64,000 nt of DNA from Verrucomicrobiota bacterium (lineage in GTDB: Bacteria > Verrucomicrobiota > Verrucomicrobiia > Chthoniobacterales > UBA10450). The notes beneath the pieces are model-generated. The model ran no database searches and was not told the origin of the DNA. It saw only the letters and a program-made list of their open reading frames with translations. The position numbers were made by a program, and so were the translations under genes. Location of the stretch: contig QHPD01000098.1 of the NCBI GenBank assembly GCA_003218975.1, positions 11,880 to 75,879 on the forward strand. The letters run 5' to 3'. This document shows, piece by piece, positions 1 to 64,000 of the stretch (the stretch's first letter is position 1; every line of letters starts with the position of its first letter).

Positions 1-240
1 TACGACCGCGCGTTGCTCGAGTTTCTGAGCCTTTATGCAAATCGCCTGCGCCGGTGGATGGAGCAGAGCATCAACGGGCTGCGCAACGCGTTTAATGCGT
101 TCGCTGATCTGCACCGCGCGCACTTTGAAGCTGCGCCCTTCGCAGGGGGCTTCGCGGAGTCATCGACCATCCAAAACGACCTTCGGATTTTGCGCGACTG
201 GGACACTGCTGAGGCGGAGTCTCCGATTCGCAGCATCTGA
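1..240 (+). CDS. hypothetical protein, 3' end of a gene that begins left of the window
   Basis: Frame 1 is open from base 1 to the stop at 238-240. No recognisable motif. Confidence 0.3.
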   Translation, partial: YDRALLEFLSLYANRLRRWMEQSINGLRNAFNAFADLHRAHFEAAPFAGGFAESSTIQNDLRILRDWDTAEAESPIRSI

Positions 241-381
241 GCAGATTCAGCCTGCAATACTTGGACTGCGTTGATTGCCGTCTCACCAAGGATGGTAATC
301 CGGTCAATTGCCAATCGTGATCTCAATGCCATGCCTATTAGGCTTTAGCCCGGCGTTCGTTTGTGGTAGGTTTAAAATTCA

Positions 382-1416
382 ATGCACGGCGCGTTTTATC
401 AATCGGAAGCTGATCAGCCGCACCCAAGCCGGGCGCGGGCAATCATCAAAGCGCATCCGGAGGTTCGCCGGTTAATGACGCGCAATCCGTGGACTGCTCA
501 CATTGCCGTCTCAATCGTCATCCTGCAAACAGCGATCGCGTACGGAATGGGCACGCTTGGATTTGGTTACTGGTGGCTCAGTGTGCTCATCGCTTTTTGC
601 ATCGGCGCGTTCGCCAATCACGCCAACTACGTCATCATTCATGACGCGACACATAACCTGATTTTTCGGAACGCAAGCTGGAACAAAATGGTGGCCATCA
701 TAGCCGACCTTCCAAACCTCACTCCCGGCGCAATGGGATTTCGGGTTTATCACTTAAAACATCACTCGCACCAGGGCGACTATCAATATGATGCTGATCT
801 GGCGAATCATTGGGAGGCGCGACTGGTAGGCAATAAATGGTATCGGAAGGCGATTTGGCTCATGCTGTTTCCATTTTTTCAAGTGACCCGTCCGCCTCGG
901 CTGAAAGCGGTCAAGATGTGGGATCGGTGGTTCTTCATCAATTTCGCATGCGCAGCGGCTTATGATGCAGCGGTTGTTTATTTTTGCGGCTTGCCCGGGT
1001 TTCTTTATCTCGTATTCGCGTTTTTCTTTTCGATCGGCTTGCATCCGGTAGGTGCTCGCTGGATTCAGGAGCATTACACCTACGATTTCGACCAGGAGAC
1101 GTTCAGTTATTACGGACCAATCAATCGAGTGGCCCTAAACATGGGCTATCACAACGAGCACCATGATTTGCCGTCGATCCCATGGAACAAACTTCCGAAA
1201 TTGCGCGCCATGGCGCCGGAATTCTACGATAATCTGAAGTATCACACCTCATGGAGCCGATTGCTGTTGCAGTTTATTTTTGACAAGCGATACAGCCTCT
1301 ATTCGCGCGTTGAACGAATGAGAGAATCCAGCGACTGCGCGACTCAACCGGCTCCAGACACGACAACCAGTCAGAATGGCAGTCTTGATCTCAGTGCGAG
1401 GCCAATTAAGTTCTAA
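382..1416 (+). CDS. membrane fatty-acid desaturase family, sphingolipid (dihydroceramide) Delta4-desaturase-like
   Basis: Three His boxes (HDATHN, HLKHHSH, HNEHHDLPSIPW). The N-terminal segment (QPHPSRARAIIKAHPEVRRL) resembles the Lipid_DES domain of DEGS enzymes. Multiple TM segments. Confidence 0.8.
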   Translation: MHGAFYQSEADQPHPSRARAIIKAHPEVRRLMTRNPWTAHIAVSIVILQTAIAYGMGTLGFGYWWLSVLIAFCIGAFANHANYVIIHDATHNLIFRNASWNKMVAIIADLPNLTPGAMGFRVYHLKHHSHQGDYQYDADLANHWEARLVGNKWYRKAIWLMLFPFFQVTRPPRLKAVKMWDRWFFINFACAAAYDAAVVYFCGLPGFLYLVFAFFFSIGLHPVGARWIQEHYTYDFDQETFSYYGPINRVALNMGYHNEHHDLPSIPWNKLPKLRAMAPEFYDNLKYHTSWSRLLLQFIFDKRYSLYSRVERMRESSDCATQPAPDTTTSQNGSLDLSARPIKF

Positions 1417-1418
1417 TT

Positions 1419-2033
1419 ATGGCGGAGCGGCATTACATTTCGACGAAGAACGAAACCGTTCGAATGTTCAAAAGCGATTTCATGGAGTTTTTCTCACATG
1501 TGCATCCCGCTACGCCTTTGGTCCTCTACTTTCCGGTCGTCGGTTACATGCTTTACCTAGCGTTTTGGCAAAGCCGATTGTCGATTCTGGCCGTGGCCGG
1601 TTTGTTCCTGCTCGGTGTGCTGATCTGGACTCTGCTTGAATACATTATCCACCGGTACGTTTTTCATTATGAACCAAAGACCGCTCTGGGGAAACGATTG
1701 CACTACATTATTCACGGCGTTCATCACGATTATCCCAACGATGCCCGGCGTTTGGTCATGCCGCCGAGCATCAGCATTCCGGTTGCGATCTTATTTTGGG
1801 CGCTCTTTGCCATTAGCCTTGGCCGGTTCGCGCCGGCCCTCTCCGCTGGATTTGGATTTGGCTACGTTTGCTACGACTCGATCCATTACGCGATCCATCA
1901 CTTCGAGATGAAACGGGGGGTGTGGCTTTGGCTGAAACAGTATCATCTCCGCCATCATTACAAAGATGATCACGTTGGATATGGCATCAGCTCCCCGCTT
2001 TGGGATTACGTTTTTGGGACAACGCGGAAATAG
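1419..2033 (+). CDS. fatty acid hydroxylase superfamily, FA2H/Scs7-like sphingolipid alpha-hydroxylase
   Basis: His boxes HRYVFH, HGVHHDYPND..RLVMPP, YDSIHYAIHH, YHLRHHYKD..GYGISSPLWDYVFGT match the FA2H/Scs7 pattern. Starts 3 nt after the desaturase stop. Confidence 0.8.
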   Translation: MAERHYISTKNETVRMFKSDFMEFFSHVHPATPLVLYFPVVGYMLYLAFWQSRLSILAVAGLFLLGVLIWTLLEYIIHRYVFHYEPKTALGKRLHYIIHGVHHDYPNDARRLVMPPSISIPVAILFWALFAISLGRFAPALSAGFGFGYVCYDSIHYAIHHFEMKRGVWLWLKQYHLRHHYKDDHVGYGISSPLWDYVFGTTRK

Positions 2034-2091
2034 CGTTGGGCTCTCGAAATTGGGGTGCTCGGGGATGAGGCGAGCCAAGTGCACTAAACTC

Positions 2092-2119
2092 TTGTCCCAA
2101 ATCCGAAAATTAGTAGAAT
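2092..2119 (+). promoter_or_regulatory. candidate sigma70-like promoter upstream of the SPT-like gene
   Basis: TTGTCC (2092-2097), 16-nt spacer, TAGAAT (2114-2119), about 100 nt upstream of the 2216 start. Confidence 0.25.
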
Positions 2120-2215
2120 AGCTGCCCCGATACGGAACTTCCAGCATGCAAATTGGGCCGAGCCCTTTAGGGCGTGGCAAAATGCACCTGAAAGCGCCTT
2201 AAGGATTGATTTTCA

Positions 2216-3496
2216 ATGAGCGGCAATTTGAATCGGCAACTGTCGGCGCAGGAGTTCGACGCGAAACTAAGTCTGGCTGATTTCATAGTAGGCGACAGCG
2301 ATGATCCGCTGGTGCCGCCACTGGCATTTACACAATGGCGCCAAGCCGGTGCCTGGGAGGCCACGCTTTACGAACCGGAGTTGCTCGCCACGGCAGATGC
2401 TCGGACGACGATCAATTACGAAGGGAAACCGCGTTCGGTCATCAATCTTTGCTCATACAATTATCTTGGGCTTGCCAATCATCCTGAGGTGCTGGCTGCC
2501 GCGCACGAGGCGCTCAGGACCCACGGAATGGGGGCATGTGGTTCGCCGTTGCTCTCAGGAATGACCGATCTTCACAGGGAACTGGAACGTCGTGTGGCAA
2601 AATTTCTCGGCCGCGAGGATGCGATGTTGTTTAGCAGTGGCTTCGGTGGTGCGCTCGGAACTATCTCCGGTCTCTTACGCAAGACCGACGTTGCGATCCT
2701 GGATAACCGATCGCACTTGAGCCTGCGCGACGGCGCCGTGCTTTCGCGCTCGCGCGTCGATCGCTTCGAGCACAACGATCCGGCTTCGCTCGATGCAGCG
2801 CTCAGCCGGAGAAAAGGCAAACGGCAGCTTGTCATCGTTGAAGGCATTTATTCGATGGATGGAGATTTTGCCAGTCTGGACGGATTGCTCGACGCCGCCG
2901 AGTCACACCACGCGAGTGTCTTCATTGATGAAGCGCACTCGATGCTGGCCTGCGGGGCACATGGGAGGGGCGCGGCTGAACACTTCGGCGTTGAAGGACG
3001 GATTCCGCTCGTCTACGGCACTTTCTCAAAGGCGTTCGGCGCGCTCGGCGGTTTTGTCACCGGCCCGGTCCAGACATTGGATTACTTGAGATATTACGCG
3101 CATCCCTACGCGTACTCCTGCGCCTTGCCTCCCGCGATCGTCGCCGCGGTTTTGGAGGCGCTGGAAATCGCCGGGCGCGAACCGGGCCTGCGTGATCGGC
3201 TTTGGTCGAACGCGAACTATTTCCGGGAGCACTTGAACGCGATCGGGATCGACACCGGGGCGTCGAGCACTTACATCATGCCGCTCGTTGTCGGCGATCG
3301 GGCACGAATGTACCAATTGGGTCATGAATTGCGCCGCTGCGGCCTCTTCGTCGCGCCGGTTGATTTTCCCGCCGTGCCCGAAGACCGCATCTGTTTTCGC
3401 GCCTGTGTGACGGCCAACCATACACGCGAGGATCTGGACGAAGCGCTCAATATTCTCGAGGACACACTCGTTCCAACAACGCTACAGAACGCTTGA
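2216..3496 (+). CDS. spt: alpha-oxoamine synthase (PLP), serine palmitoyltransferase-like
   Basis: AOS-family pattern with NYLGL, SGFGG, DEAHS and the PLP-lysine context GTFSKAFGALGG. SPT assignment comes from the sphingolipid gene context. Confidence 0.8.
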   Translation: MSGNLNRQLSAQEFDAKLSLADFIVGDSDDPLVPPLAFTQWRQAGAWEATLYEPELLATADARTTINYEGKPRSVINLCSYNYLGLANHPEVLAAAHEALRTHGMGACGSPLLSGMTDLHRELERRVAKFLGREDAMLFSSGFGGALGTISGLLRKTDVAILDNRSHLSLRDGAVLSRSRVDRFEHNDPASLDAALSRRKGKRQLVIVEGIYSMDGDFASLDGLLDAAESHHASVFIDEAHSMLACGAHGRGAAEHFGVEGRIPLVYGTFSKAFGALGGFVTGPVQTLDYLRYYAHPYAYSCALPPAIVAAVLEALEIAGREPGLRDRLWSNANYFREHLNAIGIDTGASSTYIMPLVVGDRARMYQLGHELRRCGLFVAPVDFPAVPEDRICFRACVTANHTREDLDEALNILEDTLVPTTLQNA

Positions 3497-4449
3497 GTGG
3501 GCAGCGTCTGAGCCTAATGCCGGAACAAATCGAGTCAGCGCCCACTCTCGAGGCCACTTACAAGGCACCCGAGGTCGAGGGAGTGCTCGATCTCTATTTT
3601 TATCGGCCAATAGGATTCCGGCTGGCTCAGTTTTTCGAGAGGCTCAAAATGACACCGGCAGGCGTGACTTTGTTCGCCGGCCTCTTCGGAATCGTTGCGG
3701 GTCATCTCTATTTTTATCGGAATTTGCGCGTCAACATCGTGGGGATGGCACTCCACGTTTGCGCTAATGCGCTCGACAACGCCGACGGTCAGCTCGCCCG
3801 CCTGACTCATCGCGAGACCCGCGAAGGCCGCATTATTGACAGCCTTGCCGATCACATTGGCTTCCTGAGTATTTACGTCCATTTGACTCTCCGTTACCTC
3901 GCCGAGGGTTCATCGCCTGCAATCTGTCTTGTTGCTATGGCGGCCGGGATCAGTCACGCATTGCAAGGCGCCGCGGCTGATTATTACCGCAGCACGTATC
4001 TTTATTTTGTCACGAACCGAGCGCGCATGGGATTGGATTCCGCCGCTGTTCTGCGATCCGATTACCAGGAGCTAAGTTGGCGTTCCAAGCCCTGGAACAA
4101 GTTCCTGCTCGCATTGTATTTGAACTTTACTCGCCAACAGGAAATGCTTGCGCCGCAGCTGAAAAAGTTGCGCGATGCAACCAGCCAACTGTTCCACGGT
4201 GAAATCCCAGACTGGTTAAGGACGCGTTATCGAAACCTAGCGAGCCCGACGTTGAAATGGTGGGGTCTCTTGATGACGAACTCACGGATGTTGGTTTTGT
4301 TTGCTTTGCTGTTCATCGGCCAGCCGATTTACTATTTCTGGTTCGAACTCATCCCGCTTAATCTTCTGCTCGTCTATCTGATTACTCGCCAGGAACACAT
4401 GGCTGAATCGCTGTTGGAAGTTACCGAGCAATGGGGAAATTCCGCGTAA
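3493..4449 (+). CDS. CDP-alcohol phosphotransferase family membrane protein
   Basis: Perfect D-x2-DG-x2-AR-x8-G-x3-D-x3-D motif (DNADGQLARLTHRETREGRIIDSLAD). Polytopic. Start overlaps the spt stop (TTGA); an ATG at 3517 is the alternative start. Confidence 0.85.
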   Translation: MSGQRLSLMPEQIESAPTLEATYKAPEVEGVLDLYFYRPIGFRLAQFFERLKMTPAGVTLFAGLFGIVAGHLYFYRNLRVNIVGMALHVCANALDNADGQLARLTHRETREGRIIDSLADHIGFLSIYVHLTLRYLAEGSSPAICLVAMAAGISHALQGAAADYYRSTYLYFVTNRARMGLDSAAVLRSDYQELSWRSKPWNKFLLALYLNFTRQQEMLAPQLKKLRDATSQLFHGEIPDWLRTRYRNLASPTLKWWGLLMTNSRMLVLFALLFIGQPIYYFWFELIPLNLLLVYLITRQEHMAESLLEVTEQWGNSA

Positions 4450-4464
4450 GTCGATTTTCTATTC

Positions 4465-5595
4465 GTGTCGAATATTGAAGTTTCAGAAGTCGGCTCGCGC
4501 CGGGATCGCGATGCGTTCATCAAATTTCAATGGCAAATTTACGCCAATGATCCGGCGTGGGTTCCGCCGTTAATCATCGAGCGAAAGGCCTTCCTCGACC
4601 GCAAGCGGCATCCGTTTTACCAGCACGGTGACGCCGCATTGTTTCTCGCGCGGCAAAACGGTGAAATCGTTGGCCGGATCATGGCGAGCGATGATCCGAA
4701 TTACAATTCGCTGCACGAGACGAATGTCGGTTGTTTTGGACTCTTCGAATGCGTGAATGACCGTGACATAGCTGCTGCGCTCTTTGATGCGGCGACCGCT
4801 TGGCTGCGAAAAAAAGGCCGAAGCGAGATCATGGGCCCGATCGATTATTCAACCAATTATGTCTGCGGCCTGTTGATCGACGGATTCCAGTTTCCCCCCA
4901 CGATCTTGACCGCGCATAATCCGCCGTACTACAGAGAGCTGATCGAGAGCTGCGGCTTCACAAAAGTCAAAGATTGGTACGCGTGGTGGTTCGCTGATCC
5001 GTCAAGAGCCGTGGTGCATTTGCGGCAACTCGCCGCGCGGTTTCGCAGGCGCTGGCCTGTCACGATTCGCCCGGCTAATCTCAAAAATCTCCGCGACGAA
5101 AGCAGACGGCTTCGCGAAATCTACAATCAAGCGTGGGAAAAAAACTGGGGCTTTGTTCCCTTTACCGAGGCTGAGTTCGATCACCTCGCGCACGAGATGA
5201 AGCCGCTCATCGTGCCGCAGGCAACGTTGCTCGCGGAAATTGGCGACAAGCCGGTCGGCTTCGTCATCGGCGTGCCCGACATCAACGTCGCCCTCCGGCG
5301 GATCAACGGACGATTGACCCGTTTTGGTTTTCCCATCGGCTTGATCAAATTGCTGTTCTACAAGCGACGCATCCGAAAAGGCCGCCTGATTGCTCTAGGT
5401 GTAGTCGAGAAATATCGTCGTGCCGGAATCGCCGAGATGCTGGTGTTACGCGTAATGGAAGAAACAATGGTCAAACGGGGGTTCACCGGCGAACTAAGCA
5501 TGACGCTCGAGGACAATTTTATGATCAACCGTTTCCTCGAAGCGATCGGCGCGCGGCGTTACAAAACGTATCGCACCTATGGCAAGAATCTGTAG
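4465..5595 (+). CDS. GNAT-fold N-acyltransferase, candidate bacterial ceramide synthase
   Basis: C-terminal GNAT motif A region (LIALGVVEKYRRAGIAEMLV) and a two-lobed, about 376 aa architecture. The ceramide-synthase role is inferred from context only. Confidence 0.5.
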   Translation: MSNIEVSEVGSRRDRDAFIKFQWQIYANDPAWVPPLIIERKAFLDRKRHPFYQHGDAALFLARQNGEIVGRIMASDDPNYNSLHETNVGCFGLFECVNDRDIAAALFDAATAWLRKKGRSEIMGPIDYSTNYVCGLLIDGFQFPPTILTAHNPPYYRELIESCGFTKVKDWYAWWFADPSRAVVHLRQLAARFRRRWPVTIRPANLKNLRDESRRLREIYNQAWEKNWGFVPFTEAEFDHLAHEMKPLIVPQATLLAEIGDKPVGFVIGVPDINVALRRINGRLTRFGFPIGLIKLLFYKRRIRKGRLIALGVVEKYRRAGIAEMLVLRVMEETMVKRGFTGELSMTLEDNFMINRFLEAIGARRYKTYRTYGKNL

Positions 5596-5626
5596 GGGAA
5601 CAGTCTGCTTCTCTCAGGGATGAAAC

Positions 5627-6730
5627 TCAGCGGTCGCGCTCGCCGCGGATGAATTGCTCAACGCAGCGATAGGCTTCGTCGTCGGTCATTTGCACGGGCG
5701 GATGCTTGGAGAAGTATGCGGAAGCCGAATGCAACACGCCGCCGATGCCGCGATCGAGTGCGAGCTTGCAGCAGCGGACGGCGTCGATCGCTACGCCGGC
5801 CGAGTTTGGCGAATCTTCCACCGAAAGTTTCACGTCGATTTCCATTGGCACATCGCCAAAGAGTCGGCCTTCCACGCGGATGAAGGCAATTTTGTTGTCG
5901 AGCTGCCACGGTACGTAATCGCTCGGGCCAATGTGGATATTTTCATCCGCCAGACGCTCGCTCATCACAGATTGGACGGCTTCGGTCTTTGAAGTTTTCT
6001 TCGACGCTAGCCGGGTGCGATTGAGCATGTTCAGGAAATCGGTGTTGCCGCCAGTGTTCAACTGATAGGTACGCACCATTCTAACGCCGCGCTTGCGAAA
6101 AAGGTCCACCAGCGCCCGATGCAGGATGGTGGCGCCCATTTGCGCTTTGATGTCGTCTCCGATGACCGGCAAATTTCTGTCGGCAAAACGCTTTGCCCAT
6201 GTTGGATCGCTCGCGATGAAAACAGGGATGTTATTGACGAAACCAAGTCCGGCTTCCAACGCGCAGCTGGCGTAGAAGCGGGTCGCCTCCTCCGAGCCAA
6301 CCGGGAGATAATTGACCATCAGCTCTGCGGAGGAGTTCTTCAATTCGGCGATGATCTGTTCGCGAGTGGATTCTTTCTCCAGCGGCAGGAACGTGCGCAA
6401 CGGGTCCTGGTCGCGCATGTGAGGAGCGAATCCGTCCAAAACGCAGCCCATTTTCACGATGGCTCCTGTGAGTTTGACCTTGTCGCAGAAAACCTTTGTG
6501 CAATTGGGCGGCGAAAAAATCGCCTTACTCACGTCAAGACCGACTTTACGCCTGTCAATGTCAAAAGCAGACACGACTTCGATATCGCCCGGCCGGTACG
6601 AGGCGATCTGGCGATGCATCAACCCGATGCCAGTGTCGTTGGCTGAGGAGCCGTCATAAAAATTTATCCCCTGAACAAGAGAGTTGGCGCAGTTTCCAAC
6701 CCCAACGATGGCGATTCTTATTTTTCTCAT
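5627..6730 (-). CDS. ino1: myo-inositol-1-phosphate synthase (inositol-3-phosphate synthase)
   Basis: N-terminal Rossmann signature KIRIAIVGVGNCANSLVQGI. Length and overall pattern are typical of bacterial/archaeal MIPS. Confidence 0.85.
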   Translation of the reverse strand: MRKIRIAIVGVGNCANSLVQGINFYDGSSANDTGIGLMHRQIASYRPGDIEVVSAFDIDRRKVGLDVSKAIFSPPNCTKVFCDKVKLTGAIVKMGCVLDGFAPHMRDQDPLRTFLPLEKESTREQIIAELKNSSAELMVNYLPVGSEEATRFYASCALEAGLGFVNNIPVFIASDPTWAKRFADRNLPVIGDDIKAQMGATILHRALVDLFRKRGVRMVRTYQLNTGGNTDFLNMLNRTRLASKKTSKTEAVQSVMSERLADENIHIGPSDYVPWQLDNKIAFIRVEGRLFGDVPMEIDVKLSVEDSPNSAGVAIDAVRCCKLALDRGIGGVLHSASAYFSKHPPVQMTDDEAYRCVEQFIRGERDR

Positions 6731-6943
6731 TTCTAAATTGTTAAAGCTGAAAAGCTATCTGAATTAGATTATTCGTAGCAAGACACAAATCAGGCCGCTT
6801 CAACCACAATAGTTGTACCTGTCTGCAGCAGCTGCGAGTATTGCAAGCGCGGAATGTGTCCGAAGTCGCGCCGGGTTGCAAGAACTGATATAAGGGGAAA
6901 ATTCACGGGCATTCTTGGTTGCAAAGAAGGCCCTTGCAAAGAG

Positions 6944-8347
6944 ATGGACCAAATGCGCTTGAAGTTCGCGGCAATCGCCACGTTGATCGCTGCCGCTGCG
7001 CCCGCTTCTATCCAGGCAGCGATCCCCACCTACACCATTGAACAAGCCGTCGCAGTCGCCGAGGCGCACAATCCTGAAATCGCGATTGCGCGGAAAAAAG
7101 TGCAAGGAGCGCGCGGCGGCTTCGTTGAAGCGCGCTCAGGATTTCTACCTTCGTTAACCTCGAGCGGGCTGTACGATAAACGGCAGCAGCAGAGCGAAAC
7201 CCGGCTGCGGAGCGAAGATTACAATGCGACACTGCGACTCGAACAGAATCTTTACACTGGCGGAGCAGTAACCAGCCAGGTGGCAATCGCGCGTTTAAAT
7301 ATTGAGAAGCAGAACTATGAGTTGCAGGAGACTGCCGGTCGGGTGGCAATGGATGTGCGGATCGCGTTTAACGAACTTCTCCTGAATCGGGCGAAGGTGC
7401 GGGTGCGTGAAGATTCGGTCCGCGTTCTCGACGAGGAACTCAAGAGCCAGCAGCAAAGTTTTAGCGCCGGTATTGTTGGTAAATTAAACGTGCAACGCGC
7501 GGAAGTGGCGCTGGCCAACGAGCAGCCGGAACTTTTCAACGCCCAAACGCAATTGAAAAATTCCTACCTCCGGCTCGGCGACCTTTTTGGCGGAGACGCC
7601 CGTCCTGGAACTGAGGCGGCGCGCTTTGAGGTTTCGGGAGAATTGCAATATCAACCAAATCATCCCGATCTGAACGACTGCCTGGCCAGGGCCAATGCAA
7701 ATCGAGCGGTAATTAAATCCCGGCAGAAGGATATCGAGATCGAGGACCAGCAATATGTTCTGGACCGGAGCGAGCTGCGGCCGCATGTCCGAGCTTTTTC
7801 CGGGTACGAGGTTTACAGCGAGCGTGATCCGGAGGTCGGTCAAGAATTCAATTACGGGGGTGTGGTGGGGATAAACGCGACGTGGAACATATTTGATGGG
7901 TTTGCCGCCAAGGGGCGCATGCAAGCCACCCGCGCCCGGCGCGAAGCAGCCGTGCAGGCGTTGGCGGCTGCTCGGCGCGCCGTCGCCTCGGAAGTACGCA
8001 GTGCATTTTTTGATCTCCAACAGGCTGAACGGGTGCTCGAAACAGAGACAAGTAACGTTCAGGCCGCAGATGAAGCTCTCGAGATTGCCAAAAGCAATTT
8101 CGCCGCCGGATTGGGAACACAACTCGACATCCTGCAAGCAGCCTCTGATGTCACTCGGACGCGCACGACTCGACTAAGCGCAATTTACCTGCACAACGTG
8201 GCTCTTGCGCGTCTCGCCCACGCCTGCGCCAGCTCGGCGGAAGCACTCAATTTCGGATCAAAAATGAAAAACGCGAAGAACGACGCTCGTAATGCAGCAC
8301 AGGCTGCCGATCTGGCGCGTCCGCCCGCAAAATTAAGCCAGCGATGA
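6944..8347 (+). CDS. TolC-family outer membrane efflux protein
   Basis: Signal peptide (MDQMRLKFAAIATLIAAAAPASIQA) followed by the OEP repeat pattern (IEQAVAVAEAHNPEIAIARKKV...). The ORF extends upstream to 6854, but ATG 6944 precedes the signal peptide. Confidence 0.8.
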   Translation: MDQMRLKFAAIATLIAAAAPASIQAAIPTYTIEQAVAVAEAHNPEIAIARKKVQGARGGFVEARSGFLPSLTSSGLYDKRQQQSETRLRSEDYNATLRLEQNLYTGGAVTSQVAIARLNIEKQNYELQETAGRVAMDVRIAFNELLLNRAKVRVREDSVRVLDEELKSQQQSFSAGIVGKLNVQRAEVALANEQPELFNAQTQLKNSYLRLGDLFGGDARPGTEAARFEVSGELQYQPNHPDLNDCLARANANRAVIKSRQKDIEIEDQQYVLDRSELRPHVRAFSGYEVYSERDPEVGQEFNYGGVVGINATWNIFDGFAAKGRMQATRARREAAVQALAAARRAVASEVRSAFFDLQQAERVLETETSNVQAADEALEIAKSNFAAGLGTQLDILQAASDVTRTRTTRLSAIYLHNVALARLAHACASSAEALNFGSKMKNAKNDARNAAQAADLARPPAKLSQR

Positions 8348-9816
8348 AGCGACGTCTTTTATTTCCGCGGAGTATGTACGGTCAACCTGTAGCGGTCGCT
8401 GTGTGGGCGACGCGACGCGCGCGTGTTAAACGCATCAGCACCGCGCTTCCCACAGCGAAGCCGCTACAACAAACGCGAAGCGCCAATGTGAAAGACACGC
8501 ACGTACGTCTTGGCCTCGTCATCACGATTTTGATGGCCTGTTTTGCATGTCCAGCCGACGCCATCACCCTGGAGACCGTTCTGCAAACTACTCTGGAAAA
8601 AAATCCGGCCATTCAGGAAGCGAAATCAGGCCTGGAACAGGCGGCCGGACAGCGTCTCGTTTTTCGTTCCATTGTTTGGCCCCACGCCGAATTGGGCGTG
8701 CCGGCCGGTGTTCAGGTCGGCCACCGGGCTGGTGAGAGCGGAGTAAAAGGGTTCGGCCTGGGGCGCGGCGCCTTGACGCAGACTTTGTTCCACGTAGCTG
8801 TGCCGCCGTCGCTCCGACGTGGAGACGTCGAAATCTTGATTGCACAACAGCAACTGAATGTTGCAGTAGTGGAGCAGCTTCACGCTGCGCGCCTGGCGTT
8901 TTACGCGGCGCTCTATAATCGGTCGCTGGAGTCCATCCGGGGCGAACAACAGCGACGGCTGCAAGAGAATGTGGCTACGCAGAAAACTCGCTACGAAGCC
9001 GGACTCGCCGATCGGAGCGCGTTCACAAGCGCTACTGTCCAAGCCTCTGAGCTGGATCCAGAAATTGAAAGCGCGCATCGGGCGTATCTGGGCGCGCAAT
9101 TGAAATTGGCCGAGGCGATGGCGATCGATGCTGCGAAGAGATCGTTGCCAGAGCCCGACGGCGAGCTGCAGTTTGCCCCGATGCGCACGGATGTTGATTC
9201 CGAAACAGCGGCGGCTTTAGAGAGGAGAGCCGATCTTAAACTCGCGCGTTTGTTGGTGCGCTCCGCCAACGAAGATCAACGGATCATCGAAGCTGGCTAT
9301 TACCCTGCGGTGATCGGAAGCATTTCAGGCGAGTACGTCCCAGTCACAGGAATTCATCGCGAAGGCTCAACGAGCAGGAACCAGGATTTTATTGGGTCAG
9401 AAATTCGCGAGAAGGCCGCGTACACGTGGCGGGTCGTCGATAATGGCAAAGTGGGAGGCGCAGTTCTCAGGGCGCGCTCGGCGCGCGAGATAAACGAACT
9501 GACCTGCCGGAAGCTGGAGGCGAATGTCCCTCGCGAGCTCTCGCGTATCGCGAACGATCTTAAGACAACGGAGGTTCGCGAAAGATCGCTCGCCGCCGCC
9601 ACAGCCGCTGCGGAAGAGAGTGCACGTATCGTACAGCAAAATCTGACCAGCGGCTTGGCGTCCCCCCTCGAATACCGCATTACACAAAATGGCTTTTTGC
9701 AGACTAAAAGCGGATTGTTAGATGCGATCTATCAACACAATCTCGCCGTTGCCGAGTGGGACCGCGCCACGGGGCGTTATTTTCAATTTTCCGACGACAC
9801 CACAAGATCGCAGTAG
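8344..9816 (+). CDS. second TolC-like outer membrane efflux protein
   Basis: OEP-like N-terminus (ITLETVLQTTLEKNPAIQEAKSG) and coiled-coil-rich repeats. ATGA overlap with the upstream TolC gene. About 50 aa precede the signal-like segment, so the true start may be internal. Confidence 0.7.
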   Translation: MKRRLLFPRSMYGQPVAVAVWATRRARVKRISTALPTAKPLQQTRSANVKDTHVRLGLVITILMACFACPADAITLETVLQTTLEKNPAIQEAKSGLEQAAGQRLVFRSIVWPHAELGVPAGVQVGHRAGESGVKGFGLGRGALTQTLFHVAVPPSLRRGDVEILIAQQQLNVAVVEQLHAARLAFYAALYNRSLESIRGEQQRRLQENVATQKTRYEAGLADRSAFTSATVQASELDPEIESAHRAYLGAQLKLAEAMAIDAAKRSLPEPDGELQFAPMRTDVDSETAAALERRADLKLARLLVRSANEDQRIIEAGYYPAVIGSISGEYVPVTGIHREGSTSRNQDFIGSEIREKAAYTWRVVDNGKVGGAVLRARSAREINELTCRKLEANVPRELSRIANDLKTTEVRERSLAAATAAAEESARIVQQNLTSGLASPLEYRITQNGFLQTKSGLLDAIYQHNLAVAEWDRATGRYFQFSDDTTRSQ

Positions 9817-9840
9817 ATGCAGCAACCAGAACCGAAGGGC

Positions 9841-9864
9841 TGTAGCGGCAGCCGTGTCGGCTGC
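9841..9864. repeat. REP-like hairpin element TGTAGCGGCAGCCGTGTCGGCTGC
   Basis: Perfect 7-bp stem GCAGCCG/CGGCTGC with loop TGT. A second copy with one mismatch lies at 40581-40604. Confidence 0.7.
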
Positions 9865-10071
9865 GTTCCTACTCTGTGCGCTGCCGTTCGCTAGGCTCCA
9901 AGCATATGGCGTGGAGCGCGGCGGCCAGGGCGGTCGTGTCGCCCTACCATCTGGCGCCTAATTGTTCGTCCCTGATCGAACGAGAGTTTCTGCTGTGGTG
10001 TCTTGCAATGATGTTCGAGAACATCTGCTAAAAGGCGAAGATGCGAATAAAAACGCTCGGGCAGCGGTTTA

Positions 10072-11268
10072 TTGCAAAGAAGTGTTACGGACACCAGACT
10101 AGTTTTCGAATTGAAATTGCCGGAATCAAAAGGGGTTCTCTGGGGCGGCGTAGCAGCTCTCGTGCTGATTTTCGTAGTGGCGTCCTATTTCGTCATGCCA
10201 GTGGCGGAAGTTGCGGTGGTGCGTCGTGGAACCGCCATTTCTGCCGTTTACGGCACCGTGCGGATCGAACCGGCGTTCGTTGTGCGCATTCGAGCGCAAA
10301 ATGACGGCTTTATCCAACTGGCGGAATCTTTCTCCGCCGGTCGTGGGGCGATCGGCAAAAGCGTAGAAAAAGGTCAGTTGCTGGCGACGATCGCCGACGA
10401 GGAAACCGCCCGGGAATTAAAACAAGCGCGCGCCGATTTGCAGGCCGCCATCCAGCGCGCCGCGCTCCCGCTTCCCTCTTCCGAGTTGCTCAAGGCAGCT
10501 GAAGACAATCTTCAACGGCTCGAGAAGGTCGTCGGCTCTGGCAACGTGCCAGCAGTCGAATTCGAGAAGGCGAAGAGCGAAGCGAACCGCCTGCGTGGCG
10601 CTTTGGAGACAGAGCGAATTGAGCGGGACCGCAATCTCAACTCGCTCGAAGAAACGACGAAAAAACTGGAGGGGGAGATGAAGAACGCCGAAGTCCGGTC
10701 GCCGATCGATGGACTTCTCACCAATGTCCAGACGATCGATGGCGAACTCGTTTCGGACGGCAACGAGCTTTTCACAGTCTCTTCACGCAAGAATTATGTT
10801 CGCGGCGAAGTAAACGAGGAAGACGTGGGCGAAGTGAAACCCGGAATGAAAGCAAAACTCCAATTGTACGCCTATCGCACACGGTCTTTCACTGCACGCG
10901 TCACCTCGGTCCAGCCGGCAGCCGATCCAACCACGCAGCGATATACCGTGGTGCTCGAAATGCAAAATCCGCCGGACAATCTAATGACTGGAATGACCGG
11001 AGAGATGAACATCATCACCGGTGCCCATCAAAATGCTCTTCTCGTGCCAACGCGCGCGCTCCTTGTCGATCAAGCGCTCGTCGTGAAACAGGGAATTGTT
11101 AATCCGCGCACGGTGAACGTTGGATTTCGCACCCTCGATTTCACAGAGGCGCTGAGTGGCTTGGCCGAAGGCGACCGCGTAATCGTTTCCGCCCAGGACA
11201 AATTCCGTCCCGGCGAAGCAGTACGGCAGCGAATGGTCAGCTCACCCCTCATGCCAACGGAACCGTGA
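10072..11268 (+). CDS. HlyD/MacA/DevB-type periplasmic membrane-fusion protein
   Basis: N-terminal TM, long coiled-coil region (ELKQARADLQAAIQ...), C-terminal beta-barrel pattern of efflux adaptor subunits. Confidence 0.85.
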   Translation: MQRSVTDTRLVFELKLPESKGVLWGGVAALVLIFVVASYFVMPVAEVAVVRRGTAISAVYGTVRIEPAFVVRIRAQNDGFIQLAESFSAGRGAIGKSVEKGQLLATIADEETARELKQARADLQAAIQRAALPLPSSELLKAAEDNLQRLEKVVGSGNVPAVEFEKAKSEANRLRGALETERIERDRNLNSLEETTKKLEGEMKNAEVRSPIDGLLTNVQTIDGELVSDGNELFTVSSRKNYVRGEVNEEDVGEVKPGMKAKLQLYAYRTRSFTARVTSVQPAADPTTQRYTVVLEMQNPPDNLMTGMTGEMNIITGAHQNALLVPTRALLVDQALVVKQGIVNPRTVNVGFRTLDFTEALSGLAEGDRVIVSAQDKFRPGEAVRQRMVSSPLMPTEP

Positions 11269-12500
11269 CCCCACCGCTTTACATCGCTCTGCGTTTTTTG
11301 ACCCATCGCAAACGGGCCTTACTTCTGAGCCTCAGCGGCGTCGTTTTCGGTGTGGCGATTTTTATCTGCACGCAGGCGCAGACCCAGGGCTTCGCGCGCT
11401 ACTTCATTGATTCGACCATCGGCAGCAACGGCGCGCTGGTTATCAGATCGCGTTTCCGTCCGCGCTACGAGCCGCTGATGGTTTCGGCGAAACGTTCTAA
11501 CGGAACGGTGGGGCGCCGCCTGTATTTTGAAGGCATCACCAACGCGAACGAAATCATGCGGGTAAGCAGACAATTCTCCAATGTGGTTTCGTGTTCGCCG
11601 GTTCTGCGTGGAACAGTCAGCGCTCGCGCGGGATTTGAAAATGCGACTGTCGATCTTTACGGCATCGATCCGGCTCTGCATGCGCAAACGACGGATCTTC
11701 TCCACCAGTTGATTGACGGCAACTTCGACAACTTTCGAAACAATACGAGCTCGATCATTATCGGTTCGCGTCTGGCAGAAATGCTTCAGGCTGGCATCGG
11801 CGACACGGTGCAATTGCTCGCGCCAAATGGGGAGTACTGGCGTTTCACTGTTGCCGCAATTGCGCGCGCGGGGATCGGATCGATTGATTCCACCCGGGTT
11901 TATACACATGCCCGGATCGCGCAGGCCCTTCTGCAACAACCTTCCGGCGCGTCGATGATCATTTACAAACTGCGCAATCCGAATCGTGCGCCCGCTCTGG
12001 CCAAACGTTTCGAAGAACTCTTCCAGCATAGCGCAACAAGTTGGCAGGACCGCGAGGAAAGCACACTGCAGCTTTTCCTTACCCTGAGAATGTCCGTCGC
12101 GATCACCGTTTCTCTTATCATCCTGCTCGCCGGTTTCGGTATTTTCAATGTGCTGACGATGTCTGTGCTGGCGAAAGTAAAGGAGATCGCCATTTTGCGT
12201 TCGATGGGTTACCGCCGGATCGATATCAGCGCGATCTTTTTGTGGCAGGGCGCGCTGATCGCGGCGGCCGGATCGCTGCTCGGCTGCGCGCTTGGCGCGC
12301 TGATGACGTGGGGAGTGTCTCATATTCCCATCCGAATCCGCGGTTTGCTGTACACGAATTACTTTCTGGTGACATGGGATTGGCGGCACTATCTCTTTGC
12401 AACATTTTTGGCCATCCTGGCCGTCTTTATCGCGAGTTATGTTCCGGCGCGTCGTGCCGCTGAGTTGCCTCCGGTTGCCACGATTAGAGGTTCCAGATGA
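11265..12500 (+). CDS. ABC transporter permease, FtsX/LolC/DevC-type
   Basis: MacB/LolC-like topology: N-terminal TM (YIALRFLTHRKRALLLSLSGV), large periplasmic domain, C-terminal FtsX TM bundle. 4-nt overlaps with both neighbours. Confidence 0.85.
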   Translation: MTPPLYIALRFLTHRKRALLLSLSGVVFGVAIFICTQAQTQGFARYFIDSTIGSNGALVIRSRFRPRYEPLMVSAKRSNGTVGRRLYFEGITNANEIMRVSRQFSNVVSCSPVLRGTVSARAGFENATVDLYGIDPALHAQTTDLLHQLIDGNFDNFRNNTSSIIIGSRLAEMLQAGIGDTVQLLAPNGEYWRFTVAAIARAGIGSIDSTRVYTHARIAQALLQQPSGASMIIYKLRNPNRAPALAKRFEELFQHSATSWQDREESTLQLFLTLRMSVAITVSLIILLAGFGIFNVLTMSVLAKVKEIAILRSMGYRRIDISAIFLWQGALIAAAGSLLGCALGALMTWGVSHIPIRIRGLLYTNYFLVTWDWRHYLFATFLAILAVFIASYVPARRAAELPPVATIRGSR

Positions 12501-13213
12501 ACGCGGATACTTGCCTCAGCTGCGAAGCGATCGAACGCTATCTGGGCGAGGCGGAGGAGCGCGTTCACGCGCTGCGCGGTGTGTCGCTCGATGTCGATGC
12601 CGGAAGTATCCACGCCGTTGTCGGCCCGTCCGGCTGCGGGAAAAGCACGTTGCTCTATGTTCTCGGACTGCTCGATCTGCCCGATGCCGGCCGCGTTTCG
12701 ATCGAATCCGAGCCCGTGTCTCATTTGAGCGATGATGAACTGGCTTTTAAACGGAGCAAGTTCATCGGCTTCATTTTTCAGTTTCATTTTCTGATGGAAG
12801 ATTTTACTGCGCAGGAAAACGTGATGATTCCGATGCGCAAGCTCGGGCAACTTTCCGATAGCAAGATGCGCCAGCGCGCCGCGCGCCTGCTGGAAGCGGT
12901 TGGATTAGGTGACAAATTGCGGAGGCCCAGCCGACATCTTTCGGGAGGCGAACAACAGCGGGTAGCGATCGCGCGCGCGCTGGCCAACGATCCGCGCGTA
13001 ATCCTGGCGGACGAACCGACCGGCAATCTCGACACCGCCAATTCCGAGCGCGCGTTTGAACTACTGCAAAACATCGTGCAGGAGGGCGGGAAAGCCTTGC
13101 TTCTGGCGACCCATAATCCCGTCATCGCCGATGCTTGCGATTGGATTCACGAAATGAAAGATGGCTGCATTGTCGCCAGCCACCCGCGCGGCGCGCGACG
13201 TTCGATCTTTTAA
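12497..13213 (+). CDS. ABC transporter ATP-binding protein, LolD/DevA/MacB-type
   Basis: Walker A GPSGCGKST, signature LSGGEQQRVAIARAL, Walker B ILADEPTGNLD, and a LolD-like FIFQFHFL..ENV segment. Confidence 0.9.
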   Translation: MNADTCLSCEAIERYLGEAEERVHALRGVSLDVDAGSIHAVVGPSGCGKSTLLYVLGLLDLPDAGRVSIESEPVSHLSDDELAFKRSKFIGFIFQFHFLMEDFTAQENVMIPMRKLGQLSDSKMRQRAARLLEAVGLGDKLRRPSRHLSGGEQQRVAIARALANDPRVILADEPTGNLDTANSERAFELLQNIVQEGGKALLLATHNPVIADACDWIHEMKDGCIVASHPRGARRSIF

Positions 13214-13312
13214 GTCGCGTTCGAACCATTCGCAGGAGTCCGATTGCGAGGCATAAGGATACGCTGCAGACAGTTGGCAGTGCGCGGCATCCGCCGTTAG
13301 TCTCGCGGGGCG

Positions 13313-14584
13313 ATGGAGAACATCCTGCCAATCATAATCGCGGATGCACCCGAGGCGTTGATTGAATTGTGCGGCGTGAACTTACTCGAACGTCTGCTCC
13401 GCATTTTACAACGGCTCGGATTTCGCCACGCGGTTGTTTTTTCGACCACGCCGGAAATCGTCGGAGGTGAATTAGCGAAGCGCTCATGGCCGCGCGAACA
13501 AGTAATTGTCCATCTCGTCTCAGGCACAGTTGGATCCCTTACTGCCCAGCTGCTTTTAGAACAAAGACCGTCCGAGCGCTTCTTAATAGTACCAGCAAAC
13601 ATTTATTGTGACGCTCGTTTGCTTGCCGCCCTCTGCGCGAAAAATTCATCCGCCGCGCTTATCGATTCAAATCCACCGGAATTCGCGCGATCTTTAGTCC
13701 GAAATCCGTGTGGGCCGGTCTTGGTCACAAGGGATTTTCTCCTTGCATTTTCACCCGCCGCGCCGCTTTTTGAGGAACTCAAAAACAAGATCGACTACCG
13801 CAAGATCGATGTCGTCGACACAGCGGAGGAAGACGATTACATCGTCAGCATGCGTCGGCGCGTGCGGCCACTTTGTTTCCCGGTGTCGGCGGAGCAGGAC
13901 TGTCGCCTGGCTGAGCGTGTCATTCTTGATTCCGCCCAAAAGGGAACGCTCGACTTGCCGGCTTACATCCACGGACCGATCGAAACGCGAATCATCTCAC
14001 TTCTTTGCAAAACGCGAATCACGCCGAACCAAATTACGATTGCGGGTTTCATCATCGGAAGCAGCGCTACGGCGGCATTTGCGGTTGGCCGTATCGGACT
14101 CGGAATCCTCGCTGCTCTGACTTTTGGTATCGTCGATGGACTCGACGGGAAGCAGTCGCGCGTCAAAATTGAAACGACCGAGCGCGGCAAGTGGGAACAT
14201 CATCTCGATTATCTCATCGAGAATTCGTGGTGGGCGGCTATCGCCTTTTATTTGTGGCGAAGCGGCCAGTTTCCAAACGTGTTCTATTTTTTCGCTTTGC
14301 TCGTCGGATCGCACTTGTTAGATGAATTCGCGAAACGGCGGGCCAAGACCGTAAAAGGCCGCCTGCTCGATGACGTTACGCCATTCGACCGAGCTTTCCG
14401 GCTGATCGCGGCTCGGAGAAACGTTTACGTTTGGATGCTGGCGTGCGGTTTTTTGCTAGGCGCTTTTCCGCAGAGTTACGCGTTCATCTGTGGATGGGCT
14501 GCCTTCAGTGCTGCCATTCATCTCGTCCGTTCCCTCTGGATTTGTAACGCGCACGGACCGCACGTTATTGATTCGCGGACTTGA
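13313..14584 (+). CDS. fusion of a nucleotidyltransferase-like domain and a CDP-alcohol phosphotransferase-like membrane domain (IPCT/DIPPS-like architecture, divergent motifs)
   Basis: The N-terminal about 200 aa have a GT-A/NTP-transferase-like pattern but lack the G-x-G-x-R loop. The C-terminal polytopic domain has DGLDGKQSR-x8-G, but the distal Asp pair is displaced (GKWEHHLDYLIE). Confidence 0.6.
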   Translation: MENILPIIIADAPEALIELCGVNLLERLLRILQRLGFRHAVVFSTTPEIVGGELAKRSWPREQVIVHLVSGTVGSLTAQLLLEQRPSERFLIVPANIYCDARLLAALCAKNSSAALIDSNPPEFARSLVRNPCGPVLVTRDFLLAFSPAAPLFEELKNKIDYRKIDVVDTAEEDDYIVSMRRRVRPLCFPVSAEQDCRLAERVILDSAQKGTLDLPAYIHGPIETRIISLLCKTRITPNQITIAGFIIGSSATAAFAVGRIGLGILAALTFGIVDGLDGKQSRVKIETTERGKWEHHLDYLIENSWWAAIAFYLWRSGQFPNVFYFFALLVGSHLLDEFAKRRAKTVKGRLLDDVTPFDRAFRLIAARRNVYVWMLACGFLLGAFPQSYAFICGWAAFSAAIHLVRSLWICNAHGPHVIDSRT

Positions 14585-15670
14585 AGAAGGAGACAACATC
14601 GACGGTACGCGCCTGGCGCGCGCGATAATTTCCTTGCCGAGCACAGCGATCGGTTTTTCCACGAGAAGCGAAGCGCTCACTGCGCAATAAACGCCGCAAC
14701 CCTCCTGGCACGACTTCTTGCGATAGTTCGCGTAGAGGTCGTCCAACGTGACATCCATGATGTGCTTGTCCGTATGCACCATGCTGCAAATCCAGAATTT
14801 TCCCTGGGCGGAGACGAAGAATAATTTGTAGCCGGCCATACACGTCCACTCGACGTGCTCGCCACGGAGGAGACTACGTTGGTAATTAAGGATCGCCTCG
14901 CTGGTGTGAATCTTTTCTCCGCGGCGTTTTCGTTCGATCATCGAATCGATAAAGCGCTCGAGTTCTTCGCGCGGCCCGCGATCGACGCGAAACCGATTCA
15001 ATGGGTCTGCATGCACGAGACGGACTTCAGTCGGAATTCCCCGCGACAAACCGGTCTCAAGCACTGCTTGCGATTCGGGCAAAGTATCGGCACAAATCAC
15101 TCCTGTGATATGCAGACTGATTTTTGAATCACGAAAGTAATCGAGCTTGGGCAAAATCGTCTTGAAGGTTTTTCTTGTAATTGGGCTCGGTGTCATCCGG
15201 TCAACGCTGATCTGCATGACCTGCAAGCCGGCCTCTTCCAGTTCCGCGAGAAGCTTACGGGTCAGTAGAAAACCGTTAGTGGTCAGGCTGGTGGCAAAGC
15301 CCAGTTCGCGGCAGTAACGAACGAGTTCCACAATATTTGGATGCGTAAGCGGCTCGCCGCCGACGAGCGCAATGCGCATTGTGCCAAGCTCGCGAATTTT
15401 CCGCAGCCATTTTTTCAAATCGTCGAGGCTCGGATGCGGGCGGCTATTGTCATACTCGGTGCAATAGGCACAATCGAGATTGCAGCGGTCTGTGACATAA
15501 AGGCTGCATTGCAGCGGTTTGCGATCGAAAAGACGCTTACCCGACTCCAAAATGTTATAGCCGGAAAATTCGCGGCCGATTTTGTCGAGAAGTTTCACAC
15601 GATAATGAAAGAACATGCAGTCTACGACAACTTGCCCGCGAAGCAATCGCGCTGGGAGATATCCCTTCAT
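14456..15670 (-). CDS. radical SAM enzyme with a Cys-rich C-terminal (SPASM/twitch-like) region
   Basis: CNLDCAYC (Cx3Cx2C) cluster motif and a MoaA/PqqE-like core. C-terminal cysteines: CMAGY...C...CQEGCGVYC. The ORF is open to 15766; ATG 15670 is the chosen start and is uncertain. Confidence 0.8.
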   Translation of the reverse strand: MKGYLPARLLRGQVVVDCMFFHYRVKLLDKIGREFSGYNILESGKRLFDRKPLQCSLYVTDRCNLDCAYCTEYDNSRPHPSLDDLKKWLRKIRELGTMRIALVGGEPLTHPNIVELVRYCRELGFATSLTTNGFLLTRKLLAELEEAGLQVMQISVDRMTPSPITRKTFKTILPKLDYFRDSKISLHITGVICADTLPESQAVLETGLSRGIPTEVRLVHADPLNRFRVDRGPREELERFIDSMIERKRRGEKIHTSEAILNYQRSLLRGEHVEWTCMAGYKLFFVSAQGKFWICSMVHTDKHIMDVTLDDLYANYRKKSCQEGCGVYCAVSASLLVEKPIAVLGKEIIARARRVPSMLSPSSSPRINNVRSVRVTNPEGTDEMNGSTEGSPSTDERVTLRKSA

Positions 15671-16085
15671 AACGCCCGCGACCTTTCTTGGACCCGAGAA
15701 CCCGCCAGCCATAAGTCGAGCGTCGGCAAGCCTGGGCGTTACCGCCAAGATCCACAGCTGTTCCAAGTGAATGTAGTGTCGATAGAACGACCGACTTGAC
15801 TCCGTGCATCATCGCCGCCGTAACGGCTTTGGTCGCGACTCGGGGATTTAGCGAACATGCCGATATTTTCCAAAAATGATCGCATTCCAACCAGCTGGCC
15901 GTGCGCTCGTAACGTCGATGTCTTGTTTCAATTTGCCGAGAACGACCGATATGTGAGCCGAGAACAGGCTTCTGCTTTTATAGACAGCGCGCCCGCAGAC
16001 AAAACTTCTGCAACGTCATGCCGCGCAAATTACGCCGCGCGAAGACGATTGTCGATCTTGCACTGGGCCTGGCGAGGTGAAACGC

Positions 16086-17249
16086 CTAACGAACCGCAAG
16101 CGAATGTGCCTCAGCGTAAATCACAGAAAGAGGGACCTTTGCCAGACTCGGCACACCCGGAATCTCGATCCAACCGGCCTCATCGAAGAACCACGAACGC
16201 CGATCGACTTTGATAAACAAGTCGTGGATCGGCGAAAACAGATGCAATGGAAGCGTGAACTCGCCGGCAAACGGATGGCCCCGGTAACGAGCGATGCCAA
16301 TGCTGTGATTCGTCGCGCAATCCAACATTTCAAGATCGGCCGAGCAGCCGGGAAGACGGATCTGGCACGCGCGTTTTCGCCCAAGGGAGTCGCGACCCAA
16401 AATGAAAAACTTGTTTCTTTGCATACGAAACGGATTAGCCGAAAAGCGAAGATCGACATCGAGGTTGTCGCGTGTTCGAGAAACGGAATGAACGGCGCCA
16501 TCGCACCAGACAGCGCTCTCGCGTTCGACACGAAGAAAACGTTCCGGGCGCGTGGCGTATCTAAGAAAACGTCGCCTCGACAGTTTGCTTTGCGTTTGAT
16601 GGCGGCGAATTGCGTCACGTTTTGTGGCGGTCTCCACTTCGGATGGCGATAATTCCGCGGCGCGGTCGAAAAACGCGGGGCTGCGGCCGTGCACCAAATA
16701 ATTCCACTGCGAAACTCCCGGTGCCAAAAAGTCGGCGAAGATGAGCCGCATCATCACGGCAACGGCGTTGTGGTCTGGGTGAATGTCGAAGAGTGAAGGC
16801 GCAAGGATGTCTGTGGGTGACCAATCGTCGATCACTTGAGTGAGTCGCGTGAGAGCGCTGTCGCAATCACGCAACAAAAGATCGGTCAAGCCCTGGTCTG
16901 GCAGGCCAAGGAACTGAACGTCCGCAGGGTGGATATCGAGGATGCGCAGTGCGGCCAGCGATTCGGTGCACCGCAATTCTCCCCAGCGTTTTCGATCCGA
17001 TGCGCTCAAGCGCCATCTTCTTTCGACTGCTCGCTGTGGCCAGGGATTGTCATCCCCATTTGTGACGTAGACAATGCGAATGGCCGCTCCAGCGCGAACC
17101 GCTTTCTGGAGAATGACGCTACAAGCCAACGCTTCATCGTCCGGGTGTGGCGCGATCAGCATTAACCTCGAGCGGATATCGAACGTCGGAGCAGTTAAAG
17201 TTAGAAATGACACCCTGGTTAACAGAAGAGAAAGCAAGAGAGCTGGCAA
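16086..17249 (-). CDS. PIG-L/LmbE-family de-N-acetylase with an uncharacterised C-terminal extension of about 170 aa
   Basis: IAPHPDDEALAC and HPDHNAV zinc-ligand motifs of the PIG-L family. The C-terminal half has no motif I recognise. Confidence 0.8.
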   Translation of the reverse strand: MPALLLSLLLTRVSFLTLTAPTFDIRSRLMLIAPHPDDEALACSVILQKAVRAGAAIRIVYVTNGDDNPWPQRAVERRWRLSASDRKRWGELRCTESLAALRILDIHPADVQFLGLPDQGLTDLLLRDCDSALTRLTQVIDDWSPTDILAPSLFDIHPDHNAVAVMMRLIFADFLAPGVSQWNYLVHGRSPAFFDRAAELSPSEVETATKRDAIRRHQTQSKLSRRRFLRYATRPERFLRVERESAVWCDGAVHSVSRTRDNLDVDLRFSANPFRMQRNKFFILGRDSLGRKRACQIRLPGCSADLEMLDCATNHSIGIARYRGHPFAGEFTLPLHLFSPIHDLFIKVDRRSWFFDEAGWIEIPGVPSLAKVPLSVIYAEAHSLAVR

Positions 17250-17274
17250 TTTAATTCAGCTGTCAGACGAGGTA

Positions 17275-19020
17275 CTACCACTCGATCGGTCTGAAATGGC
17301 GATCGACGGCCTGCGCCCAAAAGACCACGAGGTCGTGTCCGGTGGAAGTTTGCACAAAGGTGTGAGTGCCCGGTGAAAGAAAGCGCTCCTTTCCTTCGTA
17401 CCGCTCGCCGTCAAGCATACCCGTTACAGTGCCAACGCCGCGCGCGATGATTTTGTACGAAGCCGGAATGACAATTTGGAATTCAAAGTGCTTCCCGTCG
17501 GTGGATGATTGCAACAACACACCCGCCACCCGCAATCTGTTTCCAATCGGCAAATAATTCTGTTCGACGAATCGGAACGTGGCCGGCGGCATCTTGTCTG
17601 GCAAAATGGCGACACAGGTGCGTGTATCGATGCAACGCTGGATCGCATTGTCCGCCATCAATCCACGCCGGATGCGTTCTTCGGTAAACGTTTCTATAAC
17701 GGGATAAAAGCAACGCTGCCGGAAAACGGTTTCTCCTTTGCGATCAAAAACGAAGTCACCCGGCTCAGTAAGTTTGAGCGTGGCGCGCAAAAGATCACTC
17801 TCCGGTTTCGCCTTGTCTTCCCAGAAAGGATGAACCAACAAGGCCACCAACAATTCGCATACACCGACCAAGGCGGGCATGGGTACGACGCGCCAGATCT
17901 TCGCGATATTTCGATGCTGTGCCCAGCGGTCCGAAATCGTCAGAAATGCGCCCGTACAAATGACAAAGGCGAGCGGATAGAAAGGGAGGTAGTCCTGCCG
18001 CGACAGGAAAGGCCAAAAGGAAACGAGCGCGGTAATAAAGAAGCCGGCCGTGACAAAGACAAAACTCCGGCGCGCCGCCATCGCGGCCTCGGGCATCGCG
18101 GCAACAATCCGACGCGCCCCGAGATTGACGAATAGGAATGCGACAACAAAGATAACCACCCACCATGCGGGATGATTTCTCAAACCGGGCACGAAGTTGT
18201 GATCGAAAACCCAATAGCGGAACTGCGGCCAAATGCCGTTGAGCGCAAACGCGGCCATGATCGTAGCAGGAACAATCAACGCGCTGGCGAAGAACGCTGC
18301 CAACACGCCGAGAATCTGCCCCCAACCGATACCCAGTCGCTCGCGGCCAATGAAAATCAGAGTCGCCGAGCCCCCGACCAAGATCGACATGACGAGGAGC
18401 AATGTCTTCATGGATACGCCAAAGCAAAGACCCATGAGGAAACCCGCGATCAGCGCGCGCCGTGTTGTCAATGAGCCATTGAGCAACACCGACATGCACA
18501 ACAACCAAAGCGGAGCCCAAAGATTGTCCGTCCGGAATTCAACCGAACAAAAAATATAATCGGTGGAAAGTCCCACCAGAATGGCTGCCCAGACGCCGAC
18601 GCGCCGGGAAAAAAGCAGCGATCCGATCCGATAGGTGCACCAGAAGGCAACAATGTAGAGCGGTTGCAAGATGCTCCGCATCCAGTAGAGGATATTACCG
18701 CAATCGCCGATCAGCTTGTAAATCGGTGCGCATAGAATCTGAAACAACGGCATGTGGTTATCAGCCAGATCGCGATACTGAACAAAACCGCGAGCCCAGC
18801 CCCAAACGACGTGCAGATGTTGCGGCTCATCGCTGCCAAACCTGTAGTGCGCGATGGTAACGACCCTCAGAAGAATCAGCGCAATGAGGAGCAAGACCGC
18901 AGAAGTGAATTCGTGCGGGTAGGACAAACCGAAATAATCGGCCATGCGCCGCGTTAACGCTCGTGCTCGGTCGGGTGAAGGAAGCGACGTGGTGGTCGCC
19001 GCAGGTCGCCGGGACATCAT
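17275..19020 (-). CDS. GT-C fold membrane glycosyltransferase (ArnT/PMT, GT39/GT83-like)
   Basis: More than 10 predicted TM segments. First-loop acidic motif (GSDEPQHLH) typical of polyprenyl-phosphate-sugar-dependent GT-C enzymes. Soluble C-terminal domain. Confidence 0.7.
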   Translation of the reverse strand: MMSRRPAATTTSLPSPDRARALTRRMADYFGLSYPHEFTSAVLLLIALILLRVVTIAHYRFGSDEPQHLHVVWGWARGFVQYRDLADNHMPLFQILCAPIYKLIGDCGNILYWMRSILQPLYIVAFWCTYRIGSLLFSRRVGVWAAILVGLSTDYIFCSVEFRTDNLWAPLWLLCMSVLLNGSLTTRRALIAGFLMGLCFGVSMKTLLLVMSILVGGSATLIFIGRERLGIGWGQILGVLAAFFASALIVPATIMAAFALNGIWPQFRYWVFDHNFVPGLRNHPAWWVVIFVVAFLFVNLGARRIVAAMPEAAMAARRSFVFVTAGFFITALVSFWPFLSRQDYLPFYPLAFVICTGAFLTISDRWAQHRNIAKIWRVVPMPALVGVCELLVALLVHPFWEDKAKPESDLLRATLKLTEPGDFVFDRKGETVFRQRCFYPVIETFTEERIRRGLMADNAIQRCIDTRTCVAILPDKMPPATFRFVEQNYLPIGNRLRVAGVLLQSSTDGKHFEFQIVIPASYKIIARGVGTVTGMLDGERYEGKERFLSPGTHTFVQTSTGHDLVVFWAQAVDRHFRPIEW

Positions 19021-19122
19021 TCTCAGCGAGTGCTAGTCCCGGGCACGGATCTTCCGGGCGCTTCAAAGACTTTCCAGCCGTTACGGTGTGGTTTGATTTC
19101 GATAATTGTCAGACTTCCCTGC

Positions 19123-19505
19123 TCAAACATACCTTCGAACCTTGGAACGGTACTGGTGATAGGTCTCACCAAACTTCTGCTCGAGGTAGCTCTCCTCGGG
19201 CAGGACAACTCCGCCATGCATAGTGATTAGGAGCGGAACGAGCACGACAATGCCCTACCACGTATTGAACATCAAGACGAGCCTCGATATAGGAGCGTCA
19301 GCGCCACGTAAAGAGGACTTCGAGAGAACCGAAACGGGCCGGATGTGACAATGGACGTGGTTGGGCGAAAGGGACTGATGTTCGTGGATGAGGCCCGGAG
19401 CGATTTTCTTACCCATATAATGATCGCAATAGCAAGCACGACTAGCGCAAGGCCGGGCCAGAGAAAAATGGCCTGGCCAGGGATTGGTATTGGCGAACTG
19501 GCCAA
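19123..19505 (-). pseudogene. disrupted isoprenylcysteine carboxyl / phospholipid methyltransferase-family gene
   Basis: Family signature TSGPFRFSRSPLY in frame A ends at a TGA (19272-19274). The rest (LVLMFNTW*GIVVLVPLLITMHGGVVLPEESYLEQKFGETYHQYRSKVRRYV) lies in another frame with an in-frame TAG at 19255-19257. This implies a 1-nt deletion near 19282 plus a nonsense codon. Confidence 0.6.
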
Positions 19506-19507
19506 AC

Positions 19508-21022
19508 CTAGCGCATCCGATAAATCACACCTTCCGCGGTGTGCGCCACCGGCTGGTACCGTTCCGCCAAAAGTTTGGCCAGAATCGGAAAATTCTTCAC
19601 TGGATGCTGCGCGGTTTTCGGGTCGGCTTGAACATCGACAATGTAGATCGGCGAATGCCTGGCAAAATCTCGCTCGAGGGTGGTCCAGGCGCCGGGCAAG
19701 ATCCGGCTGCGAGTATCGAAACCCGGGATCGGTCCGCCGAAGATATAACCCGTGAGCGGAAACGTTGTGATGTAACGAGAGGCAGGACGTCTGTGAGCGT
19801 CTAGATAGATTTCCAAAGTCTGACCCCAGACGAAAATTCTATCGTCAGGGCTCGAATGCGTGGACAAATATCGTCCCGCCTCGGAGGGAACGCGTCGCGG
19901 AGCCAGCCCCGTCCAGTGTTTGATTGAGAAGGCAATAACCGTGAGAGCCAGCCACGCGTAGGTCACCCTGGGTCGCAGTATCCAGCACGGCGGCTGCATC
20001 GTCCGGGACCAAAGGCATGCGTAGTACGGTGCCGCGAGCAGTGCGAGCGGAGGGATCAATTGGACGTAGTAGTGAGGGTAAAAGCGAGCGCCCGCTGCAG
20101 CGCCAATCGCCGAGGCGGCAAGTAGCCCGAAAAGCGCTGTTCGTTCTGCCGTCCTTCCAGTCCAAATCTCACTCTTATCGCGGCACGCCATTATCGCCCC
20201 GATTACTAAAGGCAAACAGGCTCCAAGGAAGATCAGCGTATTCACGATTCCCTTCTGCCAAAAAACGTGCGGAACGTCATGATCGGCAATTGTCCAGTAG
20301 AACGCCTCATGGAGAATGCCTTGCTTCCAAAGTACAATCGTCACGAGACCGAGGGCTGCGAAAAATCCTGCCGTGAGCATAGTTGCCTCAATGATCGAAT
20401 TCGTTCGTGTCAAACTGCGGCTGGTTCGATAACTCGGGAGGAGTAGATAGATGCCAAGGGGAACCGCTGCTATGGCGGCGGGCTGTTTGAGCAGAAAGGC
20501 CGCGCCCAAGAGCGCACCTGCTAGAAAGAGTTCGGGTCGGACTCGCGATGAACTGCGGCCGAACGCGATTGCCCACGCCCAGATGATAGGGAGATTCATT
20601 AGCATTTCGGCATCGAATGTGAGGTTCTTCCACGCCCACCAGGGTTGGAAAACACTGTAGAAGAGCGCGGCAATCAAACCGGTATTGCGATCAAACAACT
20701 CGCGGCCGATTACATAGAGGCCGACCATTGCGCATAGCGTCCACATCAGTGCCACCATATGAAGCGCCTTCCAATTGAACTTCCCTGCTACTTTGAATAC
20801 TGCGGCGTACGTCCAGAAAAGAAGTGGCGGCTTACGCTCTACCGCGTCAATGTAAGGCTGCCCGCCGTCGACGATCTCGTTCGCCACCACCGAATACATT
20901 GCCTCGCTGTCAATTGGCTGAGGATGCAAAAGAGACGGAAGGCGAATTGCGACGGTGAGAAGGATAATCCCAAGCGCGGCGAGGCGAAATTGCCGCGACC
21001 TATGAGTTGGCACACCCATCAT
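19508..21022 (-). CDS. GT-C fold membrane glycosyltransferase (ArnT/PMT_2-like)
   Basis: Polytopic, with N-terminal loop motif (DSEAMYSVVANEIVDGGQPYIDAVERKPPLLFW) typical of the GT39/GT83-like family. Confidence 0.7.
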   Translation of the reverse strand: MMGVPTHRSRQFRLAALGIILLTVAIRLPSLLHPQPIDSEAMYSVVANEIVDGGQPYIDAVERKPPLLFWTYAAVFKVAGKFNWKALHMVALMWTLCAMVGLYVIGRELFDRNTGLIAALFYSVFQPWWAWKNLTFDAEMLMNLPIIWAWAIAFGRSSSRVRPELFLAGALLGAAFLLKQPAAIAAVPLGIYLLLPSYRTSRSLTRTNSIIEATMLTAGFFAALGLVTIVLWKQGILHEAFYWTIADHDVPHVFWQKGIVNTLIFLGACLPLVIGAIMACRDKSEIWTGRTAERTALFGLLAASAIGAAAGARFYPHYYVQLIPPLALLAAPYYACLWSRTMQPPCWILRPRVTYAWLALTVIAFSIKHWTGLAPRRVPSEAGRYLSTHSSPDDRIFVWGQTLEIYLDAHRRPASRYITTFPLTGYIFGGPIPGFDTRSRILPGAWTTLERDFARHSPIYIVDVQADPKTAQHPVKNFPILAKLLAERYQPVAHTAEGVIYRMR

Positions 21023-21030
21023 TCGGCAGA

Positions 21031-22278
21031 TTAATTTCCGGATGTGCTCCTCTTAAGAGAATCGTAAATGTGCGTAACTTTCTCAAAAACATCGTCCACT
21101 GTGATTGCTTGCATGCAAAGATTGTTGCGGCAGACCGATTGCCGGTTGTTGTAGGCGTTTACGCACGGACTGCACGCGATGCCGGCCCACAGCGCCGTCG
21201 CGTTTGGCGATCGCGCGGCAAATAGCGCCGGTGTCTCCGGCCCGAACAACGTGACGACGCGAATCGGCGTCATCGAGGCAAAATGAGCCGGGCCACTGTC
21301 ATTCGTCACCAAAATCTCACTGCGGGTGTAAAGCACGAGCACCTGCCGCAGAGTCGTTTTTCCGGCAAGCCGGATGACGCGATCCGAACCGACCTCGTCC
21401 GCAAGCCGGTTGTTAGGAGCGGCTTCGGCCGGGGCACCTGTAAATCCGATAAATAAATCCGAATAACGTTCGAGCAACCGCCGCGCAAGCTGGACATAAC
21501 GCAGAGGCGGCCACCGCCTAAGCGGCAGCAAGTCGCTCGCGTTCGGGTTGAGCAGAATGAGCGGCGCAGAACCGATGCGAGGATTTTCGCGTTGTAGCAG
21601 GGCATTGATTTCAGCAACTTCGGACAGGGAGGGCCGAAATCCTGCAAGTGGCTGGTTTGCAGCAGGCGTAAAGTCGAACGTCGGGAGCACCGACGGATCG
21701 CGGGTCAGTGATTCAACCATGGCTTCGAACATCTGACTCGTATGGAGATGAGGATTGTACAAAAGCCGGTGCGTCATTAAGTCGCCGCGGTACGGTCCGT
21801 CGCCAAAAAAAGTATGAAAGCCAACACGCGATTTGGCACCGGTCGTAAACGTCAGTATCGCGGAGAAACGTGTCAGAAATTCCATATCAACGACCGCGTC
21901 GATGCCGATTTTTCGGACCCGGAGCACCGCTCGCAGCGCACCAGCCGCGAGTCCGAAGAGACTCTTCGTCGCGATCGTTATCACATTTCCATTGGGAATA
22001 ATTTCCATCGTGTCGAGAATGAAGCGATTGTCTTCGAATACGACGAAGTAAACGTTTTCACGTCCAACCATTTTGATTGCACGACGAATTGCGGGATAGG
22101 CGAGAACGGTTGAGCCCTGCTCCGCGAACTTGACGAAGAGAATGCGCTGAACTTGGCGCGGTCCTGGCCGCCCCGCGGATTCAAAGATTCTTCTGAGAAG
22201 GGTTAAAATGGCGCAAAGCGGCGCACCAACCCAGCGATCGGTGCGTTGCAAAGTTAGAATGCTTGCCGGGAGATCCAT
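21031..22278 (-). CDS. glycosyltransferase family 9 (heptosyltransferase-like)
   Basis: GT9 pattern: RRWPPLRYVQLARRL, GAPAEA, LAGKTTLRQVLVLYTRSEILVTNDSGPAHFAS. Confidence 0.8.
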   Translation of the reverse strand: MDLPASILTLQRTDRWVGAPLCAILTLLRRIFESAGRPGPRQVQRILFVKFAEQGSTVLAYPAIRRAIKMVGRENVYFVVFEDNRFILDTMEIIPNGNVITIATKSLFGLAAGALRAVLRVRKIGIDAVVDMEFLTRFSAILTFTTGAKSRVGFHTFFGDGPYRGDLMTHRLLYNPHLHTSQMFEAMVESLTRDPSVLPTFDFTPAANQPLAGFRPSLSEVAEINALLQRENPRIGSAPLILLNPNASDLLPLRRWPPLRYVQLARRLLERYSDLFIGFTGAPAEAAPNNRLADEVGSDRVIRLAGKTTLRQVLVLYTRSEILVTNDSGPAHFASMTPIRVVTLFGPETPALFAARSPNATALWAGIACSPCVNAYNNRQSVCRNNLCMQAITVDDVFEKVTHIYDSLKRSTSGN

Positions 22279-22435
22279 TTTCTGGCCCTCCTAAGATGGT
22301 CAATCTTTACGAAAAAATTTTGGCGGTCCGAGCAGTCGATTGTAGCGTCGAGGCGATATGAGCGCGAACGTTAGTTTAGGCTCCGGCTGCATCGAGCATA
22401 TTTCTGGCGAAAAATGAATCAACGCGCTCTTTTTC

Positions 22436-24022
22436 ATGGTGTATAACTTCGAAATCGCCCAAGCCCCTGACCGGCTTCGGGCGGAGTCAGCGAGCACAAC
22501 GCAAATTGCGCTCGAGGTTGCGCCGCCGGCAGCGGATGCACCAGCGCGTGTAGACGAAACCGGAGTGGAGCTAAAACGCGGCGCGTTCTTGAACACGATC
22601 GCGATGTTGGCTTCGAATTTCCGCGGGATATTCACGTTTCTCGTTGCGCGACTGCTCGGACCGGCGGCACTCGGCATATTCTCCGTTGCCTGGTCGACGA
22701 CTGACATCATCAGCAAGATCGGTGTTCTTGGCCTCGACAATGCGATCACCACGTTCATCGCGCGCTCGGAGGCCGTGGGCGACCGCGCGAGAAGCAGGGC
22801 GCTTTTTCGAATCGCTGTAGTGCTCGGGGTTGCGCAGTCCATTATCACTGCCGTCGTTGTGATACTGGGCCTCCGGTTTTTTAACAACCGTCTTCATATA
22901 CAGCCGCAGATGGTTTCGGCGCTTGCGCTCGTTCTTTGCGCGATGCCAGGTCTGGCTCTGTATCGCATCAGTACCGCTATCTCGCGGGGGATGAAAGTGA
23001 TGCAACACGACATCTACTCACGCGGGATGATGGAACCAATTGCAACGACACTCGCCTTCCTCTTTGCAGTTGCCGTCGGCTTTAAGCAGTCCTCACCGGA
23101 AGTGGCTGCAATTGTTGGGACAGCAGCGTCAGGACTTATTGCACTCGCGCTCGCTTCAACGTTGTTTCGACATGTTCCCCCGCAAAGGGAAGTTGTTTCC
23201 CCTTTCGGCGAAGCACGGTCGCTACTCGCGTATTCGGCTCCCATCAGCATTTATCAACTGATTAACGCGTTCATCGCCCGGTTGGACCTTCTCATGCTCG
23301 GTTACTTCGTTGGACGCGCACCCGGTGTGACGCTTGCAACCGTCGGTGTTTACAGTGCAGTGATCGGCACAGCGAACGGGCTGCGAAAAGTGAACCAGGC
23401 TTTCAACCCCATTTTCGCACCGGTAGTAGCCGGTATGACCGCGACAGGCGATCACGAAATCGCTGCGGCCACATATGCTCGGCTTGCCCAGTGGATGCTC
23501 TGGATATTGTTGCCGCTGGTGGCAGTGATGTCCCTCGCGGGCAGCACGATTTTGCTCATCTACGGTCCAGCATTTTGGCAGGGCGGAGTTTGGCTCGGCA
23601 TCGTCGCTCTTGCCAGTGCTATCAATGCATTTGTGGCATTAGGCGAAACGGTAATCATGGTGCAACGGCCACATTTAAATCTTCTGCATTCTTCGATTAC
23701 ATGCACGGTCGCGGCTGCGGGGCTTCTCTGGTTAATTCCGCGCTTCGGCGTGATGGGTGCGGCTTTTGGTATCCTTTTGCCCTATGTCGTTCAAGGCATT
23801 CTACGCTATGCGACGCTGCGATGGGTCTTTCACTGGAAAGATTCATGGAGTGACATTCGGCCGCCGCTGATCGCTGCGGGAATTGCGCTCGTTCCCACGC
23901 TCGTCTGCAGATTGTTCCTGGGTGGAATTGCCGGGCAAGTCATCAGCGCTGCGGCTTTTCTGGCAGTATTTGGTGTTCAGTGGTTGCAGCACCATATCCA
24001 TCGCAAGGACGAACGTCCTTAA
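22436..24022 (+). CDS. MOP-superfamily oligosaccharide/lipid-linked glycan flippase (Wzx/polysaccharide biosynthesis protein-like)
   Basis: About 14 TM segments and the Polysacc_synt-like N-terminal pattern (GAFLNTIAMLASNFRGIFTFLVARLLGPAALGIFSVA). Confidence 0.75.
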   Translation: MVYNFEIAQAPDRLRAESASTTQIALEVAPPAADAPARVDETGVELKRGAFLNTIAMLASNFRGIFTFLVARLLGPAALGIFSVAWSTTDIISKIGVLGLDNAITTFIARSEAVGDRARSRALFRIAVVLGVAQSIITAVVVILGLRFFNNRLHIQPQMVSALALVLCAMPGLALYRISTAISRGMKVMQHDIYSRGMMEPIATTLAFLFAVAVGFKQSSPEVAAIVGTAASGLIALALASTLFRHVPPQREVVSPFGEARSLLAYSAPISIYQLINAFIARLDLLMLGYFVGRAPGVTLATVGVYSAVIGTANGLRKVNQAFNPIFAPVVAGMTATGDHEIAAATYARLAQWMLWILLPLVAVMSLAGSTILLIYGPAFWQGGVWLGIVALASAINAFVALGETVIMVQRPHLNLLHSSITCTVAAAGLLWLIPRFGVMGAAFGILLPYVVQGILRYATLRWVFHWKDSWSDIRPPLIAAGIALVPTLVCRLFLGGIAGQVISAAAFLAVFGVQWLQHHIHRKDERP

Positions 24023-24909
24023 TCCGAAGCGAAGACATCCCAGGCGTCCCCGAAGAATGCGATCGTTTCGTTGTTGTGGTACTGACGTCCGTCAGGAACA
24101 TCGTGCAGCGATAAGGTCCGGCGTTGCCGAAACACACTCCGCATCATGGCCGATGCGGGCACAACATATCTCTTCACGTTACGCCTAGCGAGGCATCCAC
24201 TGATCCAAATATCGTCCATGTAAAATGCTCCCTGCGGCGCTTGAGAATAATCCCAGAGCGATTCGTCGAAAAATCTCGGTTGAATTAAGTAACTTCCGCA
24301 CCCTGTGATCACCGCCACGGGTTGCGGCTGGCGAAGCTCTCGCGCGCGAATCATCCTGGCGTGCCGCCAATCCAGACCTTGCGGGATCGCTGCACCGCGA
24401 AAGCATAAGGCCGCTGCAGGTAGTTGCTCGTTGTAATAGAGATATGTTTCAAGCGCATCTCGCGGATAAACGCGATCATCGTCCACAACCATTATCAATG
24501 TATTGCCCCGGCCCGCCGCCAGTTCTTCTCGAACGACGGGGATAAACTTCGTGGCCGGTCCCCAATCCCTGCGACATTCCAGGACACGCATTCGCGGCCA
24601 ACGCGAAACATCTTTCGGCACTGCATAAGGCCGTTGCTCCCGAGTCGAAAATTCCGGTATGGCCAGGACGATCTCATCCGGCGGCGACGTCTGTCTCAGC
24701 AGAGAGCGAACCGTCGGCCCCAGGTTGCCGATCCGCTCTGGTACCGTCGAAAGCGAAACAATCACACGGCGATCGCCGGATTTCTTGCTGCTTGCCAAGG
24801 TTTCACGGATGAAACGGACTTGTCGCCGATGCTTTCTACTACCAGGAAGCAGACGCTTGAGACCGAGCACACCCAAAATGACAAGGGCCGCGCAAATCAG
24901 CGGAAACAT
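24019..24909 (-). CDS. membrane-anchored GT-A fold glycosyltransferase
   Basis: N-terminal TM anchor, SLSTVPERI...SLLRQTSPPDEIVLAIP, DWGPATKF, and DxD-type motif VVDDDRVYP. Family not assignable by eye. Confidence 0.55.
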   Translation of the reverse strand: MFPLICAALVILGVLGLKRLLPGSRKHRRQVRFIRETLASSKKSGDRRVIVSLSTVPERIGNLGPTVRSLLRQTSPPDEIVLAIPEFSTREQRPYAVPKDVSRWPRMRVLECRRDWGPATKFIPVVREELAAGRGNTLIMVVDDDRVYPRDALETYLYYNEQLPAAALCFRGAAIPQGLDWRHARMIRARELRQPQPVAVITGCGSYLIQPRFFDESLWDYSQAPQGAFYMDDIWISGCLARRNVKRYVVPASAMMRSVFRQRRTLSLHDVPDGRQYHNNETIAFFGDAWDVFASD

Positions 24910-25021
24910 GGGGACAAGATCGACATCGTATGATCAGAGAATTTTTCGAGATGACACGGATAACAATTACACTCACTCACGAGACTGTCTTGCAGCAGCC
25001 TGACAGTTAAAATACGAATCA

Positions 25022-26545
25022 ATGGCCGAACAGCAACGAATGCGCTGGTCTATGGCCTCAACCGAGATGGAACAGAGCGATTCCGGCCAACAATCCGTGA
25101 TTAAAGCCGTGCTGCTTTTTTTCGCCGCTTTCGCGCTTTACTTTTTCACGCATTCGCCGGCGCTCGATGAAATCGATGCTGTGCAATTTGCGATGGGCGT
25201 GCGCTCGTTCGACCTCTGGCATCACCAGCCGCACCCACCTGGTTATCCGCTTTTTATTTTCTTTGGCTGGCTGGGCACGAGATTTTTCCACATCGGAACC
25301 GAATCATCGCTTTACTGCGCTTCGGCGTTTGGCGGTGCACTTTTCATCGCGGCTTGGTTCTCGATTATTCGCGTCCAGTTTTCCGAAAGGCTCGCATGGT
25401 GGGTCGCAAGTTGTTTGCTGATCACGCCAGTTGTTTGGATGACGGCTACGAAGGCGGTGACGGACATGCTGGCAGCTGGTCTCGTGGGCGCGGAGTTACT
25501 TGCCGCGATCTGCTTTTTGAAACAGGGGAAGCGCGGCCTGATTGTTTGGGCTGCTCTCCTTGGGGCCGCCGCAGCTGGGACACGGCCGCAATTGTTTCCT
25601 GTCGTTGCAGTGGTTCTTGGCATTCAGCTCAAGAAAGGCTGTGTAAATGCTAAAACATGGTGGTTTGCGTACGCGGTGCTGGTCGCGGGTTGTCTAACCT
25701 GGCTTCTGCCTATGTGGTACATGCAGTCTCAATTGCGTCCAAATGAGCCGTTCTGGCGTGTGTATCCCGAGCTCGCGTACGGCCAATGGCGCTGGCGCTT
25801 AAACCTGCCGTCCGTTTACATCGGGGCGGGCGATTGGAGTCCTCACTACCTCGGAATGCGGTTCGTCAGGCACATTCTCGGGTGGTTTTGGAAAGGGTTC
25901 GGCTTCATTCAATCGCCTCGGGTGCTTGCAGCCGGTATCGTTCTTACAACGTGTGCGATCATCGCTTATTTTCGGTTCGGACGCGAAGCGATCGATCAGC
26001 GATTTTGGAGATTTCACGGTCCCTGGCTCTTAGTTGACATTGCGATTGTCTTTATCGCGCTTCCCGGCGATCAAAGATACTATCTCATGGTCTTTCCGCC
26101 GCTCTTTGTCATAATGCTCCGCGGTTTTTTACGATTACCAAAACCGTGGAACTTGTCGGCAATCTGCGTTCCGGCATTGCTCCTGTATATCCTCGTTCCA
26201 TTGGCCATAGAGAATCACCGTGATGAAGCGCCAGCAGTCCGGTTCGTACGCTATTTGGAAAAACTTTATCCGCCCTCGAAGCGCGGCAACGTGCTCTTGA
26301 TTCTACCTGTTGTGTACCGTTCCGCCCAGTGGTACGCGCCGCAATTCAAAATATTGGACCATGTCCCCATCGCGGAGGACGAAGAAGTGCTACGGAATGC
26401 GGCAGCGGTTTATACCGACGATCTATCCCTCAAGCGGAAAGATTTTTACTTGATAAAGCTCGCCGAGTTCAGACGCTCAATGTTGATTTACCCTCAGAAT
26501 CGCCGTGTCCGACTTTATCTTGTCGAACGGCGCCGCTCCTCATGA
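25022..26545 (+). CDS. GT-C-like membrane protein of the DUF2723/TMEM260 type
   Basis: Polytopic. N-terminal loop ALDEIDAVQFAMGV...HPPGYPLFIFFGW resembles the DUF2723 signature. Confidence 0.6.
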   Translation: MAEQQRMRWSMASTEMEQSDSGQQSVIKAVLLFFAAFALYFFTHSPALDEIDAVQFAMGVRSFDLWHHQPHPPGYPLFIFFGWLGTRFFHIGTESSLYCASAFGGALFIAAWFSIIRVQFSERLAWWVASCLLITPVVWMTATKAVTDMLAAGLVGAELLAAICFLKQGKRGLIVWAALLGAAAAGTRPQLFPVVAVVLGIQLKKGCVNAKTWWFAYAVLVAGCLTWLLPMWYMQSQLRPNEPFWRVYPELAYGQWRWRLNLPSVYIGAGDWSPHYLGMRFVRHILGWFWKGFGFIQSPRVLAAGIVLTTCAIIAYFRFGREAIDQRFWRFHGPWLLVDIAIVFIALPGDQRYYLMVFPPLFVIMLRGFLRLPKPWNLSAICVPALLLYILVPLAIENHRDEAPAVRFVRYLEKLYPPSKRGNVLLILPVVYRSAQWYAPQFKILDHVPIAEDEEVLRNAAAVYTDDLSLKRKDFYLIKLAEFRRSMLIYPQNRRVRLYLVERRRSS

Positions 26546-27342
26546 AACGCATTTTCATCACCGGAGCGAGCTCGGGCATTGGCCTGGCCATTGCTAAACT
26601 ACTGGTGGCAGAGGGTCACGAAGTTTGGGGCACATCGCGCAATTTGGAACGCGTCCCCAAAATGCCGCGATGTCATCCAATGCGTCTCGATCTGACCGAT
26701 CCGCTTTCCATCGAGCAGGCATTCAATGCCGCGCTTGCGGAAGCTCGCTATTTCGACGTCTTGATCAACAACGCCGGGGCCGGACACTTTGGGGCCGCCG
26801 AGTTCCTTCCCGTGAAAACGATCGCAAGCCAGTTTCAAATTCTCGTTTTCGGCCAAATCCAATTGATGCAACTCGCGCTTCGCCACATGCAAGCGCGTGG
26901 AGACGGTTTGATCATCAACGTCAGTTCGTTAGCTTCTCGCCTTCCAGTGCCTTTCATGGCGGCTTACAACTCCGCGAAAGCAGCGCTGGCAGCCTTTACC
27001 ATGTCGATCCAGCTCGAGTTGGCTCATTCCCCGCTCCACATCGTTGATCTTCAACCGGCAGACATTTCCACGGAATTTAACGAGAGGGTGCGCAAGACCA
27101 ATAAAACGGATCGCTACGAGGCAAGGATCACCAAGACCTGGGAAATCGTCGAACGCAACATGAAAAAGGCGCCAAGCCCGGATCTCGTCGCGCGACATGT
27201 TCTCAAATTGATCGACGCTGTGCACCCGCCGCCCCAGATAACGGTGGGCAACGTATTTGAATCAAAAATTGCACCGCTGATTTTTAGATTTCTTCCCCAG
27301 CGCGTCCGCCTTTGGGGCCTACGGAGATATTACGAAATATGA
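26542..27342 (+). CDS. classical short-chain dehydrogenase/reductase, candidate 3-ketosphinganine reductase
   Basis: TGASSGIGLA, NNAG and the YNSAKAA catalytic triad region. ATGA overlap with the upstream gene (26542-26545). The reductase role is inferred from context only. Confidence 0.85.
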   Translation: MKRIFITGASSGIGLAIAKLLVAEGHEVWGTSRNLERVPKMPRCHPMRLDLTDPLSIEQAFNAALAEARYFDVLINNAGAGHFGAAEFLPVKTIASQFQILVFGQIQLMQLALRHMQARGDGLIINVSSLASRLPVPFMAAYNSAKAALAAFTMSIQLELAHSPLHIVDLQPADISTEFNERVRKTNKTDRYEARITKTWEIVERNMKKAPSPDLVARHVLKLIDAVHPPPQITVGNVFESKIAPLIFRFLPQRVRLWGLRRYYEI

Positions 27343-28178
27343 CGGCGATCTTTGAAGCTGTGATTTTGATGGCCGGACAGGGCTCGCGCCTGCGTGAGTC
27401 GGATAAAACTTTCTTGAAGCCGTTCGTGCCGGTCCTTGGCCGTCCGTTGATTTCGTACACGCTAGATGCCCTGATGCGCGCAGGGATCAAAACCGTCAAC
27501 TTCGTGGTCGGCTACGAAAGCGGGCGCATGATCGCGCAAGCCAACCGGCTGATTCCTTCCGGCCTCAGCGTGTCCTTCATCGAAAACCGCGACTGGCAAA
27601 AACAGAATGGCATCTCGCTTCTTGCCGCCGCTGGGCACGTCGGCAAGTCCTTTCTTCTGACGATGAGCGACCATTTGTTTGATCAATCAATTGTCGACCT
27701 TCTGCTCCATAATGCGGTACCCAACCAACTCAATCTCGCGCTCGACCGAAAGCTGGATTCAATTTTTGATGTCGATGACGCGATGAAAGTTCAGACTCAG
27801 GCGGACCGAATCCTCAAGATTGGAAAAGACTTAACGGTTTACGATGGAATCGATACCGGTCTTTTTGTATGCTCACTAGACATTTTCGATTACCTCGAGC
27901 GAGTAAAACGTGACGGAGATTGCAGTCTTGCTGACGGAGTTCGATTGATGGCGTCGGAGGACAAAGCCCGCGCCGTCGATATTGGAGATGCCTGGTGGCA
28001 GGACATCGACACCATCGCAATGCTGCAATGCGCTGAGACGCAATTACGATCGCGGCTCGCGCGTCACGACATCGCCAGCGCCAATGCTGGATCTGGTCGC
28101 GGCAATCGCGCTGGGAACCAGGCTCGCGCCCGCGACAATCGTCCACAGGTGCAGGATCCAGTCAGCCAGGCCGAGTAA
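27339..28178 (+). CDS. sugar/alcohol-phosphate nucleotidyl(cytidylyl)transferase
   Basis: Canonical loop ILMAGQGSRL..K.F. ATGA overlap with the SDR stop (27339-27342). The last about 45 codons are low-complexity and overlap the convergent gene. Confidence 0.8.
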   Translation: MTAIFEAVILMAGQGSRLRESDKTFLKPFVPVLGRPLISYTLDALMRAGIKTVNFVVGYESGRMIAQANRLIPSGLSVSFIENRDWQKQNGISLLAAAGHVGKSFLLTMSDHLFDQSIVDLLLHNAVPNQLNLALDRKLDSIFDVDDAMKVQTQADRILKIGKDLTVYDGIDTGLFVCSLDIFDYLERVKRDGDCSLADGVRLMASEDKARAVDIGDAWWQDIDTIAMLQCAETQLRSRLARHDIASANAGSGRGNRAGNQARARDNRPQVQDPVSQAE

Positions 28179-28751
28179 TGCGAGTATAAGAAAAACGGCG
28201 AGAGCCATGTCGCGTTTAGTCAGCTGAAAGAGCCACCACACAAATCGGTCGCCAAGATTGAGCAAACCGGAATGTGAGATCATTCCGCGATGTCTCGTAT
28301 AAAATGACTCGTGCAAAGTGGACAAAGCAACCGAACTTTTGCTCTTGCCCACTCGTAGGAGCAGCTCGTTGGCCGTAATCAGGACAGCGCACACAACTCC
28401 TTCACTCGAACGGCGAAGCCCCAACCCGAGCGCGAGAACATAGAGAAGGCTTGCTGCAAAATCGCAAAAGTAATCCAGTCGTTCCCCGAGTTTTGATTCC
28501 AACTTTTTGGCGCGCGCGATTTCGCCGTCGCAACCATCAAGAATACTGAACACTTGAAAAATGGCTGCGCCGATGACGACGCTGACGTAATCGCCGCGTA
28601 CCAAAAATACAGAGGCAATTAGCGGTAAAACAAAGATCGATATCGTCCACGCGTTAGGGTGAATCGGAAACTTGAGCAGAAAACGCGTTATCCGCCGCGA
28701 AATCGGCCGGTTCAAAAACCGCGAAACTAGACCGTCTTGAGGTTTGCTCAT
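28044..28751 (-). CDS. CDP-alcohol phosphotransferase family membrane protein
   Basis: Perfect motif DGCDGEIARAKKLESKLGERLDYFCD. About 6 TM segments. Confidence 0.85.
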   Translation of the reverse strand: MSKPQDGLVSRFLNRPISRRITRFLLKFPIHPNAWTISIFVLPLIASVFLVRGDYVSVVIGAAIFQVFSILDGCDGEIARAKKLESKLGERLDYFCDFAASLLYVLALGLGLRRSSEGVVCAVLITANELLLRVGKSKSSVALSTLHESFYTRHRGMISHSGLLNLGDRFVWWLFQLTKRDMALAVFLILALLGLADWILHLWTIVAGASLVPSAIAATRSSIGAGDVVTREPRS

Positions 28752-28853
28752 CAGGTCAATGTCCCTCTGAAAATTCGATACGTCTTGAAGCGTGTCGCCC
28801 CAACGCTTCGATGAATCGATTGACCAGGAAGTTACCGAAACGAAACGCTCGCG

Positions 28854-31800
28854 CTACCAAGACTCCTCAATTTCGCGAGCGAGATCTTTGGGGTGCAGAC
28901 GGCGAAGGCGCTCCCATTCCTCTGCGAGTTCATTTTCACTATAAGCAACAAGCTGGCCAGTCGTAGTCGAATAAATTCCCGCGCTAACTGGCTGGTTCGT
29001 TATTTCAGCGACGGCTTTCCAATAGGCTGCAATTTGCGGAAGATACTGCATGCGCAAGATGCCAATCTTACTCCGCGCGATCTGGTTGGTTTTCCAGTCG
29101 AGAATGAAAACCCCGTTCGCCTTCTGATTGAAAGACGCAAGATCGATAATGCCTTCCAAACACTGATTCTCGCCCATTCGCCAGAAGAACGGCATCTCCT
29201 GACGAACTAAATCGGCGTCGCGCAGAACGTGCACGAGTCCATCCACGGATTCGATATGCCTTTGCAACAGCTGCCACTCGCGCTTTGAGCGTGCGACATC
29301 CGGCGACGTACAAACCTTGCGCTCGAAAGTTTCGCTCCAGTTCTTCGGCTCAGGCCGCCAATCGATCTGTTCGGCGAAATCGTGCCACCAAATTCCATAA
29401 CGCTTCGCTGGATTATCGATTCGCGGCGGTCGCAATTCCGGTTCGATCTCGATCCATTTCTCCACGGTTGGACTTCCGCTGAGTTCTTCTTCCGGCGCGA
29501 ACTGACTCGGGGTGACTGTCTCAATAATAGAAGCCGCTCTCTGCCGTGCGATGTCGACCGACCCAGTCTCAAGTCGCAGCGCGCGTAAACTGTCAGCGAC
29601 CAATTCAGGTGCGCGTTCCTTGTGATGTGCAGCGGTTTCCTCGCAAGCTGTCGCTTCGTCGGGAAGGTTTAAGATGATTTCGGCGTTCTCCTCGTTCGCG
29701 TCGGCTTGCAGCCATTTCAGTTGCGTATCGCTATGGACGCCGCGCTTGCCTCGAAACAACTGAGGGTCCAGTGCGAACACGAGCGTGTGGCGCGCGCGTG
29801 TGAGCGCCACGTAAAGCAGCCGTTCCATTTCCTGGCGCTGGACCTTTTTCATCTCGTCTTCCAGATCCGCGCGATCGCTCCGATCAAACGCGATGAACGG
29901 TTGCTCGCCCGAAATAACAAGCGGATAACGAATGTTCCCGCCGAGCCGCGCCTCGCGCGCGAGGAACGGCACAATGACTGCGTCCCACTCCGATCCCTTC
30001 GCCTTATGCGCGGTCATTAGCTGGATCGCATCAGCTTGCGCCGGTTCAGTTTCGCGGATCTTATCGAAGTTGCGCCGAAGCGTCAGCGCAAAATCGCCCA
30101 ACGACTCCTGCCGCGCCTCCGCGTCTGCCACTGCGCTGAGTAGTTTGTCCAGCTCGTTCACCGAATCGCCGAATTCTTCGCGCGGCAAAGTGCGTAATCG
30201 CTCGCGCAGCTGCGTCATTCGCACGATCTCGCGCACTGCGCTGAAGAGCGGCTGGTGGGGCAAACCTTCGCGAACTCGCGTCAGCAGATTCAATCTGTCG
30301 GCAACAACTCCCCGTCCGGCGGTTTTCCGCTCGATTTGAAATTTGCGGGCGTCGCGTTGAGCAAATCGCGCCAGCTCGTCGTCCGAGATTCCGAACACTT
30401 CTCTCAGCACTCCCACGATTTCGTAGCTCGAATTTGGATCGGACATGGTCGCGAGCAACGCCGCGAGCCACGCGTACGCCGGATGTTCGGCCTGACGATC
30501 ACTTTCCGACTGGACCTCCACCGGAATTTGTTGTTCGGGCAGCGCATCGCGAATCGCGCGCAACCACGCTTTGCGTGGGCATAGAATCGCGACTTCGCGC
30601 CAACATCTCGCCCGCAGCTTTTCCAGCCCGGCGTCGCGCATCCATTTCGCCAAACGCTGAGCTTCGATCTGCGCGCGTTGCGTCTCGGTTAGCTCAAGAT
30701 CGACATCATCGCCGAGCTCGAACCGAATTACTTGTCCCGGCAAAATTTCCGGGCGCGGACTGAGCTCAACAAACTCAACCTGACCGTCAGTGTTGTTCAG
30801 AATCTTCGCGAATGTGTCGTTCACGAAATCGACCTGCGCCTGATCGAGTCGGAATGTCACCGAGAACGTCAGTTCTTCGGCCGCACCCGTTTCGATGAGC
30901 GCGCGATGAAGCTCGCGATAGTGATTCAGGTCGCTCGGATCGCGATAAATCGACTGCTGAAAATCACCGACCATGGAGAAATGACCGGCCCGAGGTCCTT
31001 GATGTCGATCTTGTCCGCCGCCGATCGGACTCGCTCCGGCGAGGAACCATTCGCCGCGCGCATCCACCGGCCGCGTCATTTCGAGCAAGACAAAAAACTG
31101 CTGCGGATCTGTATCCTGAGCTTCGTCGAGAAGGACCCGATAATGTTTGTTACGAATCTGCTTCGCCACCTCCGGCAGCCGCAACAGTTCGGCCGCGAGC
31201 GCGACCTGGTCCGGATAAGTAATCGCGCCACGACCTAAACGGAACTCGCGGTAATCGCTTTGCAATTCCGCCGCCACGCAAGCCGCGCACGCGCTTGCCC
31301 ATTCGCGCAGTGGTCGAAACGCTTCGCGCCAGAGCGCGGTGAAGTCTCTCGCTGCCGTGGCGCACGCTGGCCAGGGGGCGAAGTCGTCCGTGTCGCGCCA
31401 GCGCCGCAGCCATTCGCGCAGTTGCGCCTTCGCCTTCGGAATGTTTGTTGCCTGCGTGTTTTCAGCCGCGGCTTCGACTTTGCTGAAATCGCATTCGGGA
31501 CACCGTCCAAGCGATTGCGGCGGGATGAAGTGGTGGTCCTGCTTTCGCGCGAGCTCCATCAATTGTCGCGCCTGCATTAAGCGCAACAGCAGACGGCGAT
31601 TTTCTTCGCCTAATGAATGACCGATCTCCGTTTGTTGCTCGACGAACTCATTCCACAGGTCATCATCGTCCGTTATCGTTTCGAGTCTCGCCGGCAGACC
31701 GAGATGATGTCCATGCATCGCGAGCAGCTTCATGCAAAACGCATGGATGGTTCCGAAAAACGCGCGGCCAAACGCTTCCACGGTTTCCAGCGGCAAGCCG

Positions 31801-32039
31801 GCTTCGAGAATTCGCTGGCGCGTTCGCTGTTGCATTTCATCGGCAGCGCGATTCGTGTAAGTCACGACGACAAGTTGCGGCAGCCATTCAAGCGCGCGTT
31901 GCCAATCTTTCGCGATCTCAACGATCCGATCAGTGATCGCGCGCGTTTTTCCAGAGCCAGCGGAAGCGACGACGGAGAAGTTGCGATCCAATTCTTGAAC
32001 GAATCGCTGCCGCGCGGCATCGTCGGCAATCGTCGTCAC
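28854..32039 (-). CDS. addA: AddA/UvrD-type helicase-nuclease subunit A
   Basis: Walker A ASAGSGKT, UvrD/Rep helicase motifs, and a C-terminal PD-(D/E)xK-like nuclease region (IIDLASF...LDWKT). 4-nt overlap with the upstream addB-like gene. Confidence 0.8.
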   Translation of the reverse strand: MTTIADDAARQRFVQELDRNFSVVASAGSGKTRAITDRIVEIAKDWQRALEWLPQLVVVTYTNRAADEMQQRTRQRILEAGLPLETVEAFGRAFFGTIHAFCMKLLAMHGHHLGLPARLETITDDDDLWNEFVEQQTEIGHSLGEENRRLLLRLMQARQLMELARKQDHHFIPPQSLGRCPECDFSKVEAAAENTQATNIPKAKAQLREWLRRWRDTDDFAPWPACATAARDFTALWREAFRPLREWASACAACVAAELQSDYREFRLGRGAITYPDQVALAAELLRLPEVAKQIRNKHYRVLLDEAQDTDPQQFFVLLEMTRPVDARGEWFLAGASPIGGGQDRHQGPRAGHFSMVGDFQQSIYRDPSDLNHYRELHRALIETGAAEELTFSVTFRLDQAQVDFVNDTFAKILNNTDGQVEFVELSPRPEILPGQVIRFELGDDVDLELTETQRAQIEAQRLAKWMRDAGLEKLRARCWREVAILCPRKAWLRAIRDALPEQQIPVEVQSESDRQAEHPAYAWLAALLATMSDPNSSYEIVGVLREVFGISDDELARFAQRDARKFQIERKTAGRGVVADRLNLLTRVREGLPHQPLFSAVREIVRMTQLRERLRTLPREEFGDSVNELDKLLSAVADAEARQESLGDFALTLRRNFDKIRETEPAQADAIQLMTAHKAKGSEWDAVIVPFLAREARLGGNIRYPLVISGEQPFIAFDRSDRADLEDEMKKVQRQEMERLLYVALTRARHTLVFALDPQLFRGKRGVHSDTQLKWLQADANEENAEIILNLPDEATACEETAAHHKERAPELVADSLRALRLETGSVDIARQRAASIIETVTPSQFAPEEELSGSPTVEKWIEIEPELRPPRIDNPAKRYGIWWHDFAEQIDWRPEPKNWSETFERKVCTSPDVARSKREWQLLQRHIESVDGLVHVLRDADLVRQEMPFFWRMGENQCLEGIIDLASFNQKANGVFILDWKTNQIARSKIGILRMQYLPQIAAYWKAVAEITNQPVSAGIYSTTTGQLVAYSENELAEEWERLRRLHPKDLAREIEESW

Positions 32040-35000
32040 TTCGCTTGCTCCTCCTCTTCAAGCACGAACGCTGGATGGGTCAGCGTCCATTTCTCTGCAA
32101 GCAGATCCATATCGATCGGCAGCGTCGCGAGGGGATATCTTCTAACGAATCCGAAATCGGCATGAATCGGGCCGAGCATTCCGAAGACGCCCGTTTCCTG
32201 CATCCGGTGCAGCTCCTTCCAGAAATCTTTTTGTGCGAGCACATCGGCCAAATGAAACTGCGGTTCGAGCTGTTCCGCCGGAGAAAGCAGCGTCAGTTGA
32301 ACATCCTCAGCGCCGCGCGCGTGCACCGCGAGCGCGTAGAGCGCGAGCTGAACGCCGCGGCCCTCGATCAATTGCTTGTGAAATTTTCGCTTGGGCGTGT
32401 CGTTACGTCGCAGCTCTTTCAAATTAAAGCCCCGCTGCCGTCCTGTTTTGTAATCGACAACCCAGAAGTCTTCGTAGCCGATTTGCGATTGCTGAGATTT
32501 CCGACGCGCAAGAATGAGATCAATCCGGCCGCGAACTCGCAGCGTCTCGTTCACGCTCAATGGAATTAGAGTTGGCTCCCCAAGCGGCCATTCGACTGCC
32601 ATTTCCGACCAGTCGTGGAGATCAGAAACTTTTGCAGCGAGACAATCGGCGATGTAAAGCGCGTTGCTCCAGCCGGAGCGCCACCAATCTGGAAGAACTT
32701 TGCTACGCCTCGCGCAAAGCGCCGCGACGTGTTCGCGAAGCTCGCGGGCCTCCTGCGAAATGCGCTGACGGATTTCATCGGCGCGATTCACTTCGACAAA
32801 TTTTCGCACTCCGCCGTTTCGGACGCTGTCCGCGAGCCAGCGATGGACCCATTGTCCGGTCGCACCTGCCCAGGCATCGCCGTTGTAATCATCGGGCGCG
32901 ACGCCGAGAAAAATTTCCATCCAAACGATGGCCGGGCAGCGCAACGCTTGCTCCCACTGGGTGACACGCAGCGATTTTTGCTCATTGGCTGGACTCCGAA
33001 GTGCGAATTCGTATTCGCCCGCCGGCCGCAACCGCCGGCGTGCATCGAACGCGTATCGTGTCCGGCCAACGTTGATCGAGTCGACTTTTTGCGCATCCGC
33101 GGGAGACCAATCCTTCAACCAATCGCGGGTTCGCTCTTCCAGTGAGTGGAGTGTCTGCTGCGAAACTCCACGACTGTGTGCGTTGAAGTAAATCCAGGAA
33201 AAAAATTCGCTCGGGTTCGCGATTCGACTCGGCGTTGCTTCAGAATACAGGCTCGCGCTCGCGCCGATGGCTTCGCTTACAGATTCCACGAGGCTGAGAA
33301 GTTGCCTCCGGCGGATCTGTCGTTGCTCCTTGGGACCAAGGAGCAGGGTCTTCCTTTCACGCACGCTCCAATGACCTTCCCCTTGCCGGCCGCGTTTCGA
33401 CGCGCGCCGGTTCAGCGTCGTATTCTGTCGATTAAGATCCTCGATCTGCTCGTCCCGGACGAAGGCAAGCTCGCCGTCGAAACCCGGCCATGCTTCATCG
33501 TTTAGTCCGGCAAAAATCAGATGCGACCACGGCTGGCCCTCTGCGTCCGTGCTAGCGAGCAGGTGCACGCGCGCGTATGGATGTGCGCCCAGATCGTCGC
33601 GCTCGAGTGACGGCGCGCCAAGAAGTTCCCGCAGCCATCGCAAATAGGAATTCTTTGAAAATTTCGTCGATAGCCGATCTCTCCAACTGCGACTAAATCG
33701 CTCGACTTCGTTCCAACGTTCTTTCCAGCCGAGCTTAGAAAAGATTGCTCGCGTTTGTGATAGAAATTCGGCGAGTGACGCGCTCTCGGGGAGAAACCGG
33801 ATTTTCTGCAGCTCGCGCGCGACAGCGTTGCCGTGCCGCAACTCGGGGCTGCTCTCGCAGTAATCGCGCAGCAGCTCAATGTCGTCGATAAGCACATTCT
33901 TGTAACCGCGGCACAGGGTCTCTTGTATCTGCAAGACGGACAATTCGTCGAAGGTCTGCCCCTCAGTAGCACGAAGAAATCGAAACAGCGGTTTTAGCCG
34001 TGGCGTTTGTTGCAGCTCGAGCCATGCACGCCAGGCGTCATCGTCGAAGGCACTCGGCGCGAGATGCGCGATAGCGTCGTTGTGCACAATTCCGGCTGAT
34101 TGGAGAAAGGTCGCGACCAAACGCGCAAGCGCGCCCGGTCCTGAGAACAAAATGCCGAGCCGTTCGCAACGTGGATCGGCCAGGAATTTTGCGGCGAGAG
34201 CGACGATCGCGCGCGCTTGCTGCGTCGTATCACGACCAATAACAAAATGAACGTTCGAGGCCGGAACCGGTAAGGTTTCTGTTACTGAGGCTGTCGCTCT
34301 TCCATTGGTCAGCGGAATTACCTCTGCCGGCCCAAAAGTTTCCTCCCATGTTCCGATCCAGGTTTCGTCGAGATCACAGGCGGCATCGCGCGGATTGCTC
34401 AATACAACACTGGTCTCGCCCGCGGACAGTGTCGCAGCATGAAGTAACGGCCAGAGCGGCCAATGTGCTGCGTCGAATCCGAACACGAGTAAATTGCTAA
34501 ACAGCGGCTGAAACTTCCGGGCATCCGCGAGCACGACGCGATCCGCGTCGTAACCGAAAGTGAAGCCGCATTCGCGCACTTGTTCTTCGAATCGCGTGGC
34601 GATTTCGCGCAACGCGGGCGAGTCGATCTCATCAAAAGTCCAGCCGGCGGCGCGCAGTTGGTCAATCGCGTGGAGAAAACGATCAGGATCCCGAGCGATG
34701 GATTTTGCGACGGGCAGTGTTTCATCACCGCTGCTTTTGCTCGTGAATTGTTCGGCGGTGACGGCGAGAAGGAGACGAAGATGCTCGCGCAGCGGCACCT
34801 GCAGGTCACAGTGGCGACGCAATAGTTCCCGCAGCTGCGGTGGCGAGAGAAATTTCACCGCGACCAGGGATTTACCTTCGCGGAGCAGGCGACTCCGAAA
34901 AAAATACGCCTGGCTGCGAGACGCTGTGACGACAGCCGCGGGTTGCTGATCCTCCAAGGCCCGGGCAGCGATCTTTTCAAACCAATGCCTGACTACGTTC

Positions 35001-35083
35001 TCCCACGCCGCTTCCGGCGACGCTCCGATGTGCAGCGATACGCGCGGCGAATGTAGTTCAGGTTTGCTGCGCGCTCGGGGCAT
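32036..35083 (-). CDS. addB: AddB-like helicase-nuclease subunit B (PD-(D/E)xK)
   Basis: About 1000 aa partner ORF coupled to addA. C-terminal RIDLI...VVDYKTG nuclease motif. The ORF is open to 35128; ATG 35083 was chosen. Confidence 0.65.
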   Translation of the reverse strand: MPRARSKPELHSPRVSLHIGASPEAAWENVVRHWFEKIAARALEDQQPAAVVTASRSQAYFFRSRLLREGKSLVAVKFLSPPQLRELLRRHCDLQVPLREHLRLLLAVTAEQFTSKSSGDETLPVAKSIARDPDRFLHAIDQLRAAGWTFDEIDSPALREIATRFEEQVRECGFTFGYDADRVVLADARKFQPLFSNLLVFGFDAAHWPLWPLLHAATLSAGETSVVLSNPRDAACDLDETWIGTWEETFGPAEVIPLTNGRATASVTETLPVPASNVHFVIGRDTTQQARAIVALAAKFLADPRCERLGILFSGPGALARLVATFLQSAGIVHNDAIAHLAPSAFDDDAWRAWLELQQTPRLKPLFRFLRATEGQTFDELSVLQIQETLCRGYKNVLIDDIELLRDYCESSPELRHGNAVARELQKIRFLPESASLAEFLSQTRAIFSKLGWKERWNEVERFSRSWRDRLSTKFSKNSYLRWLRELLGAPSLERDDLGAHPYARVHLLASTDAEGQPWSHLIFAGLNDEAWPGFDGELAFVRDEQIEDLNRQNTTLNRRASKRGRQGEGHWSVRERKTLLLGPKEQRQIRRRQLLSLVESVSEAIGASASLYSEATPSRIANPSEFFSWIYFNAHSRGVSQQTLHSLEERTRDWLKDWSPADAQKVDSINVGRTRYAFDARRRLRPAGEYEFALRSPANEQKSLRVTQWEQALRCPAIVWMEIFLGVAPDDYNGDAWAGATGQWVHRWLADSVRNGGVRKFVEVNRADEIRQRISQEARELREHVAALCARRSKVLPDWWRSGWSNALYIADCLAAKVSDLHDWSEMAVEWPLGEPTLIPLSVNETLRVRGRIDLILARRKSQQSQIGYEDFWVVDYKTGRQRGFNLKELRRNDTPKRKFHKQLIEGRGVQLALYALAVHARGAEDVQLTLLSPAEQLEPQFHLADVLAQKDFWKELHRMQETGVFGMLGPIHADFGFVRRYPLATLPIDMDLLAEKWTLTHPAFVLEEEEQAK

Positions 35084-37016
35084 CGGCCAATTTAGCGCCT
35101 GCTGATTTCTTCGCGAGCACACGTTCATCTCCGATGCGCCGGGTCACACCCATGCGATCCAAGTATTCCAGAAACGGGATGATTACGCGGCGGGTGGTGC
35201 CAATTTTCTGTCGAATCTGACTGGCGGTGGCGGACCCCTTTTCGGATAGAAACTGGATGACTGCATCCTGCATCTGCTCGGCAGCGTCGCGAAGAACAAC
35301 GATCTCCCTGCTGATATCAACGATTTCACCTTGATCGATTAAAAAACGCAATGCCTGCTGAAGATTTCGATCTTCCGAAAACGCTGTGCGGTCGGGAGGA
35401 TCAAAACGTCTGGCCGAGAGCGTAGCGCGAATGTTTTCGGCGGCCGATACGAATTCCGGCGGCAGCAATGGACGGTGGCTGACGCGAGCAATTTGATTTT
35501 CGGAACGAACAAAACCGATTCGGGTTAGCTCTGAAATTACTGCGCTAAACAATTTCTCGGGCTGGATTTCTAACTCTGTCCGAAGCTCCGATACATCGAG
35601 TCCACGGCGCTCGGGATTTTTTTCATGGGCTCGGTCAATCAACCTGGCTGCTCTATCGATCACATCGTGCCAGTAAGATGCGTCGCCGGCGATATCGCCG
35701 GCCAGGACGATCTCGCCATGCTGTTTCAGCCGAGACAGTGCCTCACCGATTTCATCGGCGCCGAAGTTCGATTTCAACAGCAGCGTCTTGGATTCGGCGA
35801 ATCCATTACGTCTAAGCTGGGACCGCACGCAAACGTTGACGTCCTGCGGTGCGGTCGCGCGCTCTCTTAACAACTGAATGTGTGCGGCAGAGCGGAAATT
35901 GGCGCGATCGGCGTCGGGATCGAGCACGGTGCCGCCGGCAATGGTGTTTTGTTCGGAAGAATCGCGCAGGACAAACCGATCGCCAAGAAACGCAAGAATC
36001 GGTGAATCGAGTCGCAACTGAGCAATTGCGCTTTGGGCCGCTCCAAGCGCAGGTCCGTCGAATAATGTGATTTTCGCGGCCGTGCGACTGGTTCCAAAAT
36101 GAACTTGAACAGAACTGCCGTTCTTGATTGGACGCGCTGCAGGAGAGTTTCGCTTTAGTCGCGGCGATCTTTCTATAAGCACGTCAATTATTGCGTTCGG
36201 ATTACCGAGGCCCTGAACGGTAATGAGATCGCCGCGTTGCATTTCCTTCTCGCCAATTGAGACATCGGGCAGATTCATGGCCGTGCGCATTCCCGGCTGA
36301 GCCATTTCGATATCGCGGCCGTGGTTTTGAATGGAACGAACCCGAGCTGAAATATTTCGGGGCTGGACGACGACATCCTGGCCGCGCCGAATTGAACCGC
36401 CGCTCAGCGTGCCGGTGACGACTGTTCCGACGCCGCGAAGCACAAATGCGCGATCGACGAAAAGCCTCGGCTTTCCGATATCGCACGGTGGCCGCAACTG
36501 CGCCAACTCGGATGCGAGTGCGCTATTCAAATCTCTGATTCCTTCACCAGTGCGGACGGACGTCGGAACGATTTGGCAACTGGTGAATGGAGTTCGTTCC
36601 AACTCCTCACGGGTTTGAGTAGCGACGGTCTCGACGTTTCCCAAATCGCATTTGGTGAGCGCGACAGCGATGCGCTGAACGCCGAGATAACTTAGAATTT
36701 GCAAATGTTCTTCCGTTTGCGGCATCCAGCCGTCGTCTGCCGCGACGACCAGCAACGCGAGATCGACCGAGCCGACACCGGCGAGCATGTTGCGCACGAA
36801 ATCTTCGTGACCCGGAACATCGACAATTCCGACGTGGAATTTCTCGCCGTCAGGGCCGGTGAGATTCAGTTCGGCGAAACCCAGGTCGATAGTAATTCCG
36901 CGCGCTTTCTCTTCCGGTAAGCGGTCGGGATCGGTTCCGGTCAGCGCCTTAACCAGCGCGCTCTTGCCGTGATCGACGTGACCTGCGGTGGCGATGATGA
37001 AATGGCGAGTGGTCAC
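35058..37016 (-). CDS. selB: selenocysteine-specific translation elongation factor SelB
   Basis: G-domain [20 protein letters not shown] followed by winged-helix C-terminal domains. The ORF is open to 37052, but those first codons are encoded by a CTTCGTG repeat plus a T9/A9 run, so GTG 37016 is the likelier start. Confidence 0.9.
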
Positions 37017-37031
37017 GCCTTTTTTTTTAAC

Positions 37032-37058
37032 CACGAAGGACACGAAGCGCACGAAGGG
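37032..37058. repeat. three tandem 9-mers CACGAAGNN
   Basis: cacgaagga cacgaagcg cacgaaggg, read directly. Lies between the GxxExxY stop and selB, adjacent to a T9 homopolymer (37020-37028). Confidence 0.8.
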
Positions 37059-37430
37059 CTACAAGACGAAACGTTGGATTCCATTCTGCAACTTTGTGAC
37101 GTTAAAGTTGATCATCAAGCCGACCGGAATTTTCGACAGTCGCATGTACGTAAGAATTTGCGCCTGATGAATCGGGAGCAGAGTTTCAATGCACTTGATT
37201 TCCACAATCAGGTCGCCACTTACGAGCAGGTCGATTCGGTACCCGCAATCGAGCAGCATTCCTTTTGTAGCGAGCCGGCAATGGAAGCTCCATCTGGAAT
37301 GGAATCCCAGCATGTGAAGGTTCACACGCCAAGCATTGACGATATGTTGACTCCATAAACTCGGCCCGAGATTGCGATGCACTTCGAGGGCGCACCCGAT
37401 CACTTTGCGCGACAACTCATCAAACTCCAT
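37059..37430 (-). CDS. GxxExxY-family (PD-(D/E)xK-like) small protein, internally frame-scrambled
   Basis: N-terminus (ELSRKVIGCALEVHRNLGP) and C-terminus (GYRIDLLVSGDLIVEIKCIETLLPIHQAQILTYMRLSKIPVGLMINF) fit the family. The signature segment (EFMESTYRQCLACE...LPLPARYK) is encoded in another frame (37264-37362). Confidence 0.6.
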   Translation of the reverse strand: MEFDELSRKVIGCALEVHRNLGPSLWSQHIVNAWRVNLHMLGFHSRWSFHCRLATKGMLLDCGYRIDLLVSGDLIVEIKCIETLLPIHQAQILTYMRLSKIPVGLMINFNVTKLQNGIQRFVL

Positions 37431-37459
37431 GTCCGGGTCCTTCGTGATCTTCGTGATGA

Positions 37460-38866
37460 TTACTTGTCGCTGATGCATGCACCGCGAATCGCTTCGACTA
37501 CAAGATCGTCCTGTCGAGGAACAATGGTACGCAGATCGAGTTTGAATCGGTCGTCCGCAATGTAGCCGATAAGTGGCGGATTCGATGCGCGGAGACTCGC
37601 AGCGAAATCCGCCAGCGATGCGTTCTCGGGAACGATGTCCATTGTAACAGACGGCATGCTTAACTTCGGTAAGGTGCCGCCGCCGGCTTTGGCCTTGCCG
37701 CGGCCGATCGCAATTGTTAGTGGCAAGCCCTGCAATCGCGCACAAATCGCGGCACCGCGGACGCGCAATTCATCCTCCGAAATTCGCAGGAGCGCCAGGG
37801 CCGGGATTTTGGCGGTCGCTTTGCTGAGGTGAAGATCGACAGTCGATTGCAGAGCGGCGAGGCAGAGTTTATCGCAGCGCAGCGCGCGAAACAGCGGTTC
37901 GCGTCTCAATGCGGCGACGAACCGTTTCGTTCCAGCGAAAATTCCCGCTTGCGGGCCGCCAAATAATTTGTCGCCGCTGAAACAAACAAGATCGGCGCCG
38001 CTTTTCAACGCTTCAGCGGGAGTCGGCTCGTGGTCGGCAATTCCCAACTCTTCGGTTGCAACAACGACTCCGCTTCCCAGATCCTCGACAAACGGAACGC
38101 GCTTGTTTCGGGCCAGCGCGCTAATCTTCTCCGACGGTGGTGACTCGACAAAACCGCTCATGAAAAAATTACTACGATGAACTTTCAGGATCATTGCGGT
38201 CTTGGGACCGATGGCTCTCGCGTAATCGTTTACGGTGGTTTTGTTCGTAGCGCCGACCTCGCGTAACTCTGCTCCGGTCGCTTGAATGATTTCGCCAATC
38301 CGAAATCCACCGCCAATCTGGACCATTTCGCCGCGCGAGATGACTACCTCCGTTCGACGTTGAGCGTTCGATGTTGGGCGTTCGGTGTTTCCTTGGGCGA
38401 AATGCTGGACGATCAGCACCAACGCGGCCGCACAATTGTTGACGACTGCGGCCGCTTCCGCTTCGCAAATCCGCGCGAGCGCAGTCTCAATGTAAGTGCC
38501 GCGGTGACCACGCTCGCCTGCCACCAGATCGTATTCAAGATTCGAGTAACCTGATCCGATTTGCTTCAGTGCGCGGATTGCCTCGCTGGCAAGCGGCGCG
38601 CGGCCGAAATTCGTATGAATGACAATTCCGGTTCCATTGATGACCGGCTGAAGCCTGCTAGCGCAAAGTTCTTCAACCGAACGACGAACAAGCTCCACAA
38701 TCGGTTCGAATGCCGGGATTTTCTCGGCAGCGCGAACCTTGGAAAGTTCGCGCCGGATCAGGTCCACAATCACGGGACGCGGCAAATCGCAGCGCCCGAG
38801 GGCAACGAGAACTTTGTTTACCGAGGGAATTTCCCTTCGCGACAGGCGTTTTACTTGGTCGTGCAT
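37460..38866 (-). CDS. selA: L-seryl-tRNA(Sec) selenium transferase SelA
   Basis: PLP-lysine context FSGDKLFGGPQAGI and N-terminal IPSVNKVL. The ORF is open to 38926; ATG 38866 was chosen. Confidence 0.9.
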   Translation of the reverse strand: MHDQVKRLSRREIPSVNKVLVALGRCDLPRPVIVDLIRRELSKVRAAEKIPAFEPIVELVRRSVEELCASRLQPVINGTGIVIHTNFGRAPLASEAIRALKQIGSGYSNLEYDLVAGERGHRGTYIETALARICEAEAAAVVNNCAAALVLIVQHFAQGNTERPTSNAQRRTEVVISRGEMVQIGGGFRIGEIIQATGAELREVGATNKTTVNDYARAIGPKTAMILKVHRSNFFMSGFVESPPSEKISALARNKRVPFVEDLGSGVVVATEELGIADHEPTPAEALKSGADLVCFSGDKLFGGPQAGIFAGTKRFVAALRREPLFRALRCDKLCLAALQSTVDLHLSKATAKIPALALLRISEDELRVRGAAICARLQGLPLTIAIGRGKAKAGGGTLPKLSMPSVTMDIVPENASLADFAASLRASNPPLIGYIADDRFKLDLRTIVPRQDDLVVEAIRGACISDK

Positions 38867-39915
38867 ATTAATCCCGAACCCTTTCGGGAGCGGCGGGGAA
38901 CGATTTTGCCAATCACAGCGGCGCACAGTGTGCGCGCCTCGCGCAAAATCTTTAGCACTTTCTCCAGTTTGGCCTCAGCGACACAAAGCAGTAATCCGCC
39001 GCTGGTCTGCGCATCTGTCAGAAGAATTTTGCGCGCTCCATCTGTATCGCTCCAGTCAACAGCCACAGTTGTGGCATAAAGATTTTGGCGACTTCCTTTA
39101 GGGACGCAGCCCAGTTCGATAAGGGCGCCGATCTCCTTGCTGATCATTGGCACTGCGCTGGGGTCGACTTCGGCAGAAACTCGACTGGCGCGGCAGAGTG
39201 AAATCAAATGACCCATCAATCCGTAGCCGGTGATATCGGTGGCGGCGCGGACCAGGTGGCGTTCGGCAAGTTCGGCGCCAGCGGTGTTGATCTTCGACAT
39301 CAGGGCGACCACTTTTTGCTGGAGCAGGCGCGAAGCAATTCCGCGTTTGATCGCAGTAGTGGCGATGCCAGTGCCGAGCGGTTTCGTCAGAACCAACAGA
39401 TCGCCGGGACGCGCGTTCGCGTTTGTAGTAACGCGGTGAACATCCACAATTCCCGTGACGGCCAGACCATAAATGGGTTCGGCATTGCGAATGGAATGGC
39501 CACCGATGATAGCGCAACCGACCTCGGCTGCCTTGGCCATGCCGCCGCGCAAAATGGCCGAAACGACTTTGGGTCGAACCAGATCAGCAGGGAAACCAAC
39601 GATGTTGAGCGCGGTCAACGGGCGGCCGCCCATTGCAAAGATGTCGGAGAGCGAATTGGCCGCGGCGATTTGCCCGTAGGAAAATGGGTCGTCCACGATG
39701 GGTGTGAAAAAATCAACCGTCTGCACCAGGGCACGATGTCGATCCAGACGATAAACGCCGGCGTCGTCGAACGTGTTCGAGTTCACGATTACCTTTCCAT
39801 CGAGGGAAGTTGGAAGCTGCGGCAAAACTTGTCGCAGGGCCTGTTGGCTCAACTTCGACGCTCACCCGGCACACGATGAGAGCGAAGTCAGTTTGCGAAT
39901 TTGCTCACGCGACAT
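38851..39915 (-). CDS. selD: selenide, water dikinase SelD, a selenoprotein with in-frame UGA (Sec) at 39862-39864
   Basis: Extending the listed ORF 21 codons upstream through the TGA gives MSREQIRKLTSLSSCAGUASKL. This aligns with the SelD active-site loop (E. coli GAGCGCK), with Sec at the Cys17 position. An AAGGAAGGGGG Shine-Dalgarno-like sequence precedes ATG 39915. Confidence 0.9.
39806..39856 (-). promoter_or_regulatory. candidate SECIS stem-loop for the selD UGA
   Basis: On the mRNA, 5 nt after the UGA: GAAGUUG...CUGCG-(11 nt)-CGCAG...CAACUUC, two nested perfect stems found by eye. Confidence 0.4.
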
Positions 39916-39942
39916 CGAGGTCACCCCCTTCCTTAAATGGTT

Positions 39943-40008
39943 GATGTTTGAGGGTTGATGTTTGATGTGAAATCTTGGCTGCGAAGAACAAATCAAACCT
40001 CAAACATC
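39943..40008. repeat. 11-bp perfect inverted repeat GATGTTTGAGG / CCTCAAACATC between tRNA-Sec and selD
   Basis: Arms at 39943-39953 and 39998-40008. Built from TTGATGTTTGA-type short repeats. Confidence 0.7.
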
Positions 40009-40025
40009 GTCCATCAAACTTGAAA

Positions 40026-40119
40026 TGGCGGAGAGGATAGGAATCGAACCTACCTTGCCACTTGCGCGGCGACGACGGTTTTGAAGACCGCGAGGGCCAC
40101 CAGGCACCCTTCACTCTCC
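40026..40119 (-). tRNA. selC: tRNA-Sec (anticodon UCA)
   Basis: 94 nt. The anticodon arm GCGGU-CUUCAAA-ACCGU presents UCA. Long variable arm, T-loop GGTTCGATTCC, 3' GCCA, extended acceptor stem. Sits beside selD/selA/selB. Confidence 0.9.
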
Positions 40120-40286
40120 TAGAAAAAGAAAACGTCCAACGCCCAACGTCCAACATCCACCCTCGAACTTTTCGCGCGCGGAGCGCGCCTTGGAGTGCGG
40201 CGGCTTCACGCCGCTTTTGAACGTCAGACGCGCCGCGCCCAACTCCAATAAATCGTGAGGAGGCGTCCAACAACGAATGTCCTGGA

Positions 40287-40523
40287 CTATTTTGCTTTTT
40301 TGATCGCCTTAACGATATCGTCGAAGTCCGGCCAGTCCCCGGAATCGAGTTTGGAATGGAGCAGTTTGCCATTGGCGCGAACCTCGAAAGCGCCGCCGCT
40401 TGAGGGAATCAGCGTGAGCGACTTGATGCGCTCGCCGAGCTCAAGAATTTTGGTCGCCAAACTGACGGCCTTCGGCGTGTAGTTTCAAACGACGCAGTAT
40501 TCGATCGATACCTCGGTCTTCAC
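40287..40523 (-). CDS. SelW/Rdx-family selenoprotein (CxxU), UGA at 40485-40487
   Basis: Translation reading through the UGA: VKTEVSIEYCVVUNYTPKAVSLATKILELGERIKSLTLIPSSGGAFEVRANGKLLHSKLDSGDWPDFDDIVKAIKKAK. This matches the Rdx pattern (IEYCxxUxY ... GGxFEV..nG.l..SK). AAGGAG lies 7 nt upstream of GTG 40523. Not in the ORF track. Confidence 0.85.
40455..40477 (-). promoter_or_regulatory. candidate SECIS hairpin for the SelW-like UGA
   Basis: 7 nt after the UGA: CGCCGAA-GGCCGUCAG-UUUGGCG (7-bp stem including G-U pairs, 9-nt loop). Confidence 0.4.
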
Positions 40524-40580
40524 CAACGAGCTCCTTTCCGAAAACGAAACTATCGGTGCGACCGAACGCGGTCAAGAAAC

Positions 40581-40604
40581 TGTAGAGGCAGCCGTGTCGG
40601 CTGC
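40581..40604. repeat. second copy of the REP-like hairpin TGTAGAGGCAGCCGTGTCGGCTGC
   Basis: 23 of 24 identical to 9841-9864, with the same GCAGCCG-TGT-CGGCTGC hairpin. Confidence 0.7.
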
Positions 40605-40652
40605 AGCATTTTCCGGCGCTCACAGACGGCCGCTACAACAGTTAAGGAAACG

Positions 40653-41660
40653 TTAGCGATTACGCGTAGAAGCGGGCGCTTCGGCCTCGGTTTCCGGTCC
40701 GCCCGGTCCGAACAACATCGAGAAGATGGCGAAGACTTGCACTCCCGGCGAGTCCTCCGTGCACCCGAGAAGAGGCGATACGTCGAAGCGCATGTTGTGC
40801 GTTGGTTTCCATGCGATGGTCGGGCCGACGACGAAAGTATGAATCGGATCGCCACGAGTGTCCTTGTCTGTAAAATTACGATACTGCATTTCCACTCCAG
40901 CTTTGAGCCGTTCGTGCTCAAGCCAAAATGGGATCACCGCGCTCTGGGCGAACCCCCACTCGCGGCCGCGATCTAAACCGATTTCCTGTTCAAAAAACCA
41001 ATTCATTGCCCATTCGATTCGCTCAGAGAAATCTTCTGCCAGTAAAAGTCTGAACTCGTACGCATCAGGCATTTTGGGTTTTGCTTCCTCCGCCGTCGGA
41101 ACTTCTTCGCCGATTGATTCGAGGTTGAGATGTCGGAGCCGGGCCATTTCCTCGATCGCCATTTCCTCTTCCGGGGGACGCTCCTCATGCAAGATGCGAC
41201 CTGTGCCAAATTTGTATTCAGCAAACAGTGTCGGATTCAATGGAACCTTGTTCCAATCTGCGAGCGCGTAGCGTAGTTCGACACTGAAACTCTTGTTTTG
41301 AAAATCGCCATCGAAGCGCTCTTGAGACAACTCAAATGCCACGCCAAGCCGATGCGGCAGCCCGAGTTCGACTTCTTCGGTGAAGAGATGGTCGGGCGGC
41401 CCATGCCGGAAAACATCACCTTCGTAAGTTATCCCGCTGTAAATAGCGCCTGGGGGCAAAACATATGCGGTAACGAGTGGCGAAAAGCGTGTGCGCGAAA
41501 TTCCCGGCGGCGCGCCGTACGCGCTAGGTACTTCCTCGCCGGTGATGACGATCGGTTCCTCGTAAAGTGCCGACTGCGCCAGCGTCGAATGGTTAGCGGT
41601 AAAATAAACTAAACAAGCAGATGCGATCGATCCAACGAGTCGGCACGGGGTTTTACACAT
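40653..41660 (-). CDS. hypothetical secreted, possibly outer-membrane beta-barrel protein
   Basis: Signal-like N-terminus (MCKTPCRLVGSIASACLVYFTANHSTLAQS), alternating beta-strand-like segments, an acidic insert. No family recognised. Confidence 0.45.
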   Translation of the reverse strand: MCKTPCRLVGSIASACLVYFTANHSTLAQSALYEEPIVITGEEVPSAYGAPPGISRTRFSPLVTAYVLPPGAIYSGITYEGDVFRHGPPDHLFTEEVELGLPHRLGVAFELSQERFDGDFQNKSFSVELRYALADWNKVPLNPTLFAEYKFGTGRILHEERPPEEEMAIEEMARLRHLNLESIGEEVPTAEEAKPKMPDAYEFRLLLAEDFSERIEWAMNWFFEQEIGLDRGREWGFAQSAVIPFWLEHERLKAGVEMQYRNFTDKDTRGDPIHTFVVGPTIAWKPTHNMRFDVSPLLGCTEDSPGVQVFAIFSMLFGPGGPETEAEAPASTRNR

Positions 41661-42123
41661 TAGGTTTATATGTTCTATACGGGTTATGAGACGGAGAGGC
41701 CCGCGACGGTGGGATGGCAATCACTAAACCAGCGAGTAAAAACGTGGTTGCAGCAGAGAACAAGCAATAGCGACAGTAAGCGTGTAACACAAAGGCCTGC
41801 ACATACAGCAGCCAAAGAGTAACGAGAAACATCGCACAGACGAGCAGCGTAAGAAGCGCCCCCGCGCGCGTGTACCCGAAAGCCGCGAACGTGGCCAGGC
41901 TGAATACGCAGAAGTAACCGAGAGAGCCGAACGCCGCCACCGGCATTCCAGCGACCCTCGCATATGAACTGCCCAGCACACGGAAACAATCCGGAGATCC
42001 TCCGCAGACGAGCGTCTCTCCGGTCAGCGCTTGTACAGTGAGGTAGGTTGCGTCTGCCAGGCCGGCCAACGAAACGATCGCCGTGATCGTGTAGAGGATA
42101 ACTCGGAATCGCGAGGCGGTCAC
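41653..42123 (-). CDS. vitamin K epoxide reductase (VKOR) family protein
   Basis: Loop cysteines VCGGSPDC and the TM CxxC motif (YCRYC). 4-5 TM helices. Confidence 0.8.
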   Translation of the reverse strand: MTASRFRVILYTITAIVSLAGLADATYLTVQALTGETLVCGGSPDCFRVLGSSYARVAGMPVAAFGSLGYFCVFSLATFAAFGYTRAGALLTLLVCAMFLVTLWLLYVQAFVLHAYCRYCLFSAATTFLLAGLVIAIPPSRASPSHNPYRTYKPNV

Positions 42124-42791
42124 GCCTTTGATGGCTTTTGTTTCAAGGCGGCATTGATCGTTGCCCGCAGGCCATTAGGCGTTTTCTCGTTCGGTGCCAC
42201 CTCTTGATTATTGATAAAAACAGTCGGAGTGCTCTTCACTCCCAGCGAGTTGCCGCGCTCTTGATCGGAGTCAACGCGCTCCCTGACTTTTTCGCTTTGC
42301 ATGTCTTTTTTGAACTGATCTAGATTAAGTCCGAGCATTCCCGCATACGAATGGAAGAGCTCCTGCGCGTTGTCGGCTTTGCTCCAAACAGCCTGCTCCC
42401 GATATAACACCTCGTGCATTTCCCAGTAATGGCCTTGCAGACCGGCTGCTTCGGCAGCCAACGCAGCCTCGCGCGCAAACTTGTGCACTGGGAGCGGGAA
42501 ATTGCGAAAAATGACTTTTAAATTTGGATGATACTCCTTCAGGAGCCGGTCAATGAAACCCGCCATGCTGCCGCAGGGTGGACACTGGAAATCGCCAAAT
42601 TCTTCCAGCGTGACAGGAGCGTCCGGGTTACCGCGAACATGAACCGATTCGGCTGCGCCTTTGCCAGACACGTTTTTGTCTGTGGGAATCGTCAGAAGAT
42701 GCGGCCGTTTGGCCCGATACAGCATCGCTCCGCTCCCGAGTGTGGCCAATGCGACTGCACCTACAATGATAAAAGGCAGATAGCGTTTCAT
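42120..42791 (-). CDS. DsbA-family thiol:disulfide oxidoreductase
   Basis: Signal anchor plus a thioredoxin fold with FGDFQCPPCGS. 4-nt overlap with the VKOR gene. Confidence 0.85.
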   Translation of the reverse strand: MKRYLPFIIVGAVALATLGSGAMLYRAKRPHLLTIPTDKNVSGKGAAESVHVRGNPDAPVTLEEFGDFQCPPCGSMAGFIDRLLKEYHPNLKVIFRNFPLPVHKFAREAALAAEAAGLQGHYWEMHEVLYREQAVWSKADNAQELFHSYAGMLGLNLDQFKKDMQSEKVRERVDSDQERGNSLGVKSTPTVFINNQEVAPNEKTPNGLRATINAALKQKPSKA

Positions 42792-42890
42792 TAAAAACGA
42801 CGCGAGCGCGAAAAGCTTCAGTGCATGAGGAAATTCGTCAAATTTTGGTGACGCTTAAACGCTTTACGTTTACCTGGCCGACCTGACGAA

Positions 42891-43604
42891 TCACATCGCA
42901 GCGCCGCTCTCGCGTTTGCCGTCGTACCACATCTCCAGTTTCGCACGGGAGCGAATCACGCCCGGTCCGCGAACGATAACCGCAAACAGGTTGAGGAGAA
43001 TTTGTTTCGCTGGATACATCCGCAATTTGCGGCCTGATGTCAGGATGGGCTCCCGCAGCACCTTGAAGCGGCCAAGTTTCTTCAGCGCCAGGCTGAAATA
43101 AACTTCTTCACCGGCAAAATAGCGCTCATCGAACCCGCCAATTAAATCGAAATTGCGCCGGCTGGTGAAAAGAAATGCCCCCGCACCCAGATTGACCCCG
43201 AAATACAGTGTGCAAAACGCGCGCACAAAAACGCGGGCCCACAACGGAATCGCGCCATCGATCATCACACGCGCGCTGCCACCGGCGTAACCGGCTTCCA
43301 GTGCAGCAATCGCTTCGGTAATGTGTACCGGATTGATTCGCGTATCCGCATCCACAAAGAACAGATACTCGCCCCGCGCAGTGCCCGCGCCGGCGTTGCG
43401 CGCCGCCGCGATCTGACGCCGGTTGATCGATATTACTTTCGCGCCTGCCTGCACCGCGATTACCGCCGTCGCATCAGTCGAAGCGTCATCAGCCACGATG
43501 ATTTCGTACCGCTGATTCGCACTCTCCGCTGAAGCGCCAAGCGCCTTGAGCGTCGAGGAAAGCTCTGATTCTTCGTTATAAGCAGGAACGATAAACGAAA
43601 TCAC
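42891..43604 (-). CDS. glycosyltransferase family 2
   Basis: ISFIVPAYNEE, ADDASTD, FVDADT motifs. Confidence 0.85.
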   Translation of the reverse strand: MISFIVPAYNEESELSSTLKALGASAESANQRYEIIVADDASTDATAVIAVQAGAKVISINRRQIAAARNAGAGTARGEYLFFVDADTRINPVHITEAIAALEAGYAGGSARVMIDGAIPLWARVFVRAFCTLYFGVNLGAGAFLFTSRRNFDLIGGFDERYFAGEEVYFSLALKKLGRFKVLREPILTSGRKLRMYPAKQILLNLFAVIVRGPGVIRSRAKLEMWYDGKRESGAAM

Positions 43605-43704
43605 GCTATAGCTGTAGAGGCGCGTGTTCTCACGCGCAACTCATGACCTCTTCAGCTTACTCGCCGCGGTGAGCGTCTCTACGTCAAAACGCGATTCGAA
43701 ATTT

Positions 43705-44223
43705 CTACTTCGTCTTGGCGTAAAGAAGGGAATCGAGCACTTGTCCGTCTTTGACCACGTTTTTCCGCAAACGCCCTTCCAAAACAAAACCGCTCTTTTC
43801 CAGAACTCGAGCAGAGGCGGGATTATTAGCGTACGGCTCGGCGTAAATGCGGTGCAGATCGAAGTTCGCGAAACAATAATCGGTAAACGCCGGCACGGCT
43901 TCACTAGTGATGCCGTGTCCCCAGAAATCTTCGCTCAGCCAGTAACCAAGCTCGGCGCGATGGCAATGAACATCTTCGCCGATGCGAATGCCGATCCCGC
44001 CGACGGCTGCTCCGCCGATATCGATGCAAAAACTGGTGGCAGGCTGCGCGCTCATGGCGCGCTGCAGGAATTCATTCGCGTCGTTGATTGTGTAAGGATG
44101 CGGAAACAGATCGCGCAGCCCCAGCCAGATCTTGCGATTGTTCGCATTCTTCGCCAGTGACGCCGCATCGTCAGCACGCCAATCACGAATCGTGCAGCGT
44201 TCCAGTTTGAGAGGCATCTTCAC
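43705..44223 (-). CDS. GNAT N-acetyltransferase (RimJ/RimL-like)
   Basis: WGHGITSEAV...LHRIYAEPYANNPASARVLEKSGF pattern. Confidence 0.8.
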   Translation of the reverse strand: MKMPLKLERCTIRDWRADDAASLAKNANNRKIWLGLRDLFPHPYTINDANEFLQRAMSAQPATSFCIDIGGAAVGGIGIRIGEDVHCHRAELGYWLSEDFWGHGITSEAVPAFTDYCFANFDLHRIYAEPYANNPASARVLEKSGFVLEGRLRKNVVKDGQVLDSLLYAKTK

Positions 44224-44636
44224 GGCGTCGCTCCGAATTTCACTCCGGCCTTTTGCGCTTCGCGATAAGGCAAAAGCCAGATCAACGATTCATCGTGAAG
44301 ATCGACCACCTGAATCCGGTTGCCCCACGGATCGCGAAAATCGCACCGGAACGGCGGTTCGAGTTTTAATTTGTATTTGCCGGTGAGTTTCTTGCGCACC
44401 TCGGCCAGTTGGTGTTCATCGCGCACCATGATCCCGAAATGGCGCATATTGGAGGGTTGAACTTTTTCTACCTCGAAAATGGCGAGAAACTGGTGCTCGC
44501 CGAGTTTGAAAAAGGCGTCGCCCTCGCCGCCCCTCATTTGTTCGAGATTGAAAACATCTTTGTAAAACGCGACGGCCTTTTTGATGTCGTCCACTTCAAC
44601 GGCGACGTGATTGCATCCATAAACTTGCACGCTCAT
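44220..44636 (-). CDS. VOC/glyoxalase-family protein
   Basis: Paired beta-alpha-beta-beta-beta pattern (NHVAVEVDDIKKAVAFYKDVF ... HFGIMV). Confidence 0.7.
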   Translation of the reverse strand: MSVQVYGCNHVAVEVDDIKKAVAFYKDVFNLEQMRGGEGDAFFKLGEHQFLAIFEVEKVQPSNMRHFGIMVRDEHQLAEVRKKLTGKYKLKLEPPFRCDFRDPWGNRIQVVDLHDESLIWLLPYREAQKAGVKFGATP

Positions 44637-44745
44637 AAGGTAATTTAGCTTGCATCATGAGTTTTTGAAGCACTGGCGTGAAACGTCCTGAAACAAAATT
44701 TCGCCTCGGGTTTCGGTGGCGACTTATGTTGCTCGCGTGCCACTC

Positions 44746-44997
44746 TCAACCCGCGGGAATACAGGGCTGTGAACGAATCACCCTGACGGTTGACGCTGGA
44801 TTCTTCGCTAGCTGGGCCGCTGGCCTGATGGGCCTTCTCACCAGTTCTCCACCACAATTAGCACAAACGAAGCCGAGCTTTTTGGACGCGCAATCGAGAC
44901 AATACGTGCACTCGAATGTGCAGATGTAAGCTTCCTTCGAATCAGGAGGCAGGTCTCGATCGCAGCACTCGCAATTCGGCCTAAGTTCCAGGGGCAT
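44746..44997 (-). CDS. DUF1272-type zinc-ribbon protein
   Basis: LELRPNCECCDRDLPPDSKEAYICTFECTYCLDC...CANCGGELVRRP. Confidence 0.7.
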   Translation of the reverse strand: MPLELRPNCECCDRDLPPDSKEAYICTFECTYCLDCASKKLGFVCANCGGELVRRPIRPAAQLAKNPASTVRVIRSQPCIPAG

Positions 44998-45015
44998 AGC
45001 GAGATTCTTTTTTCG

Positions 45016-45330
45016 CTAACGAGACACAAGCTCAGCTACCCAGCACCTTGAAGTCAAGAACGTGTTTCCGGTGGGACCTTCTTGATACACGATGGCATGT
45101 GCGAGTAGGCACTCGCACCCGTTTAAGGCTGCTAACTTTTGCTTGCCGTAGAATAGGTAATCGAAGTGACCAACGCTCTCGAAAACGTGCGTGTTCGGTG
45201 GCGCCGGCTCAGCAATGATGTCCCGGTGGAATCCGTAGCCAAGGTTTATGGAGCGCTCCACGCCAAGTGGAATGCGCTGCGCACCTGAAAGAGCCATTGT
45301 CCAGAGCAGAATGAGCGCGGCGCGATCCAT
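45016..45330 (-). CDS. hypothetical small secreted protein
   Basis: ATG 45330 gives signal-like MDRAALILLWTMALSGAQ. The longer listed ORF (to 45768) runs through repeat-derived sequence. Confidence 0.4.
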   Translation of the reverse strand: MDRAALILLWTMALSGAQRIPLGVERSINLGYGFHRDIIAEPAPPNTHVFESVGHFDYLFYGKQKLAALNGCECLLAHAIVYQEGPTGNTFLTSRCWVAELVSR

Positions 45331-45878
45331 AACATTTAGACGAAAGGTATTTCGCCTATTTCGGCTTTGCTCCGGGAGCAACGTAAACGTAACAGGAAAC
45401 CATACTTCTCTTTTAAGTACGCTTCGAACCACCACAAGCCCAATTGCAAACGAGATCTTCGGCGCGCGAATTTTGCGTGGAGTTCCGGCTAGCGCACGCG
45501 TCGGGCGTGCCGGTGAGCGCGTCCTCGCGATCACGAGCTTTTCTTTAAAGGCCGAACCTCCCCCCGGTTTCAACAACACCTTCCTCTCAGAGGGATCGAA
45601 CCTAGACAAAGACTGTTTCGGCGCGACGCCAAAACCAACACGCGAGACGCGTGCGCTACCCAATCCAAAGAATTTCGCAAGCGGCGAGGAATATTTTGTC
45701 TGTGGCCGACGATTTCGCCGCGGTGCGATGCACCGGCAAGCGGGCAAGAGCGGGAGTAAGGGTGGCAATGTTACAGCCGCGCAAGTTGTCAGCGACGTGG
45801 GGCTGGGATAATGTTGAGGCTTTGAACTGAGGAATCTCTGAGCCTGAATTCGTTTACCATTATTACCAGACCGCTCTC

Positions 45879-46850
45879 ATGACGACGGCCGATTTCATGT
45901 TCGCTCGGTCAGGCAGCCGAACGCTCGATCACGACTATGACGCGCGAACGGTTTTGCTGGCACTGCTGGCAGCCATCTTCCTTCATTTGGCAGTCGCATG
46001 CCTGCTTGCTGCGTTAAGCGGAGTTTTCTCGCCGGCGACTCCGTTCGACGAAAAGCCGGTTGAACTCACGTTTGTCGATCTTTCGCCAGCGCAGCTAGTC
46101 TCGAAGAATCCTGCGTTTATCGAGACCGACGAGTCAAAAAAATCGGCCGAGGCGCCGAGGGAAAAGACATTTGAATCGAATGCCAACTCCATTGCGGCGA
46201 GCGAACTTCCCGCGAGCGGCGAAGCGCCACTGCCGTCGCAAATGGGAAAAGATCGGCCGTTTGTCGATTTGGAAACACATCCGTACTCGCTCCAGATGAA
46301 TGGGGCACAACCGCAACCGAGCGCAGTACCGCAAGAAAATCCAAGTCCCTCGGCGGCGCCGCAGACGAGACCTGGTCCGGTGACCGCAGCGGAGCAATTT
46401 GCGATGTTAACCGCGAGATCTACTCCGGCAGCCGCGTCCGCGGTTGCGGCGCAACCGCGCTCCGCATATCAGCCCTTAAAAGAGCGAACCCACATCTCAG
46501 GAAACATCACCAATCGCGGAATTTCCTCGGTTAACGCGCTGGGCACGCCGCTTGGCCGCTACGAAAAAATTTTGAAAGATGCAGTTGGATCGCGTTGGTA
46601 CGCGTATGTGGATCACAAGCGTGATTTAATTAATATCGGCACACTGCGGCTTCGATTTTACATCGATCGAAGCGGACAAGTGAAGGCTCTGAAAATTATT
46701 GAGAACAGTTCGAACGAGGCATTCGCCAATGTCTGCTTGCAATCGGTGCTCGAGGCACAACTTCCGCCGATTCCCGAGGATGTGGCGAACACGTTGCCAT
46801 CCGAGGGCCTAGAAGTGGACGGATTCACTTTCACCATTTATCCAAATTGA
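45879..46850 (+). CDS. tonB: TonB-family energy transducer
   Basis: N-terminal TM, Pro/Ala/Ser-rich linker, and C-terminal TonB_C-like domain (GQVKALKIIENSSNEAFANVCLQSV). Followed by exbB and exbD. Confidence 0.7.
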   Translation: MTTADFMFARSGSRTLDHDYDARTVLLALLAAIFLHLAVACLLAALSGVFSPATPFDEKPVELTFVDLSPAQLVSKNPAFIETDESKKSAEAPREKTFESNANSIAASELPASGEAPLPSQMGKDRPFVDLETHPYSLQMNGAQPQPSAVPQENPSPSAAPQTRPGPVTAAEQFAMLTARSTPAAASAVAAQPRSAYQPLKERTHISGNITNRGISSVNALGTPLGRYEKILKDAVGSRWYAYVDHKRDLINIGTLRLRFYIDRSGQVKALKIIENSSNEAFANVCLQSVLEAQLPPIPEDVANTLPSEGLEVDGFTFTIYPN

Positions 46851-47569
46851 TGATTGCCGCCTGGATCATTGCCGAAACGACGGGAATCGTGAAGATCGTG
46901 CTCGGATTCCTCGCGCGGGGCGGTCTTTTTATGTGGCCGCTACTGGCCTGCTCGATTGTCTCGGTGACCACAATGATTTTACGCGGCCTCGCCTTGAGAG
47001 AGAAAAAGGTCATGCCGCCGGCAATTGAGGACGAAATAGAACGTTTGGTACCAGGCGGAAGCCCCGAGCGGCTCTCACGCCTTGTGCATCATGATCGCTC
47101 CTCACTCGCGCAGATCACGCGTGTCGCGTTGCAACATTTGCGCGGGCCGCGCTCGGAAAACGTGGAAGTGGTTCAAACCCGTGCGCGTCACGAGATGGTG
47201 CGCCTGGAAAGAGGTCTCATCGTTCTGGAAGTCATTGTAGGGATCGCGCCTCTCCTCGGTTTGATCGGCGCGGTTTCGGGACTGGTGCATGTTTTTTCCC
47301 ATCTCGGATTGAGCTCGGGCGCATCGGACACGCGCCAGATTGCGCTCGGCATCGCTGAGGCATTGAATGCAACCGTTTTCGGGCTTTCGATCGCGGTGCC
47401 GACCCTGATCGGGTTCACCTATTTCTCGAGAAAAGTAGAAGTGATGTCGGTGGAGATGGAAACGCTGGTCGTCGAGTTAATTAACAAATGCTATTACGGC
47501 CGCTCCCCGCGCGAATTCGAGAGAGCACAACCGTCCCCCGCCTCACAGGTACCGACGCCGGTAGCGTGA
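46847..47569 (+). CDS. exbB: MotA/TolQ/ExbB proton channel
   Basis: Conserved C-terminal TM pair (IAPLLGLIGAVSGL ... IAEALNATVFGLSIAVP). Confidence 0.85.
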   Translation: MMIAAWIIAETTGIVKIVLGFLARGGLFMWPLLACSIVSVTTMILRGLALREKKVMPPAIEDEIERLVPGGSPERLSRLVHHDRSSLAQITRVALQHLRGPRSENVEVVQTRARHEMVRLERGLIVLEVIVGIAPLLGLIGAVSGLVHVFSHLGLSSGASDTRQIALGIAEALNATVFGLSIAVPTLIGFTYFSRKVEVMSVEMETLVVELINKCYYGRSPREFERAQPSPASQVPTPVA

Positions 47570-47591
47570 AACGAGCGGCGAATTTCATTCC

Positions 47592-47999
47592 ATGAACTTT
47601 GCAGTGCGAAAACGGCGGGCGCCCCTCATTATCATTGTTTCACTCGTCGATATTCTCATCATACTGCTGATCTTCTTTGTCGTCTCGACGACATTTAAGA
47701 AAGACCAGCCGGAGGTTCAGATTAATCTGCCGGAGTCCAAAACAGCGAAGAAGCTGCCGGCTGAACTCGAACACGCGATTGTCAGTGTCGATGAAAATGA
47801 CGACATCAAACTGGACGGACGAGCCATAAGCGTGGACACGCTGGAGGGCGCAGTGCGCGATTTGCCCGAGGGGCGGAAATCAACGCTCGCGCTGCAGGCA
47901 GACAGAAAAGCCTCGTTCGGGGCGATCATCAAAGTGATGGACGCGCTGAAGCTGGCGGGGGTGAGAAACTTGCCGGCCTTTACTCGAGAAGAGAAATGA
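47592..47999 (+). CDS. exbD: ExbD/TolR biopolymer transport protein
   Basis: Single TM (LVDILIILLIFF) plus the periplasmic domain pattern. Confidence 0.85.
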   Translation: MNFAVRKRRAPLIIIVSLVDILIILLIFFVVSTTFKKDQPEVQINLPESKTAKKLPAELEHAIVSVDENDDIKLDGRAISVDTLEGAVRDLPEGRKSTLALQADRKASFGAIIKVMDALKLAGVRNLPAFTREEK

Positions 48000-48604
48000 T
48001 CTTGTCGATCTTGCAGTATGGCGACCCGATCCTACGGGCGAAGGGCAAACGGATCGAGAAGATCGACGATCGGATTCGCGAACTTGCTGTGAACATGATC
48101 GAGACAATGCACGCTGTCCACGGTGTGGGCCTGGCGGCCCAGCAAATCGGTGAAGCTTTACAACTCACGGTGCTCGACGTTTCGCAGGTCGAAGATCGGC
48201 CAAGCACCATGAAATTGAATGGCCAGAATGTCGATCCAGTAGCTGAGATGCCACTGGTGTTGATCAATCCTGAGATCGAGTTGCGCGGCGAAACAGAGGT
48301 GGGAGTGGAAGGCTGCTTAAGTTTTCCCGAGATCTCTGGCGACATCGAACGGCCGAAGTCGGTGGTTGCGCGCGCGCAAACTTTGGAAGGCGACAATGTC
48401 GAGATCGAAGCGAGTGGCTTGTTGTCGCGCGTGATCCAACATGAATTCGATCATCTTTATGGGATCCTCTTTATTGATCGAATGAATTCAGCGGCAAAAG
48501 CCGCCTTGTCGAGTCGGCTGAGGCGGATGCAAGAGGAAACCAGGCGCGGCAAACGGATTCGTCCGCAGGAACAACAATCGCTGGTGACCGAGACGACGTT
48601 GTAG
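47996..48604 (+). CDS. def: peptide deformylase
   Basis: GVGLAAQQIG, EGCLSFP, QHEFDHL motifs. Confidence 0.95.
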   Translation: MILSILQYGDPILRAKGKRIEKIDDRIRELAVNMIETMHAVHGVGLAAQQIGEALQLTVLDVSQVEDRPSTMKLNGQNVDPVAEMPLVLINPEIELRGETEVGVEGCLSFPEISGDIERPKSVVARAQTLEGDNVEIEASGLLSRVIQHEFDHLYGILFIDRMNSAAKAALSSRLRRMQEETRRGKRIRPQEQQSLVTETTL

Positions 48605-48622
48605 CCTTAATCTTAATTCTCA

Positions 48623-48664
48623 TCGTATTCCTATTTGTATTCGCAATTAGGAATAAGAATACGA
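48623..48664. terminator. weak AT-rich hairpin between convergent def and the 48683 gene
   Basis: TCGTATTC ... GAATACGA 8-bp arms, with an alternative ATTCCT/AGGAAT pairing. Confidence 0.25.
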
Positions 48665-48682
48665 GTAGAGTACGAGGGAAAA

Positions 48683-49255
48683 CTACAGCGCTTTGTAATC
48701 CACACTGATGGTCCGGTAAACGAGCGCGTCGTGTTGCGCTGAGAAATAGAACAATTCGAGCATGGTTGCGCCGACCATCCATTGATAGCCAACCAGCGTC
48801 TGGATCACGTCGGTGTCGGTATCGCGAGAACGGGAGACCAATTTTCCCGTTCCGTACTTCTCATCGAAGTATCTGCGAATTTCTCCCATCCGCTGGTTGT
48901 AGCGCTCGATGGTCCAGTCCGGATATTCATATTGCAACTCCACTTCAAGCAGTCCCCGTTGTTTGAAGGTAAAAAGGGTGCGCTTTAAACCCGGATGCAC
49001 CAGGCCTTCCACCGTCCAGACCTCTCGGTTTTCTTTTTTCTCGCGCGATACAATTTTGGCCTTCGCGCCATGCAACACCGCTTCCACGCGCGCCATGGAG
49101 TCGTTCCAACGAAAACCGAACGGCGGCAACAGCTCTTCGAGAGCCTGTGCGGATGATCCCAAAAAACAGAAAGCAATCAAAGCAGTGGGAAGAATGCGCC
49201 GGACTGCGCGGCTCCGGATGGAAAAGATGACGCTGTCCGTTTTCCGATTCGTCAT
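48683..49255 (-). CDS. hypothetical secreted protein
   Basis: Signal peptide (LPTALIAFCFLGSSAQA). No recognised domain. Confidence 0.5.
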   Translation of the reverse strand: MTNRKTDSVIFSIRSRAVRRILPTALIAFCFLGSSAQALEELLPPFGFRWNDSMARVEAVLHGAKAKIVSREKKENREVWTVEGLVHPGLKRTLFTFKQRGLLEVELQYEYPDWTIERYNQRMGEIRRYFDEKYGTGKLVSRSRDTDTDVIQTLVGYQWMVGATMLELFYFSAQHDALVYRTISVDYKAL

Positions 49256-49439
49256 TTGCGTTCGCGTTTCTGCATTTTCGATTCGCCGAACATTCCCTCA
49301 ACCACGCTGGAGTCGCAAAAATGCGCGCGCGCGCCAATTCGGTCAACTCGCGAAAACTCGCCACAGGACGAGTCCGTCCGACCGGCGGACTTTCGGAGTC
49401 AACTGGCAGCGCGGCCTCAAATTATCGTCGCTCCGCGGA

Positions 49440-49868
49440 GAGGCTCACTTTGGTTTTTCAGTCAAGAAATTTTTTTTGGTCCGATAAAAATAAAATTCAT
49501 TTTTTTCTTGTCGATTTTAGCGGCGATTTCTAGTCTCAAGCCCGCTGGCGGGGCAGAGAAGGATTGAATGTGAATAAGTTGTGAACATTTCCGAGAAACT
49601 TTTAGCTGCGCGAATGAAACGCCCCCAAACCTCTCCAAACAAAATCGCTCCTGCGAATCGCAATCTCTCCACGGCCGGTCCACTACTGGACAGCACCGAA
49701 TTCAATTTCCCCTCGCATTTACGTGTTTCTGGCATTTTTTTCCAGCATTTCATTGGGAAATTGCACCGGGGACGACGCCGGAATGACTCTGGTGTCGCGG
49801 GACGATTTTCCCCGGCACAGGCCTCTGTGGCAATTGTGTAACGCTGTTAACAACTTGCTATGGATAAG
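49440..49868. other. candidate oriC region upstream of dnaA
   Basis: AT-rich tract at 49465-49520 and degenerate DnaA boxes: TGTGAATAA (49569-49577), TGTGAACAT (49580-49588), TGTGGCAAT (49825-49833), TATGGATAA (49859-49867). Classic position 5' of dnaA-dnaN. Confidence 0.45.
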
Positions 49869-51221
49869 AAATACGCCCAGCTCTGGCAGCGATTGGCGGC
49901 CGCACTGAAACCGCAAATCAGTACCGACAGCTTCAACCGTTGGTTTTCTGCCGTTGAACTGGTCGAAGCCACGGATAAATCGCTCACGCTCCGCGTTCCA
50001 AATAACATCTATCAATTTTGGATCGAGAGTAACTATATGACCGCATTGCAGAACGCCATTGTTACTGCACTTGGAAGCCCGCGCGCCGTGAAGTTTGCCT
50101 CGCCCTCGGGAACTGCCGGGCAAACACCTCTGGAGGATTTAAGTGCGCTAAAAGGGATTTCACCTGAGCCGTCGTCTGGCGCAAAAGCGAGTGCAAGCGT
50201 CCTCGGTCTCAATCCACGAAACACGTTCGAATCTTTTGTGGTCGGCCCGAACAATGAAATTGCGCACGCCGCGGCCCTTGCCGTAGCTCAAGCGCCGGCG
50301 CGGACTTACAATCCGCTGTTCATTTATGGCGGCGTTGGTCTCGGCAAGACGCATCTGATGCAGGCGATCGGTCAGTATGTCTGGGCTAAGAACAAAAACG
50401 TGAAGGTGATGTACCTCTCCAGCGAGCTCTTCATCAACGAATTCATCGATGCCATCCAGCACAGCAATTTGGTGAAATTCCGGAAGCGCTATCGCCAGGC
50501 AGATCTCCTTTTGATCGACGACATTCAGTTTCTCGGAGGCAAGGAGCGCTCGCAGGAAGAATTTTTCCACACGTTCAATACACTCTTCGACGGACATAAA
50601 CAAATTGTGCTCTCATGCGACCGTCCCGCGTCGGAGATCGCAAACCTTGAGCACCGCCTTGTTTCCCGCTTCGAGTGGGGGTTGACGGCAGAGCTTCAAC
50701 CGCCGGACATCGAGACGCGTCTGGCGATCTTGCGAAAAAAAGCGCGCACCATGCAGATCAAACTGCGCGACGAGGTTTTGCAGTTTTTGGCGAGTCGCAT
50801 TCGCACCAACATTCGTCGCTTGGAGGGTGCGCTGATGCGTGTGGCCTCGTTTGCATCACTCAGTGGAAAAGAGCTCACGCAGGAAGTGATTGAGCATTTG
50901 CTGAAAGATATCTTGCAGGAAGAAGGACGGCACTCTATCACGATCGAACAAATTCAGCGGCGTGTGGCCGAACACTTCGACGTACGGCTGGCCGATATGA
51001 CAAGCAAACGGCGCCCGGCCAGTATCGCTTTTCCGCGACAGGTAGCGATGTATCTGGCGCGCGAGCTCACCAAAGCCTCGCTGAATGAAATCGGAGATGC
51101 ATTCGGCGGACGCGATCACGGCACGGTCCTGCACGCTTGTAAATTGGTAAAGAGACGCATGACCGAGCAGGACAATATTCGCCAGACGATCTCGTTTATC
51201 GACAGCTCGCTGCAGAGGTAG
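49860..51221 (+). CDS. dnaA: chromosomal replication initiator DnaA
   Basis: AAA+ Walker A GGVGLGKTHL, box VII, and a C-terminal DNA-binding helix-turn-helix (GGRDHGTVLHA). Confidence 0.97.
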   Translation: MDKKYAQLWQRLAAALKPQISTDSFNRWFSAVELVEATDKSLTLRVPNNIYQFWIESNYMTALQNAIVTALGSPRAVKFASPSGTAGQTPLEDLSALKGISPEPSSGAKASASVLGLNPRNTFESFVVGPNNEIAHAAALAVAQAPARTYNPLFIYGGVGLGKTHLMQAIGQYVWAKNKNVKVMYLSSELFINEFIDAIQHSNLVKFRKRYRQADLLLIDDIQFLGGKERSQEEFFHTFNTLFDGHKQIVLSCDRPASEIANLEHRLVSRFEWGLTAELQPPDIETRLAILRKKARTMQIKLRDEVLQFLASRIRTNIRRLEGALMRVASFASLSGKELTQEVIEHLLKDILQEEGRHSITIEQIQRRVAEHFDVRLADMTSKRRPASIAFPRQVAMYLARELTKASLNEIGDAFGGRDHGTVLHACKLVKRRMTEQDNIRQTISFIDSSLQR

Positions 51222-51313
51222 CGTGACGATCTCAACTCGCGAAAGCTCTTGCGCTGACTTTGCGGTTGCCGAATAAAATCCAAAGCCTTACATCTTAGGT
51301 GCTCTTTTCCATC

Positions 51314-52411
51314 ATGAAATTCAGTGTTACAAAAGAAAAACTGCTCGAAGGCCTGCAACAGGTGCAAAACGTAGTCAGCACCCGCACCACCCTCCCCATT
51401 CTCTCCAACGTTCTGTTGCAAGCGAACGGCAACGAAATTCATCTCACCACTACCGATCTTGACGTGGGCGTGCGCGGTAGTTGCGAAGCGGATGTTGAAA
51501 AGGAGGGTGCGACTACTCTACCCGCGCGCCGGCTTTTCAACATCGTTCGCGAACTGCCATCCAGCGAAATTCAGATCGATGTCGACGGAAAGAACGCGGC
51601 TTCAATCCGCAGCGGCCAGAGCTTCTTTAAAATTCTCGGACTGCCGGAGGAAGAATTTCCGCCACTGCCGAAATTTGAGGATGCGAAAGTGGTCACGATT
51701 CGCCAAAAAGATTTGCGTCATGGTCTGCGCAAAACTTCTTACGCCATTTCCACCGATGAGACCCGCTACGTGCTCAACGGCGTTCTTTTCAGTTTCAAGG
51801 ATAACAAGCTCACGCTGGTGGCAACGGACGGGCGGCGACTGGCGATGGTAGAAATCGAACTGGAGTTCCCGCGCAGCCACGAAGCCGATATCATTGTGCC
51901 CACAAAAGCGATCACCGAATTGCAGCGGCTGCTCACCGATGACGGCGAAGTGAAAGTGAGCATGGGCAGCGGGCAGATCGCGTTCGATCTGAACAAAACG
52001 TTGTTGGTCTCGAAATTGATCGAAGGCAATTACCCGAATTATCGCCAGGTCATTCCCACAGAATCGAAAGAGCGGGTAAAACTCGAGCGCGAGACGTTCT
52101 TAAACGCGTTGCGGCGCGTTTCGCTGCTGGCGAGCGACAAATCAAATTCCATCAAGCTGAATTTCAGCAAGAACAATATCGACATCACTGCGAATACGCC
52201 CGAAGTCGGCGAAGCGAAAGAATCGTTGCCGGTCCAGTACAAAGGTCGCGATTTTTCCATTGCTTTTAATCCGGAATTTCTTATGGCGCCGCTGCGCGCC
52301 TTGGCCGAAGACGAAGTCTTCCTCGATCTCATCGACGAGATGAGCCCGGGCGTTCTGAAAATTCAGACGCCGTTTCTCTACGTCCTGATGCCTATGCGCA
52401 TCAGTTCTTGA
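51314..52411 (+). CDS. dnaN: DNA polymerase III beta sliding clamp
   Basis: MKFSVTKEKLLEGLQQVQNVV..RTTLPILSNVLL and the three-domain clamp pattern. Follows dnaA. Confidence 0.95.
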   Translation: MKFSVTKEKLLEGLQQVQNVVSTRTTLPILSNVLLQANGNEIHLTTTDLDVGVRGSCEADVEKEGATTLPARRLFNIVRELPSSEIQIDVDGKNAASIRSGQSFFKILGLPEEEFPPLPKFEDAKVVTIRQKDLRHGLRKTSYAISTDETRYVLNGVLFSFKDNKLTLVATDGRRLAMVEIELEFPRSHEADIIVPTKAITELQRLLTDDGEVKVSMGSGQIAFDLNKTLLVSKLIEGNYPNYRQVIPTESKERVKLERETFLNALRRVSLLASDKSNSIKLNFSKNNIDITANTPEVGEAKESLPVQYKGRDFSIAFNPEFLMAPLRALAEDEVFLDLIDEMSPGVLKIQTPFLYVLMPMRISS

Positions 52412-53358
52412 CGTAGCACAGGTATCCTGTCCTGTGGGTCAAGGAGCGCATCGCGCACAAGATCGACATCGAGCTTTCGCAAATCGCCATTCGGCGCGCG
52501 TATCACGCGCACGTTTTTATTTCTCGGCGCCCAGACATCGGGATCGGTTGGACCAAAGAGCAAAACGCATTTCGCGCCTGCCGCCGCGGCAAGGTGCGAA
52601 ATGCCGCTGTCGTGTCCGATGAAAATCGAATTTTCAAGTAGCGCTGCCAGATGCGCCAGCAGCTGATTTTTCGAGAAAGCAATACGCTCATCTTTCCAGA
52701 GTTCCTCCAAGCGGGCAACTTGAGCGTGATCGGCTTCGCCCGAAATGACCACGATTGATCCACGAAAACTTTCCCGCGCGAGCAACTCGTTTCCAAGGTT
52801 GATCCAGTTTCCCAAAGGCCAATTTTTCTTTTCGCTGCCGCTTCCTGGATGAATCGCAAGAATTGGCCGCGGCAAATTGCGAAGAAACTCGCGTGCGAAT
52901 TTCCGATCTTCCGGAGACGCAAAAATCCTCGCAGCAAGATCGACAACTTTTATGCCCAACTCTTCGACCGGTTTGGCGAGCTGCCGCGCCGCGTGCGCGG
53001 AATTATCAATCTTCGCCGGGCCGCGAATTAGATATTGAACACCGCACGCCAGCAAATTCTGCGCAAAGATTTCATCTGGATCGTAGAGATAGCTGACGAT
53101 CAAATCGAAACTCGCGAAATAATTCGCAAGTTCCGCTGGCTGTTTCGAATTTTTCGCGAAAAAGCTGGAGAGCGGCCCGTATTCGATCGAGCGAACGGCT
53201 TGGGCATAAAACCGATTCTCGGCAAGCACAGCGATGTGTTTGTAGCCGAGGATCTCAATGTGCGCCTGAGGATAGGCGTCGCGCAGCGCCTTGAGCGCCG
53301 GCAGGGTAAGAATGAAATCCCCGATCGCGCCGCCGCGAATCACCAGAATCCTGTTCAT
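52378..53358 (-). CDS. glycosyltransferase family 9 (heptosyltransferase-like)
   Basis: MNRILVIRGGAIGDFILTLPALKAL ... FIGHDSGISHLAAA. ATGA overlap with the pepF stop. The 3' end overlaps the dnaN 3' end by 34 nt. Confidence 0.8.
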   Translation of the reverse strand: MNRILVIRGGAIGDFILTLPALKALRDAYPQAHIEILGYKHIAVLAENRFYAQAVRSIEYGPLSSFFAKNSKQPAELANYFASFDLIVSYLYDPDEIFAQNLLACGVQYLIRGPAKIDNSAHAARQLAKPVEELGIKVVDLAARIFASPEDRKFAREFLRNLPRPILAIHPGSGSEKKNWPLGNWINLGNELLARESFRGSIVVISGEADHAQVARLEELWKDERIAFSKNQLLAHLAALLENSIFIGHDSGISHLAAAAGAKCVLLFGPTDPDVWAPRNKNVRVIRAPNGDLRKLDVDLVRDALLDPQDRIPVLRQELMRIGIRT

Positions 53359-55181
53359 ACCAACAACTCTTCCAATTCCGTGAGCCGCTGTTCGAATAAG
53401 CGCAAGGCACTCTCGATAGGCGCGGATGTAGTCATGTCCACCCCAGCTTCTTTCAATGTCTCCAGCGGAAACTTCGAGCCGCCGGAGCACAGAAAATTAA
53501 GATACACCTCCACGCTTCCCGTTGCGCCGGACAGGACGCGCTGCGAAAGCGCGACCGCAGCCGAAATTCCGGTCGCATATTTATAGACGTAGAACGTATG
53601 GTAGAAATGCGGAATACGCAGGCATTCGAGATCGAGCTCGGGATCTAGCGTGAAGTTCTCAGCAAAATAGGTCTCGAGGAGCCTGTGATATTCCGATTTG
53701 AAAACATCGAGGGTCAGCGCGTCGCCACTTTCCTCGATGGCATGAATAATTTTCTCGAATTCAGCAAACATCGTCTGGCGGAATAGCGTGCCGCGCAGGT
53801 CATCGATTTGCCGGTTGATAATGTAAGCCCGCATCTTCGGATCGGTCGTCGTCTCGAGCAGATGATGCGTTAGCAGTTCTTCGTTGAATGTCGATGCGAC
53901 TTCCGCCAGAAAAATCGGATACTCGTAGTCCTGAAACAGCTGCGAATTTTGCGAGAACCAACTGTGCATGGAGTGACCGGCTTCGTGCGCGAGCGTGTAA
54001 ACATCAGCGAAAACGTCCTTCTTGTAATTCATCAGGATGTAGGGCGGCGCGTCGTAGCTGCCGGATGAAAACGCGCCGCTGCGTTTGCCTTTGGTCTCGT
54101 AGCGATCGCACCAGCGACCGGTGCGCAAGCCTTCCGCCAGCACATCCACATACCTCTTCCCCAGCGGGTCGAGCGCGCCTAAGACCATCTCCGCAGCCTC
54201 ATCAAAGGTGAAGCTGGTCTCGATTTCCGGAACGAGCGGAACGTAAGTGTCGTAATGATGCAGCTCACGCAACTCCAGTGCGCGCCGGCGCAAATCGAAA
54301 TAGCGAAAAAGCGGTTTCAAATTCGCGCGGACCGATTGGATTAGTCCGTCATAAACCACGACCGGCACATCGTCCGGAAACAGCGCCGCCTCGAGCGCCG
54401 ATGGATAATGTCTTGCTCGCGCGCGAAAGACATCTGCCTTGACCGAGTAGGCAAGGGCCGCGGCCAGCGTGTACTGATGATCTTGAAATTCGGCGTAGAA
54501 CTGGTGGAAGGCGCGTTTGCGCAGCTCGTGATTCCGTTTCACCAAAAATGAGCTGAACGAACTTTGTGTAAGCGGTCTCTCACGTCCGGCTGCATCCGTT
54601 AAGACACCGAATTTCATGTCCACATCGGTCAGCTGCGAAAAGGTGTCGTCGTAACCACTGAGCGCGACGCTGCCCAGCGCGAGAATGCGCTCCTCGGGCG
54701 CGGAAAGCACATGCGGTTTCATCCGCCGAATTTTTTGCAACTTGATTCGCCAATCCTTCAACGCTGGATCGGCAATGAATCGCGCGAACTGCTCATCGTC
54801 GATCGCCTGAATTTCGGGGACAACGAACGCGGCCGCTTCACCGATTTTAGTAAGCAGATTCTGAACCTGACCAACTCGCGCCAGGTATTCGTTGTTCGCG
54901 CTGTCCTCCGCCAACTGCAGTGACGCATAGTGATAAACACGCTCCATCCTCAAATCGAGCGACTTCTCGAACTCAAGAACCTCCGCCAATGTTTGCGCTG
55001 ATTCCCCTACTCGGCCCTTCCACTGCGCAATGTTCGGATACATTCGCTGAACCCGGGCAAAATCTTCCTGCCACTTGCTAACATCGGCAAAGAGCTGCGT
55101 CAGGTCCCACTTGTCGGACTCGGGTATGTCAGTGCGAGTTGGAACGTCACCGGGAGACATTGGAAAACTTTCAGCTTTCAA
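53355..55181 (-). CDS. pepF: oligoendopeptidase F (M3B)
   Basis: HEAGHSMH zinc motif. Length and pattern are typical of PepF. Confidence 0.9.
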   Translation of the reverse strand: MKAESFPMSPGDVPTRTDIPESDKWDLTQLFADVSKWQEDFARVQRMYPNIAQWKGRVGESAQTLAEVLEFEKSLDLRMERVYHYASLQLAEDSANNEYLARVGQVQNLLTKIGEAAAFVVPEIQAIDDEQFARFIADPALKDWRIKLQKIRRMKPHVLSAPEERILALGSVALSGYDDTFSQLTDVDMKFGVLTDAAGRERPLTQSSFSSFLVKRNHELRKRAFHQFYAEFQDHQYTLAAALAYSVKADVFRARARHYPSALEAALFPDDVPVVVYDGLIQSVRANLKPLFRYFDLRRRALELRELHHYDTYVPLVPEIETSFTFDEAAEMVLGALDPLGKRYVDVLAEGLRTGRWCDRYETKGKRSGAFSSGSYDAPPYILMNYKKDVFADVYTLAHEAGHSMHSWFSQNSQLFQDYEYPIFLAEVASTFNEELLTHHLLETTTDPKMRAYIINRQIDDLRGTLFRQTMFAEFEKIIHAIEESGDALTLDVFKSEYHRLLETYFAENFTLDPELDLECLRIPHFYHTFYVYKYATGISAAVALSQRVLSGATGSVEVYLNFLCSGGSKFPLETLKEAGVDMTTSAPIESALRLFEQRLTELEELLV

Positions 55182-55226
55182 CGCTCAACTTTCAACGCAC
55201 CAATAGGTGCCACTGCAATGGGCGTT

Positions 55227-55850
55227 TCAGTTTGTTCGCAGTTCACGTATCGCTGGATGCCGCGCGATAAGCGTGAGCGCTCGCTTAAGCAGTTCCTTGC
55301 CGGGCGAGATTTTGTGCCAGGGCGATACACCGGATGGATGTGGGAGCGGAATGAGATCGAAAACATGGCCGGCTCGGTGGACGCGAAATTTGCAGCCGAT
55401 CACCTTTTCTAAGTTCGCGCATTCTACAAACTGTGTGATCGCCAGCCGCCCGACCGGAATCACGAGGCGCGGTTTTAGAATCCTGATTTCCTCATCCATC
55501 CAGGAAGAGCAGTTGCGAATCTCGTCCGGGGATGGAACGCGGTCGCTGCCGCTCGAATTTTTTCCGGGAAAACATCGGCACACCGCTGCGAAATAAATCG
55601 TCGATCGAACGGTTGCTTCGTTCATCCCGCAAAATTCTTCCAACCAGCAAAAAAGTGTTTTGCCAGCAGTATGCGCAAAGGGCCGCTGCAATACTGGTTC
55701 TCTTGGGCCGGGCGCCTGTCCAACGACCATTACGTCGCTCACGATTGTGCCGCCTGAGACGGGCGTCGATTGCATGCGCGGGCAACGACGGCATTGCAGC
55801 AACTCAGCAATATGGCGTTCGAGTTGGACCTGTTTATGAGGCACTATCAT
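55227..55850 (-). CDS. uracil-DNA glycosylase superfamily protein
   Basis: CRRCPR, VMVVGQAPG, and IPLPHPSG motifs. ATG 55850 was chosen within a longer ORF. Confidence 0.7.
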   Translation of the reverse strand: MIVPHKQVQLERHIAELLQCRRCPRMQSTPVSGGTIVSDVMVVGQAPGPREPVLQRPFAHTAGKTLFCWLEEFCGMNEATVRSTIYFAAVCRCFPGKNSSGSDRVPSPDEIRNCSSWMDEEIRILKPRLVIPVGRLAITQFVECANLEKVIGCKFRVHRAGHVFDLIPLPHPSGVSPWHKISPGKELLKRALTLIARHPAIRELRTN

Positions 55851-56071
55851 CAGCGCCGAAAGATTGAGAAGATCGACAAGAGCAAACTGAGCAAAATGCT
55901 GAGGACGATGCAGGTGACGATTGGAAAATAGAATGCGGAGTGCTCGCGCTCGATCCGAATATCCCCGGGCAATCGTCCCAGCCATTTCGGAGCGAAGCCG
56001 CTCCACATGACCAGCCCGATCAATGTCATGATGACGCCGATGATGACCACAAATTTTCCTAGCTCGCGCAT
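55850..56071 (-). CDS. DUF2905 small membrane protein
   Basis: LPGDIRIEREHSAFYFPIVTCIVLSILLS pattern. Its stop shares one base with the next start (TGATG). Confidence 0.65.
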   Translation of the reverse strand: MRELGKFVVIIGVIMTLIGLVMWSGFAPKWLGRLPGDIRIEREHSAFYFPIVTCIVLSILLSLLLSIFSIFRR

Positions 56072-56119
56072 CGTCCAAAAGTTGCGTGAATTGCGCGGAG
56101 GCACAAGGTTGGGGAGCCG

Positions 56120-57079
56120 ATGCCAGTGCAGTTTAGAGATTATTACGAGACACTCGGTGTGCCGAAAACGGCCAGCGACGAGGAGATCCGCAGCGCCTTT
56201 CGCAAGCTGGCGCGCAAACATCATCCGGATGTGGCCAAAGACAAAAAGGCCGCAGAAGAGAAATTCAAGGAGATCAACGAAGCGTACGAGGTATTAGGCG
56301 ATCCGGAGAAACGAAAAAAATACGATCAGCTCGGCGCAGATTGGAATAGGCCGGGTGGATTCCAGCCGCCGCCTGGCTGGCAGTGGGAAGCGCAACAACC
56401 GGGCGGCGGATTTTATCAATGGGGCGGCGACGGCGGCGGAGTTCAATTTGAATTCGGCGGAACGGGATTCAGCGATTTCTTCGAAGCGTTTTTCGGCGGC
56501 GGCCGCGGCCGCTCGGCTTTTGGCGGATTCGGTGGGCGTCAGGCAACGGCGGAACGTGGCGCCGATGTCGAAGCGGACATTATGGTCACGCTGGAAGAAG
56601 CCCTCCGTGGATCGACCCGAACGGTCTCGCTGCGCCGGGCCGGCTCAAACAAAGTGGAAAATTATCAGGTCAAAATCCCGCGCGGCGTTCACGAGGGGCA
56701 GCGCATTCGTCTGGCCGGCCAAGGTGAAGCCGGTATTCGCGGCGGAAAAAGTGGCGATCTGTTTTTGCGCGTGCGCCTGGCGCGCCACCCGGATTTTTCC
56801 GTCGAAGGCAGCGATTTGATTCATGACGTGAAAATCGAGCCGTGGCGCGCGGTGCTGGGCAGCGAATTAGTCGTGCCAACGCTCGAAGGGAACGTGCGCT
56901 TGAAAATTCCGCCAGGCACACAGGGCGGCCAGCGATTTCGCCTGCGAGAACGTGGTCTGCCGGGAGTCTCGGGAAAACGCGGCGATCTCTACGTCGATGT
57001 TCAAATTAATGTCCCGAAAAAATTAACCGAACGCGAGAAGGAGATCTGGCGCGAGCTGGCCAAATTGCAAGGCGGATAA
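56120..57079 (+). CDS. cbpA: J-domain co-chaperone, CbpA-like (no zinc finger)
   Basis: DYYETLGV..HHPD J-domain, a Gly/Phe-rich linker, and DnaJ C-terminal domains without the CxxCxGxG repeats. Confidence 0.85.
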   Translation: MPVQFRDYYETLGVPKTASDEEIRSAFRKLARKHHPDVAKDKKAAEEKFKEINEAYEVLGDPEKRKKYDQLGADWNRPGGFQPPPGWQWEAQQPGGGFYQWGGDGGGVQFEFGGTGFSDFFEAFFGGGRGRSAFGGFGGRQATAERGADVEADIMVTLEEALRGSTRTVSLRRAGSNKVENYQVKIPRGVHEGQRIRLAGQGEAGIRGGKSGDLFLRVRLARHPDFSVEGSDLIHDVKIEPWRAVLGSELVVPTLEGNVRLKIPPGTQGGQRFRLRERGLPGVSGKRGDLYVDVQINVPKKLTEREKEIWRELAKLQGG

Positions 57080-57104
57080 TAGCGGGAGCGGCGTTTTCCT
57101 TATT

Positions 57105-57196
57105 GAGACACGAATTTCACGAATCCACACGGATTAACTAAAACGGATTGACTCAAGGGTTATGAAATTCGTGGCAATTAGTGTAATTCGTGTCTC
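57105..57196. repeat. 12-bp perfect inverted repeat GAGACACGAATT / AATTCGTGTCTC spanning the cbpA-rpiB spacer
   Basis: Arms at 57105-57116 and 57185-57196. The interior is built of CACGAAT/ACGGATT short repeats. The right arm abuts the rpiB ATG (57197). Confidence 0.8.
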
Positions 57197-57628
57197 ATGA
57201 AAATTTCGCTTGGCACAGATCACGCCGGTTTTCGTTACAAGGAAAAGGCGAAAGAATTGCTCCGCTCGCTGGGGCACGAAGTGAAAGATTTTGGCACATT
57301 CAGCGAGGAACCGGTGGATTATCCGCTTTTCATTCGACCTGCGGCGGAAGCGGTAGCACGGGGCGAATGCGAGCGAGGCATCGTGTTCGGTGGCTCGGGG
57401 AATGGCGAAGCAATGGTAGCAAACAAGGTGCACGGCGTGCGCTGTGCTCTTTGCTGGAACGAGGAGTCCGCTCAGCTTTCTCGACAACACAACGACGCCA
57501 ATGTTCTTTCCATTGGCGAACGCCTGATCCCCGAGGATCTGGCGCTAAACATCGTGCGCATCTGGCTGGAAACCGGTTTCGATGGCGGGCGGCACGAGAG
57601 ACGCGTCGCGATGCTGAACGGGATGTGA
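57197..57628 (+). CDS. rpiB: ribose-5-phosphate isomerase B
   Basis: MKISLGTDHAGF..., GIVFGGSGNGEAMVANK, and the RpiB/LacAB pattern. Confidence 0.9.
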   Translation: MKISLGTDHAGFRYKEKAKELLRSLGHEVKDFGTFSEEPVDYPLFIRPAAEAVARGECERGIVFGGSGNGEAMVANKVHGVRCALCWNEESAQLSRQHNDANVLSIGERLIPEDLALNIVRIWLETGFDGGRHERRVAMLNGM

Positions 57629-57746
57629 TCTCGTTTAACCGCTCTGGAAGACTTAACAGGAGGCAGCCAAGAAAACGAAGATGGTGATTTGGATTGGATA
57701 TAGATACTCTTCGTTGGCTTCGTTTACTTCTGTTAGTTTTCTTCTA

Positions 57747-58601
57747 CTAACTTAACCGATCGACGCAAACTGCGAGGAGAAACACGGCGCTCACAAATGC
57801 GTTGCTCTGAAAAAACGCGCGATTGATTCCGATTAAATCCAGCTTCGTTGCAGTCTTGTGTTCGTAGAAGAGCGCCGCTGCCACGATCAACATTGCGTAG
57901 TAATAAACCGCGCCAAGTTTCGCTGCGAAGCCAAAACCGATGAGCGCAGCAAATGTCAGGAGATGGAGCACCTGCGCCAGCCGCAGGCTGCGCGGGATCC
58001 CGAGTTTTACCACCAGCGAACGAATACCTTCCCGCCGATCGAAATCGTAATCCTGCGTGGCATAAATCAGATCGAATCCAGCGACCCAGCAAATTACACC
58101 GGCCGCAAGCACAATCGGCGCAAGATCGACACGTCCAGTCTGCGCGATCCAAGCGCCGACCGGAGCGATCGCGAGCGCCAGTCCCAGAAAGAAGTGCGTC
58201 GCGCTGGTGAATCGTTTCGTGAGTGAGTAGAAAAAAATCATCGCTAGAGCTACGGGCGCGAGGAGAAAGGTCAGTTGATTAATTGCCGCGGCAGAACCAA
58301 CAAATCCAGCAGAGCTCAGAACCAGCAAAACCTGGGCCGCCGATTTTGAAATCAACAAGTGGCGAGAAGCAGTACGCGGGTTTCGCTGATCGAGCGACCA
58401 ATCAACCAACCGATTGAAAAGCATCGCTGCGGTGCGCGCAAATACCATGCAAAAAACAATCAGCAAAAACGTGCGCAATGACGGAAGGCCGTTCGCAGCT
58501 ACGACGAGCGCGCCCAGCGCAAATGGCAGGGCAAAAATTGTGTGCGAAAACCGAATTAGCCGGAAAAAACGACTAACTGGTCCCTCTCCAACCAGGCTCA
58601 T
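57747..58601 (-). CDS. UbiA-family aromatic prenyltransferase (4-hydroxybenzoate polyprenyltransferase-like)
   Basis: NRLVDWSLDQRN (NxxxDxxxD) and a second Asp-rich motif (YATQDYDFD). Polytopic. The ORF is open to TTG 58637, but those codons lie in a repeat element. Confidence 0.8.
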   Translation of the reverse strand: MSLVGEGPVSRFFRLIRFSHTIFALPFALGALVVAANGLPSLRTFLLIVFCMVFARTAAMLFNRLVDWSLDQRNPRTASRHLLISKSAAQVLLVLSSAGFVGSAAAINQLTFLLAPVALAMIFFYSLTKRFTSATHFFLGLALAIAPVGAWIAQTGRVDLAPIVLAAGVICWVAGFDLIYATQDYDFDRREGIRSLVVKLGIPRSLRLAQVLHLLTFAALIGFGFAAKLGAVYYYAMLIVAAALFYEHKTATKLDLIGINRAFFQSNAFVSAVFLLAVCVDRLS

Positions 58602-58620
58602 AAATATCACAGAAAGATTT

Positions 58621-58692
58621 TTTACAGAAGGAAACAAAGGTTCTAAGTGAATTCAAAAAGCCCTCTTCGTTACCTTCGTTTCCTTCTGTTAG
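58621..58692. repeat. CTTCGT/CTTCTGTTAG short-repeat element, copy a
   Basis: aaggaaacaaaggttct ... ctcttcgttaccttcgtttccttctgttag. Contains a 12-bp perfect inverted repeat (58624-58635 / 58678-58689). Related copies at 60611-60681, 57711-57745 and, inverted, 63050-63085. Confidence 0.75.
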
Positions 58693-59348
58693 AGATCGCT
58701 ATCGAGCAAAGCCCGCAACCGTTCACTTGCGCCGGATAAAATCGGTGTGCCGTGCGCGAAGAGAATCCGCTTCGCCTTGTGATCCAACAGTTTCCGCAAT
58801 GACCGCCGCATTTCTTTTTGATTCGAGCAATATTTTCCGGGCAGCAACGTGAAGCCGTAAGGTTCAAAATTGACCAGCGCGTCGCCGATGACGAATGTCC
58901 CGCCGTCAGGCGCGTAGTGCAGAGCAATTTCATCTTCCGCCGCGCCTTCGATGCCAATTACAGTCAGTCCCTCACAAATCTTGTCAGCGTCGGCAACTTT
59001 TCTGAATTCACGCGACGAGTTATGGGGAAATGTCTCGCCATGTCCGAATATTGAAGCTGAGAACTGCTCGGCAAATCTGGCGGAAGCACGGTGATGATTT
59101 GAATTCGTCACAATGACTCCTGCAACGCAGGAAGAATCTGCAAGTTCATCGAGCGCTTCGCTTCGTAAAGGAATTGGATCGATAAAGTAGCTGCCATCGG
59201 ACGTGATGAGACAGGTGGAATAGAGTTCCGTTTTCACAGCGGAATTATAGCCGTGCCAGATCGCGATATTCGAAGCGATACGATCGAAATCGAGCGCGCG
59301 GCTCACGGGCGAAACCATCGGCGTTCGGCACGGACCGTTCAAGTGCAC
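58689..59348 (-). CDS. MBL-fold metallo-hydrolase-like protein
   Basis: Beta-lactamase-fold-like pattern (YFIDPIPL ... VIVTNSNHHRAS ... LFAHGTPI). The motif is degenerate, so the call is tentative. Confidence 0.5.
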   Translation of the reverse strand: MHLNGPCRTPMVSPVSRALDFDRIASNIAIWHGYNSAVKTELYSTCLITSDGSYFIDPIPLRSEALDELADSSCVAGVIVTNSNHHRASARFAEQFSASIFGHGETFPHNSSREFRKVADADKICEGLTVIGIEGAAEDEIALHYAPDGGTFVIGDALVNFEPYGFTLLPGKYCSNQKEMRRSLRKLLDHKAKRILFAHGTPILSGASERLRALLDSDL

Positions 59349-59468
59349 GCGGCAGTCACGATCGCGGCTTCAAACCCTCGCCTTCACTTCGACCTTCGGT
59401 AACTCTCAAGATCTCGCTGGCTTGCCCTGCGGCGCAAAGCTGGTTCGCACGATTTTCCGCGCAGAGCT

Positions 59469-60374
59469 TCAATAATCCCAGCATCCCCCGCAGACCTCGG
59501 CCAAGCTCCAGCCCCCGGCCGGGACAGTTGGGCCGGCTGCGGAAGCGATGTGAACGTTATTACTCAGATACCATATCGCTGTTTGACCCGTGGTGCCTTT
59601 GTAAAGTACATAGTCCGGCTTGCCGTCGCCGTTAAAGTCGGCTGTAGCCACCAACTCCCACACCCAGACACCCGGAATGGTTGGACCATAAGCGGCTGCG
59701 ATGCGCGTTACTCCTGCTAAATACCAGATCGCCGTTCGGCCCGTACTGGCATTGAACAACGCATAATCTGGATGGCCGTCGCGGTTAAAATCCGCCACGC
59801 CCTTTATGCTATAGCCGGTAGGAAGAATTGGCCCTAACGTGGCGCCGATGCGAACGTTGTTGCTCATATACCACAGAGCCGTCTGCTGGGTGCTCGCGTT
59901 GTAAAGGACCCAATCAGGCCTGCCGTCTTTGTTAAAGTCGCCTGTCGCCACGGGTTCCCATCCACTGGGAAGAGTCGGCCCGGACGCGAAAGCGATGCGA
60001 ACGTTCTTGTTCAGATACCACAGAGCCGTCTGGCGCGTAGCGGTATTGAACAACAGATAATCTGGATGGCCGTCGCGATTAAAATCCGCCACGCCTGCCA
60101 ACTCCCAGCCCACTGGAAGAGTTGGGCCTAACGCGCCGCCGATGTGAACGTTGTTGTTGAGATACCATATCGCCGTCTGCCTCGTGCTCACATTGTAAAG
60201 CAGGTAGTCTGGTTTTCCGTCGCCGTTAAAGTCGGTTACTATAGCTCTTGGCAGCTGCGCCGACGCGCTAGAGCAGATTAGACTGATTACTGCCAAACAC
60301 AGTACCCCGCTTATTAAATGACGTGCGAGACCAATGTCAGATCTCAATTTCGTTTCCGCTTGTTTGTTCTTCAT
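59469..60374 (-). CDS. secreted FG-GAP/VCBS-repeat protein (five tandem ~47-aa repeats)
   Basis: Signal peptide, then 5 copies of DFN(G/R/K)DG(K/H/R)PDY.L(Y/F)N..T.QTA(I/L)WY(L/M)..N. Confidence 0.8.
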   Translation of the reverse strand: MKNKQAETKLRSDIGLARHLISGVLCLAVISLICSSASAQLPRAIVTDFNGDGKPDYLLYNVSTRQTAIWYLNNNVHIGGALGPTLPVGWELAGVADFNRDGHPDYLLFNTATRQTALWYLNKNVRIAFASGPTLPSGWEPVATGDFNKDGRPDWVLYNASTQQTALWYMSNNVRIGATLGPILPTGYSIKGVADFNRDGHPDYALFNASTGRTAIWYLAGVTRIAAAYGPTIPGVWVWELVATADFNGDGKPDYVLYKGTTGQTAIWYLSNNVHIASAAGPTVPAGGWSLAEVCGGCWDY

Positions 60375-60412
60375 GGTTTAACCTTCAACCTTTCTGCTTA
60401 AGGAATATTTCG

Positions 60413-60530
60413 TTTCACTGGTCTATACAGGAAACGAGAGGCGAAGTTCCCAAATAATTTGTTTTGGCAAACCAAAGGCATAGTCAACCTGCCTGAAGTT
60501 TTAACCACGAATTACGCGGATAACGCGGAT
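60413..60530. repeat. shared upstream module, copy 1 (5' of the FG-GAP gene)
   Basis: Contains ACAGGAAACGAGAGGCGAAGTTCCCAAA (28 nt identical to the 62931-62958 region) and GAAGTTTTAACC(A/G)CGAATTACGCGGATAACGCGGAT (37 nt, one mismatch). Confidence 0.8.
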
Positions 60531-60610
60531 AATTTGAAGCCCGACTTACTGCTCGAAAACAAACGCGAGGATTGTAAACAGAAGATAACTCCAAAGGCTT
60601 TTCGCGAGCG

Positions 60611-60681
60611 GGCAAAGGAAACAAAGATTCTGTTGTCCCTAAACCAGAAAAACCTTCGTCACCTTCGTTGCCTTCTGTTAG
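60611..60681. repeat. CTTCGT/CTTCTGTTAG short-repeat element, copy b
   Basis: aaggaaacaaagattct ... ccttcgtcaccttcgttgccttctgttag, collinear with 58621-58692. Confidence 0.75.
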
Positions 60682-60870
60682 AAAAGAAATGCGAAGCAGT
60701 TTATGTCGTCTCCGCCAGGTTATCGAACTCGAATACCGGTGATCGAAAGTTAGGTCGTCTCACCGTCTGCTCATCTAGGCCAGCATGGCACGCAGCGTGC
60801 GCAGTCGGCCTGTCGGGCTGGTTACCCAGTGCCCCGGCGGCACACTCTTTCTGCTTCTCAGTATGGGCAA

Positions 60871-61401
60871 TTACGGGCAAGTAATGAGTGGGCAATTACC
60901 TGGGGCCGGCATATCGATCCGTCTCGGTGCGCCCTTCGGAATAATCTGGACCACGATATTTACCGCCGTCTCGCTACCCTCGTTACGCACCAGGTGTACG
61001 TCCCCGCAGCCTATGTCGGTGAAGCTGTCGCCTGCTCTGTAGATCTTGGGCGTGCAGGTGGGGTCGGCGGCGTCGTAAACCGTGAGCGTTCCAGATGTAA
61101 CCGTGATCAGGCTGGGACCCGGATGCGTGTGCCACCCACTGTGAGCCCCGGCTGGGAACGTGTTTTGGATTACATAGACGTCCGAATCTCCCTTCACCAT
61201 CATCTTGAGGTTCCACCCGTACGAGTCGAACTCATTGCACATCAAGTTGAGCAAGCCAGACGGGTAGTGGCCCAGCGCCAGCGTTACGGGCGGCAACATC
61301 CCACATGAAGGCGTTGCGCGGGCCGGCGCGACGACGATGAGCGACAGTGCGATGAGAAGTGGCAGAATTAGTATTTTGTTGAACTGAGTTAGCGGATTCA
61401 T
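60871..61401 (-). CDS. secreted cupin-domain protein
   Basis: Signal peptide MNPLTQFNKILILPLLIALSLIVVAPARA. Cupin motifs GAHSGWHTHPGP ... GDVHLVRNEG. Confidence 0.7.
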   Translation of the reverse strand: MNPLTQFNKILILPLLIALSLIVVAPARATPSCGMLPPVTLALGHYPSGLLNLMCNEFDSYGWNLKMMVKGDSDVYVIQNTFPAGAHSGWHTHPGPSLITVTSGTLTVYDAADPTCTPKIYRAGDSFTDIGCGDVHLVRNEGSETAVNIVVQIIPKGAPRRIDMPAPGNCPLITCP

Positions 61402-61537
61402 GGTTGTTCCTTTGTTCTTTCCCCGGTGATTAGCCGGATTTGTTAACTGTGAAGTGTGATTTTTCTGTTGAGACTGGATTGTTGTTGGCAGGCTTGGATT
61501 TCCGTATTCGTTTTGAAAATGATGTCCGTCCTCGGTG

Positions 61538-62861
61538 TCATGGGACCGGCTGGAAGTAGTGCTCGTCCACGTACCGTCCAACGTCCCGCCCGAGGTGCGA
61601 GCCTTCCTCGCAGGAGTTGCGAAAGTGGAAACCGGCCAGGGTCCGCGCCAGATTTACGTCCTTGACCGCGTCGTGGAAGCTATCGTACTCGCGGGTCGTG
61701 CCGGTAACTCGGCTATCAAGGGTGAAGGTGACCTTATCGGTGCCGAAGAATGCCCGAAGCGCCTCCGCTAGCGCAGAGCTGTGGAAGGCATGCGCCGCCG
61801 GATACTCGGGGTGGTTAGGCGTCGTGCGCAGCGGCACCCAGGTCGGGTCAGCGAGAGTCGCGGGGTTCCCATCGGTATCCGCCAACGGGATCGCCCGGCG
61901 CGGACGCCAGAACCAGTAGTGGTACTTTGCCTCGAAGCCGGCGATCATCGCGTCTCCCCCAGAAACGTGCGCCATCGCCAGCATCCGTGCCGTCCGCACG
62001 AGGTCGAGCCCGCGGCCGACGGCAAGGTTGAGCATGCCGTCGTTCCACTGTCTAAGATCGTGGTCCGTCCAGAAGAGCGCCTGGGCGGTCTGTGCGGGGG
62101 TGCGAGTCGCGCTGTCAAGTCGGCCTAGGTCCTTGACTTGGTTGAAGTCTTCGGCGTACTCCTCGCTGGTCAGCGGATTGGGGCCGTCGGGACGGAACTG
62201 CGAGGCGCTCTCAAGCGCGAGCGGGCGAATGCCCGGCAGGCGAAGCCCCAGGACCGGCGGCAGGGGGTTGCCGGGATTTCGCTCCCAGATGCCGGGGCCG
62301 GGCGGCGGCGGGTTGAGGTCGGCGAGCGTGGGGTTCAGCTCCCGGCCGTCGTTCATGCGCAGCGCGACCACGGCTGCGGCCACCTGCTCGCCGACTGCGA
62401 TGCCGTTCGTCTTCGCTGCCCCGTCTTGGGATGGCGGCGAGGTAGGCGGCGTAGTCGCCGTCGAGAATCACCTGCTGGGCGGGTGTCAGGCCGAGCGCCG
62501 GGTGCAGGCCAACGAGCGTGTTGTGTGCCGCGGTTGCGATGGCGGCTGCGGATGACGTGTCGAGCGGCGCGATGAGCGCGATCGCGTACGGCTCATAGCC
62601 ACCCTCGATCGCGACTGCCGCGTCGTAGATCGCGGCGTGGACGATTCCCATGTATACGCCCGCCTCGCCAGGAAATTTGTTGCCCTAGTTTTCGGGGCCC
62701 GCGCTCGGCGGGACGATCGCACGCCGCGCCTCGTTACTCCAGTCGATCACTGGTGTCGCCGCCAAGTCGGCAGCATGCGCCGCCGGCGCACGCCCGACGA
62801 CGATGAGCGACAGTGCGATGAGAAGCAGCAGATTTTTTTTGAACTGAGTCAGCGGATTCAT
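61538..62861 (-). pseudogene. disrupted PAP2-superfamily vanadium-haloperoxidase/acid-phosphatase-like gene
   Basis: ATG 62861 gives a signal peptide plus 58 codons, then an in-frame TAG (62685-62687). The same frame continues (GIVHAAIYDAAVAIEG...) to about 62426, where a 1-nt frame change is needed to join the 61538-62383 ORF carrying HPEYPAAHA and GFHFRNS motifs. Confidence 0.7.
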
Positions 62862-62916
62862 TGTTATTATTGGGTCTTCTTTCTTGTTGAGGTTTGGATT
62901 GTGTATGTGTTCTGAC

Positions 62917-63033
62917 TTTCACTAAGCACTACAGGAAACGAGAGGCGAAGTTCCCAAACAATTTGCGTCGGAAAACCGACGGTATAGGCAAGCTCCCGAA
63001 GTTTTAACCGCGAATTACGCGGATAACGCGGAT
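62917..63033. repeat. shared upstream module, copy 2 (5' of the haloperoxidase-like pseudogene)
   Basis: Collinear with 60413-60530. See copy 1. Confidence 0.8.
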
Positions 63034-63200
63034 GTAACGGACAGGGGAAACCAGAAAAACAGAAGCAAACGAAGGGAACGAAGGATCGACGGGCTTCCTT
63101 AGCTGTTTTCATTTCCAGATAAGGTCTGCCTTCAAAACAACTTCATTCCTTGCCATGTTCGGATAACCGGGCTTCTGTCGCTTCCCGGCCGCCAGTCGTC

Positions 63201-63230
63201 TTGACGGAGCCCATAAATATGGGCGATAAT
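63201..63230 (+). promoter_or_regulatory. candidate vapBC promoter with an embedded palindromic operator
   Basis: TTGACG (63201-63206), 18-nt spacer, GATAAT (63225-63230). The spacer contains the perfect palindrome GCCCATA-AA-TATGGGC (63209-63224). Confidence 0.45.
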
Positions 63231-63493
63231 TGTCTGTGAAAACCACGCTCGAAATTCCGGAGCCGCTGTTCCGCAAAGTAAAAGCCAGTGCCGCGCGGCA
63301 GGGGCGCACACTCAAGCATCTCGTCCAGGAGGCACTCTCGGAGAAGATCGCACGCATAGATGGCGTCAACAGGAAGCAGAAGCCGTGGATGGTCCTGGCC
63401 GGCCGCTTGAAGCATCTCCACAGGGAAAACCGCCGAATCGAGCGTGTAATCGAGGCGGAGTTCGAAAACATCGAACCAGAAGACCGGCAATGA
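63230..63493 (+). CDS. vapB: type II antitoxin (VapB-like)
   Basis: Small ORF (about 87 aa) with ATGA overlap onto the PIN toxin. The N-terminus TLEIPEPLFRKVKASAARQGRTLKHLVQEAL looks like a DNA-binding antitoxin. The start may instead be GTG 63236. Confidence 0.6.
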   Translation: MSVKTTLEIPEPLFRKVKASAARQGRTLKHLVQEALSEKIARIDGVNRKQKPWMVLAGRLKHLHRENRRIERVIEAEFENIEPEDRQ

Positions 63494-63870
63494 TTCTCGA
63501 TACCAATGCGCTCTCCGCATTTGCGGATGGCGTGCCTCCCGTTGTGCAACAGATCGCCATTGCCGACGAGCTTCACGTTCCAGTCATCGTGCTGGGAGAA
63601 TACAGCTTCGGCATCGCGACCTCACGTCGCCGCCGTGAATATGAAGCATGGCTGGCGCGCGGCCGTGCGCTCTGGAACGTGCTTCCCCTGGTCGAGGAGA
63701 CTGCCACGCACTACGCCGAGATTCGGCAGCAACTGAAGAGAGCCGGCGCTCCCCTGCCTGCCAACGACGTTTGGATCGCCGCGCTGGCGCGACAGCACGA
63801 TCTGCCGGTTCTAAGCCGTGATGCTCACTTTGACACTGTGTCCGGTCTTACTCGACTCTCATGGCGCTAG
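63490..63870 (+). CDS. vapC: PIN-domain toxin VapC
   Basis: MILDTNAL (first acidic residue), a conserved Glu/Asp pattern, and C-terminal LLSRDAHFD. Confidence 0.85.
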   Translation: MILDTNALSAFADGVPPVVQQIAIADELHVPVIVLGEYSFGIATSRRRREYEAWLARGRALWNVLPLVEETATHYAEIRQQLKRAGAPLPANDVWIAALARQHDLPVLSRDAHFDTVSGLTRLSWR

Positions 63871-64000
63871 CCATGCAGCATATTTATCCAAACCGCGGAT
63901 TACGCGGATGTAACGAATGAGCCGAATTTTGTGGAAAAGATCGATTCGGCGAGCCGCCGAAACCAAGTCGCCGCAGCGACTGCTCCCCAGAGCTAGAAAC

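What the first reader, a model, noticed from the sequence alone, without database searches (positions are those of the whole stretch)
40287..40523. Unlisted 78-codon SelW/Rdx-family selenoprotein (CxxU) immediately upstream of tRNA-Sec
This gene is not in the six-frame track because of the in-frame TGA at 40485-40487. Read-through translation (VKTEVSIEYCVVUNYTPKAV...LIPSSGGAFEVRANGKLLHSKLDSGDWPDFDDIVKAIKKAK) fits the Rdx family: the CxxU redox motif after the first beta-strand, GGxFEV, and a ...SK...G.(F/W)P... tail. AAGGAG lies 7 nt before the GTG start. A 7-bp hairpin (CGCCGAA/UUUGGCG) starts 7 nt after the UGA. The listed ORF 40441-40623 is in the wrong frame.
Basis: seen in the sequence. 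Interest (0 to 1): 0.65.

Follow-up and report, generated by a model that had tools for sequence, protein, structure and literature searches.

The report
SelW-like selenoprotein gene beside tRNA-Sec
This is a real 78-residue redox protein gene with a selenocysteine-coding UGA, heading the selenocysteine gene cluster of the abundant soil bacterium Candidatus Udaeobacter; the protein family is well known but is routinely cut short in public annotation.

Summary
On the minus strand, 40523-40287 encodes a 78-residue protein with an in-frame TGA at codon 13 (40487-40485). An AAGGAG sits 7 nt before the GTG start.

- **Family:** With Cys in place of Sec, the product matches Pfam Rdx over its full length (E 1e-18) and NCBIfam TIGR02174 "CXXU_selWTH" above cutoff.
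- **Conservation:** In 161 related loci (Ca. Udaeobacter/Chthoniobacterales soil genomes and metagenome contigs, two clades) the codon is always TGA.
- **Coding evidence:** Codons 1-12 vary almost only at third positions. Third positions of codons 14-23 are nearly frozen, which is an RNA-level constraint.
- **Context:** The gene heads a conserved same-strand cluster: SelW-like, tRNA-Sec, selD (also with a UGA), selA, selB. TGA is the commonest ordinary stop in the window, so the recoding is local.
- **One correction:** It has compensatory changes and the same GUU-capped apex as the strongly covarying selD hairpin.

Bacterial SelW-like selenoproteins and their mis-annotation are already described, so this is a new member of a known kind and of modest interest.

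The parts
40531..40536 (-). Shine-Dalgarno AAGGAG, 7 nt before the GTG start
   Evidence: Read directly. GGAAAGGAG is the only conserved block in the otherwise variable 40 nt upstream across 81 loci.
40287..40523 (-). SelW-like / Rdx-family selenoprotein gene: 78 codons plus TAG stop, with GTG start
   Evidence: Translation. Pfam Rdx E 9.9e-19 over the full length. TIGR02174 is above cutoff. The frame is conserved in 161 loci. The predicted fold is b1-a1-b2-b3-b4-a2, and the top 23 PDB fold hits are all Rdx family.
40485..40496 (-). CxxU redox motif: Cys10 (UGC), Val, Val, Sec13 (UGA at 40487-40485)
   Evidence: It aligns with the CxxC of solved Rdx proteins 2ljk, 2fa8 and 3dex. TGA is invariant in 161/161 loci. 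Two single-contig variants read TGT or TTA.
40452..40470 (-). Best-supported SECIS hairpin GGCCGUCA-GUU-UGGCGACC. It has 8 pairs with one C.A mismatch in this window, and the loop GUU is at 40462-40460. It starts 14 nt after the UGA.
   Evidence: It is the RNAalifold consensus. In 87 distinct sequences, pair 31-49 is GC57/AU19/GU5, pair 34-46 is CG78/UG6/GU2, and pair 36-44 is UG70/CG16/UA1. Third positions of codons 19-23 are fully invariant. It has the same apical CA-GUU-UG as the selD hairpin.
40455..40477 (-). It overlaps the SECIS above and is not favoured.
   Evidence: It is present in the sequence. It shows no change on both sides, and G28.U42 is broken in 6 of 51 distinct sequences. 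Pairs 24-46 and 25-45 are lost in clade 2.
40026..40119 (-). tRNA-Sec (selC), anticodon UCA
   Evidence: ARAGORN. Rfam RF01852 at 66.9 bits, E 4e-13. It follows the SelW-like gene on the same strand in 152 of 160 related loci, with a spacer of 12-212 nt.
38851..39915 (-). selD (selenophosphate synthetase), itself a selenoprotein: ATG at 39915 and UGA codon 18 at 39864-39862 (..SSCAG-U-ASKL..)
   Evidence: Translation. TIGR00476 selD equivalog at 366 bits against a cutoff of 125. TGA in 81/81 Udaeobacter loci.
39817..39837 (-). selD SECIS hairpin CUGCGACAA-GUU-UUGCCGCAG. The loop is at 39828-39826, and the hairpin starts 24 nt after the UGA.
   Evidence: Pair 34-48 is CG51/AU10/GU8/UG2 and pair 35-47 is GC52/CG18/UG6. 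0 of 500 shuffles reach the observed covariation. The hairpin is absent where selD has Cys.
37460..38926 (-). selA (selenocysteine synthase). The conserved start is probably the ATG at 38866.
   Evidence: Pfam SelA E 3e-115. TIGR00474 at 466 bits against a cutoff of 268.
35058..37052 (-). selB (Sec-specific elongation factor) with C-terminal winged-helix mRNA-binding domains
   Evidence: Pfam GTP_EFTU, Beta-barrel_SelB, SelB-wing_2 and SelB-wing_3. TIGR00475 at 359 bits against a cutoff of 242.

Best explanation
The stretch 40523-40287 (minus strand) is a genuine gene for a 78-residue SelW-like (Rdx-family) selenoprotein of a Candidatus Udaeobacter-type soil verrucomicrobium.

**How translation proceeds.** Translation starts at the GTG behind an AAGGAG ribosome-binding site. 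At codon 13 the UGA is not read as stop. A short mRNA hairpin 14 nt downstream (GGCCGUCA-GUU-UGGCGACC, 40470-40452) is bound by the winged-helix tail of SelB. SelB delivers Sec-tRNA(Sec), so selenocysteine is inserted and the CVVU motif is completed.

**What the product is.** It is a small thioredoxin-like protein (b1-a1-b2-b3-b4-a2). Its Cys10/Sec13 pair sits at the b1/a1 junction and most likely cycles between selenol/thiol and selenenylsulfide as a thiol-dependent oxidoreductase.

**Gene cluster.** All components needed for the recoding are encoded directly downstream on the same strand: tRNA-Sec, selD (itself read through a UGA with a similar GUU-capped hairpin), selA and selB. The spacer to the tRNA is as short as 12-14 nt in relatives, so the gene is probably co-transcribed with tRNA-Sec.

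**Shown:** family membership, conservation of the UGA and the frame, RNA-level constraint after the UGA, hairpin covariation, and presence of the machinery.

**Inferred:** actual Sec insertion, SelB binding to this particular hairpin, the redox chemistry, and co-transcription.
For: **Family**
- Pfam Rdx matches the full length at E 9.9e-19.
- TIGR02174 CXXU_selWTH scores 57.2 bits against a cutoff of 34.2.
- phmmer hits the solved Rdx proteins MIEN1 2ljk, 2fa8, 3dex, 2p0g, 2ojl, 2obk and 2oka. The CxxC of those proteins aligns to C10..U13.
- The AF2 secondary-structure order matches the Rdx fold. The first 23 Foldseek PDB hits are all Rdx/SelW, including mouse SelW 2npb, at TM about 0.69.

**Recoding**
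- The codon is TGA in 81/81 distinct genome loci and 80/80 metagenome loci.
- For codons 1-12, the minor-allele fraction at codon positions 1/2/3 is 0.016/0.004/0.213, which shows the region before the UGA is translated.
- Third-position diversity in codons 14-23 is 0.04, against 0.312 elsewhere (Mann-Whitney p = 6e-6). This is the lowest 10-codon window in the gene.
- TGA is the ordinary stop of 8 of 17 family-supported genes in the window.

**SECIS**
- RNAalifold picks the GUU hairpin as the consensus.
- Compensatory pairs are seen across two clades.
- The selD hairpin has the same apex and strong covariation.
- A whole-window scan looked for a TGA followed by a GU(U/C)-triloop hairpin with ORF continuity. 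It found only SelW-like, selD and one off-frame hit.

**Machinery**
- tRNA-Sec.
- selD, selA and selB all score above their equivalog cutoffs. SelB carries the wing_2 and wing_3 domains.

**Expression**
- Soil metatranscriptome contigs from relatives cover the gene across the start codon and the UGA. One contig joins the gene's 3' end to tRNA-Sec.
Against: - There is no direct evidence of selenium in the protein; everything is comparative.
- The single-sequence fold of the region is no better than shuffles (z = 0.09).
- In this window the favoured hairpin has a C.A mismatch, which is C-G in 34 of 81 relatives.
- The region is so conserved that the three hairpin models all keep more than 90% of cells paired. 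The choice of SECIS therefore rests on a few covarying pairs and on the analogy with selD.
- The whole-window pattern scan was designed after both hairpins had been seen.
- The structure model is of low confidence (pLDDT 64). It was made from the natural Cys variant P0002, not from the window's own sequence.
- The RNA evidence comes from assembled contigs of related strains. DNA carry-over in those libraries cannot be excluded.
- No sigma-70-like promoter was found.
Confidence: 0.93

Rival explanations
1. The UGA is a true stop. The real gene would be only the 57-residue C-terminal ORF starting at TTG 40460, as public pipelines annotate it ('selenoprotein W-related protein', 57 aa). The upstream 12 codons would be untranslated leader.
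For: About 115 of the 120 best database relatives are gene calls of 56-57 aa that start at this L/M codon. TGA is a common stop in this genome.
Against: - The 12 upstream codons are conserved as protein, with variation concentrated at third positions.
- The Rdx profile needs residues 4-76, and the first strand and the redox motif lie before the TTG.
- The conserved RBS precedes the GTG, not the TTG.
- The TTG lies inside the invariant hairpin.
- The 57-aa calls are what a gene caller produces for any selenoprotein. This truncation is documented for bacterial SelW genes (PMC4607533).
Confidence: 0.02
2. The UGA is read through, but not as selenocysteine. Near-cognate Trp or Cys insertion, or a locally different code, would give CVVW or CVVC.
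For: Some pipelines translated relatives as CxxW or CxxG (P0123, P0132, P0128). One metagenome contig has TGT (Cys) at this codon.
Against: - The W and G forms are artefacts of alternative translation tables. P0123 even runs on into the translated tRNA-Sec.
- TGA terminates many normal genes here.
- A complete Sec machinery and a tRNA-Sec lie directly downstream.
- RNA-level conservation right after the UGA is the SECIS signature.
- The position aligns with the catalytic Cys/Sec of the family.
Confidence: 0.03
3. The gene is a selenoprotein, but its SECIS is the reader's hairpin CGCCGAA/UUUGGCG (40477-40455) with the 9-nt loop GGCCGUCAG, which also contains a GU. Alternatively it is the long MFE stem that includes the UGA.
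For: The long stem is the single-sequence MFE at -20.1 kcal/mol and is the MFE in 38 of 81 relatives.
Against:
- Its pairs 24-46 and 25-45 are unpaired in the 15-16 distinct clade-2 sequences.
- Third positions in its 5' arm (codons 16-18) vary, whereas codons 19-23 are frozen.
- In the long stem, C10-G46 is broken in 35 of 87 distinct sequences, and pairs 8-48, 21-36 and 25-33 fail in clade 2.
- Neither model gives the apex shared with selD.
Confidence: 0.12
4. The gene is a decaying pseudogene of a CxxC Rdx gene that acquired a nonsense mutation.
For: Cys-containing homologues (CxxC) are common among the 50%-identity representatives.
Against: - The TGA is fixed in 161 loci from two clades at about 60% amino-acid identity.
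- There are no frameshifts, purifying selection acts on both sides of the TGA, and the RBS is conserved.
Confidence: 0.005

Closest known systems
Bacterial SelW-like selenoproteins (Rdx family; Pfam PF10262, NCBIfam TIGR02174 CXXU_selWTH). They were described in the Sargasso Sea and GOS selenoproteomes (PMC1088965, PMC2398784) and in complete genomes (PMC1794560).
   Same: Small size (about 75-90 aa). CxxU motif right after the first strand. GGxFE and SK..G.(F/W)P motifs. UGA followed by an in-ORF bacterial SECIS with a G in a small apical loop. Few Cys homologues within Sec-using lineages.
   Different: This is a lineage-specific cluster: the nearest 50%-identity representative outside it is 60% identical. 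It scores below the equivalog cutoff of the Campylobacter-type model NF041051 (74 against 88 bits). It is fixed at the head of a selC-selD-selA-selB cluster. I did not find that arrangement described for SelW-like genes in the papers I read.
Mammalian selenoprotein W and MIEN1/Rdx12 (PDB 2npb, 2ljk)
   Same: Thioredoxin-like b-a-b-b-b-a fold and a CxxU/CxxC motif at the same place. MIEN1 is the best sequence hit to a solved structure (E 3e-8).
   Different: The eukaryotic proteins use a 3'-UTR SECIS and SBP2/eEFSec. Here the SECIS lies inside the ORF, 14 nt after the UGA, and a bacterial SelB is used. Sequence identity is only about 27-33%.
Sec-trait gene clusters that carry their own client selenoprotein, such as the selA-selB-selC operons with neighbouring fdhA in Proteobacteria (PMC1794560)
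   Same: The Sec-decoding genes are clustered together with at least one selenoprotein gene. That paper argues this arrangement is what keeps the trait maintained or transferable. SelD as a second selenoprotein in the cluster is also noted there.
   Different: The linked client here is a SelW-like protein rather than formate dehydrogenase. The order is client, tRNA-Sec, selD(U), selA, selB, with the tRNA lying between two selenoprotein ORFs.
E. coli fdhF and Moorella thermoacetica SECIS-SelB recognition.
   Same: A hairpin shortly after the UGA, with a G-U in the apical loop, is recognised by the last winged-helix domain of SelB. PF09107 SelB-wing_3 is present here.
   Different: The loop here is a GUU triloop closed by A-U and C-G. 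The spacing from the A of the UGA to the loop G is 22 nt for SelW-like and 33 nt for selD. No bulged U is evident.

Membership tests
Rdx / SelW-SelT-SelH family (Pfam PF10262; NCBIfam TIGR02174) | Profile match above the curated threshold over the whole domain | tested here: met
   PF10262 scores 67.8 bits against 22.6, covering profile positions 1-74 of 74. TIGR02174 scores 57.2 against 34.2.
Rdx / SelW-SelT-SelH family (Pfam PF10262; NCBIfam TIGR02174) | CxxC/CxxU redox motif directly after strand b1 | tested here: met
   C10-V-V-U13 aligns with CEPC of 2ljk and CTQC of 2fa8 and 3dex. In the model, strand E4-7 is followed by helix H16-27.
Rdx / SelW-SelT-SelH family (Pfam PF10262; NCBIfam TIGR02174) | Thioredoxin-like b1-a1-b2-b3-b4-a2 fold | tested here: met
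   The AF2 element order is E-H-E-E-E-H. Foldseek ranks 1-23 are all Rdx family structures at TM 0.59-0.69. The model confidence is low (pLDDT 64), and the model was made from the 90%-identical Cys variant P0002.
Rdx / SelW-SelT-SelH family (Pfam PF10262; NCBIfam TIGR02174) | Thiol/selenol oxidoreductase activity | not testable with these tools
   This needs purified protein. The function of bacterial members is unknown in the literature that was read (PMC1088965).
NCBIfam NF041051 SelTWH_Campy (equivalog) | Score above the equivalog cutoff | tested here: not met
   74.1 bits against a cutoff of 88. It is a related subfamily, not this equivalog.
Bacterial selenoprotein (SelB/SECIS-dependent UGA recoding) | In-frame UGA at a position occupied by catalytic Cys in homologues | tested here: met
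   The CxxC homologues include P0125, P0127, P0133, P0134 and P0139.
Bacterial selenoprotein (SelB/SECIS-dependent UGA recoding) | UGA and reading frame conserved on both sides in orthologues | tested here: met
   TGA in 161/161 loci. The third-position variation pattern is seen both upstream and downstream of the UGA.
Bacterial selenoprotein (SelB/SECIS-dependent UGA recoding) | Stem-loop shortly downstream of the UGA with a small apical loop that contains G | tested here: met
   The GUU-triloop hairpin at 40470-40452 begins 14 nt after the UGA. It has compensatory changes and is the RNAalifold consensus. The criterion is worded as in PMC1088965. Rfam has no bacterial SECIS hit here.
Bacterial selenoprotein (SelB/SECIS-dependent UGA recoding) | selA, selB, selC and selD present in the genome | tested here: met
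   All four lie within 5.5 kb downstream on the same strand.
Bacterial selenoprotein (SelB/SECIS-dependent UGA recoding) | Selenium actually incorporated (75Se labelling or mass spectrometry) | not testable with these tools
   The organism is uncultured. There is only transcript-level support from metatranscriptome contigs.

The most novel reading that the evidence does not exclude
The SelW-like protein may not be just a client of the Sec machinery but a working part of the selenium-utilisation module. It could hand reduced selenium to SelD as a redox carrier. Alternatively, its early UGA could gauge Sec-tRNA(Sec) supply at the head of a transcript that also carries tRNA-Sec, selD, selA and selB.

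Three observations are compatible with this reading but do not prove it. The fixed order SelW-like, tRNA-Sec, selD, selA is kept across two clades at about 60% identity. The spacers are as short as 12-14 nt. SelW-like stays Sec-containing even where SelD has switched to Cys.
Probability: 0.12. Interest if true: 0.6.

Novelty: new member of a known kind. Interest (0 to 1): 0.3.

Why it matters
- **Annotation.** The finding corrects a systematic annotation error. Hundreds of public gene calls for this protein are 57-residue stumps that lack the active site. selD in the same cluster is truncated in the same way.
- **Biology of the host.** The Ca. Udaeobacter lineage, known here only from soil metagenomes, maintains the full selenocysteine trait in one compact cluster with a SelW-like protein as its fixed partner. 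This bears on selenium demand in soils and on what keeps the Sec trait alive in a lineage.
- **SECIS rule.** The paired SelW-like and selD hairpins give a lineage-specific SECIS pattern: a stem capped by CA-GUU-UG. It could be used to scan Verrucomicrobiota genomes for further selenoproteins.
- **Limits.** None of this changes current understanding of selenoproteins.

Tried and rejected
- **Rfam.** An E-value-mode scan of 39500-41000 found only tRNA-Sec and no SECIS family. The microRNA and snoRNA hits at 39935-40016 are artefacts of a long intergenic hairpin.
- **Single-sequence folding.** Folding the UGA region gave a long stem with z = 0.09, which is not informative. That stem was later rejected by comparison.
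- **Covariation within Udaeobacter.** On its own this could not separate the hairpin models, because the region is 96% identical. A second clade from the metagenome scan was needed.
- **Promoter scan.** No sigma-70-like site was found in 39800-40750. The promoter remains unknown.
- **Repeat motif.** The CGTCCAACG-like motif seen in the spacer is not enriched window-wide: 23 matches against 23.5 expected.
- **Upstream 355-aa ORF.** Pfam and NCBIfam gave nothing significant. The only hit was a faint Phenol_MetA_deg match at E 0.27.
- **Literature.** A search for Udaeobacter plus selenocysteine found no relevant paper. Two 2026 selenoproteome papers do not mention SelW or Verrucomicrobia in their main text.
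- **Structure prediction.** The alignment was shallow, so the model has low confidence. It was used only for topology and for the ranking of fold hits.

Full report
**1. The observation**

Reading the minus strand and translating 40523-40287 gives VKTEVSIEYCVV*NYTPKAVSLATKILELGERIKSLTLIPSSGGAFEVRANGKLLHSKLDSGDWPDFDDIVKAIKKAK*.
- The internal stop is TGA at 40487-40485.
- AAGGAG lies at 40536-40531, 7 nt before the GTG.
- The arms CGCCGAA (40477-40471) and UUUGGCG (40461-40455) are present.
- The mechanical ORF list contains only the 57-aa tail (40287-40460) and a wrong-frame 60-aa ORF (40441-40623).
- ARAGORN finds a single tRNA in the whole window: tRNA-Sec at 40119-40026 on the same strand. 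Rfam confirms it (RF01852, 66.9 bits).

**2. What the protein is**

With Cys substituted for the UGA, the product matches two curated family models.
- Pfam Rdx (PF10262) matches from profile position 1 to 74 of 74 at E 9.9e-19.
- NCBIfam TIGR02174 "CXXU_selWTH" scores 57.2 bits against a cutoff of 34.2. The Campylobacter-type equivalog NF041051 is missed, at 74 against 88 bits.

Against solved structures it finds only Rdx-family proteins: MIEN1 2ljk, Agrobacterium 2fa8, Streptomyces 3dex, Vibrio 2p0g, and 2ojl, 2obk and 2oka. C10 and U13 lie on their CxxC.

An AlphaFold model was made from the 90%-identical natural Cys variant P0002. Its confidence is low (pLDDT 64), but it has the element order strand-helix-strand-strand-strand-helix. 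The first 23 Foldseek hits in the PDB are all Rdx/SelW proteins, including mouse SelW, at TM about 0.69.

**3. Is the UGA really decoded?**

*Related loci.* A scan of one genome per species returned 80 loci with 86-94% protein identity. Nearly all are labelled Candidatus Udaeobacter, Chthoniobacterales or Verrucomicrobiota, from soil MAGs.

*Conservation across the UGA*.
- All 81 nucleotide sequences are distinct, and codon 13 is TGA in all of them.
- In codons 1-12, upstream of the UGA, the minor-allele fraction at codon positions 1/2/3 is 0.016/0.004/0.213. This is the signature of a translated region.
- The 40 nt before the start are poorly conserved (0.46), except for the ribosome-binding site.

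*RNA-level constraint after the UGA*.
- Third-position diversity is 0.04 in codons 14-23, against 0.312 in the rest of the gene (Mann-Whitney p = 6e-6).
- This is the lowest 10-codon window in the gene.
- Codons 19-23 do not vary at all.
- Such a constraint, laid on top of coding directly after the UGA, is what a bacterial SECIS produces.

*No global reassignment.* TGA is the normal stop of 8 of 17 family-supported genes in the window.

*Public annotation.* About 115 of the 120 best relatives in the public protein databases are 56-57-aa calls starting at codon 22, often named "selenoprotein W-related protein". These are truncation artefacts.

*Rare variants.* Two single short contigs read TGT (Cys) and TTA (Leu) at codon 13, with the downstream hairpin intact. 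They are rare variants or sequencing errors.

**4. The machinery and the locus**

Directly downstream on the same strand lie the following genes.
- tRNA-Sec.
- selD: ATG at 39915, an in-frame TGA at 39864-39862 giving ..SSCAG-U-ASKL.. at the position of the catalytic Cys, and TIGR00476 at 366 bits.
- selA: TIGR00474 at 466 bits.
- selB: TIGR00475 at 359 bits, with the SelB-wing_2 and SelB-wing_3 mRNA-binding domains.

tRNA-Sec follows the SelW-like gene on the same strand in 152 of 160 related loci. Most of the exceptions are contig ends. The spacer is 12-212 nt.

selD carries TGA in all 81 Udaeobacter loci.

**5. Which hairpin is the SECIS?**

Three overlapping models fit this one sequence.
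- (b) The long single-sequence MFE stem that includes the UGA (z = 0.09, so uninformative).
- (c) GGCCGUCA-GUU-UGGCGACC at 40470-40452.

Within Udaeobacter the region is 96% identical, and neither (a) nor (c) can be excluded. Four lines of evidence favour (c).
- RNAalifold chooses (c) as the consensus.
- The frozen synonymous sites (codons 19-23) coincide with (c), while third positions in the 5' arm of (a) vary.
- The selD hairpin CUGCG(A/G)CAA-GUU-UUGCCGCAG (39837-39817) is strongly supported by covariation. Pair 34-48 is CG51/AU10/GU8/UG2 and pair 35-47 is GC52/CG18/UG6, and 0 of 500 shuffles reach the observed score. It has the same apex, C-A-(A)-GUU-(U)-U-G, as (c). One SelB has to read both hairpins.
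- A metagenome scan brought in a second clade (L083-L112, about 60% protein identity), again with TGA in 80/80 loci. Its hairpin at the same position is a perfect 8-bp stem, AGCCGCCA-GUU-UGGCGGCU.

Counts over 161 sequences (87 distinct) are.
- Model (c): pair 31-49 is GC57/AU19/GU5, pair 34-46 is CG78/UG6/GU2, and pair 36-44 is UG70/CG16/UA1.
- Model (a) loses pairs 24-46 and 25-45 in clade 2.
- Model (b) loses several pairs in clade 2.

A crude whole-window scan looked for a TGA, then 15-40 nt later a GU(U/C) triloop on at least 7 pairs, with ORF continuity. It returns only SelW-like, selD and one off-frame hit inside a nuclease gene. The pattern was defined after both hairpins had been seen, so this only shows that the combination is rare.

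As a natural control, clade-2 loci in which SelD has Cys (TGT/TGC) have lost the selD hairpin sequence. Their SelW-like gene keeps both TGA and hairpin.

I put about 0.8 on model (c).

**6. Expression**

Soil metatranscriptome assemblies contain contigs from close relatives (85-99% identity) that cover the gene across the start codon and the UGA (for example 40402-40579 and 40344-40524). They also cover tRNA-Sec and the 5' end of selD. One contig links the gene's 3' end to tRNA-Sec through a strain-specific spacer.

This is consistent with transcription of the full ORF and with co-transcription. However, these are assembled contigs, and DNA carry-over cannot be excluded.

**7. Mechanism**

*Shown:*
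- an Rdx-family ORF interrupted by a conserved UGA at the catalytic position;
- coding constraint on both sides of the UGA;
- an RNA constraint and a covarying hairpin 14 nt downstream;
- a complete bacterial Sec machinery next door.

*Inferred:*
- SelB bound to Sec-tRNA(Sec) docks on the GUU hairpin and inserts Sec at codon 13;
- the CVVU pair at the b1/a1 junction acts as a selenenylsulfide/selenol-thiol redox centre, as proposed for the family (PMC1088965);
- the gene and tRNA-Sec share a transcript.

The cellular substrate is unknown, as it is for all bacterial family members.

**8. Comparison with what is known, and novelty**

- Bacterial SelW-like CxxU selenoproteins have been known for two decades. 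They were the most abundant selenoprotein family in the Sargasso Sea data (48 genes; PMC1088965).
- They have few Cys homologues in Sec-using organisms (PMC1794560).
- SelW genes being truncated or missed in annotation is documented (PMC4607533).
- Clusters of sel genes with a linked client selenoprotein, usually fdhA, and SelD as a second selenoprotein, are also described (PMC1794560).

What is specific here is the lineage (Ca. Udaeobacter/Chthoniobacterales), the fixed order SelW-like, tRNA-Sec, selD(U), selA, selB in two clades, and the shared GUU-capped SECIS. I found no paper that links Udaeobacter to selenoproteins.

The verdict is a new member of a known kind, of modest interest.

Noticed in passing
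window 38851-39915 (minus); UGA at 39862-39864; hairpin 39817-39837: selD is itself a selenoprotein whose N-terminus (MSREQIRKLTSLSSCAG-U-) is missing from the ORF list for the same reason. TGA is conserved in 81/81 Udaeobacter loci. The downstream hairpin CUGCG(A/G)CAA-GUU-UUGCCGCAG shows clear compensatory changes.
   Followed up: yes
L092, L093, L100, L111, L112 (clade-2 metagenome loci): In these relatives SelD has Cys (TGT/TGC) at the Sec position and the selD hairpin sequence is gone. The neighbouring SelW-like gene keeps its TGA and SECIS. This is a natural control for the hairpin's role.
   Followed up: partly
window 39935-40024 (between tRNA-Sec and selD): There is an imperfect hairpin of about 80 nt built from 14-nt direct repeats (GGTTGATGTTTGAG). 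It folds at -27.4 kcal/mol with z = -2.9 and causes spurious microRNA hits in Rfam. It could be a processing site or a terminator after the tRNA, but its function is unknown.
   Followed up: partly
window 40133-40165 and 40264-40282 (spacer between the SelW-like gene and tRNA-Sec): Short tandem CGYCCAA-type repeats lie in the spacer. The motif is not enriched window-wide (23 matches against 23.5 expected). The spacers of related strains carry different short repeats.
   Followed up: partly
window 37059-37745 (minus), between selA and selB: An ORF with a PD-(D/E)XK_3 nuclease-superfamily domain (PF13366, E 2e-27) sits in the 400-nt gap between selA and selB. In relatives such as L004, selA and selB abut directly, so this looks like an insertion in this genome.
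   Followed up: partly
window 40653-41720 (minus), directly upstream of the SelW-like gene: This 355-aa ORF has no significant family match; the only hit is a faint Phenol_MetA_deg match at E 0.27. Its C-terminal ...EAPASTRNR end recurs upstream of the SelW-like gene in other loci (L004, L011, L018, L020, L021). It is followed by a terminator-like hairpin at 40565-40553.
   Followed up: partly
window 41653-42791 (minus): A VKOR-family protein and a DsbA-like thioredoxin (with a CPPC motif) overlap by 4 nt just upstream. This is a disulfide-bond formation pair next to the selenoprotein cluster.
   Followed up: no
window 49860-52411 (plus): dnaA and dnaN are adjacent, so the Sec cluster lies about 10 kb from the probable chromosomal replication origin.
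   Followed up: no
window 40475-40495 (minus; alignment columns 6-12 with 21-26): RNAalifold also predicts a small helix that brackets the UGA. Pair 9-23 switches UA (67) to CG (19), but pairs 7-25 and 8-24 fail in clade 2. These changes coincide with amino-acid changes, so its reality is unclear.
   Followed up: partly
P0123, P0132, P0136, P0137, P0142, P0143, P0128 (50%-identity representatives): Many public Rdx-family entries read CxxW or CxxG. These are evidently TGA translated under table 4 or table 25 by metagenome pipelines. P0123 even continues into a translated tRNA-Sec. Sec-containing members are therefore hidden in databases under wrong residues as well as truncations.
   Followed up: partly
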